Of a DNA stretch of 64,000 bases, positions 1 through 64,000 are shown piece after piece. Position 1 is the stretch's first letter. Each line of letters starts with the position of its first letter. Made by a program: the position numbers and the translations under genes. This DNA is from Octopus vulgaris (Eukaryota), in the NCBI GenBank assembly GCA_951406725.2, contig OX597819.1, positions 100,564,001-100,628,000 on the forward strand. Reading direction: 5' to 3'. The notes under the pieces were generated by a model that saw only the letters and a list, made by a program, of their open reading frames with translations, had not been told where the DNA came from and did not search any database.

Positions 1-87
1 CTTTCAGTTTCCGTCTACCAAATCCACTCACAAGGCATTGGTCAGCCCGGGGCTATAGCAGAAGACACTTGCCCAAGATGCCACGCA
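1..87 (-). mobile_element. tRNA-derived CORE-type SINE (family B), partial
   Basis: Matches the copy at 14270-14360 (ctttcagtttccgtctaccaaatccactcacaaggcattggtc...gacacttgcccaag); CORE-like cttgggcaagtgtc on the minus strand. Confidence 0.8.
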
Positions 88-305
88 TAAGATTATATTA
101 CTTGTACAATCAAGATTTTAATTCAGTATCTATCACAACTGTCCTACAAACGGGAACATGAAACACTGAATTACAATTCTGTGATAAATTTGCAGCTTAT
201 ACAAACACACACAAACAAATACACACACACACATATACACACACACATATATATACATACATACATACATACATACATACATACATACATACATACATAC
301 ATACA

Positions 306-336
<31 letters not shown>

Positions 337-959
337 GTGGGAGTGGATGTGAATTTATGCGTGCGTATTATGTATGTATATAGGCATGTATATATGTATG
401 TATATGTATGCATATGTAATACGTCAGAGAGGTTAAAAAATAAACATATTCACTCATATAAAATCAAGTATACTTAAAACCACTCAAACATAATCAGAGA
501 CATACGTTTTTGCTTCATCACTACCCCTTTCCACCCTTGATCTCATCATTATAAATAGTTTACTGTTCCTAGCTCGGCCACCGTCACTTCTGCGGTGTAA
601 CTTCCACGTATGGAACAAACTACGAGAATAGATGCGACAGGTTTTAATTAAAGACCAGCTTGGACGCTGGAGTTGTTTAATACAGCAATGAATTTCATGG
701 AAATCCCTTTGTTTCTTCGTTGGCGGTGAAATATTTGCTATTCCCCTAGGGATGCTATTTTTGTGGGAGGTTAATGGTAACGGGTTTCTTGGTACCGAGG
801 ACACCGCTACGAAATGATATGGCGGAAGGAAATAAAATAAAAGAATAAAGAAATCAAATTAAATAGAATATATAACAGACGTTCGTATTGCGCTGGAAAT
901 TATATGGACGGATACTGGGCGGTTGAGTGTCAGTGCTTTCGATAGTGAGAAGCTTTAGA

Positions 960-1955
960 GGTGGCATTTATAGTGATGATGGTGATGATAGTAATCTATA
1001 GAGATGATGTTAGGGATGGTGCATAATGGTCATGGCGTGTGTAATGGTGTTGATGGTAAAGGCAGAGGTGGTGGTGGTGGTGATTGTTGTTCTGGTAGCT
1101 GCGGTAGTGGTGGCAGTGATCATTCCAGTTCTTTGCTGAATGTGGCGAACTGTATGGCATTAATTTTGCTTTTATTTTTGTTGTCGTTATTGTTGATGGT
1201 GGGTGTGGTGCAAGTAGTAGTGGTGGTGGTGGTGGTGGTGGTGGTTGTGGCTGTGGTTTTGTAGTAGCATTAATGGTAATGGCGGTGGTGATTTAGTGCT
1301 CAGTATGATAACGGAGGTGGGACCTTTTGATGTTGCTGATAGTGTTTTGGCGGTAGGGATGGTGTTGGTGGTAGTGATGATGATGATGATGATGATGCCA
1401 GTGTGACAATAGCAATAGAAGTGGTATTGTATTTGTAGTAGTTTTGGTAAGAGTAGTTCGGATAATAGTGTTAGCCTTTAGAAATAGTAATAGTTGCAGA
1501 GGTGGTGATGGTGGTGGCTGTGGTGACGATGGCGATGGCAGTGGAGACGGAGGTGGTGTTAGTGGTGGTGGTGGCGATGATGGCGGTGTTGTCGGTGGCA
1601 TCAGCGACGCTGGCGATGGTGATGTTAATAAGAGCATGATAGTTATGGTAGTCGTAAAAGCGAAGACAATATTAATGGATGATAAGGAGCATGCTGATGA
1701 TAATGATTATGAGAATGTTGTTGATGATGATGATGATGAGGAGGAGGAGGATGAGGAGGAGGGGAGGTGGATGGGGAGGAGTTGGAAGAGGATAATAATC
1801 ATAACGGTTACGGCGACGATGATGATGATAACGATGAACATGCTGCTGCTGCTGATGATGATGATGAAGATAACGGAAAGGAGGAGGAGGAAATGGATGC
1901 GGAAAGATAACAATAATTACAAGGACGACGACAATGATGATGATGGTGATGATGG

Positions 1956-2048
<93 letters not shown>

Positions 2049-3620
2049 CGACGACGACGATGATGATGATGATGATTATGATGATCGTGACGATCATGAT
2101 GGTTTACGGAACGGATAATAGTACTGATTGTGATCATAATAGTGATGCTATATACGTGTGGACGGGTAGTAATGATAGCTGGGTGCAGTAAGAGATGGAG
2201 AAGACACTTGTGGTTCTGACGATGACGGTAGTATTAGTGATGGTAGTATTGGTTGTGGTGGTGGTGGTGGCTGTATTGGTATTAAAGATGGTGACGGTTG
2301 TACCAATGTGTCTCAAAGATATTAGATGTGATAGTACTGACGGATGCAGTGGCAGTGATGAGTCGGCTGCTGAAGGTGAAGATGACAAAAGCGATTGATA
2401 GAGAAAACAAGTGGGACATATGATAGTGGTGGTACTGTTAGATCGGCGGTGGCCTTTGTTGTGATGGTGGAGTTGCTGGTGGTGGTGGTGGTACTGCTGA
2501 TGGTTGTTGTGGTGGTGATGGTGGTAATTGTGGTGGTACTGGCGGGTGTATTGGAGGTGGTAGTGGCGATTGCGGTGGTGGTAGTGATTGGTGGTGGTGG
2601 TGCTGGTGGTGGTGGTGGTGACGGTGGTTGCGGTGGTGGTGATGGTACTGGTGGTGGTGGTGGTAGTGGTGTGGTGGTAGTGGTTGTGGTGGTGGTAGTG
2701 TGGTGGAGGTGATGGTTGTGTGGTGGAGGTGATGGTTGTGTGGTGGTGGTGATGGTGGTGGTGGTGGTGTGGTAGTGGTTGAGGTGGTAGTACTGGTGCT
2801 GCAGCTGGTAACAACGGTGGTGATACTGATGGTAGTGTTGGCAGCGGTGGTGGTGATTTTAAACAGTGGTGGCAATGATGCAGCAGATACCCTAGATGTT
2901 TGTGGTGTTGCACTTGACAGAATAAGAAAAAAGTGTGAGAAGCTGGTGGCGCGGGGGAGTGGGTTATGTCTACTGGTCACATTGTGTCTGTCAATGGTTA
3001 TCTGGATGGTAACGAATGGGGCTCGAATTTTATTGTTGATGTTGTTATTATTGTCGCCGGTGTTGCTGTTGTGGGTGGTGGTGGTGTTGTTTGTGTTACT
3101 GATGATGTCTGTGGTTGTTGTTGTTGTTGAGGTGGTGGTGGTGGTGGTGGTGGAGACTGTGTTACTTTATGATTTTAGTTTTGTTAGTGGTGGTGGTGGT
3201 AATGATGGTAGTGTGTTGGAGGTGATGATGGTGGTGTTGATGATAGTGATGGTTGTGGTGGTCATAGTTGTGATGGTGACGATGGTGGTGGCAATGGTGG
3301 TGGTTGTGATTGTGATGGTCGTGTGTAAGTGATGGCAACGGTGATGATTGTGGTGGTGATATGTGGTAGTAATAGCTGTGGTGGTGTTGGTGATGGTCGA
3401 GATGATAATTGTGCTGGTAGGGGTGGTGGTGGTGGGAGTGGTGGAAGTGGTGGTAGTGGTGATGGTGGTGGTAGTGTTATTAGTAGCACTGATGGTGGTC
3501 ACGATGACAGTGGTGCTGCTTGTAGTGATACTGGCGTTAAAAGTGATGGCGTAGCTATTGTTGTTAGTGTTGTAGTAGTGGGTGGTGTGTGCTGGTGATG
3601 GTAGTGGGAATATTGGTAAT
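960..3620. repeat. Degenerate (GGT)/(GAT)/(GTT) trinucleotide low-complexity region, including near-pure (GAT)n at about 1935-2080
   Basis: Direct inspection; source of the poly-D/G/V/H/T ORFs. Confidence 0.9.
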
Positions 3621-4013
3621 AATGATGACTTTGTTGCTGTTTAACCATGTGTAAGACGTTATTGAGCAAGCACATAATGTATTCCATCCATGACTATCCC
3701 ATCATATTTTCAGACATCAGGCACAATGCATCTTTTACTATATTATTCAAGGTTCATGGTTTAAAAAGAACAGATGGTATGGTTATAATACGAGATAAAC
3801 TTGGTTACTACTTCTAGCAACTTGAATTACCCCCGTAAGGACTGTTTTGTTAGCTTTCCCTCTTAATGACGTTAATATTTTTGGTGGTGGCAGTTGTGAT
3901 GGCGGCGGCGGTTCTGATGGTGGCTGTGGTGGTATGGGTGGTGCAGGTGGTAATTGTAGTGGTGAGTTAGTAATAATGGTGGTTGTTGGATTGTGGTTCC
4001 TGTTGGAAGTATC

Positions 4014-4420
4014 GGTGGCTAGCTGGCAGAATCGTTAGCACGCCGGACAAAATGCTTAGCGGCATTTCGTCCGTATTTACGTTTCAAGTTCTAATTCCAC
4101 CGGAGTCGACTTTGCCTTACATCCTCCCGAGGTCGATAAAATAAGTACCAGTTGAACACTAGGGTTGATGTAATCAACTAGTCCCCTCCGCCAAAATTCC
4201 AGGCATTGTGCCTTTAGTACAAAAGAATATTATTGGCGTTGTTTGCCGTTATGTTCTGAGTTCAAATTCCGCCGAGGTCGACTTTGCCTTTCATCCTTTC
4301 GGGGTCGATAAATTAAGTACCAGTTACGCACTGGTGTCGATGTAATCGGCTGAAGCCTTTTGTCTGTCCTTGTTTGTTCCCTCTGTGTTTAGCCCCTTGT
4401 AGGTAGTAAAGAAAGAGGTA
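4014..4420 (+). mobile_element. tRNA-derived SINE family A (Meta-domain-like), composite copy
   Basis: Head agctggcagaatcgttagcacgccgg, B-box-like gagttcaaattcc, and body gtcgactttgcctttcatcctttcggggtcgataaattaagtaccag shared with many copies in the window. Confidence 0.8.
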
Positions 4421-7400
4421 ATGATGATGATGGTGATAGTGGTCATGTTATTAATGGAGCCAGTGAAGTGTGTGTTGTTTCGGTGTTCTTACTGCTTTTG
4501 TTGTTGTCTTTATTGTTGATGGCGGTGTTGTTGTTGTTGTTGGTGGTGGTGGTGTTGACCGTCGTCGTGTTTCTGTCCGTAAAGGCATTAATCGCAGTGG
4601 TCTGGATAATCGAAGGGACGTGACTGTTGTTGTTATATTGTTGTAGTTGTAAACGATGAGGTGGTGGTGGTAGTTATGGTGGCGGTGTTGGAGGTGGTGA
4701 AGATTGTTGTGTGGGGTGATGTTGCTGGCAGTTATGGTGGTGGTGGTAGAGGTGGCAGTAGTGGTGGTGTCAAATGTGTTGTTGGTGCTGGTGGTGGTTT
4801 TAATGGTAGTTATGGTGGTGGTTTTGTTGTTCGTGGTTATGGTGATTTTAGTAGTAGTGTTAGTAGCGTTGTTGCTGTAGGTGGTATTAGCGGGGATTGT
4901 GGTATTAGTGGTGGTGGTTATCGTTGTTAACGATGATGTTGGAAAGATGGCGATATTATTGGTGATACTGGCTATGTTTGCCATCACTGCGATAACTATC
5001 GCGATCATTGTGAGGACAAGGTGGTGGTTGTGGTATTGGCGGTTGAGCTGGTGTTGTTGTTGGTGGTGGTGGTGCTGGTGGTGAAAAAGTACCGTTAGAA
5101 GCGTGGCCACGCCGCGGTGATGGAAGAAAACAACTCGACTATTCATTGCATTGGCGCGGCCTTCACAGAAGAAACAATTTGATTGGTCCAATCCCCGGAG
5201 AGCACCTGTCTGGTCTCCATATGATAAATAATATTTCGAATTCACTACGGGATTCTGGCAGAATTACTGACGTTAATGAAACGTCACAGAAGTGGTAATA
5301 GATGGATTTCTTATGAAAATCTTTCCCCGCTTTCTTCGACACACACCCTCCTACGCATCAGACTGTTTTCTTTTTGTTTTTAACCTTGTTCCATGTTTCT
5401 CATCAATGATCTAGCCAGTCCTCTCAATATGGTTGTCTTATGATTTTCTCTCCTCCCTCATTCTCTTTATCTCTATCTCTATTTTTTCTCTCCTTTTTAC
5501 ACTGTCTCTGCATATGTCTCTTTTCTGTTCTCACTAACTATATTCCTTTGCCTTCATATTCTCTCACATATTTTATCTGGCTCTATATTTCTCATCAGTC
5601 ATCTATCAACTTGCTTTAATCTCCGTTTTCCCTTGATCTCTCTCTCACTGCAATGCACAGATTCTTTCTCCCTCACCCTGACACTATTCCCAACCCCCTT
5701 CTCACTGTCTTTCTATTTCTCATTTCAATACACACAAAGTATCTTTCTCTCTCTTTCTCTCTCTTAACATGTATGTTCTTCTATATTCACAACCCCTATT
5801 TTATTATAGCACATCTCACCCTATTACACTCATTTCATCTACGATCTAATACTCAGCGTCTCTTCGGATCTATTTCTCTCTCATTCTCTTTCGCTTTCTC
5901 TCTCTCTCACCCTTTCTCTTGCTCCCCACCCCATCCCCACACAAACAAACAAACGCACACACACTCACTCTTTCTCCCCCACTCTCACACTCCTCCTTCG
6001 ATTTCACCCAATCACTAATTCTCTCTCTCAAAACTGTTTCTATCTCTCTCATTATTTTTATCCATCTGTATTTGAGCATATTTAGTTTTTTTTCTTTTAT
6101 CTTCATTCTTTTATTCATATATTCCATTGTTATTGTCTCTATTTTAACCGTTATTCTTATTATTACACCTATATTCATAGTTTGTTACCAACAACATCCT
6201 AACCTTTACTCTCTCTGTTTCACTGGTTGATGTTCTACCTATCAATTTGTCAGTATTTCTGCCTATCTTTGTACCAGTCTTTGTTCATACATTGCTTCCT
6301 ATTCATACATCTGTCCTATCCACACCTGTCTCAGCCATACTTTTGTCTTTGTCCATTCATTAGACTGTTCACAGCTCTGTCTTTATCCATACCTGTGTAC
6401 CTTTTCATATTCCCGTCATTGGTGATACCACTGTTCAACTCCATACCTCTATACATTAATCTCCACTAACTCGCTGCCTTTATGTTCTGACATCTCCAAA
6501 CTTATCCTTAACATTTTATCGCTCCTACATTTCATCACTATCCTAATATTCGGTTTCTTTTATTTACCTCTCCTCTCCTTGTTTATTTCTACTTCTATAT
6601 TTGCATCTAATTATGCCACACATCACACCACTAACCTAAATACTCTCACTGTCTCTCTCTTTATGTATCTACCTTTTCGTATATCTCATTCTACCTCCTC
6701 TTTTAATCAGTATTTCCCCCTATCTCTCTTCTCCCCCTCGCTTTTCCTATAATTGTTTAGAATCAAATATTTCTTTAATCAGTGATAAGCACCTAACTAT
6801 CTGTTGTAGGTTTGAATCATTAAAATTGGCCCTTTACTTTTTTTCTCTCAATATATTCAATTTGTGTGATTCCACTTTTATTTCAAGAATAATGAGTGAC
6901 CACACAGTTCCCTGATGAAACCAAGCCTTTATGCTAATTTGATTACATTTCACTTCTGTTTTCATTATTTATCGCTCCGCACTTTTCTTTTCTTTTCTAT
7001 TTACCTTACTCTGCTTTTCACTCAATTTGTTTCCTTTATAATATTTATCAAAAGAGATAATTCACCAAGCATTAACACAGGTCTCTTTCTGGAAAGTGTT
7101 GCTGTAACTGTAAATAACCAAATGAAGCCTAAAAATCCTGAACATTTCAGTCGATATTTTTGCAGTTAGGTTTCATTGAAGAGATCAGTATAGGCAGAAG
7201 TCATGCATAAGAAATGGAATATTTCTAGATATGCCAATATTCAACAGTGTTGCTTAAACTCCATTTCAGTAATGAGCAGCCGACACAAATCTGGTTTTGT
7301 ATAAAAGCGTAGTGTATGCGCGACTACATTATAATAAAGCTGCGTGCTTCCTATTTTAAAGACAGTCTGGTTTGATAAGACGGTGATTTGGTAGCTTTTT

Positions 7401-10400
7401 CTTGCTGGTTGAACAACTACACATAAGGTTCCGCGGTAACCGATATTAATCAGTATCATGAAAGAAACGTGATGGAATGTTATTGAGACTAACTGATGGT
7501 GGCTAACTGACTTCAAATTCCATAAAGTCCGAAAGAATATGGCTTTGCGTAGTACGTGAATAGGAGAAAACTAATGGTGCTGTGAGAGATCATCTTCTCT
7601 CCCTATACTGACTTATTTTGTTGATCTTCGTTGCAGATATATCGAATGAGATCTTTAGAACTGATGCACTTTCCTGTGTATGATTAGAACTAAGTCAAAC
7701 TTCTAACGAGATCAAAGTGATACTGCTTCTCCCCCACGAAATAATCATAGAAGTAGCTGATTTCAGCTTTGAAATTAAGTAAAAACTACTTGAATTTTGT
7801 AAGTGTGTATTTGTTTATATTTATGGGAGCTGAAATGGGTTATTTTAGTTTTAATATTCTTGATCATGTAAGTATAAACGTGGTAGTCACACAACAGAAA
7901 CTGATATATGTTTAAATTTACCACCTTTATTTTATTTATTCGGTAATCTGCGTTCTCATCAACAGTGAAGTACTGCATTAGTCCTGATGTACGATTAAAG
8001 AGTTTGGTCCTAGTCACATGAAACCTAAAATGGTGTTCTATAATATTCTATTTACGGAGGTCTTTTGCATAGGCTCTAAAATTTTGTTTACATGAACGAC
8101 TGAACAAATTATGCGATCCCAGGATTTGCTAGAAATACCAGTCACATTTCTTTTAAATTACACTGTACAAGTTAAAATCAATGGTCACATTGAATAATGC
8201 AACCGCTGTTGTTTCAAGTCACTTGCTGGTCTTACCTGCAATGGTTTTCGTAATATGTTTGCTACATCAAGGCTGGTTGGGACTTGAGGACAAGAATGGC
8301 TGGAATACATTCTCCGTTATCTAACTTTTATTTGTCACTCACTTGCAGCACCCTCGCAAACGATCCTAAAGAGTAAGTTTTTTTAATTATAAAATATAAA
8401 TAGTTCACTAAAAAGTGAGCTTTATCGAATAAAAGAATAGCAGTTACTTAATCCAACAGCGAAATAGCAAATTTTCAGTTTATTTTCAGTAAACATCCTT
8501 TTGTAATATGTCCGCCATGATCCGTGAAATTACTTTAACTCTCACTGTTTATAGTTAGATCAAAATGTTGTCAGTAGCCACCATTACAAGGTATCGTCTG
8601 TTCTCAACAGTTTGATTACCACGAATAGTCATTCAGGTAGCTTTTGATGATCTACATTTTTGTTTTCCAAGGGCCTTATATATTTTAGCTTTCTCTTTTG
8701 AATAATGTTTAAGGAAATATTTCTTTCTCTTTTACATTTTTTTTTTTTTGTTTTTAGTACCGTTTAGGCACAGAAAAAATTGAATAGGTAAGAAGTTTAT
8801 TTCACGAACATGAAGACCTGGTTGAGATTCCACAGCTTGGCAACATGGGCAAACGTCATTCAAAAGAGTCTCGGGTCAACCAATGAACTGTGGATAAAAG
8901 TGAGTAGACGGAAGCTGTATGGAAGCTCGCCAAATATATTTTACCTGTGATTCAAAGGTCCAGCCTTGTCATACAAACTATCACGCTGCTTCTACCTGAG
9001 ATTCATAGCAATAGGACATGTGTATATGGAATGTTTACTCACATACGCGTTAATACAACGATAAAATATTTCAGATTATCCAAAGACGGTCAAAAATGAC
9101 GGTGATCCCATCCACCTTATATTTCATTATGGGTTTCATGTTTATGATATTCATCAAAAAAAGTTGTCCAAAGACTTCTAGCATATTTGACCTTACTTTT
9201 GCCACAGCTCGAATTTGTTGGGAGGTTCAGATATGGTATTTAAATAATCTCTTACTAGTTTCATAACTGAAAGTATATTGAATGGAACTTAGCAAACTAT
9301 TTCAAAACCCAATTGATACAGAAACTAGTTATCTTTCAACTATTTCTATAATTAATACAGTTGTGATCGTTGTTGTTAAACTGCTTGGTAGTTCAGATCG
9401 AGCAGATAAATGAACAAAAACATCTCATCTGGATACATCTTTTTTAGACATAATATTTTGCTTTCTGAAGACTTTCGAGTATGGTCTAAAAGTAACTTTC
9501 GTGCTATCTGTAACTAATCAGCCGTCCTTCGTTGAACGAAAAGTACTCACGTAAAAGAAAGCGTGATTTATCACAGACTCGTTAACACGTAAAAGTAGTA
9601 CAAAAAAATAATGAAACACCCATAAGAAATCAGCTGCAGAAAACTTTATATCACCAATTGTTGTAGAAAATCTCAAAGTATATCTAGCAAAACATTTTAA
9701 GAAACGATAGAGAATACTTATTAATACAGCCAAGAGAGTTTTGGAATGAACAGTATTTTACATAGAAAAAATATGTAACTATCAATTTCTCCTTTTATTG
9801 AAGTGAAGTTATGATTTGGGCAGTTCCTTCGAAAGATATTTTGATTGTAAACAATGGAAATAGATAGAAAATATATCTATTTATGGTGGTGTTTAAACAT
9901 AGTTACAACTATCAGGTAAAGGCGGTACAGGAATAGATACGTTATATGTAATGAAGCGTTAAGAAATAAAACGCACAAGCTGATGTATACATTCACGGAG
10001 TCACTGAGCTAATGGCATCTTTTCTTCACCGCATAATTATCTCGAATAAGGCATTTAATGCTCGCTACGTAAATTATCGAAAGTATAATAAATTGAATCA
10101 ATACCAGGATATAATTTGTTATTTTATAGGTTCCCCATGGAGATAATACAATCATTGCACCTGTGATAATTGAACACAGAACATTGTGAGTCGGTGTAAA
10201 CTACCGAAACGTTCTTAGTCTGATGGTCCACAGTTCCTGTGACACTAACTCTTTAATGGGGAAATTAATTAAAAGCAAGAGGGGAAAATGCATAGAGAGG
10301 AGAAATGAAAGGGTAGGAAGGAGAGGTAAGAAAAGGAAGATAGATGAGGAACGGCAACTTGCTCGATCTGAGAGAAACATCAGGTTGTTAGGACCAATTG

Positions 10401-10864
10401 AGAATAAGTAGAATAAACGGAAAGAAAGGGAGAGAGAGGAGAGAAATAAAGAAAAGGGAGAGAGAGGAGGGTAGAGAAAGAGAGAGAGAGAGAGGTCCAC
10501 GTAAGAACAGACTAGCTGACAGGACAAAATACGAAGGCAGACAGACAAACGACTGTTTAATTCCTATGAATCAGAACTGTAAAATGCAACAAAAGATTGC
10601 CAGTGGAATCATTATTTAGATCTTACTCCATATTTTCTACAGCATTTCAATCTATCTTGAATCGTTTCCAGAAAACGCGCGTGTGCACACGCACGCACAC
10701 ACACATGTATACGTAACTACACACATACACACGCAACTGCATGAATGTATGCACGTATTTAAATATATGTATATGTGTGTGTACGTGTGGGTGTATATAT
10801 ATATATATATACACCTAAACAAACTTATAATAACAAACTTATAGTAGCACACTTAAATATATGC

Positions 10865-10933
<69 letters not shown>

Positions 10934-10986
10934 AGTATATATACAAACTTATACATAACAAACTTATAGTAGCACACTTATACATA

Positions 10987-11062
<76 letters not shown>

Positions 11063-11574
11063 GTATATATATATGTGAGAATATATAGCCATATTATGTA
11101 TGTATATGTATATATAATCACATATACGAAAAGCTGACTGCAAAATCTCTCGTAAATCCCGAATAAAACGTCCTTCCCACAAACACTTCTGTCCGCCATA
11201 CCATTGCTATCTTACAAGATGGCGGTGTCCACGCTGTCTTAAATAGACACCAGGGAATAGACGTGATTCTCTTTCCTGATTAATTAAAGCTCTTTCGTTG
11301 AAATCCTTTCCACAGCCCCACTTTGAAAACGATAGCAATATCGCTGATGCCACCCTACACACAATATATTCTACTAACTCCTCAATATCCACCACATGCC
11401 CCAAACTCTATCTCCACCATCGATGCATCATAACAGACAACGCAACCTCCACCGCTATCATTACCATCGATGCATCTTAATAAGGCTCACACATGAACCA
11501 ACGAAGAAATGTATAAGTGGTCATTTGATGTGCTAGAAAAAGCAACCACCACTGTTACAATTACAATTATACGT

Positions 11575-12010
11575 GCAGATATTTCTGTGTGGTTGAGAAA
11601 CTCGTTTTACGAACACGCAATGCCGGGATCAGTTACATTACGTAGCATATTCGGTATGTGTCTTCAACTATAGCCCCGACTCGACCAATGCCTTGCAAGT
11701 GAATTGTGTTGAGGGAAGCTTCTGGGGAAGCCTGTCGCATTACATACATACTAAGATACACACACACACACACACACACACACACTCGCGCACCCGAACA
11801 AACACTCAGACATACACACTCGCGCACACACACATGTGTGTATTTTCCCCTGCCACCGCTTCATAACCGGTGTTTGTATGTTTTTGTCCATACATCTTGA
11901 AGTGATAGACTAAGTACCAATCTTTAACAAAAGAAGCATTGGCGTCGATTTGTACGACTAAACTGGTCGGTGGAGTGCCTCAGCATAGCCGCTGCCCAAT
12001 GATTAAAATT
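11575..12010 (+). mobile_element. SINE family B, degraded, with internal (CA)n
   Basis: Similarity to family B head (ctgtgtggttgagaa...tgtcttcaactatagccccg...gaccaatgccttg) and tail (taagtacc...gtcgatttgtacgactaaa...cagcatagccgc). Confidence 0.65.
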
Positions 12011-13066
12011 GGTAATAGAAATATTCGACCAGATTGCATTGAACCTTCACAGGATCTCCTCCAACAAGAAGTGAACATGAACATCAAATTCAGTAAGGTA
12101 TTTTGGCAGTGTTGAACGGTGCAAAATTTCAATATGTCGTAGAATATGATGTGTTTGAGAAGATGGGTCCCATAGAAAAATGTTTAATGATGGGCTGAGC
12201 ATCTTAGAAAAAACGTAAACGTGGGGGCAAAATAAGGATACAAAAGTTCCATCGATACTACTTCAACTGACTGCAAACAATGCGACGAAGGCAATAATTA
12301 TATGCAACTTAACGTGGATGCAGTATTCGCCTTGAGAGTTCCTTTCATATAGGTGAATGCTACATAAAGGCACAGACATGTATCGTAGCAAACAAGAATA
12401 ATCTGTAACGAGCACCGGAATTGCCAAATCACGTGGTGTCAGTCTATTAGGTTTCTTCAATCTATTGAACATCTTCAATGATCGCATACCGGCCAAATCT
12501 TATTGCCACAATATATAGAATGTCAGTGACAAGCATCTTCGCACTGATAATAACATTACAATAGAATGTCAGTGTCTTTCAGTCATTGATGTTGCAAATT
12601 GCTCGCTGGCTTATGAAAATCATGAACAATATTAGCGACGGAAGCGTAATGCAACGAAATATATCACACTCACAGAAGCCGCAGTGATCTTTCATGATAC
12701 GAATGCAAATCGTGGATATAGCATCACATTTCCAAGATGGGTCCCGAATGAGCCCAGTGCGCTATACTAAAGGACTGCGCACACTAAGTATCAAAGGAAC
12801 CTGGTCAAGTTCACTTCTGTAGTAGTTGCTGAAAATCATGCCCTCCCCATTCATTCAGTTAACTTTCATTGCAACAACCCTCACACAACACTTAGCAACT
12901 TTTGGAGTGAAAACATACTCCATAACGTTATTGCAGGACTTATATATATTCCTCTGTGTATTTGCTTTCAAAAGTATTTTTAATGTACACTTACACCACT
13001 GCGCGCGCTTCAAACTATATTTTGATGCATATGCATACATACATACCTACATGCATACATACATAC

Positions 13067-13140
<74 letters not shown>

Positions 13141-13514
13141 TATATATATATATATATATATATAGAGTATTAATAGAGAGATGAGAAAAAGATTTTAGAG
13201 AGACACATATTTCGAGCAGTATTAATCTTTTCGGGTACATCAATAACAAGTTTTACGAGAGATTTTCTGATTCAGTTTTACGTACCACTGTATGTCCATC
13301 AGCTTCGAGAATAATTAAGAAACAGAGAAAACTTGAATCACAAAAAATTCAAATATAAACGTGAAAATTATACATTCTAGTTTAGAGAAAATGACGTATT
13401 GAGCGTTCGCTGTTGAAGTTGAAAGGAAGATAATAGTTATAGGAAAACTTTTTCTGTGTTGGTGCTTAGACGCACAGATACATACATACACACACACACA
13501 CACATATACATATA

Positions 13515-13782
13515 TTTGAACTCACACCGTAACGGCAGACGAAATACCTATTTCTTTACTACCCACAAGGGGCTACACACAGAGAGGAGACAAACAAGGA
13601 CAGACAAACGGATTAAGTGGATTACATCGACCCCAGTGCGAAACTGGTACTTAATTTATCGACCCCGAAAGGATGAAAGGCAAAGTCGACCTCGGCGGAA
13701 TTTGAACTCAGAACGTAACGGCAGACGAAATACCACTAAGCATTTCGCCCAGCGTGCTAACGTTTCTGCCATCTCGCCACTT
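13515..13782 (-). mobile_element. SINE family A
   Basis: Reverse complement of 46538-46800. Confidence 0.85.
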
Positions 13783-13795
13783 TCATATATATATG

Positions 13796-13883
<88 letters not shown>

Positions 13884-13884
13884 T

Positions 13885-13930
<46 letters not shown>

Positions 13931-14007
13931 GCATTGGGTCTTCCCATAAATAATTCGGTTTTTCGATTGCATAAAATAAAAGTCGGAGTGGAACGTGATA
14001 AATTACT

Positions 14008-14425
14008 TACTCTTTACTCTTTACTATTTTACTTGTTTCAGTCATTTGACTGCGGCCATGCTGGAGCACTGCCTTTAGTCGAGCAACTCGACCCCGGGAC
14101 TTATTCTTTTTGTAAGCCCAGTACTTATTCTATCGGTCTCATTTTGCCGAACCGCTAAGTGACGGGGACGTAAACACACCAGCATCGGTTGTCAAGCAAT
14201 GCTAGGGGAACAAACACAGACACACAAACACACACACATGCATATATATATATACATATATACGACAGGCTTCTTTCAGTTTCCGTCTACCAAATCCACT
14301 CACAAGGCATTGGTCGGCCCGGGGCTATAGTAGAAGACACTTGCCCAAGGTGCCACGCAGTGGGACTGAACCCGGAACCATGTGGTTGGTTAGCAAGCTA
14401 CTTATCACACAGCCACTCCTGCGCC
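14008..14425 (-). mobile_element. SINE family B (CORE-type), near full length, inserted in the mariner 5' region
   Basis: Minus-strand head ggcgcaggagtggctgtgtg...ggttccgggttcagtccc, CORE-like accttgggcaagtgtc, internal TA/CA tract and (gagtaaa)n tail. Confidence 0.85.
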
Positions 14426-14539
14426 TACTTGTTTCAATTTGCTATAAAAGTAGGTACTATTTTTACCTTGATCTCATTCTTAGTGCAAATGTTGAAGAGT
14501 GCAGTTCGATTTTAACAGTTATTTACTCAAAGCTGTAAT

Positions 14540-15187
14540 AGAAGTGACAAATGCGCATATTTGGCATATTTTGCTTTATGAGTTCAATAAAGGCAACAAC
14601 ACAACTGAAAGTGCGAAGAATATTAACGCAGTATATGGGGATTGGACAATAAGCATAAACCAGTGTCAACGGTGATTCCAGAAATTCCGAGCCGGAAACT
14701 ACAGCCTAGGAGACGAGCATCGAACTGGAAGATCTATAGAGCTCGACGAGAACGTTCTGCAAACTCTAGTGGTGCAAAATCCCATCGTAACTGTTGGGGA
14801 ACTAGCAGAGAAGCTTGGATTTGGTCATTCTACCATTTATCAACACCTGCGCTAGAAGAATATCGACCACCTTTGGTGTCAAGAGGAAAGGTGTTCTCCA
14901 ATCAGGACGATGCTCGGCCACATTCAGCAAGGATGACATTCCAAAGGCTGGATCAATTTGAAAGAGAAACGATTCCCCACCCATCATATTCGCCGAACAC
15001 TGCCGTTTCTGATTCTGCAGTTTTCAAAATTCTTTGGACGGAAAAAATATGAATGCTGTAGACGAGGTGAGAACAGAACTAGAGAAGTATTTTTCGTCAC
15101 GGACAAGTGAATTTTAGAAGAGGGATCTTGCAAGTCTACCAGATAGAAGAGCATTGTAGAAAATGAAGGAGAGTATATTTTAGATTA
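14540..15187 (+). pseudogene. Mariner transposase pseudogene
   Basis: Manual translation EVTNAHIWHILLYEFNKGNNTTESAKNINAVYG...FQKFRAGNYSLGDEHRTGR...TVGELAEKLG (HTH); after a deletion QDDARPH...PHPSYSPNTAVSD (decayed HDNARPH / HPPYSPDLAPSD); stops present. Confidence 0.85.
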
Positions 15188-15247
15188 AAAAAAGAAATTT
15201 ATCATAATACTGAAAAATAAAAGATAATGGGATGACCCAATATATAT

Positions 15248-15847
15248 GGGCGCAGGTGTGGCTGTGTGATAAAAAGCTAGCTTCCAAACCACATGGTTCC
15301 GACTTCAGTCCCACTGTGTGGCACCTTGGATTCATGTCTTCTACTATAGCCTCAGGCAGACCAAAGCCTTGTTAGTATATTTGGTGGACAGAAATTGAAA
15401 GAAGCCCATCGTATGTTTATACACACACAATATATATATATATATATATATATCACCGTGACCGTGACCGACCAGGCTATCAGATGTTGCTACACATCGC
15501 TGGTCACAATGCGCTTCGCATTGTTTTAGCCTTCATATGACGCCACCCCGCTGGCTAAGCGAGCAGGCCTACAGAAGAAAGAGTGAGAGAAAGTTGTAGC
15601 GAAAGAGTACACAGGGATCGCCACCATCCCCTGCCGGAGCCTCGTGGAGCTTTAGGTGTTTTCGCTCAATAAACACACACCGCCTGGTCTGGGAATCGAA
15701 ACCGCTATCCTACGACCGCGAGTCCGCTGCCGCTGCCCTAACCACTGGGCCATTGCGCCTTCACCCTATTGAAGAATTTGTAGTTGAATGAATCAACTGC
15801 AGTATTTTTGTTGGTTTCTTTAAGCTTGGTGCTTGTTCTGACAGATT

Positions 15848-15923
<76 letters not shown>

Positions 15924-16170
15924 TATGTATGTGTGCGTGTGTGTGTATGTGTGTGTGTCTGTCTGTGTCTGACGTCTGCCATCGCTTGACAGCAGATGCT
16001 GGTGTGTTTATGTCCCAGTATCTTAGCGGTTAGTCAAAAGAGATACAATAAGTACTAGGCTTACAAAAATTAGGTCCTGGGATCGACTTCTTCAACTAAA
16101 ATCCTTTAAGGCGGTGCCCCAGCCTAGGTGCAGTGAAATGACTGAGAGATATAAAAGAATGAAAGAATTC
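15248..16170 (+). mobile_element. SINE family B, interrupted in its internal TA tract by a family C SINE
   Basis: Head ggcgcaggtgtggctgtgtg at 15248; 3' half resumes at about 15770 and ends with aaatgactga...aaagaat. Confidence 0.75.
15453..15763 (-). mobile_element. tRNA-derived SINE family C
   Basis: Minus-strand A box tggcccagtgg and B box ggtttcgattccc; near-identical to 54520-54816. Confidence 0.85.
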
Positions 16171-16348
16171 ACCCCTCCCCCCACCACAATCAGAGGGATG
16201 CAGGCGTGGCTATGTGATAGGAAGTTTGCTCGGCACCTACATGATTCTGGGCTGAGTCTCAATACGTGGCACTTTAGTTGCCTTCTACTATAAATGAGGA
16301 TCGACCAAAGCCTTGTGAATGAACTTGCTAGAGAGAAATGATAAGATG

Positions 16349-16396
<48 letters not shown>

Positions 16397-16436
16397 GAGA
16401 AAGAGAGAGAGAGAGAGCTAGAGAGAGATAGGTAGG

Positions 16437-16504
<68 letters not shown>

Positions 16505-16555
16505 GAGATAGAGAGATAAATGGAGTTAAACGTAGTTATTATTGAAATATTTATA

Positions 16556-16644
16556 CTTGCGACATATGTTTCGAAGAAAACATTGGTATTATTCCAGAAG
16601 GAATGCGATGCTGTAAAACAATGCAATCTTTTCATCAGCGAAAG
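16556..16644 (-). ncRNA. Hammerhead ribozyme motif (type I, PLE-associated)
   Basis: Minus strand ctttcg CTGATGA aaagattgcattg...caatgttttcttc GAAA catat GTC gcaag; intact core, palindromic stem III ACATATGT, decayed stem I. Confidence 0.75.
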
Positions 16645-16799
16645 AAGAAAACAAACACATCACAAGACATATGATGACTGCATATATGATGATAAGAATG
16701 CTGGCAAGGTATTTTTTTAAAAAAAGGTTAATAGATATAACGTCAACCATTCTTTCAACAATAATAACCACAATAAAAGTATTTCTGATATAAATTCTA

Positions 16800-16910
16800 A
16801 TTGCATTCGTTTCCTTAGCAATAATTCTAAGACCAGAATCTCTGTATATCAATGTAAAATTACTTCTGGTCCTGACGTCTTTTTGTTTTTTCATAGGGAG
16901 TTCTTCATCG
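16800..16910 (+). pseudogene. PLE GIY-YIG endonuclease, N-terminal motif part
   Basis: Translates ...NNSKTRISVYQCKITSGPDVF / FIGSSS (VY...FIG, equivalent to GIY-YIG), directly abutting the CR1 5' end. Confidence 0.6.
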
Positions 16911-18654
16911 CCAGTCGCAATCCAAAAACCTTCTTTGCCCATGTCCAACGGGATTCCCGCTTGAACAACCAAATTGCAACGTTGGTAGACTCAGCAGGCG
17001 TATCGATTGAGGACCCTTATCAACAGAGTCAATTATTTGCCGAGGCTTTTTCAACTATTTTCAAACAGGATGATGGTCGTGAACCCCCTCCATTTGATAG
17101 ATCGGTACCTCCAATACTTTGATTGGTCATCACGCGGGACGAAGTCGAACGCGTTATTCAAGGCCTCGATGTCAACAAGGGTCACGGCCCTTACAGCATA
17201 CACCCGCGGGTTATCAAAGCGTTGGCTCCGGTCATCTGCGAGCCTTTAACACGTCTATTCAATATGTCATTGGCGACGGGTGTTATACCTGCGGACTGGG
17301 GAACAGCAATAATCTGCCCAATTTTCAAGAAAGGGAGCCGCGAAGACCCGCTTAACTACCGACCGGTTTCCCTTACTTCAATAATCAGCAAGATGTTCGA
17401 AACCATCATTAAGAAAAGTATGATGCTCCACCTCCAAAACACAGCCTCTATCTCTGATTCCCAACACGGCTTCGTGCCGAAGAGATCATGCTTGACCAAC
17501 TTACTGGTAATGGAAGAATTGGTGACGAGCATCCTCGATGATGGTGATGCTGTTGACATCGTTTTATTGGACTTTGCCAAAGCTTCCATCCAGATATTGT
17601 ACGATGGGTTGGTGCCTTCCTCTTAGATCGCTCCTTCCAAGTCCAAGTTAACGGTTCGCTGCCCGACGTCTCCAGTGCGAGCAGTGGCGTGCCTCAAGGT
17701 TCAGTGCTTGGGCCCTTATTGTTCTTAGTCTTTATAAATGACTTGCTCGACGACCTCACGCAACACACCCTTCTATTTGCCGACGATGTCAAACTGGTCG
17801 CTCCTCGCGGTGATATAGAGGATCTTCGTCGATGCCTCCACCAAATTTGGAGATGGTCTAACGAATGGGACCTGTGTATGAACGTGTCAAAGTGCTGTCA
17901 TCTGCCTGTTGGCTCTCCTCCTGCAACTCAACTTGATTTCGAGCCGGGTCGTCTGCTGCTGGAGAGGACCGACCAGGTAAAGGACCTGAATATCTTGGTG
18001 GATTCCTACTTTTCGCCTTCGGCCCAGTGCGTCCATGCTGCCAACAAAGCACGCCGAGTTCTGTTCCTGATTCGACGGTCATTCGGAATGCTCACAGCAG
18101 CCATATTCCTACCGCTCTATGTCACGCTGGTGAGACCCATATTGAAGTACGGGATTCAAGCCTCTTCTCCTTATCTCCTCAAAGACATCTCGAAAGAGTC
18201 TAGAAGCTGGCTACCCGCATGGTTCTTGGTCTCAAGAATTTGTCTTATGAAGAAAGGCTGAAGACGCTCGACTTTTATTCTCTAGAAAAACGACGACGCC
18301 GTGGTGATCTCATTCTTGCTCACAACATCATAAGCGGAAAGTGCAACCTCTCGAAAGAGCTGTTCTTCACTCCTGCTCCAGAGCGTCGGCTGCGGGGTCA
18401 CTCCGAAAAGCTCTATCAGCGTCGATTTCATCTCAATCGAAGGAGAGAGGCTTTCTCCGTCCGGGTTGCGGATCCGTGGAATAAGCTGCCGGACGAGATG
18501 GTGAAGATGCCGACGACCGCTCGGTTCAAAGTCTCCTTTGACCACAAGTGGCCTGAACTCTTTACATGAACACCACCCTGTACATAACTCCATGTCCCCC
18601 TACATGGCCTTGCTTTTTGCTTTTTGAGCCAAAAAATTTACTAACTAACTAACA
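16911..18654 (+). mobile_element. CR1-clade LINE, 5'-truncated, with frameshifted RT
   Basis: NYRPVSLTS, QHGFVPKRSCLTNL, LLDFAKA, GVPQGSVLGPLLF, LFADDVKL, SYEERLKTL..SLEKRRRRGDLI, FSVRVADPWNKLP; (CTAA)n tail at about 18640-18654. Confidence 0.92.
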
Positions 18655-18657
18655 TTT

Positions 18658-18946
18658 CAGTTGTCCAAAAGAATATCTAACCACTACTCTGCATTTAGAC
18701 ATATCAATAAACGCAACAATTCTGGGCTTAGTTTGGTCTCTTAATGAACACAATAAACAATTTTGCTGAGAATGGAATATTCTATCTAATTCATTTCCTT
18801 ATGATAAGGGAAATCTTATAGCTCGCTAGGTATCGATGAAATGAATTTCATCATGTTCTCAAAGAATCCTCTGGTAAATACGTTTAAAGAACGCGTTTAT
18901 CGTTGTAATCATTTGCAAAAACATACCTTTAGTTCCTATAAGTAAT
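18658..18946 (+). pseudogene. PLE GIY-YIG endonuclease, C-terminal part
   Basis: Manual translation with frameshifts: QLSKRISNHYSAFRHINKRNNSGLS / WSLNEHNKQFC*EWNILSNSFPYDKGN / IDEMNFIMFSKNPLVNTFKERVYRCNHLQKHTF; matches the PLE pattern KR..NH..SFR...T.LS..IW.LK...W.IL...PY...C.LC..E...C.H. Confidence 0.75.
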
Positions 18947-19239
18947 TTCTACCAATATATAGAACTCGAACTTTAATTGTTTTCTTACATATCAGATCTA
19001 CTAAATATATCTATTTCCACGACTTCAAGCTTTATACCTATTCACCTATCACTCTATATTTCTCCACTATTAGTTTTCTGCTAATTACTTTCTTTCCCCT
19101 CCATCTCTTTCTATAAATTGCCTTTGACATTATATCTATTAACAGCTATTTTTAAAAAGTAACTTGCCAGCGTTGTCTTCATCATATACACTGTCATCTC
19201 ATTCTGTTAAAATGTATTGTTGATGTGTATGTTTTTTTT

Positions 19240-19318
19240 TTCCCTGATGCGAATAATGCATTATCATCTTATTCCTTCCGGAATAATAGCAATGTGTTTT
19301 TCGAAACATCTGTAGGAA
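19240..19318 (+). ncRNA. Hammerhead ribozyme motif, decayed (A9C)
   Basis: ttcc CTGATGC ... GAAA catct GTA ggaa; perfect stem I ttcc/ggaa; paralog of 16556-16644. Confidence 0.7.
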
Positions 19319-19480
19319 GTATAAAGATTTTAATAACACTTGCGTTTAACTCCATTTATTTATTCATCTATATCAATAAAAAAACATTTCACTTAACCCG
19401 GAATTTCTACCTTTAAAATAGGTTGTTACATCTTAATTATTTATTTCGAGTTGTTTGTGCAGATTGAAAAAAATACAGAT

Positions 19481-19540
<60 letters not shown>

Positions 19541-19739
19541 CGCGCATATTTTGTTCATCACGATCTTTTGAAAAACGGTGTAGACGTGTTTACATATCTG
19601 TAATCTCGTGGTTAATCAAAAAATACCGATTGAATAACTCTTAGATTTAAAAATACTCCTGTGGTGGATCCATTCAACAAAAATTATTCAGGGCGCTATT
19701 CCTGCATGGACGCAGTATAATGACCGAAAGAAGCAAAGG

Positions 19740-19880
19740 TTGTAGGTGTGGCTGTATGCTTAGAAGCTTGCCTCCCAACCACATGATTCGGTGTTCAGTC
19801 CCACTGCGTTGCACCTTGAGCAATTGTCTTCTACTATACACTCATGTGTGCATTTGGTACACGGAAACTGAAAGACTATC

Positions 19881-19913
<33 letters not shown>

Positions 19914-19980
19914 TGTGTGTGCGTCATTCTGTCTATATTTGTCCTCCCACCACCACGTTACAACCGGTGTTTGTTTGTCA
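19740..19980 (+). mobile_element. SINE family B, degraded
   Basis: gtggctgtatgcttagaagcttgcctcccaaccacatgattcggtgttcagtcccactgcgttgcaccttgagcaa. Confidence 0.75.
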
Positions 19981-20027
19981 GTACGTGTATGTTTGTGTGG
20001 GTTTGTATGTGTGTGTATGCATATATG

Positions 20028-20074
<47 letters not shown>

Positions 20075-20117
20075 GAAGACATACACAATCAGAAACACAC
20101 ACATGTGTATGCGTATG

Positions 20118-20196
<79 letters not shown>

Positions 20197-20999
20197 GACT
20201 AAAAGAAATAAACGAATAAAATAATATATATATATATGTGTGTGTGTGTGTTTTCTTTTATTCTTTTCTTTCTTTAAGTCATGTATATATATATGTATAG
20301 AGAGAGAGGGAGAGGGAGATCGAGAGAGAGAGGCAAATCTTTTTCATGCAAGTCTAATGTATGTTAACCCCCGTTCTATGTAGCATTTAAATTTGCACAT
20401 GTGTGCGATTAAGTCAGTGCATATATATGCACGCGCCTGCGTTCGCATATTGGGTGTTGCATATTCTTCATTAAAATGCGTGCCATTAATTTAACAACTG
20501 GCACCACCACCCCGCCATCACTCACCTCTCCCACAACACCACCACCACCACCATCACCACACTACATCCGATACTGTTCTATATCTCTACACCAGCCTCT
20601 GGCACCGGACAAAAACTCAAACGCCACCCTTACAACGATATCAATAAATTTTCAGGCTGCTGGCTGCAAGGTGGCGGGAGGTGTTTCGTAGTTTGTTGTA
20701 AACGTTCTGGTTGCCGTCATCGAGTAATGGGCCATGTACGTGGGTGTGACATCGGGCGGCGAGGTGTGGCAGGATACTTTATGGAACAACGGCGGTGTGT
20801 AGATGGGTGAGGGGTGGGTGGTGATACTGGATCAAGGTGAAAGGGAGGTTGCGTGGGTTGAATGGCTTTAAATGAATATGAGATAGAAAACAAGGTGGAC
20901 GGACACCCTAACTATGGTCTTCGCTTTTCTTTCTCCTCCGGTCCGCCCCACCGTCGCAAATATATCAATAAATGCGCAATATATATGCTCCTCTATGTG

Positions 21000-21044
21000 C
21001 CAGTCTATCTAACCATCCATCCATCCATCCATCTATCTATCTAC

Positions 21045-21117
<73 letters not shown>

Positions 21118-21146
21118 CATCCATCCATCTATCTATCTATCGATCG

Positions 21147-21178
<32 letters not shown>

Positions 21179-21193
21179 ATCTATCTGTCTATC

Positions 21194-21240
<47 letters not shown>

Positions 21241-21308
21241 CATCTATCTATCTCTCTATCTATCTATCTATCTATCTGGAAGCATATATATATATATACA
21301 TACAAACA

Positions 21309-21380
<72 letters not shown>
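21000..21380. repeat. (CTAT)n followed by (TA)n microsatellite
   Basis: Direct inspection. Confidence 0.95.
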
Positions 21381-21381
<1 letters not shown>

Positions 21382-22009
21382 TACAATTAGATATATGCAA
21401 ACGTGCGCGCGCACAAATGCATACACACACATATATGTAAACATAAACATACATATAAATGTTTAGAGGGGAAAAGAGGCAGACAGACAGACAGACAGAC
21501 AGACAGAGATATAAATAAATAGATAGGCACATATATATGTTGATATGTGTGTGTATATGCGACTTTGTATTTGTGCGCATGTCTGTGTGTACGTATAATG
21601 CCTGTACAAAGAAGTGATAGGAAAATAGACGAATTAAATTAAACTGTAAGGATAGACAAACGTGAAATAGGGACAGAAACATTTGAAGAGAATTAAATGT
21701 AAAGAAAAAAATGCTGGTGTAGAAAAAGTGCAAAAAAAAGATGAAGAAATTAACAAAAGAAATTTTAAAAAAGAAATAAACGTCACGGAAAGAAGAGAGA
21801 GAAAGAAAATTGACAGATGTAACGAAGGAAGAAATGGTGAGAAAATATTTGGAAAGTGATTAAGAATACTATAGAGGAAGCGGAAGAAGAACACAAGGAA
21901 TAAGGAAGGAGAAAGACGAGAATAAAGGATGAAAGATATTGAAGACATGTAAAAGAAAATACTGAATGAATAGAAGGAGTTAGATATAGGTAGATAAATA
22001 AATAAATAG

Positions 22010-22064
<55 letters not shown>

Positions 22065-22214
22065 GAGAGAAAGAAAAGGAATGAGAGAGGGGGAGGACGT
22101 GAAGTGAATGAAAAATTTTGAGAAGATTGAAGGAAAAACACGTCTAGAAAAAGGAAACCTACTAAGATTATACATACATTCATATATACATATATACATC
22201 TTAAATACATACAT

Positions 22215-22247
<33 letters not shown>

Positions 22248-22253
22248 TATATT

Positions 22254-22317
<64 letters not shown>

Positions 22318-24451
22318 TGGGGGATGTATGTACGTGTGGATGTTATGCGTTTGTTTAATTATGTGTGTTTGTTGAGCAAGAGAAAGGGGGTGGAAGAGTG
22401 TGAGGGTGAGTGAGAAAGAGTGAGAGTGAGAGACAGAGAGAAGAGAAAGAGAGAGAGAGAATGAGAGACAAACATTTACAAATAGAACGAGGGCGTCTAA
22501 CTAAAAGCAATTCCATGCGTTGAGAGTAGAGAGGATTTAAAAATAATGATGGAGTATAAAGGGTTAAATTTATGATGGTCTTGTTTCGGGTTCGTGTCAC
22601 GAAAGGGTCGATCTAGTGGACCTTTGGAATAATAAGGGTTAATGCGAGGTGTGTGACGGAAAGGGTGCTGTGATGCATACTGCTCCCTACCCTTTAGAGG
22701 TCATTATGTTAATATCTTCAATTGGGGTGATAACGTTGCGAGGCTTCCCCTTGCAGTTAATATAGCGGATTTGATTGGTTGTAAGGAGTGTGGTGTTGCG
22801 GGGAGGGTAGGAGCAGGTTGAAGGAGGGAGAAAGAGAAGGAAAGAAGAGGAACGTGATATTTGGAGGATTATGAGTGAAACGAGGATGTGTTTAGGGAGT
22901 AAATGGCTGAAATAGCGTGAATGACAGTGAGAGGAAAAATAGCAATATTGCTGCGGAAGAGAATTAGGTGGAGTGTGCATTAGTTGAAAAATTAGAGAGA
23001 GGGAGAGAGAGGGGGAGAGAGAAAGAGAGACAGACAGACAGATAGACAGCTGGACAAACTGACAAAGAGATAGAGAGGGAAAGAAAGAGAGACAAAGACG
23101 GAAGTGCTATGAAAGAGATGAGAAATTGAAATATAATTAGCAAACTAAGGGAGTTTGTTAGACGAGTGAAAGAGAATGACGAAAGAATGGCAAAAGGAAT
23201 TAGGGACAGAAAAAAGAAAATGATGTAATGGATGAGGAAAGACCGTGAGGTTGAGAAAGAGAGAGAAAGACGAAGACAGGAAAACATGGTCTCGCAGATA
23301 CATTATAGTGACGTCGGTATGGTAGAAAGACAAGTATTAAGACAGAAAGGAAAAAGCAGTTATGAAAGAAGAAAATGAAAGTAAAAATTTAGAAAAAAAA
23401 AAAAAAAGGAACAAGCAAGTAAGCGATAGAACATGGAGAATGTGCTAAAGGAAAAAAAGAACATCCAGAAATTAAAGCCGTAAAGAAGAATTAGATAGGT
23501 AGATTTATGAAGCAAAATGTAAGAGGATTATGAAATAATTCGAATGAAGGATCCTCATTTCGAAAATGTTGTCAAGAACAAAAAATAACCTCTAGAGAAA
23601 GCATCAGAAACTAGAATGACATTCAGTGATATTCGTATAATATTCAGTGATATTCCTATGATATTCAGTGTGTTTCTACGCTCAAGTTATCTATCTATTT
23701 ATACTATCTATACGTTTGGATTATTTCCCTCTGCTTTTCTCATTTTTTTTTTTAAATCAAGCAAATTAGTGCATAAACGCTTGTTGATTGACGAATGCAG
23801 TTTCCAGCAGAGAAAACTATACCGATGAAATCAAATTATACTGAAACGTATCTGTAGCTCTCCCGCTAGCTGCAGACTTTTGAAATTATCTCCCCTTCTT
23901 TTCTGCAGTTGATAACATTTACTTCATTTTTCATTCTAAACATTAAAAGCGAATTTCGATTAACCTGAACAATTTTTTTATGTACAATATACTGTGTATC
24001 GCTATATAACGTATCATCAAAATTATTTAGATGGCAACATCTAAATATATGCAGAGAAAATACACCGATTAGTCATTAACTACTTAAAAGTAAAAATACA
24101 GCAAATATATGAGTCTATTACTGACAGATAAGTGCATATACTTATATGGATAGAGCGACTATCCAAACAAGAGATGAAATGTTGGTGAAAACGTCAATAG
24201 ACAGTTGAGCATTTACTTTCTCGCCAAGTTTCCCTGCAAAACATCCAGCGAATAAAAGGAACGTTGACAATATAATAGCAAAATCCAATTTACACTGCAA
24301 TGCTTCAGATGCAAACCGCAATGAATATATTAGATATTACACCTTCTAAAAAATGCGCCCAAATTGTTCTACGTATGTGTTGTGAATCTGTGTGTATTTG
24401 TGTATGCATGTATGTATGTGTGTGTGTGCATGTAGATGACATGCACAAGTC

Positions 24452-24685
<234 letters not shown>

Positions 24686-24735
24686 ATATACATATACATA
24701 CATGCATACATACATACATACATACATACATACAT

Positions 24736-24820
<85 letters not shown>

Positions 24821-25052
24821 TATAATATAATATAATATATTTATACTATAAAATTTGATTTAATCCTAAATCTGATTTTTCCCTGTAAGTTTGGATTTAT
24901 TCCCTAATATTTTATTATATATATATATATATTAATATTATTAATAGTAACGTAATATAAAAATTCCAAGCTAACAGGGAAAAAAATTCAAAAATTCAAA
25001 TTAGCATACTAAATCAAAAATTCACAATATATATATAGCGGTTTGTCTCTAA

Positions 25053-25116
<64 letters not shown>

Positions 25117-25459
25117 GGTGTACATGTTAAACAAAATGGTAATCTTTATATCCATTTTAGCATGGAAGTTCTTTTAGAACTCAAGATACTAGATTATTTA
25201 ACTTGGTACGATTTCTCGTTTGGACTCATGGCGCAGAAGTCGTTCGTCAACGAGAGTCGTCTCATGCTTTCGTAGGATTTGCCCAATCAAGTGATCTCGC
25301 TCTGCCCGCGTTCATCAGAGACAGACGAATCTCACTTAAAACGATACTTAGAATTTTAGCACATAACCTTAAATCAAACTGATGTTGCAAATACCTTGCA
25401 GACTTATTAAAAAGAAAAATTAATAGCGAGAGAAGCAGCATATAAGACATTTATTCTCG

Positions 25460-25657
<198 letters not shown>

Positions 25658-26544
25658 GATACATAAATAAATAGAAACATACATACATACCATACATGCA
25701 TACATACATGATACAGAGACGTGTATTCATACATGCATAATCATCAACACAAGACACATTGGTGCAACATTCACATCGAAATTTCTATAAAGTGCATACG
25801 TAACAGACCGAATATTATCATCTACTACCGAGAAAAAAAGTATATAACGCCATACAGGTCAGGTGCCCTACTGATGTGAAGACCTCTTCGAAAGTCGAAG
25901 AGGATGACTATGGACAACTGCTTCGCAATCTTCAGATTGTATACCTTGATTTTAAATTCATATTTATACGAATCGTAATTTTTGCACATGGTTTTGTTGC
26001 AAAATGTGATGTGACAATTTGGAATAATTGAGTTTTCTCAGAAATTAACCAATTAAGACATATATTAAAGAAACCATCTATACAGTGGAACAGTAAAAAT
26101 ATGCAAGTCTTTTCTCAAATTCAAATTGTGATAATATTTTTTTCATCTGCATTGTATTTCTTGTATTTGTTTTTGGCTTTATTTATGTACTCCCTGAATT
26201 TGTTCTCTTACATATTTTAATTCTTTTTTTACTGTATTTTTTATTTATTCATTCGTGGAGTTTTGAATCATTGTTAAAGAGCAACTCCTTCGTTTCACAC
26301 ATACACACACTCACACACAAACACTCACACACAAACTCACACTCATACACACACGCATATACATGTGTGTATATATTCATACATACACACATATATATAT
26401 ATACATATACATATATATATATATAACTAATGTAGGATAAAATTTTTTTCGGGAAAAAAATTTCATCAATGGCCAGCATATCAAAAAATACCTTTAAAGG
26501 TTAAATTTATAAATAATTTACAATATAAGGGCAAAAGAAAAATT

Positions 26545-26911
26545 CTAATGCCAAATATGCCGGAAAAAAAAAAAAAATTGTCAATTAACCATTATAATTT
26601 ATGCGTCTCGAAACAAACCGATAGAAATTTCTAAAAAATTCGTTATTACCGTATTGGACCAATTTCGGAGTTAATTCATAAGAATTTTCTCCTCTTCGGC
26701 GGCAAATACGCGAGATAAAAGTGAAATACTTACTCATACTCATGGAAAAAGCAAACACCAAGTCCTGAGCAGACCTAAGTACCCCAAATATATCCAAAAT
26801 AGAAAATCTTCGGCACATATTGAGACACGTGTGATTAGAAACTTTCACAGAGTGATAAATTATGATGGTTAATTGACAATTTTTGTCTTTTTTTCGGCAT
26901 ATTTGTCATTA

Positions 26912-26912
<1 letters not shown>
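26545..26912. repeat. Inverted repeat (arms about 58 bp, 26545-26602 and 26855-26912) enclosing an HHR
   Basis: ctaatgccaaatatgccgg...aattgtcaattaaccattataatttat versus ataaattatgatggttaattgacaatt...cggcatatttgtcattag; element lies between TA tracts. Confidence 0.8.
26650..26710 (-). ncRNA. Hammerhead ribozyme motif, decayed (U4C)
   Basis: Minus strand cgtatttg ccg CCGAAGA ggag aaaattcttatgaattaa ctcc GAAA ttg GTC caatacg; stems I and II pair. Confidence 0.7.
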
Positions 26913-26949
<37 letters not shown>

Positions 26950-27080
26950 AGTGAATTGAAGAAATGGAGTTGAACGAAGATTGAACAGAACCCGTGCTGT
27001 CTTCTGCTGTGATTTTTGCTACCAAGGTATCGGTTAAACTTTTGATTAATCTGCAACAAGATTATTCATCTTTCTATTTC

Positions 27081-27138
<58 letters not shown>

Positions 27139-27636
27139 CATACACAGATACATATATATATATATATATATATACATACGTATATATATATAGAGAGAGG
27201 GAGAGGGAGAGCGAGAGAGAGAGATAGACAGAGAGAGAGAGAAAGAGGGAGAGATTGATAGATAGATAGATATAGAGATACTATACTTACAACACACACA
27301 CACACGCACACACAGAGACACAAGCACATATTCAGGAGTTATGATATGCCTGCATACAGGAGTGCTTAAATAGCACGCCTGTGCTCGAGTACTGAAATGC
27401 ATTAATCAAATACGTTGCTGAATGTAAGGTCATTTAGTTAAATATGTCTCGTCCGAACCTTCAAGTACTCCTCCATAATAATCTGTCTTTTGTTTCGTAA
27501 TTATATTAATCTTTATGCATATCTACTTCAGTCGTTCTTACCATCACCACTCTATTACTTGTATAATTTTTTGTGCACTCATCATACATGCATTATTATT
27601 AAAATAAAACTATATCTATTTATGTCTGACTTATCC

Positions 27637-27671
<35 letters not shown>

Positions 27672-28700
27672 CTCTCTTTCTATTTCTCCATCACTCATAC
27701 ATACACACAGACGTATGTGACCCCGTGTCTATGTGTCTTCATGCGTGTTTGCATCGTTGCTTGTTTTACATGTGAATGTGCAGTGATGCACATCCTATTG
27801 GAGATGTTTGGCAGATTAGTGGTGCTTTTATTGCAGCCGAACCTCTTGCAGCTGCTTATGTTGGTTTTCCTTGTAGCTGATGCTATTGTTTTTCTTGTAT
27901 TTGTTTTTTGCCTTTTGATTTGGTTTGTTTTTTTTTTGCTGAAATTTTTTTCTCTTAGATATTTTATTATTTTTTTTACTGTATTTATTACTTTATTTCT
28001 TCATTTGTTTATTTATTTTGGACACGCATGGAATTATCGCTGGTACTTGAAAACATCTTTCAGATAGTGATTTGCACTCGCAGAAGAGAGGGCAAGTGTC
28101 TGTGGTCACGTGTCAGTATAAAACATAAGAGTGACCGCTTTGAGGATAATCGTGTTTGCGGTGGTGATAGTGGCGATGGTGTGATGGTCGTTGGTATTAA
28201 GGCTGGTCATGACGATGGATGCTGCTGCTAATGATGAAGATGATGACGACGACGACGACAACGACGACAAGGAGTATTGGAATGATGATTGTAATGATGC
28301 ACACGAGGAATCCCAGGATTAACATCAACTACGACGACAATAATACACGCACACATATTCACTTATGCTAATGACAATGCATATCCATCACAGCATCATA
28401 AACTCTTCATTCTATACGACTGAGTACGTTATGGGGAAAATAGTTGTTGACACATACACACACAATTATGATAAATATTATGTGTGCATATATATATATA
28501 TATATAATGAGGCCAAATCAAATAGTGATATTTGAAATCATTTATTACATACGTCTGGAGTAGGCTTAATATATAATAGGAAGTGTAATTCATTACGTAA
28601 GTCCCTGTTCAGTTAAATCATTTCAAAATATCTAACATCGATTGATTGTAGTTTGTTATACTTGAGTCAAATCTTTTGGTAACGCGCTGTCCTTGCTACG

Positions 28701-28747
<47 letters not shown>

Positions 28748-28761
28748 TCTGCATGAATACA

Positions 28762-28823
<62 letters not shown>

Positions 28824-28909
28824 CATGTATATATGGATATACATAAACATATATAAACGTATATATATATATACACATATTAGAAGGTTTGGAGGTAATG
28901 TACAGGTAT

Positions 28910-29135
28910 TATATATTAGAAGAAATAAGGTACTCAGAAATCTGGATGGTTTTATATTTACAGATTTTTATTAATATGGGCTCTATAACATTTTTTTATA
29001 AATCATATATTGGCGTTCGTATGAGTCTACTATAGTAGATGCAAGCGCTAATATATGATTTATAAAAAACATGACATATTAAATAAAATATGTAAATATA
29101 AAACCATCCAGATTTCTGAGTATTTCTTCTAATAT
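28910..29135. repeat. Imperfect palindrome of about 225 bp in a TA microsatellite
   Basis: tactcagaaatctggatggttttatatttaca versus tgtaaatataaaaccatccagatttctgagta; centre tctactatagtaga. Confidence 0.85.
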
Positions 29136-29934
29136 ATCCATATATAGATAGATAGATGTACGTATATCTATGTGTATGTTTATAAACATATACATGCATA
29201 CTTACATACACACACATATATATATGCCTGTATGTAGGTATTTATGCATGTATGTATGTATTTATGTATGTATGTATTTTTGTATGCATGTATGTAAGAG
29301 TGACAATTGGTTGTTTGTATTGATTAAGACAAGACGTTCGCGCTGGTGTAGATGATAATATCCGAGTGACATCCGATCATTTAAAGGTCATGCAAAATAA
29401 TGAACGTCAAATCTTATAATTCCGGGTGTATACAGCCATCTAAACATTCACTCGTCTCTTTTTACTATTATCCCGCTACGTACAACTGTATAGAATTATT
29501 AAAGTCATGGAGCCTGTAAGTGTTTGCACGGGCACAAGAGATATATAATGTACACCGTAGACTCAGATGCATCAAGCCATATTTAAAGACAGTACGTTCT
29601 CTACTGTGGCACTATTGATCAAGAAACTACATCCTGGATATAGTTGGCACTTCAGAACGATCGAGATTACATGCACAGCAAAATGAAATGAATATTGAAA
29701 TGCATGGCAAACAGTTCGATATTCCAATTTTATAGTATCTAATGTCATGCTAATTATCATTGCATTAGTCCTACTTCGTTATCTTCATTATTTCTGTTTT
29801 ACCTTGTCTTCTTTCTTAATTATCATTTGTATTTATTCCAATCTCTCTTACAATTTCTCTCCTTCTTTCTTGCTTCCCCCTTATTTCTGTTAACGTTTTC
29901 TTCTACTCGCGCGCATAGAGAAATATACACACAC

Positions 29935-30051
<117 letters not shown>

Positions 30052-30440
30052 TGTATATATATATGTATGCGTGTATATACATATATATATATATATATAT
30101 ACCTATATATATATGTATATGTGTACATATATATAGGTGTGCATATATATATATATATATAGATAGATAGATAGATACATACATACATACATACATACAT
30201 ACATACATACATACATACATACATACATACATACATACATACATACATACGATGGAAAGAAGACAAAGACAATTCTGTAACACATCTTTAATTTTAAGTT
30301 ACAAATGTTTCCGTACCATCTCTATTCGCAAAGCCAGTTTACACAAAAATCCCCCCCCTCCAAATATATCTCTTATATATGTATATTCGAGAATGGACAA
30401 ACGAAAGAAAAGGTCACTCAACACACGCTCATCGGGAGTT

Positions 30441-30623
30441 ATATAGGTGGATTAGAACTGTTTGATTCAAATTCCGTGCTACTTTCAGTTTCAGAACTCT
30501 AACGGGACTTATCCTCGGGTCAGTGGAAAATTGTATTTACACCGGCCCGATTATGAGTCCCGTCAGGGGTTTTGAAACTGTAAGTAGAGCTGAATTTAAA
30601 TCAAACAATTCTGACCCCTATGT
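30441..30623. repeat. Hairpin / MITE-like inverted repeat, arms about 80 bp
   Basis: tagaactgtttgattcaaattc...aacgggacttat..cgggtcagtg versus caccggcccg..atgagtcccgtcag...gaatttaaatcaaacaattctga. Confidence 0.75.
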
Positions 30624-30830
30624 ATAAATATATATATATGTGTGTGTGTGTATGTGTGTGTATGTGTGTGTGTGTGTGTTATTCCTTTTCAAATGTCCTT
30701 TCTATCGTCATTTTTTTCTCTTTTCATTTCTTCATTTTTGCCTCTTTCTCTGACTCTCTCCATACTTCATTTTCACCACCCACACGCTCACACACACAGA
30801 CACACGCACAAACACACACACACGCGCACG

Positions 30831-30883
<53 letters not shown>

Positions 30884-31172
30884 TTCTTCCTTTGTTTCCT
30901 TTACACATTATTTCTTTCCACTCTTCATTCAAACATCAATCTTCTTTTCTATTCTAATTATTATTTCCGTTGCCTTTTTTTACCACCTTCCTCTCGTTTC
31001 TTTTTTCATTATTTCTCTTGATTTTTTTCCTTCTTCATTCCCTCTTTCTTTCTTCTTTCGTTCTTGTTTCCCCCTTTTTTTCTCTTTCTTATTCATTTGT
31101 TTCATAATTTCGAGCTTCACCCCTTTGCTTCTTCCTAATACCATTCTTATTCTTTTTTTCCCTTCATTCTTT

Positions 31173-31545
<373 letters not shown>

Positions 31546-31569
31546 ACTGCTAACAAAGTTAAACTCCGC

Positions 31570-33130
31570 CAAAATCACCACCATCAAATTCGCCACGAAT
31601 TCTAACTCTACCTCCAACACCGCACGAGTACCACCGCCACCTCCACTACTACTAACAACAAAATCATCATTGGTTCTACTGATTCTAACCCCAATTCCAG
31701 CACCACGGCCACCACTGCCTCCACCACCATACCACAACAACCACCGCTACCATCACCACCACCACTGCCACCGCCGACTCCATCACCACACCACCACATC
31801 AACTAACACTATGGTCACCACCCCTACTACCACCACAACCACTACCGCCACCACCGCCACCAACGCCCCCGTCACTCTAACCCTCACCACCACCACCACC
31901 ACCATTAGAAAACCACCGACACCATTACCACAACCACCACAACAACCACCACCAACACCACCACAACCAAAACGACAACCACCACCACCGCCAATACCAG
32001 CACAACCCCTACCACAACCACTGCCACCACCACCACCACCATATTTTCCAAAGACCACCACTCCACCGGTATGATTACCAAGAACGCCGCTAACTTCAAT
32101 ATCACCACTGCTACTACAAAGAACATTGCCATTACCACAACAAGGACCAGCACCCCTACCATCAAGACCACCATCGGCAACTCTATTAATACAACACCGC
32201 AACAACAACACTAACTATAAATACCACCAACGCAACCGTGGTTACCATTTCACCACTTGCACTACCACCACCATCGTCTTCAGTACTACAGTTACCACCA
32301 TCATCACTATCATCACCACCAACAACAACAACAATAAATCCCCCACTACCACCACGACCACCCACCATCACTTCCAGCACAACTACTGGCAAACCCCACC
32401 ACCTTCAAAATCACTCTTACCACCACAACCACCATCACCACTTCGACGAACACTTTCAATAACGCTGTCACCACCACCGATACCAACACCACCTCCACCA
32501 CCTCCACCACCAAAACTACCTCCACCACCACCACCACCACCACTACCACCAGCACCATCACCTCCACCACCAGTACCGCCAAAACCACCTCCACCACCTC
32601 CACCACCATCTTCACCACCATCACCTCCACCACCAGTACCGCCAAAACCACCACCCCACCACCACCCCCCACCACCATCTTCACCACCAGCACCTCCACC
32701 ACCAGTACCGCCAAAACCATAACCACCACCACCTCCACCACCACTACCACCAGCACCATCACCTCCACCACCAGTACCACCAAAACCACCTCTATCATCA
32801 CCACCACCACCATGACATTCAGTCTCATCACCACCACGACTACCACCATCATCACCAGTACTAGCACCACGACTATCACCTTCAATACCACCACCACCAC
32901 CACCACAACAACAACAACAACAATCACTGCTACTCACAATACGACTATTACCACAACAATCATCACCATTACCACTAACCTCTTCAACAGCCACCACCAC
33001 ACCACCACCACCACACCATCACCACTCTACCACTACAACCACTACGACGACCAACATTAATACCACCATCTCCGCCATCACCATGTTCAATACGACGGCC
33101 ACCATCACCGTTAACATTGCTAAGGCCACA
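31570..33130. repeat. Degenerate (ACC)n region with an internal higher-order repeat of about 60 bp (32540-32790)
   Basis: cacctccaccaccagtaccRccaaaacca occurs 4 times. Confidence 0.85.
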
Positions 33131-34414
33131 ACGATCTCCACAGTCACTGCTAACGTCACCCTCTCCAAGACTTCCTCTTTAATTTAAGCCATCTTCCGTC
33201 TACTGTCACCCACCCTGTTATCATCCCTTGCTGCTCTCCCTGCCTTCACCCTGACTAACCCGTCATACGCACCCCTATCTTACAACCATTGCAATATTTA
33301 CAATGAAAAAACAAAATAAAAATGCCTCCAGCCACCACATCTTCCCCCCCACAGTCAATTCGCACCCACATCTGTTCCCACCACCACCGGCTGTCACATA
33401 CACGCGCACACACAAACACTGTCATAAACTGACACACACACACACACAGGCACACACATACTCGGATTTACGAACGCACATGTCATACATATAAATACAG
33501 TAATATGCATTTATAGACAGACTCTCCTCTGTATTACTAGCCATACATATACACACACACATGCATATATACAGAGACTCACAAATATATGTATGTATGT
33601 GTGTGTGTGTGTATTGGTGTTCCCGTGTTATATATGCACGCAAGTTTACACAAAGGTGTATGGATATACATATATGAGAATACATCTTCAGATAGACATA
33701 TATAAATTCACATATATATACATACACATACGCGGACACACATTTAAAAAGGAAAGTGCACGTACATACAAACTAACAAGAGCATAACTTGTATACAAGC
33801 ATATGAATGGAAATACACTTATACAAATAGGCACACATTTAGACATATACAGAAAAGACACGTGCACATTGCTTAAATCGCGCTCACGATGTACGCAAGC
33901 ACTCATATAAATACATATGAAATATACATGCATATAGATATGAGTGCGCATAAATACTTACATACACCCACACACACACTCACACACAAATATATAAACG
34001 TGCACATCTCCATGTTCAATAGACACATGCATACGTATACATATACGTTTGCACATATGTACACTATCACATAAATACATAAGCGCATTCATAGCAATAG
34101 ACAAAGCCACACACATAGGCAGAATAGGAACACATACACAAAAGCATACGTAGACACATACACGTGTTTACATACACTTACACACAACTACACAGACACA
34201 CTGAATACAACTTCTGTACTCATTTTCACACACACACACACACATATATACACACACAAATATACACATATATATACAGCAAATACAAATATAGATGCAC
34301 ACGTACATGCTTACACACATTCAGAAAAATATCGAAACACATGTACAGACTCAAGACTACCTTTAGACACACAACTGCGACGCGGACACATATAATAGTG
34401 TTATCACATACATG

Positions 34415-34463
<49 letters not shown>

Positions 34464-34800
34464 CAGCATACACACATGCATACAAACTATGACAATTTAA
34501 ATAGATGTTTTATATTGATTAATTTCTTGCTACTTTATATTTTTTTAGTTGCTGTTGCTGTTGTTGCTGGTGATGGTAGTGATGGTTGTGGTAGTGTAGG
34601 CGCTACTCCTCCCACGTCTATTGCTGCTACCACGGTTGTTGTTGTGGTCTTTGCGACCTGGATGTAAATATATATATATATATATAAAGCATATATATAT
34701 ATATACATATAAAGCTTAATCGCAGTTAAATCAAACACAAGATGTCTTTAATACGAAAACGAGACATTGGACACTGTAGTGTCATACACACACATACATA

Positions 34801-34920
<120 letters not shown>

Positions 34921-34921
34921 G

Positions 34922-34954
<33 letters not shown>

Positions 34955-35110
34955 GCGTATGTTGTATACCTAAATAAAAAGCAGGATGATCACGGCAGGG
35001 ACGTCCTAATTATGCCTGTTCCGAGTATAGCCCTCCTGCGGCTAAATAACAACCACAAAAACAACACCGTTTTTGTCATGCTCCCCCTCCTCCTCTTCCT
35101 CCTCCTCCTC

Positions 35111-35174
<64 letters not shown>

Positions 35175-35983
35175 CACTACATCTGCAGTTAACCTAATTA
35201 TTTTCTTTCTTGCTTACTGTAATTGTATTACTTGAAGTAGTAGTAGTATTAGCAGTAGTAGTAGTGGTAGTAGTAGTAGCAGCAGCAGCAGCGGTAGTAG
35301 TATTACTTACTGTTGTTGTTGTTGTTATTGATGGTTATATCGCTGTTATTTTTGCTGTTCTTCCAGTTCTTTTTATAATTCTTGCCATTATTGCTGTAAT
35401 TTCTGTTTCTGTGAATATCAAATCAGCTTCAATTGAAGAAAACCAACAATATGGCTTAGAGAAAATACCTCAGAGGACCCTTCTACATAATAAACACTAA
35501 TACGTTGGTTTCTTTTACACACGTAACATAGTGAGTTGAAAAACTTGATTAACTGAGATTATACATCCAATTAGTAGACAAAGCATCCTCTAGAGGACCA
35601 CATCATCTGGCAATAAACAGCAAGGGAAACAACTCGAATATCATCCATTAACTGAAATTTTGGAAAATAGGTAAAATAACAAATGGGAGTGGATCGGGTT
35701 TTCGAAATAAATAAGTGAAAGCCAGAGATTTGTTTCAGCCTTATTTAATCTCGTCAGTGTACCATGTTAGTGGATGCTGCACACTCTCCCCCCACACACA
35801 TACAAATATATATGCATATATACACGCATATACATATTCATATATATATATATATATATGCATATATATATATATACATATATATACATATGCATATATA
35901 TATATATATATATATATAAACACACACACACACGCAAACACACACACACACGCAAACACACACACACACATACACACACACAC

Positions 35984-36016
<33 letters not shown>

Positions 36017-36794
36017 TATATATTTATCAATTTAATACATAACCGATAAAGCTACTAATAATTTCATGATTTCATGATACTTGAATAACCACATATATAA
36101 AATACGTTATGTATTTTATGCATTGTATATATTTTAATAGTAAAGAAGGTGTACATTAAGAAAATAAGGAAAACGGGAAAAAAACAAACAAACAAGAAAA
36201 AGACGTGAAGAAATGAACGCAAAAAATGGAACGAAAAGAAAGGAACGAAACCAAGATTCCTAAGATTCCCGTCCTACCTGATTGCTGAAATCACGTTGAA
36301 GACGACTAGTATAGAAGAAAATAACAGAAAGAATGACAAAGTCAGCAGACAGTAGAATTATTTTTGTTTTGAAAGAAAATGTCTATCTCGAAATCATTCA
36401 GTTTAGTATAAAATTTCGCCAAATGAGTCACTACATCTAACAAAGATTGAATAATGGACGCTTGGCAGATTTTAGTAGCAAACTGCAAAAATCTGTTGTC
36501 ATGTTAAATGTACTCTCTATATTCAGCAAACTAGTTAATGCTAAGAAGTTCAAATGTCAAACACCTTGCCAATTATCAAATATATGAGCGACACATCTAA
36601 CATGGAGAGGGAGATTGTATAAAAACTGTCTGAAAGCTCAACTAAACGTTAAAATCTTACCAATATAGAAGCTGATGCATTAAGATGATGATGACGATGA
36701 TTATAAATATATATATATGATGCACACTCAAACACACCCACGCACACGCGCGCGCACACACACACAAACATATATACACGAAAATGTATGGAGG

Positions 36795-37075
36795 GGAACT
36801 AAAGAGCCACAGGTCTTCACTTAGACTCCTAGAAAGCGGCAACTTTACGTCTTTAAATACAAATTGCATATAAAAGTAGAGGGAACGTCATACAAGATTA
36901 AATGGAAGCTTCTACAAAAGCCTGGACCATGCTTCAACGGGAGCAAACGATGCAAACCCTGTTAGGCCGAGACTGAAAGGATTTTTCAAAAATTCGCTTG
37001 ACCCGGTGGCATTCTTCATTTCCAAAAGCGAGATGCTTAGCTGGTGCGCTCATGAGAAAAATAAATGTTTTAGAC
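36795..37075 (+). pseudogene. Second PLE GIY-YIG endonuclease C-terminal remnant
   Basis: Manual translation HRSSLRLLE..NFTSL / KVEGTSYKIKWKLLQKPGPCFNGSKRCKPC*AE / SKSEMLSWCAH; same pattern as 18658-18946. Confidence 0.7.
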
Positions 37076-37259
37076 ATGGACTTCCAATTTTACTGACTAG
37101 TGAACAGAAATTGTACATAAACTGAACTATTGCGGACACAATTTGAACAGTTCAAGAACAGATGATTTCGTCTTCCCTTGAAGGGGTTTTCGCTTCGTAG
37201 AATTTCGTTTCGGGAATTTTATTCACAACCGTATTCATCAACGCTATATTCTTACCTCC

Positions 37260-37333
37260 ATTACTTAGGAGCTTATCTACCTCTAGCGTATATATTGCTA
37301 TAGCCAATGGTAGACGTGAAACTAATGTTAAAT
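37260..37333 (+). ncRNA. Decayed hammerhead motif downstream of the PLE remnant
   Basis: CTTAGGA gc ttatctacc...ggtaga cgt GAAA ctaat GTT; G5U substitution; stem II tctacc/ggtaga. Confidence 0.45.
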
Positions 37334-37377
37334 TTCTGGTCAGGCATAAACAACGACATTATATGAAAAAAATAATG

Positions 37378-37438
<61 letters not shown>

Positions 37439-38374
37439 TAAAGGTAACGTAGGATACAGGTGGTAAACCTGCTAAACCAGCGTGACTTCTGGAGCTCCAA
37501 CAAAATCTGTGATAAAAAGATAATAATAATAATGGTTCGATCATAAAATAATATATATATATATACATATATGCCTAAATACACACATACATGCACTTGC
37601 CTACATATGTATATATACATGCATATATGGGTACAAGACATAAAAAAACGTGAACAAAATGAGAAACAAGAACATAAAAAACAAAAGCATGGAAAACGAA
37701 CTTTTTTTTCGAACAACGAAAGGAACAAATAGAGAAACGAGAAGCCAACATAAAGAACATTCCCTTCCTCAGTTGTCCTCTGTTTTATCTACTCTGCGTT
37801 TCGAAGGTGGGGACAAGACGCGACTTCTTTAAAACAGTCCTTCCCTATAAGCATATTAGATAAGATTTGAGATATTTTGCGGAATAGTAAAGTGGTAACA
37901 AAAACAGGACAGTAAAAACGAAACAGTATAATCAGACGGTGAGGGCTGTTAAGCCATAACGAGGTGAAATGGTGAACGCTGGAAAAGCGAGCTTTGAGAA
38001 GAGACAGGCAAAAGCACGTCTTGTATTTAGGAAGAATGTGGAAGATAAAAAGATAAATAGCTGTAGGTCACGTGAGAGCAACGAGAAAGTCAAGGAGGAA
38101 GATTGAGAGAGAGAGAGGGGGAGAACGGTGAAGGGGAGAGGAGAATAAATGAAGAAAAGCAAGAGCAAGAACACCGAAGGCATAAGGAGTCAAAACGATG
38201 ATTGAATTAATTTCTACAAGTGCATACGCTTTATTTCTACAGTTAATTCTACAACATATTTAGTTTTAAATTTGCTTGACGTACGTTTCTGCTGCATAGA
38301 AAACTAGCACTTGCATTTGCAACGAGCTACTTTCAACTGGTTAGCAGTCGGTCGAAGTATTATATATATATATA

Positions 38375-38581
38375 TATAAATTCTTTTAATCGTTTCAGTC
38401 ATATGACCACGGCCATGCTGCAGCATTACCTTTAGTCGAACAAATGGACCCCAGTATTTATTCTTTGAAAGTGTAGTACTTATTCTAACGGTCGCTATTG
38501 CCAAACGGCTAAATTACGGGGACGTAATCACACCAACATCGGTGGTCAAGCGATTGTGAAGGGACAAGCACAGACACACAA

Positions 38582-38644
<63 letters not shown>

Positions 38645-38762
38645 CTTTGGTCGACCCGAGGCAATAGTAGTAGACACTTGCGTAAGCTGCCACGCAGTAG
38701 AACTGAACCTGAAATCGTGTGGTTCAGAAGCAAGCTTCTTGTCCCAAAACCACTCCTGTGTC
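38375..38762 (-). mobile_element. SINE family B
   Basis: Colinear with 14008-14425. Confidence 0.8.
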
Positions 38763-40977
38763 TATATGTATAATAATATAATATAAGAAAGGTGGCTAGG
38801 AGCAATATAAAGCCAAAAAGGAGAAATTCCTTTGTCACTAATAGTGACTGAGAGTGCCGAGTTGCACAAATTCAAAGTCCCTTATAGCCACAAGCATAGC
38901 AGAAGTCTATGTACTGATAGGGGAGTTAACCACCACATAGCGATCGAGAGTACTGTATTGGCAAGCCAATTTCACTTGGAATTAAAGCTCATCAATAGTA
39001 GTACTTCATCGCTGGCGGTTGTAGTAGTAGTAGTAGTGTTTCTTTTATTGCTACTGAGCAAGTTACAACCATTGAAGATTGTTGGTGCCATCTTTTTAAC
39101 TATTGTGTTGTTATTGCTGTTGTTGTTATTGTAATTGTTGGTTTTGTTTCTTGATGATACGAGCATACATTTTTGTAATGTTGTTGTTGCTGTTGTTGTC
39201 TTAAGTTTCCTTGCCGTTGTCATCTATGTTTTCGTTTGTTTTTTTTTCCGCTCTCTTATTGGTTCCATCGTCGATTCGAGTTCGTTTCATGCCATTGGTG
39301 TTCTTGCTCTTGTTTTTTTTTCAATTCTTGCTCGTGTTGCTGCCGTTGGTGGCGCTGTCTTGTGCGGCAGTGATTCCGTGGTGGGCTGGCTGTGCTAACG
39401 AAGCCAGTAGGGATCATGGTAGTGGTACTGATGGTGGCGGTGTTGGTGGCAACGGTGTCGAAAGTGATGGTGGTTGTAATGGTGTTGGTGAAGTTGGTGA
39501 TGGCGGTGGTGATAAGTTTGCTAGTGTTGGTGTTGGTGGTAAGGACAGTAGTGATGGTGTTGACAGTGGTGGTCATGGGCGTGGTAGCGGCGATGGCTGT
39601 GCTAGCGGTGGGGGTGGTGATGGTATTGGTGATGGCGGTGGTGCTGGTGAAGGTGCTAATGGTAGTAGTATTGATAGTTTGGGTGGTAGTGCTGAAGGTT
39701 GTGGTGGTGATTTTTGTGATTTTGATGATGATGATAATGATGATGATGATGATGATGATGATGATTATTGTGGGGACGGTGGTGCTAACGGTAGTGGTAG
39801 AGGTCGTGGTGTTGGTGGTAGTAGGAATGGTATTACCGCTGTTATATTTATACAAACTATTATTATTTCTGCTGCTGCTTCTATTCAGTTATCCGTATTG
39901 TCTTTGTTTAACCCCAGTTCAACGCTAATTGATTATATATACAAGATCAGCGGTGTTCCAACCATGACCACGCCGTTACATTTCTGCTATTGTTTATCTA
40001 AATTACACTGCACTGTTTTATCCAACACGTTCCAATATTTTAAAATAAAAGCGTGTTTAACTCAGCTGTTCTTTCTAGCAGATTAATCAACCGCATACAA
40101 TATCTCGATATTCTGTCCTGTGTCTTCTCATTCTTTGATTTACAGTTAATGTCGCTGTCGTTGGTGGAGTTGGCGGTGGTGATGCTTGTGAATACTTTTG
40201 TTAATGTATTTTTTATAGTTGGTTATTGTTGTTGCTGTGGTAGTTGTTTTTGTTGTTGTTGTTGTTGTTAATGCTACAGTTCCTGCTATTGTTGTTAACC
40301 TTGTTCGTATTTTGCATGTTTAATATTTGTTTTTAATATTTCTTTCGTTTCTGTTCTTTCTTTTTTCTGTCTTTCCTTTTTTCGCGCGTTTTTGTTGTAT
40401 TAGTTCATTTACTTCGATTGCACCCCACATTCCCACCGCCCCCGATCTGAAAAGAGAGCAAAAGAAAAAGAAAGGAAAAATACAAGCCAGGTTTTATTGA
40501 CCCTTAAAATATTTTCATAATTACATTTACGAAGGCTGGGCATGCCCCGCTTGCAATACATGTGACTGACGGAGGTATTGAATCCTGTTAAGCCGAGGCC
40601 AATCTCTATAATACTGCAACCCCCTACAATACCCTACCTTGAACCGGCCTCCTCTAATTACATTTAGTGCCAAGTTTCGGCTGTAACTCAGACAGGGGCT
40701 TACACAATATCACATATACAGACATGCTAAGACAAACAGAGGTGGTTCACGTCTTGAAGTTATACATAATTATTATACACGTTGATCCACGTCATATACA
40801 CGTAGGCACATATAAACAGGCACATATGAATACAACTAATGAACGTAGATTTTAATTTATGCCAATTTACATACATACACAACACACTCTCACGCGCACA
40901 CGAACACATGCACGGTGGCATACATAATTTCGCTCTAAATTTTACGTTTATACATACACTCGCACTCGTATGTGTAA

Positions 40978-40979
<2 letters not shown>

Positions 40980-41057
<78 letters not shown>

Positions 41058-41064
41058 GTATATA

Positions 41065-41113
<49 letters not shown>

Positions 41114-41169
41114 GTATATATATATATAAATATACATATATATATATAAATATACATATATATACATAC

Positions 41170-41222
<53 letters not shown>

Positions 41223-41262
41223 CATATATATACAAATATATATATACATATATACACACACA
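40980..41262. repeat. (TA)n microsatellite, interrupted
   Basis: Direct inspection. Confidence 0.95.
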
Positions 41263-41609
41263 TAGTGAGTTAGAGAAAACGAAAGAGAGGGAGAGTGTGT
41301 GAAAGAGAACTGAATATCGTAAGATGATGATTTTGTGTATCGTGCAATGATCACACAAAGCTTCCCATATGGAGTCGGCTATCAGTCTACACAGTAATCA
41401 GTAACGAAAAGTGTAATGCAGAGCGTCCATACAAATAATAATCCAGAAAACACGTTCGATGAAATTATTTGAAAAGGAGTATATAGAGCCATAAAGTCAG
41501 GAGGTATCAGAGGTTAATATATAGTTAATCCTATGGTAGTCACTTAGCTACATAGATATACATATTCACCTCACATAGGTCATGACCTTATGGTTTTACA
41601 GGCACACAG

Positions 41610-41645
<36 letters not shown>

Positions 41646-42408
41646 GTACATATACGTGTGAAGGTGTGTGTGTGTATAGCAGGATTTATATAAATTCACA
41701 TTTCTAGAGCCTATGCTTCTTAGGATGATCCTTTGTGCCCAAATGATATCTTCCTATAATATCGTTAGAATCTTAGCTTTCATGTAACACAATGCTTCAA
41801 GCAATATTACTGTATAGTCTTAATACTTACATATTAATATTCTATACATTCATTTTCGCCGCCCACTATTCCTGGGACGGTAAGTGGCATAGACCCCTCT
41901 GTCACCTCCTACACAGGCTCCTATAAAAAGCCATTGCTATTAAACTCTCCCATTTTATTCCAAAGATTGACTAACAGACTATGGACATCATCCAATCATT
42001 TTGCACATGGTCCGACTCTAGGTGAGCTACCGATTGTTGCAGCTTGAAGTATCTGTAATATCGTTCTACTTCATTTCACAACACTCTACTCTTCCACACA
42101 CTACTATAGTATGCTTGTTCTCTCCAACGTACTTTCCAATATAAATAGAAAGCCTAACATTATTCCCAGCTGGCTCTCGGAATACAGTAATCTCTTTCGT
42201 AAGACAGTAACACCGACGACAACGACAACAATAGAGCAGTAACATTATGTACCATATCGGGTACATAAATAACGTAATTGACTAATATATCATGTAATTG
42301 ACTATGAAGAGCAAAATCAATGTTGCAGTGTTAGTTCTTTAGTATCTTTATATATACATACAGATACATACATACATGCATACATACATACATACATACA
42401 TACATACA

Positions 42409-42484
<76 letters not shown>

Positions 42485-42488
<4 letters not shown>

Positions 42489-42700
42489 TTCAATATGTGA
42501 CCGCGTGTGTATCGTCGGCGATTTTCTTTCGCCGTCTTCCCTTCCTTGGACCTTTCCTTTTTGTATGTTTCTGAGGAAAAGCTCCGCTCCAAACGTTAAA
42601 TCCCTCTTCTTTCTTTCCTCTCCTAAGCGTCCAATAACACTATACTTGTTCCACGTCCTCGCGTTGCTGTGTTTTCTCTTTGTTCATGTTTGGATTAACT
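42485..42700 (+). mobile_element. Non-autonomous PLE-derived element of about 215 bp with a decayed HHR (42568-42600), inserted in (TA)n
   Basis: ttt CTGAGGA a aagc tcc gctc CAAA cg TT aaa; flanked on both sides by TA tracts; tail resembles 57540-57580. Confidence 0.6.
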
Positions 42701-42759
<59 letters not shown>

Positions 42760-43434
42760 AACATGCAAACATAAGTAATACATACATGTGTATGCATACA
42801 CATAACATAAAAAGTTGAACAGTGCGTCAAAAAGAAAATAACAAAAAATTTACAGACAAGATATGGACGTGCTCTTTTCATCTCAGTTGTAGTCAAAACA
42901 TCATCATGAAATTAAATGACAAAAGAAGAAATTGTGCAAAGAATTTCATTAGTGAAGAGCTGTTTCTACTCTAAGATGCAGTACGCTCAGATCTGAGTGC
43001 TTCTGAATTTACAGCTTCCTCGGAACTTCCAAAATGAAGTCCTTTTGCTTACATATAAGTATAACTTGCAGGCAGAGAACGGATTTTGAAGTGTGAAATT
43101 TCTGATTTGCTGTGTATGCTAATTTTCATTCATGAACAGTTTACTGAAACTGAAGTGTCGCAAGGTCTCAGTCTTGTTGAGTGCGCATGATATATGTACA
43201 TATATATAATTTGGTTAATGTGGCCGTCATCTAAGATATGACGATACTGTCATTTAACCCTAGGAAGGCATCTCCTCCAGCTGGTTTATTGAGTTCACTT
43301 CTCGCACTCGCTATCTATTGCAAACGTGAGATAACCTCTGTTACCTTAGCTCTGAGACCACTAGACCACGTGTTGCCAGGCATGGCAGCAGTTTAAACTC
43401 ACTTGCTATATACATACATAACTACATGCATACA

Positions 43435-43511
<77 letters not shown>

Positions 43512-43732
43512 GTATATGTATATATGTAGACATAAATGTATATATATATATGTATATATATGTATATTTATATAAGTATATGTATATTCCCAAGATTGAT
43601 GTATTAAATTCGATTTGAGGTTACGTTAGCCTTATGTAGGGAAATACTGGTTCAATAGCTAGAGTTTTGGGGGAATTTCCTTAAAATAATAGGTATATAT
43701 ATATATATAAAATCATATACTTCATATTAATA

Positions 43733-44200
43733 TAAAAGAAACAGCAAATAGAGATTAGGAAATTAATAATTGTTTATTAACGACAAATTAATCATCATTT
43801 CTTACAGCCTTTTCAATTAATACTCTGTTAATTTAACTATATATTAAATGCACATGCGCTGAGCATAATATCTTTAGAGGGGAAAACATACGCCCTTGCA
43901 TGTTTTATATATGTGTTTATGAATACGGTCCCCAACAAAACCTGCAAAACCTTCGTCCGAACACATAATAATGCAAATCATAAACTGTATCATTTAGTCT
44001 GCTATAACGAATTCATAAACACATGTAAAATATTCAAGGGTATATTTTTTTTCCCTCTGAAGATATTATGCTCAGGGCATATGAATTTGATATTTAATTA
44101 ATTCATTGAGTATTAATTAAAACAGCTTGAAGGTATGATGATCCATTTGTTGTTAATAATAAATGATTAACTTCCCAATCTCGATTTTGTTTTCTTCATT
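43733..44200. mobile_element. Inverted-repeat element (arms about 190 bp) with one HHR motif per arm
   Basis: Arms 43733-43925 and 44010-44200; HHR 43801-43882 (-) and 44053-44133 (+); TA tracts on both sides. Confidence 0.75.
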
Positions 44201-44231
44201 CATATACATACATATATATATATGTCTCATG

Positions 44232-44291
<60 letters not shown>

Positions 44292-45331
44292 CATGTACAT
44301 ATATATATATGTATGTATATGTGTATGTATATATGTATATGTTAATATATACATATATATGTGTGTGTGTCTGTTCAATATATATATATAACTGCGTATT
44401 TTTAAGATAGATTAAAATTTGCTACATTTGTATTTGTGTTTACAATCCTCTTAGCCAACAATAAATATGGAATCTTTTGTTTGATAATGCATCTTAATTC
44501 AACATATTATCATGTGAATGGTATATTTTTCTGTAATAAAAAGGAATCTAATCTGTGAATATTGAAAATGTGAAATATTGCAATGTATCTCGCGTTTGGA
44601 ACATACAGTATATATATTTGAAGTAAGAAACATTATGGCAATTCCAAGAATAACACTGCATTACATTATGTTGTATATACTCACACTACATTACGAATTT
44701 TATTTACACTACAATATGCTGGCCTATACTATACTGCTTCGACTCCCTCTACATTGCATTCCATTATACACAGAATATTGAACAATACTCGCCGCGGCTC
44801 TCAAAATTCAATACTGTATATTTCTTTCATATGACTGTTAAAGAACAACAACTACAACAACGAAAACTACAATAAAAACAACAACATAAATAAATAAGAC
44901 TGCAACAGCATTAAAAACAGAAGCAGTAGCAAATACGGCAGCCTGCACAGCTGCAACAACAGCAGAACCAGAAGCGAAAGCAATAACCTTGAGATGTGAA
45001 TTAATATCGGTTGCTTAAATGAAGCCGAGCCGTAGTCAGGTCACGTTTAAACAATATAGGACCTTGAAGGCGGATTTATAGAAAGTGCATTCGGACCGGA
45101 CATGAATCATAATAATGTTCATCAATGATTGGCTGTTCTAGGAAATTCCTTTTGGCCTTCACCATCTCCTACCGGGCCACGCCCTGCCCGGGCGTTTGGG
45201 ACACACGTTGTGGATGAGAGCAAAACAATAAAATAAATTATAGAGGAGATGCGAGAAAAACAGAGATATAATCACTCAGATAAAGCAAGAAGAGGCGGAT
45301 GGAGAGGAGAGAAAAACGAAGAGTTAGATCG

Positions 45332-45412
<81 letters not shown>

Positions 45413-45714
45413 TTACGAGAAAGCGGATTGTGGCGGATTATACAGACAGAAATATAACAATGACAAAAGTTATGTCCGTCTAAATGGAGCACAATTTAAA
45501 CAAACATACGAAATGGCCACATAAATTTGTTGTTTTTGCAGTTGTTGTTGTTGTGTTTGTTGTCTGAGTTGTTAATAATCTTGCAGTTGTTATTGTTGTA
45601 GTTGTGTCTCCTTATTTAATCCAATTCTGAAGTGACACCACTCATACCATTACCGGAATACCACCAATATTGATATGGCAGTTTTATCTCTATCCGAATT
45701 CTTCGTCATCCTCG

Positions 45715-46475
45715 AGAAGAGAGCCATCGTTCCTCATCATCACCATCATGCTCATCATCAACATCAAAATACCCCTCCTCCTTCTCGTCCCACCATCGCT
45801 TCTCTGTCATCCCCTCATCCACTTCCACTCCCTCTCCTACCCTTCTTCTTCTTCCTTCCCACCTTTCTCTCCCTCTCCTACACATCTTCCCCCGTTTCTC
45901 TTCCGCCCCTTCTGCCTCCACTTCCCCTCTTTAGTTCTTTCCCTCTTCCTCCTCCTATTTCTTCTACTTCTACTTCAATTTTTCTTCCTTTTTCCTCCTA
46001 TTCTTCTCCCCCTCCTCTCCTCTCTTTTCTTCATCTTCCTTATTTTTTTCTCTTCAACTTTCACTTTATCCTCCCCTCATCTCCTGCCTTCTTTTTCTCT
46101 TCTTCTTTCCTATCCTTTTCACTACTTACTCTTCTCCTTCCCTTCCCTTCCTTTTCCCTCTCTTCCTCTTCCTTTCCCCCTAGTCCCACTTCCTCTTCTC
46201 CACCCATTCTCCTTCCCTTCCCTTCTCCTCTCCTGCCTTCTCCTCTCGCTCATACCCTTCGTCATCTCCACCCTTCTCACTTTACTCTACTCCTCTTCCC
46301 TTCCCCTTCCTTCCCTCGTCTTCACCTCTTCTTCCTTTTCCTCTTCTCCATTTCACCATCCTCGTCCTTCCTCCTTCTCCTTCCTCTCCGCCTTCCTCCT
46401 CCCCTTTCTCTCTCCTCCTCCTCTCTCTTCTTTCCTTCCTCTTCCTTCCTTATCCACTCATCTGCCTTCTCATTA
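45715..46475. repeat. Long polypyrimidine (CT-rich) tract
   Basis: About 750 bp overwhelmingly C/T on the plus strand. Confidence 0.9.
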
Positions 46476-46537
46476 TTAATGTAAAAAAATATTCACTATC
46501 AACATAACCTGTAATGTTAAAATATACTATCAAGGTA

Positions 46538-46917
46538 AAGCAGCGAGCTAGCGGAAAGGTTAGCACGCCGGGCGAAACGCTTAGCGGTATTTCGTCTGCC
46601 GTTACGTTCTGAGTTCAAATTCTGCCGAGGTCGACTTTGCTTTTCATCCTTTCGGTGTCGATAAATTAAGTACCAGTTACACGCTGAGATCTATATAATT
46701 GACTTAATCGGTCTGTCTGTCCTTGTTTGTCTCCTCTGTGTTTAGCTCCTTGTGGGCAGTAAAGAAATAGGTATTTCGTCTGTCTTTACATTCTGAGTTC
46801 AAATTCCGCCGAGGCCGATTTTGCCTTTCATCCTTTCGGGGTCGATAAATTATGTACCAGTCGATCTAATCAACTGACCCTCTCTCTAAAAATTTCAAGC
46901 CTAGAGTAGAAAAGAAT
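46538..46917 (+). mobile_element. SINE family A with duplicated internal module
   Basis: Head cagcgagctagcggaaaggttagcacgccgggcg; two copies of ttctgagttcaaatt...tttcatcctttcgg.gtcgataaatt. Confidence 0.85.
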
Positions 46918-47084
46918 ATATAGACAAAGTGAAGTGAAACCTGTTAAAAGAAGAATATTATTTACTTCTATTTCAAAACACACTGAGTTCAAATCCTATC
47001 GAGGTAAACCTTGTTCTTTATTTACTCGAGCTCCTTCTAATGAGTATCGGTGAAAGATTGAAAGCGACTTATTCGATTATACAA

Positions 47085-47240
47085 AATCATATTTGAAGCG
47101 CTATATCTATAAGTGGTGGGTCCCTGAGCAATATAGATCAGTCTTAAGCATTCAATAGGGTCGATCATACATACTTGGCTGGATCGCTGGATGCAGCGGC
47201 ATCTGTTTACTGGTCAAAGTGAATGGTCACCTCTCAGAAC
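47085..47240 (+). pseudogene. L1/Tx1-like reverse transcriptase scrap
   Basis: GGSLSNIDQS / AFNRVDHTYL ... VKVNGHLSE, resembling LDQxKAFDRVDH...VxVNGxLS. Confidence 0.5.
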
Positions 47241-48110
47241 AGCACTTATTTACCTTAGAAGATTATCCAGAAGCTGAAGAGAAAATTTATATATCTCTTC
47301 ATAGGCAAAAAAAAATGAAAAGAGTCTAAATTTTCCATACAACAAGTAGGGCTACAAACCGTATCAATCTGTTGCTTCATGGATCATTGGCAAAGAAATA
47401 GCTAGAAAGGAAACTGCTAAATTAAAATGGAAGAAAATAACCATAAAAATGCGCAACATATAACAACGAAAACCAGTGAATACATAATATTTCTTCTAAG
47501 CATCAACAAAGTCACTTTTCAGCAAAACAACGAAGAAAACTTAGAGGACGATAAAGAATTATGTTTTAAGTTTCTTCGAACATCCAATTGATAACAAATA
47601 AAATTTTTAAGGTGTAGTGCCACATACCTGGAAAACTTATAACGACGCAGGAACAGATTCAGAATATAAACTGCTCGAAACAGATAGATTGCACGTACAA
47701 TTAAAATTAAGACAAGCTATCGATCTTGAAAACTAATACTCTAATGATTTAACGATTTCAGTATCTTTTGTGTATTAAACTGTAAACAATTTCAAATAGG
47801 TGGAGTCGGATACATTCGAACGCAGTTTAAAAAATAACTAATTAACCACGTCCGTAAAGTGTCCAATCGAACGTAACTAGCCGTCTTTAATGTCTTTATT
47901 TACTTCGATTATATGTTGTTTAATTATTGTGTTGTATTGTATTTCATTACTTAATTCTGTATAAGTATATGTATATACATTTATATACTTACATATGCAT
48001 ATATACAGGCAAATGTGTGTGTATAAACATACATGCATACACACACACATATACGTGGGTGTGTGGTAAGAAGTTTGTTTCCATGCCATATTCCTTGTGC
48101 TCGTAATCTT

Positions 48111-48150
<40 letters not shown>

Positions 48151-48210
48151 TCTATATCTCTCTCTATATATATATATATATACGCATATATGGGTACGAG
48201 TAGATAGATT

Positions 48211-48662
48211 TGGATCAACAGTGTATGCAATGGATGGCCTTATGTCTTTGAACAAGATTCTGCATCATCATACAAGTCTAAAATGACACAAGAATGGATG
48301 GTCGACACTACCCCCAACATATGACCTCCTAATTCTCTAGATCTCAATCAACTGGACTACTATGTATGGGACATCGTTGAGAAAAATGTCAATGAAAACC
48401 CCCATAGCACCAAAGATTCTTTGAAAGCTGCCATAGTTCGTGTCATGCCCTATATGAACAAGGACCACTTAATCCAAGCTTGTAAACGATTTCAACCCCG
48501 CGTAGAGACAATTATTGATGGTTATGGTGGTTTTATTGGATGAAATTATTAAATTGATAACTTAGCTTTATGCTTTCGTAATAAAAATACAGTTTTTTTC
48601 TGTTATTATATATGCGTATTTTAAACCATAAACCTGTCCACAAATACTGTCCGCAACCTGTA
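48211..48662 (+). mobile_element. maT (DD37D)-like Tc1/mariner transposon, 3' fragment
   Basis: PYVFEQDSASSYKSKMTQEWM...*PPNSLDLNQLDYYVWDIVE...ACKRFQPRVETIIDGYGGFIG* (48211-48543); ends actgtccgcaacctg-TA. Confidence 0.8.
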
Positions 48663-48883
48663 TATGTGCATGCAAACGTGTATGTGTACTCATGTGCGCG
48701 CTACTTTTTGTACGTAAATATGAAAGTTTAAAATTTCATAATACACCTTACATTATATAGTATAACGTTTTCTTAACCGTCCCTTCTTATTTGTTATATT
48801 GTTTTGTTATACTTTCTTCCATTATAACCCCTGCCCAAAGTTTCATATTTTTTCTCTTCGAAAATTGAAGTAAAAAAAAGAAA

Positions 48884-48925
<42 letters not shown>

Positions 48926-49504
48926 GTTGTTGTTGTTGCTGTTGTTGTTGCTGTTATTGAGTGAGAGAGTTGTGCACACCATCAAAGTGACACTAAGGTA
49001 AAACATACAAAGCCCAGTTTATCCCCCATGACTACTCGTCTGATAAAGGTACACTAGGCACATGCATCACAAGCATATGTGCGCGACATATTAATCTCAT
49101 ATCAATGTAAACAACGTATGGCCTTGCAGGTGGGACCCAGTTAAAAATGTTTTGAGGTCGAGTAGACCACACCGCTCAAAAGGTCCAAGAGTAAAGGTTC
49201 TATAAGGATGTTGAACAAAACACTCATGTTTCCAAAGGTGAATTATCCAAACCCCAGAGAATTCCTCTCAATGGCTATAATGCTCCTTCACTACTTCCGC
49301 TCATGATCAGAGATGCACACATCATCTGCCACCAAGGAACATATGCGACTGGTTCAGGTCAAACAACTGACAAGCAAGCCTGTGGTATTGAGCAAATCTA
49401 GCCCATCTTTTATATGATGTACATTTAAAACAATGTATATGATACCACTTCCAATCAGTTAAGATCAGAAGCCACGAGAGTCACTGTCTGATACTGGATC
49501 AAGG

Positions 49505-49571
49505 CATCATCATCATCATCGCTATCATCATCATCCTCATCCTCATCCTTATCCTCATCATCATCATCATT

Positions 49572-49645
<74 letters not shown>

Positions 49646-49669
49646 CATTATTATTATTATTATTATTAT

Positions 49670-49713
<44 letters not shown>
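49505..49713. repeat. Compound (TCA)-(TTC)-(TTA)-(TAG) microsatellite
   Basis: Direct inspection. Confidence 0.95.
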
Positions 49714-49719
49714 ACATTA

Positions 49720-50880
49720 AGGCGGCGAGCTGGCAGAAACATTAGCACGCCGGGCGAAATGCTTAGCTGTATTTTGTCCATCTCTACATTCTGAGTTCAA
49801 ATTACGCCGTAGTCGACTTCACCTTTTCAGGGTCGATAAAATAAGGGTCCATGTAATCGGCTAGCCACCTCCCCACAAATTTCGGGCTTTATGCCTACAG
49901 TAGAAATGATTATAATTATTTTTATTTCTTTTTATCACAGTTTTTTTGTTTGAAATCCCGGAGTCTTGCATGTGTAGAGGACTTGCTACATGCAGCCTAC
50001 TGTAATATGCTGTCCGTTCTTTTCAGCTATCAAATACTTTCAAGGAGGCAAAAATTTTGTAGCAGTTCTACTTTGCCTTTCATACTTTCAGGGTTGAGGA
50101 AACAAATAGAAGTTAAGCAACGGTGTCTACGTAATCAACTAGATTCCTTCTTAAAAAATTCGGAATTACTTGTACTTATAGCAGAAAAGATTACAAAGTA
50201 TTATAATATTGTTGTTCTTGAAGCAGCGAACTGGCAGAATCATTTGCACTCTAGACAAAACGTATTCTGACATTTCTTCCAGCTTTACATTCTGAAGTTC
50301 AGTTGCATCCGAGATCAACTTTCTCTTTCATCCTTTCGGGGTCGATAATGTTCCATTCAAGCGCTCTTAAAATTTCTGGCCCTGTGCTTAAATTAGAAAG
50401 AATCATTCTTATCAAGACACATGTCTTAATGGTTAGAGTAACGGGCTCACAATCATGTGGGAGTGACTTCGATTCCGGTACCGAGATGTGTGTTGTATTC
50501 TTGAGCAAGACACCTTATTTTAAGCTGGCAGAATCGTTAGCACACCGGCGAAAATAGCTAGCAGTATTTCGTCCGTCTTCACGTTTTGAGTTCAAATTCC
50601 GCCGAAGTCGACTGTGCCTTTCATAATTTCGGTGACGATAAGTTAAGTACCGGTGAAAATCTAGAGTCGATACACTCCACTATTTCACTCCCCCAAAATT
50701 GCAGGCATTCTGCCTTTTGTAGAAAGGATCATTATTATTATTATTATGCCAAGGTCGACTTTGCCTTTCATCCCTTCGGGGCCGATAAATTAAGTACCAA
50801 TGAAACACTGGGGTCGATGAAATGGACTATTCCTCTCACCTAAAATTTCAGGCCTTGTGCCTATGGTAGAAGGGATTATT
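49720..50880 (+). mobile_element. Cluster of family A SINE copies of different ages plus a V-like SINE fragment (50425-50520)
   Basis: Heads at 49720, 50222 and 50523; repeated gtcgactttgcctttcatcc modules. Confidence 0.75.
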
Positions 50881-51671
50881 ATTATAACTTTTCGTATTGC
50901 TGTATGTTTGTGGATAAGTATGTACAAATACGAATATATTGACAAACTGCAACGAGGTGAAAAAGAAAAGCTGACATTTAATGAAATAAACCAAAATGAA
51001 ATTTGAAAGAAAATTCGCCATTTTCAAATTCAAGAACAGAGCAGCAGAAGTGAGCAAAATGATTGGCATCTCTGTGACAGCGCAGGAAGTTAAGATATAA
51101 TAATTAACCGTCAATAAATCCTTTTCTGCATAGAAAATATTTATTAAGATTCCCATAAAGAATATCAAACCATTTTCTGGGCTTTTATACATAAATGTAA
51201 ATTGAATGTAAAAATAGGAGATTTTCAACGAGCATAATATTTCTCTTATTCCTTTAAAGTGGCTGATTTTTAGTTGTTGTTATCTTCCCTAAATCTTTTG
51301 GCATTTCTCAAATAAAATATAAATTGTAGGCAATAGGGTTTGATAGCTCACACATAAGCATGCACTACCCTACACATATTTATATATAAACATACACAAG
51401 CGAAAGGATAAACGCAAATATTCACATTAGCAGCATACAAATAGATATATGCAGAAATACACATACAGGCATATATACATATATAATTTTGTGTATGCAT
51501 ATACACTTACACATAAACACGTATCTATCTATCTCTCTCTATATATATTTATGTATAAACATATAATTATATTTATCTCTTTATTTGTAGATTTATTTAT
51601 ATAAAACACACACACACACACACATTTTAAATTTGTTCATATATATGCATATACATATAATATATGTATGC

Positions 51672-51728
<57 letters not shown>

Positions 51729-52133
51729 TACTATACATATACTATATATAAATGAATGCATATATATATATTAATATATAATTATCTATACATATATATT
51801 TCCTAGTTATTGTCGTAAGGTTGCTTACAGTATATAATCATGCACTTATACCCACGATATTAATCAATGAACAAAAAAAAATGAACATGTATAACAAAAA
51901 ATAAAAATAAAATTGCCAATGCAGACGCGAACAGATTCTCAAGTAAACTTTAAAAAAAATCATCGTTGTCTATAATTATAAAGTGAAAAATATCAAACAG
52001 TCAAGCCAAACCGTAAAATGATATATTATAAATGTATAAAAAAAAAATGTTTTATACGTCATTCGCTTGAAATGATTGTCAACAAAAAATCAAATATCTT
52101 TCGAAACAGGCATGGACGAACAACCTCACGCAC

Positions 52134-52440
<307 letters not shown>

Positions 52441-52641
52441 ATGAAAGCGTATTCACATAGATATGGACATAATATTTATGCGTACACACAAGTGCATGCA
52501 CACGAATAGAGATACAGACAAACACACACAAGCACACAGCGATATATTAATGCTGGTATTCATGCACACAAATATACAAATATATATGAATAAGAAAGAC
52601 AGAAACTGAAGGAGGGCTGAATTAAGAGAAAACAATTTAGA

Positions 52642-52685
<44 letters not shown>

Positions 52686-53273
52686 TCTGTGTCTCTATAC
52701 CATCCTGGAACTAAATGTGTATGTGCCCGTGTGTGTGTGTGTGCGTCTCCATGCCTTTTTTTTCTGTCTTATCATACACACGCACACTCACACACATGCA
52801 TATGCACATACACATAGTTATATATAGATGTGCATAGACACACGGACATATATATTATATATACTTATATTTACATACATACATACGGAAGTACGCGTGC
52901 ACATACATATACATATACATAGGTACTAATATAGTATATAAATACAGGCACACATCTCTAAAATGGCGTATATTTTTACGCACACATTTTTAGATACGTG
53001 CGTGAGTTTTATACAGGTGAGCGTGCGTGTGTGCCTATATGTCTGTGTGTGTGTGTGCGTGCGCACGCGCGTGTGTGCTGTACATGAACATTTGAATGTT
53101 TCAACGAATGCGTGCAAGTATACGTTTAATTATTATTATTCTTTTTTTTTAAATTATCTAACAGAAACAAAGGAAATAATTAAGGAATATAGTCTGTGCC
53201 ATCTGGCAATTTATGTATTTGTATGTGTAGCAAGTACAGAAGAATATGAATAATACATATAGCCATTTATATA

Positions 53274-53345
<72 letters not shown>

Positions 53346-54314
53346 GTGTGTGTGTGTCTGTGTGTGTGTGTCTGTGTGTGTCTGTGTATGTGCATGCAGA
53401 TACACATACACACATGTGTATGTGTAAGTATATATATACAGAAATGTATGTGTGTATATATATATTCCATATAATCATATATAGGTATATACAAATATAC
53501 ATACATTTACATATGTATACATATATATGTATATTTATATATATTTGTATAAATGTATATGTGCATGCTAATGTATATATACACACACATATATATATGT
53601 GTGTGTGTTCAGTTATACATGCATATGCATGCGTGTGTTGTTTTCTATATGTATATGTTTGTGGGATTTTGTGTGCACGTATGTGTGTCTATAATTGGCA
53701 GCCTTCAGAAACTGTCACATGCACGCGTACACACAAACGCACGCTCTCACATTCACATACGAAATTAAATATAAGTCTATATAGAGAGTGCTTGTGTGTT
53801 CGTGTTTGTTCATCAATGTTTCTACTCATATGTGTATTACTTATACGCGTCTATATGTATGTATAGACGTATGTGTGTATATGTATGTGTAATCTGAATG
53901 TTCGTATATCTTCTCATTTAAAACCGGCTGTGTGAAAACATACATTTGCATAACTAAAAAAGATATATGCAGGATAATTTCAAAGATTATATCAGAGGTC
54001 TATAAATCTGAATATTTGACTCGAGTTAACTCTGTCCCATTCTATTAAACAGCGACTTTAAACTCTTTCACCCAGTTCCACAATTATCTCACACCTTGCT
54101 ATTAAATCTTAGTGCAATCATCATCGGCTGTCGTTGAAATGCTGCGATAAAATCGATAAAAATTAAATTTAAAAGAAAAAAGATAGAAAAACGAACTGAA
54201 TATCTTTCAGTGGATTGAGTGTTTGAAATGGTTCCCATTTCACTCGCTGTCTATTTTAGTTCCATAATATCGAAACAATATGGAGACATAAGAAAAATTA
54301 ACATGATAGCCGAC

Positions 54315-54470
54315 GGAGCAGTTGTGCGGTAAGAAATTTCCTTCCCAGTCTTATGTTACTGAGCTCAGTCGCACTACGTGTTACCTTGGGTATATGACTT
54401 TTTGATTTTGCCCCGGGATGATGTAAGCCTTGTTAGGGGATTAGTAGACGGAAACTGGGAGATGCCGGGT
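54315..54470 (+). mobile_element. SINE family B 5' half, degraded
   Basis: gttgtgcggtaagaa...cagtcgcactacgtgttaccttggg...gccttgttaggggattagtagacggaaactg. Confidence 0.6.
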
Positions 54471-54519
54471 GCTTTGAGATACAAGCATGCATACATACAT
54501 ACATACATATATATATACT

Positions 54520-54816
54520 GGAGGCGCAATGGCCCAGTGGTTTAGGGCAGCTGACTCGCGGACGGAGGATCGCGGTTTCGATTCCCAGACCGGGCGTTGT
54601 GTGTGTTTATTGAGCGAAAACACCTAAAAGCTCCACGAGGCTCCGGCAGGGAGTGGTGATCCCTGCTGTACTCTTTCACCACTCTTTCTCTCACTCTTTC
54701 TTCTGTTGGCCTGCTCGCTTAGCCAGCGGGGTGGCGTTGTTCGAAGGCTAAAACAATGCGAACGCATTGTGACCAGCGATGTGTAGTAACATCTGATGGT
54801 CTGGTGGGTCACGTGA
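54520..54816 (+). mobile_element. tRNA-derived SINE family C
   Basis: ggaggcgcaatggcccagtgg...ggtttcgattccc; paralog of 15453-15763. Confidence 0.85.
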
Positions 54817-54860
54817 TATATATTGTAAAGTCTATTTGCTAACATAATGTAGCAGACGTA

Positions 54861-55463
54861 CAGAGGCCGATGTTACCACTTTTTAGCCCCAGGAAAACAT
54901 TTTTTCCAGTTGGCTACATACACATATTCTGATTAATGCTCCCATTCTAGCCTTGGTGATACCTGTAGACTAGTTGTTTCTTGTTTATTTCTCTTCCTCG
55001 GTTCAGTACAATTGTTAGCTAGCGATGGCAGTTACTCAACCTTGCTCATAGTATATACATTTAAAGCTACATACAGCCGCTGATCTCATGAAGAGATAAC
55101 AACTTGTTTTAAATGTCTAAGCTAGAAATACGTTGGAAAATAGACTTTACTGTTAGGTACTGTTACTACATAGTTCTCGCTAAGAGACTTAAAACTTGTT
55201 TTTCTCTTCACGAGATCAACGGCTGTATGTCACTTTAAAAGTATATACTATAAGCAAGATCGAATAGCTGCCATCTCTAGCCGACGATTGTCCTGCACTG
55301 AGGAAGGGAAATAACCTAGAAACAATTAGTCTACAAGTATCGCTAAAGCTTGAATGGGAGCAATAAACTTTGATGCACATGGTATACGGACACAAATCAT
55401 GTATCGGTAACCAGCTGGAAAAGATACTTTCCTGGGGCTAAAAAGGGGGAACATTGTCCTGTG
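54861..55463. mobile_element. Fold-back MITE with TA target duplication (Tc1/mariner-type ends)
   Basis: TA|cagaggccgatgttaccactttttagccccaggaaa ... tttcctggggctaaaaagggggaacattgtcctgtg|TA; arms pair over about 270 bp. Confidence 0.8.
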
Positions 55464-55557
55464 TAGGACTGCCACACTGTGTTGGCAAACAGCCTTTACT
55501 GTTCGGTATGGTTACCACATATTTCTCGCTCAGAGATTTAAAACTAACTGTTTTTCT

Positions 55558-55707
<150 letters not shown>

Positions 55708-56259
55708 ATGCAAAACGCGAAACCAGTAGACCCTATAAATATTCTATCTTATAAAATATATAAAAATTTATATAGACTGTGTGCATTTTCCTTTTTATGA
55801 TTACACACACACACACAAACATAAGGATTTTGATACCGGGAGATTGAATGAACAAGTTATATTACAAATCTCTACAATTGTTTCAGTGCATCAGTATCAG
55901 CATGTTACATGTATAATACACATCATTGCATTAATATGTCCCAACAACAACTGTATACATGCACGTCTTCGAGTAAGCAGAAACTTAAGCAGTGCAAGAT
56001 CATCTTTATTTTCTCTTTCAGTAAATTACCAGTTGATACCGATGAGCCGAAACAGTTGTAGTTATTTGTAATAAAGCCATGTCAATCCATCAGCTCGTAT
56101 CAAATTTCTTATGTAGAAAATCTACGGCTAGTCTCGTATTTCCTCATCTATAGTCATTGAAAGAGAAGTTCTTCTGTATGATAGCCTATGGATGTCCACA
56201 CACGAAGAGGAGCTTTTGAACGTATGCCATTATCCAGATTGTAATATATGGATTTGACA

Positions 56260-57608
56260 ATGACACTCCGGTCTCCCTTCACTTTTGTTCAACTGGTCAT
56301 TCGCTACCTCTGTCTGAGTTCGGACTGGTCTTGCACAGAGGCCAGTCGGACTCCTGCCTCCATCGAAAGCAGGTTTCATTTACTCGCTTCATTCCTCAGT
56401 TTCTAACGTTTTGAATTTTTCAGCACTCTTCATGTAAACCCATTCCTACACATTTACACACACCCCACACGTCCCACTTTACAAAGCCCCTCTTCCTCTA
56501 CCTTACACCCACCTCCTCTACAACACACACCATTATGCCTCTGCACGTACAACATTATACTGCTGCAGCATATACAAACTACTACACACTCACACGCGCA
56601 TGCACAGACACATACACGCATCAGCATTCAACACCTTCCAAAGCCTAGCCCCAGTTGCCCCTACACTACCTCGCGGCTCCATCCAGGTCTACCCACATCA
56701 CAACCTCACAGACGTCAGATAGACTCACACATGCACACAAACACAGAGTATTCTCCACATGTCAACTCCATAACCACACACACTTTATCCGACAGCTCCA
56801 TATACACGCATCACCTGATAATAGGGGCACAAACAATCGTTCACATACACGCGCATAAGCACATACAATATTCGCGCATAAAAAAACATAATACACATGC
56901 ACAACAGTGTCACACACACACACTTCATTCCCAAACACTGGCGTGCAAAAGCACACACGCACACACACTACTCACACGAAGCATACACACACACGCTACT
57001 CGCCCAAAAGCATACACGCACACAATAGCTGCTACACGCACTCGTTTGCGGCGCACGACCACATATCTAATAGCCTCATACAAACATACATTACAAAGCC
57101 TCACCTCCCACGCACACATATACACACAGTAACACACACTCACACATAAAAAGCGCGGAAAATATACGTACACGTCGCTCCACGCAGTGCACATAATTGT
57201 TTACTCACATACATGCACTTGCATGCTTCCATAATCACACACAGACACGCTCACATAACCTTCAAACACACTCACATGCTACCCACACACATATACACAC
57301 GCACACACCGATACACATATATACACTCGCCCACATTCTCACATACATACAAACTTGTACACACACACAGGTTACAGTTGTCTCCCTTTCCACCCAACCT
57401 TATTCCTTTCGGTCTGTTCAACATGCGAATCAATTCAACAGTTAATCAAGACACATTTTCCTCTCATCCCGTTTGTCTTCTCACTATGGTTTTTTTCCCT
57501 CAATACCTTCTCTAGAAGAGCGTAGGCTCGAAACAGCAAAGAATTCTTCCATTTTCCTGAGCGTGAAACTAATACACGTTGATTATTATTGCGTAACTTG
57601 ACTCTGTT

Positions 57609-57612
<4 letters not shown>
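56260..57612 (+). mobile_element. Penelope-like element 3' end: GIY-YIG C-terminus (56260-56420), CA-rich spacer, decayed HHR (57507-57541), ending in (TA)n
   Basis: DTPVSLHFCSTGHSLPLSEFGLVLHRGQSDSCLHRKQ / FIYSLHSSVSNVLN resembles PVA.HF...GHS..L...GL......R..RE..LI..L.T..P.GLN; gagc gtag gctc GAAAC. Confidence 0.65.
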
Positions 57613-57639
<27 letters not shown>

Positions 57640-58194
57640 ATATCTCTGAGTGAGGTATAGACAGTAGCTGCACGACATGCCCACAAGTACACTGCTGTTT
57701 CTTGCAAGAAATTTTTTTCCTTCAGAAAAGCATAAGAAATTTCGATATGTATTAGATATGTTTGATTGGCCAGTTCATTTCTTTTCAAGAATCCCTGACC
57801 AATTGCATTTTAACTATTACCATTTTATATTTTTCTTTGTGTATCTATTTATTTGTTTTTTTTGTCACATCAGAACACATTTTCACAGTGTTTTCATTTT
57901 TCTTAGAGACGATAGTTGTAATTTTAGAGACAGTCGCTGTTAGTTTAAAGGGAACGATTAACTACGGAGATTCATCCTGGCTGAGTCGATTGATACACGT
58001 TGATATGATATATATATTTGCGACTATCTGTACAGGAATGCCTAAATAATTTTGTTAGATTAATCTTGTGGAAGATGCAATGAGAATTGCATTTGTAGAC
58101 ACTCTGAGATAAGATAGACTGTTGCAACATGTTGTTTAAGAAATTAATTACTGTTGTATAATCAATATATTTAGTAATACCTCCTACAGAAGTA

Positions 58195-58420
58195 GTTCTA
58201 TATTTGGTAATGTCTGCAAAGGAATACTATATTCTGCAATGTCTGAGATATAATAATATATTTGATCAAATCTGTGACAGAATACAAGATTTGGTAAAAA
58301 CTGCGACAGAATTGAAACTATATTCTGTAACACTTGTGACAAAATAACCACTATATGTTTAAATGTTATGACAGAATGGATACTAAGTGTGGTAAAGACT
58401 GTAGCGGGAAAATTAACTAA
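58195..58420. repeat. Degenerate minisatellite, unit about 29-33 bp
   Basis: About 7 units of the type tatatttggtaa..tctgtgacagaat..ac. Confidence 0.55.
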
Positions 58421-58644
58421 GGCATTCTGGAAAATAATATTTGATAATGTTGAAAATAACATTGATGACATTTTTAGAAACAATTTTATTAGGCTATGAA
58501 TGGTTACCCGCTAAATTACCTGCTGCCGTATACCTTTTATCAAGGAATATGCATACTGAGGTAATTACCAGAAGTGCATTTAGATATATCAATTCCTTAG
58601 AGGCGTTAAACACCTCTAACTTATACCTGTATATTTAGATGAGC

Positions 58645-58984
58645 TGAGCTGAGACCCCCTTCGGTCATGACTGACCATGGGATTGCATCTAGAAAGTTAC
58701 CCTCCGAGGCACAAGTCCAGGTAAGGTTGTTTGTGGAAGACCAGCAGTCACCCATGCATACCGGCATACTCTCTCCACGCCACCAGTGTTATCCAAGGGA
58801 AAGGCAAGGGCCGATACAGCTTGGCACCTGTGACGTCGCAACTCATTTCTACAGCTGAGTGAACTGGAGCAACGTGAAATAAAGTGTCTTGCTCAAGAAC
58901 ACAACACGCAGCCCGGTCCGGGATTCGAACTCAACCTCACAACATAAACTCGAGGCTCTAACCACTGAGCCATGCGCCTTCACA
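58645..58984 (-). mobile_element. tRNA-derived SINE family D (V-domain-like)
   Basis: Minus-strand A box tggctcagtgg, B box gagttcgaatccc, then gtgttcttgagcaagacactttatttcacgttgctccagttcactcagctgtagaaatgagt. Confidence 0.75.
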
Positions 58985-59606
58985 CCTCTATGTATAAATA
59001 TATATAGGCCGACAGAATTAATACTAGGCTTACGAAGAATAAGTTAGTTTGGCTAAAACCCTTTGAGGTGGTGCTCTAGCATGGAAACAGTGAAATGACT
59101 GAAAGATATAAAAGAGTAACAGAATAAAAAAATATATCAAGTCAAGTGATATATATATATATATGACAGATAAACATTTATATTCAAAAAACGTTAGCAC
59201 CGTAAATGTAGAACGCCTTATAAGCAAATATGACCATCTACCTATGAGGCACGATGCAATTCTCAGAAAGGAGAGACTTGAAGGATAATATGTTACAGTG
59301 TTGTAAATGATATACTTGCTGTTAACACGTTGGAGCGTTCCTCTTGAAGTTTTTACAAAATTACTCACAACGGCCACAACACTATGACTTGGCATAGACA
59401 AGGAAAAAGTGCATAGTAGTAGAAATTAAGTAACGAAGAACTGTCTACATAAAATTAAAGAGAGAGAAAAACAACATATATATATGTGTGTGTATATGTA
59501 TGTATGTCTGTGTGTATGTATGTATGTATGTATGTATGTATGTATGTATGTATGTATGTATGTATGTATGTATGTATGTATGTATGTATGTATGTATGTA
59601 TGTATA

Positions 59607-59924
59607 CGTGCAGATATGTATGCTTTGCTTTATGTAATCTCATGCATATACTTGCATATCTAGATATGGTCATATATACTTAAATTATAAACTTCCGGAA
59701 TGTTTTACAGATTTTTACAGTTCCAGTGATGGATTGGGTCTGTATTCTTTGAATCAGCTTTCTCCATTCTGATTTTGACAAACCTACTTTCTCAAGATTG
59801 GTGTTAGGCAGTGTGTTGCATATCCCAGTGTCCTAACAGTTACAGGTATAGACCTGGTATTCTCTTTTTCACTAATATTCAACGTTATGTTAACATCCGC
59901 TGAACAGCTGATTTCCACAACTGT
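59607..59924 (-). mobile_element. R4/RLE-type non-LTR retrotransposon 3' fragment within (TATG)n
   Basis: TVVEISCSADVNITLNISEKENT..IPVTVRTLGYATHCL / TNLEKVGLSKSEWRKLIQRIQTQSITGTVKICKTF, parallel to the RLE C-terminus of the adjacent Dong element. Confidence 0.65.
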
Positions 59925-60741
59925 ATGTATGTATGTATGTATGTATGTATGTATGTATGTATGTATGTATGTATGTATGTATGTATGTATAAAGTATTCA
60001 TGAAAAAGCTTATTAAGCCAAAACCGGACTAAAACTTTATTCGATTAAATGGTTGACTGAAGAACTTGCACTTTATAAAATCACAAGAGCTCACATTTAA
60101 TAAGAACATTATTATTAGAAACCGGTAATTTAACTCTAAAAGTATGTAAAATATTGCACAACTTTAGACTGTTGTATTTATGTATACGCGTCTTATGTTA
60201 TGTATACTATTCATATATACACATCAGATGTGCTCTTGACCTGCTTGCTGATGGCTTTCATCAATCGGCTGAGATTATTGTTGTTAATGGTCTGTATCTG
60301 CTTGATGTCTGCTAGCGAAGAATATGATGACATACATGGCTAGATGACACATACTACTAGTGGCCTCCACAACTTTCCAAATCAGAATATAAATGATTCA
60401 GCCACATCCAAGATGCTGACGTTCTCCGAGGCAATATGGCCAGCAGTTAGACATAGGGGTGCAGCAAACTTCTACGTGTTCTGTGATAGATCTGGTCTGC
60501 CATATTGATGCTAGCAATACATCTACAGAACAAAATAACGAGCAATTCAATATTTCAAGACTGGGGTGTAATATTGGTTCTAAATTTCAGCACAACGCCA
60601 GTAATTTCGAGTGGGATGGGGTATGAGTCGATTATATCAATACTAGTGCTCAACAGGTATTTATTTTCTATATGTAAGAGATGATGAATTATGTGCATTA
60701 TTTACATTTGACGGATTTTTGTCCTCATCTTGTTTGTTGTT

Positions 60742-60787
60742 AACACAATATTTCGGCTGATATACACTCCAGCCTTCATCAGGTGTC
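60742..60787 (-). ncRNA. Minimal type I hammerhead ribozyme, intact core
   Basis: gacac CTGATGA a ggctgg agtgtata tcagcc GAAA ta TT gtgtt; stems I and II pair; palindromic stem III AATATT. Confidence 0.8.
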
Positions 60788-60820
60788 TTGGTGAAATTTT
60801 GAACCTGAGTTCTCATTCGA

Positions 60821-60854
<34 letters not shown>

Positions 60855-62920
60855 TTTATAGCGTGCTTTCACTTCACTACCGAGCGCAGCTCTGTGTGCC
60901 TTAGGTATGTGCTGTGATTTGTTGTGATGCTCTGATGGTTATTGTATGGAAAGTGCGTAGGATGTGTGCAGTGCCTAGTAGTGCAATTTTCTGTATGTTA
61001 TATGTGTTTGTAAGTCCTGGTGTTTTTGTTATGTATTTGTCTGAATATCTTTTTATCGTGCCTAATGCACCTACTATGATAGGAATTGTTTCTGTTTTTA
61101 GATTCCACATTGTGGTTACCTCTATTTTCAGGTCTTTGTATTTTGAAAGTTTCTCCATTTCTTTTAGAGACACGTTGTCATCTGCTGGTATTGATACATC
61201 AATTAGAAGCATTTTTTCTTCATAATCTCCGACAACTATATCTGGTCTGTTGGTCTAATTTCTCTATCTGTGTGTATCGGCATATCCCAGAGTATGGTTG
61301 CTTTCTCGTGTGTGCCTATACCATCTTTTTTCTGTTGTTATTCCATAATGTTGGCATAGCTTCCAGTGTATGTAGGTCCCAACTCTGTCGTGTCTGTGAA
61401 TATATTCCTTCTTAGCCAGGACTGGGCAGCTAGAGATAATATGATTTATTGTTTCTTGTCCATCTCCACATATTCTGCAGTTACTTGTTATATTTCTTTT
61501 CATTACATGTTTTTGGTAATTTCTGGCGGAGAGGCTTTGGTCTTGTGCTGCAATTAGAAATCCCTCTGTTTCTGCTTTGAGTCCTGAGCTTCTCAACCAT
61601 TGCTGGGATTTTTCTTGTCTATTTCTTTTGCATTTAGTTTAGTCCAGTATTTGACATGAAGGGGCTTTTCTTGCCATCGTTTTATCATGGTTCGTTGCTG
61701 TTCTAGTTTTAGTTTCGATTTCATTTGTTTTATAGCTTTTGTTATTTCTTCATCTTCTTCTTATTCATATTTGTTAGGTGGTATAATTTCTTGTTTGTAT
61801 TTGTCAGCTTCCTTAAATACTGAGAACAGTTTTTTTGTTTTGCTCGTGTTTTGCCGCTATTTGTATCAGTTTTCCTTCCTTCTGAAGTAGATATTTTTGC
61901 AGTCCTATGGTGGTTATTTTATAGTAGTTTTCCAGCTGTATAAGGCCTCTACCACCTTCTATACGTTGTATATATAGTCTTTCTATGTCAGATTTTGGGT
62001 GATGCATCCTAGATCCTGTCATTATTTTTCTTGTTTTCCTATCTATTTTGGTCAGTTTATTTAGTGTCCAGTTAAGGATATTGTAGCTGTAACTTATAAC
62101 TGGGACAGCTAAAGTGTTAATACCTATTATCTTGTTTTTAGCATTGAGCTCTGTTTTAGTATTGATCTAACTCGTCTATAATATTCTTTTTTTATTTTCT
62201 CTTTCATTTGTGTGTGTTGTGTCTTATCTAGTTGATGGATTCCTAAGTATTTGTAAGTTTAGCTTTGGTCTAATTCTTTTATTTCATTGGTTTTATCTCG
62301 TGTGATGTTGCTACTCTTAACTATTTTTTATTCTTTTCATGGTTACTTTGACGCATTTTTCTAATCCAAATTTCATATCTATTTCTTTGGTGGATCCATG
62401 AACTGACTTTAATAGTGTTTCCAGCTGTTTGTCAGTTGCAGTGCATAGTTTTAGGTCATCCATATATAAAAGGTGGCTGATCGTTTTGCCGTAACATTTA
62501 TATCCGCATCCAGTTCTATTTAGCATATCAGATAGAGGTGACAGTGCCAAGCAGAAAAGGAGTGGACAGAGCGTGTCTCCCTGGAATATTCCTCTTCTAA
62601 TGGGGATGGCTTTGGTTTTCATGAGTCCCTCTTTTGTTTGGAGCTGTAGCACTGTTTGCCATTTATTCATAGAGTGTCCTATGTATTTTATAATTGTTGG
62701 TGCTACTTTGTTAATGGCTAGTGTTTCGAGGATCCATGTGTGGGGGATGCTATCAAACGACTTTCTGTAGTCGATCCAGGCCATACTGAGGCCTTTCTTC
62801 TTTCTGTGGCTGTCTCCAGTTATGGCTTTATTGATCAGTAGTTGATCTTTACAGCCGTATGAGCCTTTGCGGCATCCTTTCTGCTCATCTGGAAACAGGT
62901 TGTTTTCGTTCAGGTGCTTT
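60855..62920 (-). mobile_element. R4/Dong-clade LINE, 5'-truncated and frameshifted, inserted in (TAA)n
   Basis: RT (EQKGCRKGSYGCKDQL, WIDYRKSFDSIPH, RGIFQGD, HLLYMDDLK), GGRGL, CCHC knuckle CRICGDGQETINHIISSC, RHD, RLE IDVSIPADD...KYKDL; 3' end abuts (TTA)n. Confidence 0.92.
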
Positions 62921-62926
62921 GGCCAC

Positions 62927-63255
62927 TTGGGGTAGCCTGCGCTCTTAAACACTACGCCATATGCCCGTGGGCAATTATGGAATGAATTTTTAGGGCTTAT
63001 GAATATAATATTTTCCTATCCTTCCTTAATACCGGTTCCCATATGCTATTCATATCTGCACTCGGTTTGCTTAGGAGGCACATATGCTAGGACACAGCAA
63101 CCTCCTAAGCAGACCGAATGCAGATATTAATAAAATATGGGAACCGGTATTAAAGAAGGATATAATAATAGTAGATTTATAAGCACTAAAATTCACTCCA
63201 TAATTGCCCACGAGCATATGGCGTAGTGGTTAAGAGAGCGGGTTACTAACCCCAA
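62927..63255. repeat. Imperfect palindrome of about 330 bp with a tRNA-like module in each arm
   Basis: Arms about 150 bp, loop 63079-63100; A box tggcgtagtgg at about 63219 and its reverse complement at about 62950. Confidence 0.85.
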
Positions 63256-63282
63256 TATTCGGAATTCGGTGCCAGGTAGTGA

Positions 63283-63339
<57 letters not shown>

Positions 63340-63393
63340 TAATAACATCTAAATTTCCCTACGAATGAAAACCCAGGTTCGAAATTTCCCCAA

Positions 63394-63431
63394 GACGCCT
63401 GATGTTGGCTGGAGGGTATATCAGCCGAAAC
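63394..63431 (+). ncRNA. Decayed hammerhead, inverted paralog of 60742-60787
   Basis: gacgc CTGATGT t ggctggagggtatatcagcc GAAAC, then a deletion at an AAAC microhomology. Confidence 0.65.
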
Positions 63432-64000
63432 AAGACGAGGAAAAATATCCATCAAATTTAAATAACGTAAGGTATTTATTTTAGTCTAGCAAGGATGAAA
63501 GGCAAAATTGATCTCCCCGGAATTTGAGCATAGATTCTGCAGCTCGCTACTTTAAGAATATGTATTTTTAAGCTGGGTCCTCTTCTATATGCGGTTCGCT
63601 AATTTTTTCTCCCCCCACCCAAAAAAAAAAGTTTAAAATAACAACTCGACGAATCCTGTATGCATTGCTATGTATAGGTAAAAAAAAAGCACGTACCCAC
63701 ACAATAAAATGTCTACACGCACAGATATACACATTGTACATAGGAACATTTAAACATGGCCACCTAGTCGATATTTCGTAAATTCCAATATAATAGCTTA
63801 AATCGACTCTTTTACTTGAAAAATTTTACATGTTTATATTTTAGCGGTAAATATATTTAATATTTACATATATAAGTAAATAGTAACAAAACGGGGGAAA
63901 AAACATGCTTAAGAAAACGAATAATAAATCAAGTTGTTTATGCAGGAACTATCCAGTTACGTCCGTCCCTACAGTTAATGAATAAAATATTACAATATTA

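What the first reader, a model, noticed from the sequence alone, without database searches (positions are those of the whole stretch)
60670..63470. Palindromic tRNA-like + (TAA)n + hammerhead element invaded by a Dong LINE
Seen: the right arm reads unique segment (63100-63215), tRNA-like head with A box and decayed B box (63219-63277), (TAA)n (63288-63345), then an HHR segment (63360-63470). The left arm is its mirror: unique and tRNA-like part at 62927-63078, HHR segment at 60670-60822. The 2 kb Dong LINE sits between the two left-arm parts with its 3' end on the arm's (TTA)n, and part of the tRNA-like head is missing at the LINE 5' junction. Established: Dong/R4 elements target TAA repeats. 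Inference: a Pol III-type head fused to a PLE-type ribozyme tail would be a SINE-like element mobilised by Penelope machinery, carrying its own Dong landing pad (a three-level parasitism).
Basis: partly seen in the sequence, partly recalled or inferred. Interest (0 to 1): 0.8.

Follow-up and report, generated by a model that had tools for sequence, protein, structure and literature searches.

The report
Penelope element with a tRNA-like head
This palindrome is one ordinary shortened insertion of a very common Penelope-type jumping gene, later interrupted by a second jumping gene, but the element's terminal repeat begins with a tRNA-like piece that likely serves as its own promoter and would explain why most copies are short and SINE-like.

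Summary
The anatomy is real, but the unit is not a free-standing SINE. The 'unique' segment is the last ~34 codons of a Penelope/Poseidon-type ORF (RT + GIY-YIG). The hammerhead overlaps the first codons of that same ORF. So head + (TAA)n + hammerhead + tail is the element's pseudo-LTR (pLTR). A 13-bp target duplication encloses the whole palindrome, so it inserted once and the Dong-type LINE came later. Inverted arms are normal here (33 of 58 loci), in a family of about 47,000 loci. Dong hits this (TAA)n no more often than other tracts (2 of 39, against a 9 of 169 share).

What is unusual is that the pLTR starts with a tRNA-derived A/B-box head, absent in 12 of 12 related elements. Of 38 copies that reach the head's first 16 nt, 30 stop there, about 26 times the background rate. 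The RNA therefore likely starts at the head, probably by Pol III, and most copies are SINE-like solo pLTRs. Short and long copies share age and subfamilies, which argues against a separate SINE lineage. Pol III use is inferred; RNA-seq was uninformative. Verdict: new variant of a known kind.

The parts
60655..60667 (+). Target-site duplication, left copy (13 bp)
   Evidence: identical 13-mer at 60655-60667 and 63470-63482, only two occurrences in the 64 kb
60666..60697 (-). Optional ~30-35 nt PLE 'tail', on the left arm only; codons of the ORF 5' region
   Evidence: tail in 11 of 29 HHR-anchored copies; one-sided tail described in PMC8557442
60698..60816 (-). Left arm: 5' end of the PLE ORF (ATG at 60816-60814)
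60742..60787 (-). Minimal type I hammerhead, motif intact: stem I, CUGAUGA core, extra A, stem II, GAAA, palindromic 2-nt helix III; predicted cut between 60747 and 60746
   Evidence: fold gives stems I and II; same layout in 12 related PLE loci; features as in PMC4209133
60823..60854 (-). (TAA)n of the left arm, the Dong target
60855..62919 (-). 5'-truncated, frameshifted R4/Dong-type LINE (RT, zf-RVT, restriction-like endonuclease motifs by eye), 92-96% identical to its closest relatives over 1.8-2 kb
   Evidence: 28 of 28 copies with a mapped 3' end (incl. this one; 2 of 30 unmapped) are followed by (TAA)n
62920..62925 (-). 6-nt filler at the LINE 5' junction; no TAA and no duplication here
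62926..62972 (-). Left arm: first ~51 model positions of the tRNA-like head (A box present, B box lost)
   Evidence: L001 minus hit
62973..63078 (-). Left arm: end of PLE ORF (stop at 62999-62997) and short spacer
63078..63182 (+). Right arm: last 34 codons and stop of the PLE ORF (after the GIY-YIG domain); includes the unpaired 22-nt centre 63079-63100
   Evidence: 70% identical over 27 aa to P0001 C-terminus, E 6e-13
63206..63287 (+). Right arm: tRNA-like head, A box 63219-63229, decayed B box 63262-63273; likely 5' end of the element's RNA
63288..63345 (+). (TAA)n between head and ORF start
63365..63469 (+). Right arm: ORF 5' end (ATG 63365) with a broken hammerhead (63394-63431); ends at the family's main 3' end
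63470..63482 (+). Target-site duplication, right copy (13 bp)

Best explanation
The locus is a single 5'-truncated insertion of an abundant Penelope/Poseidon-type retroelement with the inverted arm usual for this class, later interrupted by a Dong-type LINE, and the element's pseudo-LTR begins with a tRNA-like A/B-box head that likely acts as an RNA polymerase III promoter and sets the 5' end of its RNA. SHOWN: the repeating unit is ORF (RT, GIY-YIG) - stop - head - (TAA)n - ATG - hammerhead - tail - rest of ORF; copy 3' ends fall about 121 and 150-160 nt into the ORF; copy 5' ends pile up at the head's first 16 nt; one target duplication encloses both arms. INFERRED, by analogy with the Anolis Poseidon element, whose RT starts 111-118 nt into its ORF: RNA starts at the head, and the RT-endonuclease nicks AT-rich DNA and starts copying inside the ORF's 5' region. 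If it starts at the first such site it runs off the RNA's 5' end and leaves a ~300-nt solo pLTR that looks like a SINE (about four in five copies that reach the head). If it starts at the site of the next tandem unit it copies on into the ORF end, as in this window. A second, inverted piece is joined at the 5' end. Dong then inserted into the (TAA)n as it does into any such tract, and probably deleted the neighbouring part of the left head.
For: ORF end. A natural 569-aa open frame with RVT_1, whose relatives carry RVT_1 and, in P0069, GIY-YIG (E 1.6e-5). Hammerhead and tail read in frame into the ORF and match the N-terminus of P0003 (E 1e-12 and 3e-4). One natural tandem, ORF end-head-TAA-HHR-ORF start (L430), and one head-start copy running into the ORF (L412). 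5'-end census of 82 hammerhead-bearing copies: 33 end before the head, 11 inside it, 30 at positions 1-16, and 8 go on into the ORF; 2.2 expected at background, about 26-fold hazard; random stretches alone 5 of 8, P 3e-5. L413, L419 and L425 join ORF sequence straight to head position 1, as if RT jumped from the RNA's 5' end. The head aligns end to end with a genomic tRNA-Arg(TCG): score 61 against a maximum of 52 in 500 shuffles. Inverted arm in 33 of 58 anchored loci. TSD. Same age (7.1% vs 6.6%, P 0.46), and both subfamilies hold long and short copies.
Against: No transcript evidence: three RNA-seq runs show balanced strands, 87-88% of reads running on into unrelated sequence, and no place where many molecules begin or end; these look like host read-through and neither support nor exclude Pol III RNA. 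Rfam and ARAGORN do not call the head a tRNA and it does not fold as a cloverleaf. The tRNA test set had only about 25 distinct tRNAs and no Ser/Leu types. The 5' ends are spread over 16 nt, not one base, and a small GCCC-AC-GGGC hairpin at the same place could stop or fold back the RT (several copies are perfect fold-backs there). No control PLE family without a head was censused for 5' pile-ups. The two anchored sets differ (0 of 13 and 5 of 17 go into the ORF), so the long:short ratio is rough. The clade call rests on motifs and homologs, not on a tree with named references.
Confidence: 0.6

Rival explanations
1. The head is a passive fossil: a tRNA-derived SINE with its (TAA)n once landed in the PLE's pLTR and was carried along. 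The 5' pile-up comes from an ordinary Pol II start in the pLTR, or from the RT stalling and folding back at the short hairpin at the head's start.
For: PLE pLTRs are known to hold Pol II starts (PMC6765202, PMC8557442 passages). Perfect fold-backs centred on the hairpin occur (L034, L038, L054, L246, L249). No Pol III RNA is seen. A protein-coding RNA normally needs Pol II (established knowledge).
Against: 14 of the 30 head-start copies have no inverted profile hit upstream, and junctions vary over positions 1-16. The stop zone sits where a Pol III start would be, about 9-13 nt before the A box (established knowledge). A and B boxes are intact in the family majority, and the whole unit lacks a T4 run.
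Confidence: 0.22
2. One reading: the short unit is an independent SINE lineage with its own master copies, borrowing PLE proteins; the ORF-linked form arose when such a SINE replaced the pLTR of an autonomous element.
For: 30 of 38 copies that reach the head start there. Short copies carry both promoter boxes and the RT start region, so some could be sources. The sequence just upstream of the head in long copies faintly resembles an inverted head remnant (P 0.08).
Against: No fixed difference between 34 long and 42 short copies, and equal divergence. Both subfamilies contain both forms (A: 33 long, 37 short; B: 5 long, 18 short). No ORF copy without the head was found (12 of 12). In the Anolis element the RNA needs 172 nt of ORF (PMC11167929), more than most short copies hold.
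Confidence: 0.14
3. The (TAA)n is a selected landing pad that ties Dong to this element (three-level parasitism).
For: Dong-type insertions in this tract recur: window, L062, L080, L097, L108, and probably L009, L035, L043.
Against: 2 of 29 Dong-anchored and 0 of 10 random Dong ends lie in the element, about 5%, against the element's 9 of 169 (5%) share of other (TAA)n tracts.
Confidence: 0.04

Closest known systems
Penelope/Poseidon-clade PLEs, e.g. Poseidon of Anolis carolinensis (PAc; PMC11167929)
   Same: One ORF with RT then C-terminal GIY-YIG; pLTR formed by partial tandems; hammerhead overlapping the ORF start; two 3' ends 30-40 nt apart about 110-160 nt into the ORF; inverted 5'-truncated arm.
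   Different: The pLTR opens with a tRNA-derived A/B-box head and a (TAA)n tract, seen in none of 12 related elements tested nor in the papers read; head-start solo copies outnumber ORF-linked ones about 4 to 1.
Schistosoma SM-alpha / Sj-alpha SINE-like elements (as reviewed in PMC6765202)
   Same: Pol III-type promoter followed by a type I hammerhead in a short, high-copy repeat.
   Different: Those are non-coding, often tandem, and no partner element was named in the passages read; here the same unit is physically the pLTR and ORF start of the autonomous element, mostly dispersed or inverted.
Metazoan non-LTR retrozymes (PMC7761336)
   Same: Short hammerhead repeats proposed to be mobilised by PLEs.
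   Different: Retrozymes are head-to-tail arrays that yield circular RNA; such arrays were not seen in the loci examined, and this unit contains PLE coding sequence.
Non-autonomous Chlamys elements such as MRC1 (PMC8557442)
   Same: Short derivatives that share the autonomous element's 3' end and form pLTRs.
   Different: Different clade, no canonical hammerhead, no tRNA head reported in the passages read.
Dong (R4 clade) LINEs (PMC3774820; Dong-R4 listed for octopus in PMC13282606)
   Same: RT LINE whose copies end on (TAA)n.
   Different: Nothing unusual; the name is assigned by target and motifs, not by a tree.

Membership tests
Penelope-like element (EN+, Penelope/Poseidon type) | Single ORF with RT followed by C-terminal GIY-YIG endonuclease | tested here: met
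   569-aa natural frame with RVT_1; full-length homologs with RVT_1 and GIY-YIG (P0069). The family's own decayed EN pieces gave no Pfam hit.
Penelope-like element (EN+, Penelope/Poseidon type) | pLTR from partial tandems; inverted 5'-truncated arm; optional 30-40 nt tail | tested here: met
   L430 tandem; inverted arm 33 of 58; tail 11 of 29
Penelope-like element (EN+, Penelope/Poseidon type) | Minimal type I hammerhead in the pLTR (extra base between 9 and 10.1, palindromic 15.2-16.2) | tested here: met
   Motif intact in 48 of 93 aligned copies and in 12 related loci; features listed in PMC4209133; Rfam gives no hit
Penelope-like element (EN+, Penelope/Poseidon type) | No extra Zn finger in the RT-EN linker (unlike Neptune/Nematis); RT tree placement | tested here: inconclusive
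   No extra Cys cluster seen by eye in the L132 linker; no tree with named references was built
Penelope-like element (EN+, Penelope/Poseidon type) | Ribozyme self-cleavage | not testable with these tools
   No read pile-up at the predicted site; none was seen for PAc either
tRNA-derived SINE | Head derived from a tRNA with A and B boxes | tested here: met
   Colinear match to genomic tRNA-Arg(TCG), 61 vs shuffle max 52; strict A+B in 13 of 29 copies; below Rfam/ARAGORN thresholds
tRNA-derived SINE | Copies share a 5' end at the head | tested here: met
   30 of 38
tRNA-derived SINE | Transcribed by Pol III | not testable with these tools
   Available RNA-seq uninformative
tRNA-derived SINE | Lineage separate from the autonomous partner, sharing only its 3' end | tested here: not met
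   The whole unit is part of the autonomous element; no diagnostic differences
tRNA-derived SINE | 3' simple-repeat or poly(A) tail and regular target duplications | tested here: not met
   The repeat is internal; 3' ends are PLE RT start sites; TSD of 9 nt or more in 3 of 87 loci by strict filter (about 7 by eye; control 0.1)
Non-LTR retrozyme | Non-coding head-to-tail hammerhead arrays giving circular RNA | tested here: not met
   Copies are single or inverted and contain ORF codons; circular RNA not testable
Dong (R4 clade LINE) | RT plus restriction-like endonuclease, inserts in (TAA)n | tested here: met
   endonuclease motifs read by eye against recalled consensus
Dong (R4 clade LINE) | RT phylogeny within R4 | not tested
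   No reference set used

The most novel reading that the evidence does not exclude
An autonomous Penelope element captured a tRNA-derived Pol III promoter as its own and is transcribed whole by Pol III. One uncapped RNA, free of Pol III terminators over its ~2.6-kb unit, would both encode the RT-endonuclease and template tens of thousands of SINE-like solo pLTRs. That would make it a protein-coding Pol III retroelement and a visible intermediate in the birth of SM-alpha-type hammerhead SINEs. Support is modest: the column-majority ORF and pLTR have no T4 run (2.2 expected from its own codons, P 0.08), whereas the Dong majority in the same genome has 3 and 27 of 28 long frames in related PLE loci have 3 or more (those are single copies, richer in T).
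Probability: 0.22. Interest if true: 0.82.

Novelty: new variant of a known kind. Interest (0 to 1): 0.5.

Why it matters
The palindrome and the nested LINE are ordinary. The point of interest is the family. How PLEs are transcribed is known for very few elements, and PLEs are only suspected partners of short hammerhead repeats. Here an autonomous PLE carries a tRNA-derived head at the exact place where most copies begin. If the head is a working Pol III promoter, it links PLE pLTRs to SINE-like hammerhead elements such as SM-alpha. It also gives a testable route to a SINE without a LINE tail: a solo pLTR copied from the internal RT start site back to the promoter. Practically, a family of roughly 47,000 loci would be split or mislabelled as 'SINE/tRNA' and 'Penelope' by automatic annotation.

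Tried and rejected
Rfam and ARAGORN on the window and on good copies: no tRNA or hammerhead call, only hairpin-type miRNA noise.

Pfam on four natural ORF pieces: RT only, no GIY-YIG hit in this family's own decayed pieces.

Sequencing-run search: no RNA holder listed; the stretch is held by runs under six organism codes, not used as evidence on expression. Reads of RNA runs X21-X23, whose organism is not shown to be the window's, gave no strand bias and no start or end pile-up; depth follows genomic copy shape.

The idea that the sequence upstream of the head is a fossil fold-back: P 0.08, not accepted. A tRNA-like piece near one related PLE (L339) is an unrelated flanking element, not in the pLTR. 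The first A/B-box scan had a faulty B-box pattern and was redone. One locus (L239) was mis-oriented and handled correctly. The association of one variant with short copies (P 0.0004) is explained by query bias, since all B-type short copies came from the head query. No tree was built.

Dropped rows: query self-hits (L031, L061, L091, L121, L141, L229, L410); L015 and L016 as near-duplicates of L005. Three look-ups of earlier scan findings returned nothing.

Ten literature searches found no PLE with a tRNA-derived pLTR. Repbase, Dfam, SINEBase and the older octopus SINE papers could not be seen, so prior description there is not excluded.
Full report
OBSERVATION. The inner arms (62932-63078, 63101-63246) are 86% complementary. 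The outer arms (60698-60859, 63312-63465) match with an 18-nt gap in the right arm. A 2.06-kb RT-bearing LINE on the minus strand (RVT_1 E 1e-18, zf-RVT) separates the two halves of the left arm. A 13-bp direct repeat at 60655-60667 and 63470-63482, found nowhere else in the window, encloses everything. So both arms arrived in one event. The arms are 94% (left) and 89% (right) identical to the family majority and 87% to each other, while the LINE is 92-96% identical to its closest relatives over 1.8-2 kb. The LINE's position inside the duplicated target shows that it came second. The host genome has 2.8 Gb in 227 contigs; that it is an octopus is my inference from the repeat landscape, not a tested result.

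THE 'UNIQUE' SEGMENT IS A PLE ORF END. Copies found with 63100-63290 extend upstream for 20 to more than 1,300 nt and translate to an endonuclease-type C-terminus. The window's 34 codons match the C-terminus of homolog P0001 (70% over 27 aa, E 6e-13). One natural copy keeps a 569-aa open frame with RVT_1. Its homologs are RT proteins of up to about 850 aa, some with GIY-YIG (P0069, E 1.6e-5), although this family's own decayed pieces gave no GIY-YIG hit. In all 12 ORF-internal loci that reach the stop codon, the head or part of it follows directly (12 of 19 loci examined reach it).

THE HAMMERHEAD IS THE ORF START. After (TAA)n comes an ATG whose frame runs through the hammerhead and tail into the ORF. 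This stretch matches the N-terminus of P0003. Of 24 ORF-start loci, 4 extend upstream into the head. L430 shows ORF end, head, TAA, hammerhead and ORF start in one natural tandem, and L412 starts at the head. The ribozyme is the minimal type I form described for PLEs, with an extra base after A9 and a palindromic 15.2-16.2 (PMC4209133, passages). The motif is intact in 48 of 93 aligned copies. The same layout lies downstream of the ORF in 12 of 21 related loci with enough flank. Rfam does not detect it. Copy 3' ends fall 121 and about 150 nt after the ATG, with the longer tail in 11 of 29 copies. In the Anolis Poseidon element, RT starts 111-118 nt into the ORF and the tail lies between two start sites (PMC11167929, parts 1-2 of 4 read). 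Inverted 5'-truncated arms and a one-sided tail are standard for PLEs (PMC8557442, passages); 33 of 58 anchored loci have such an arm. Twenty of 120 evenly spaced 10-kb stretches hold the element, about 47,000 loci (95% interval 28,500-72,000).

WHAT IS UNUSUAL. The head has an A box and, in most copies, a near-canonical B box (strict pair in 13 of 29 head-anchored and 10 of 29 ORF-anchored copies, and in 24 of 30 tRNA loci). It aligns end to end with a genomic tRNA-Arg(TCG), scoring 61 against at most 52 in 500 shuffles (about 25 distinct tRNAs tested, no Ser or Leu). Rfam and ARAGORN do not call it. None of the 12 related PLE loci has an A/B pair or (TAA)n between ORF end and hammerhead. Of 82 hammerhead-bearing copies (58 from two anchored searches, 24 from random stretches), 33 end before the head, 11 inside it, 30 within its first 16 positions, and 8 continue into the ORF. 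Background truncation predicts 2.2 such stops, so the hazard is about 26-fold; random stretches alone give 5 of 8, P 3e-5. Three copies join ORF sequence directly to head position 1. I infer that the RNA starts at the head, where a Pol III start would lie, and that RT initiation at the first internal site yields solo pLTRs. Against a separate SINE lineage: long and short copies are equally diverged (7.1% n=34, 6.6% n=42, P 0.46), show no fixed differences, and occur in both subfamilies. Against certainty about Pol III: RNA-seq from three runs is strand-balanced, 87-88% of reads run into unrelated sequence, and no start pile-up appears. A small hairpin at the head start could also stop the RT. 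The column-majority ORF and pLTR contain no T4 run (P 0.08 against its own codon shuffles), while the Dong majority has 3 and 27 of 28 long frames in related loci have 3 or more. This is compatible with read-through by Pol III but weak.

DONG. All 28 copies with a mapped 3' end (of 30) sit on (TAA)n, as expected for Dong (TAA repeats at its junction in PMC3774820, passages). Two of 29 other anchored copies and 0 of 10 random Dong ends lie in this element's tract, while the element supplies 9 of 169 other (TAA)n tracts. There is no enrichment. At the window's 5' junction, the head's 3' part is missing and 6 filler bases stand in its place. Deletion during insertion is the simplest reading, but inverted arms with internal gaps occur without Dong (L033, L034, L269).

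COMPARISON AND VERDICT. The element is a member of the EN+ Penelope-like elements, probably Penelope/Poseidon (no tree built). The short form works like a SINE in having a Pol III-type head and a common 5' end, but it fails SINE membership on independence and tail. A Pol III promoter followed by a hammerhead is known from schistosome SINE-like repeats (PMC6765202, passages), and PLEs are proposed to mobilise metazoan retrozymes (PMC7761336, passages). Two cephalopod repeat papers list Penelope, Dong-R4 and tRNA SINEs without describing such a unit in the passages seen (PMC13282606 with one supplement searched, PMC8967140). Ten searches found no PLE with a tRNA-derived pLTR; repeat databases and bioRxiv supplements were not available, and older octopus SINE papers are only recalled. 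New variant of a known kind; interest 0.5.

Noticed in passing
window 63487-63545: Just beyond the right target duplication lies a fragment of another repeat that matches four other places in the window; it looks like a common octopus tRNA-type SINE in antisense (label recalled, not tested).
   Followed up: no
L413:1444-1950, L419:1453-2250, L425, L411, L415, L416 (oriented as): Internally deleted forms: the first ~400 nt of the ORF joined to a head-start or hammerhead-start copy. L413 and L419 share one junction and L415 and L416 nearly share another, so they may be a small non-autonomous subfamily or duplications.
   Followed up: partly
window 63280-63290 and L092-L120 3' ends: Both the head and intact Dong copies end in CTG before the (AAT)n run; the head plus repeat might once have been a Dong-mobilised mini-SINE. 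Only 3 shared bases; no free-standing form was found.
   Followed up: no
window 60816-60862: Two small deletions beside the left (TAA)n: about 13 nt of the element before the ATG, and about 9 nt of the Dong 3' end, both at short repeats.
   Followed up: partly
L339:1965-2039: An unrelated tRNA-like element with A and B boxes about 450 nt upstream of a truncated PLE in a metagenome contig; not part of its pLTR.
   Followed up: yes
L009, L035, L043 (after the head's TAA): Further R4-type LINE fragments begin right after the element's (TAA)n; L035 and L043 look like other Dong-type families or other parts of the same one.
   Followed up: partly
window 58164-58347: Short degenerate ~29-nt repeats (families D3, D4).
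   Followed up: no
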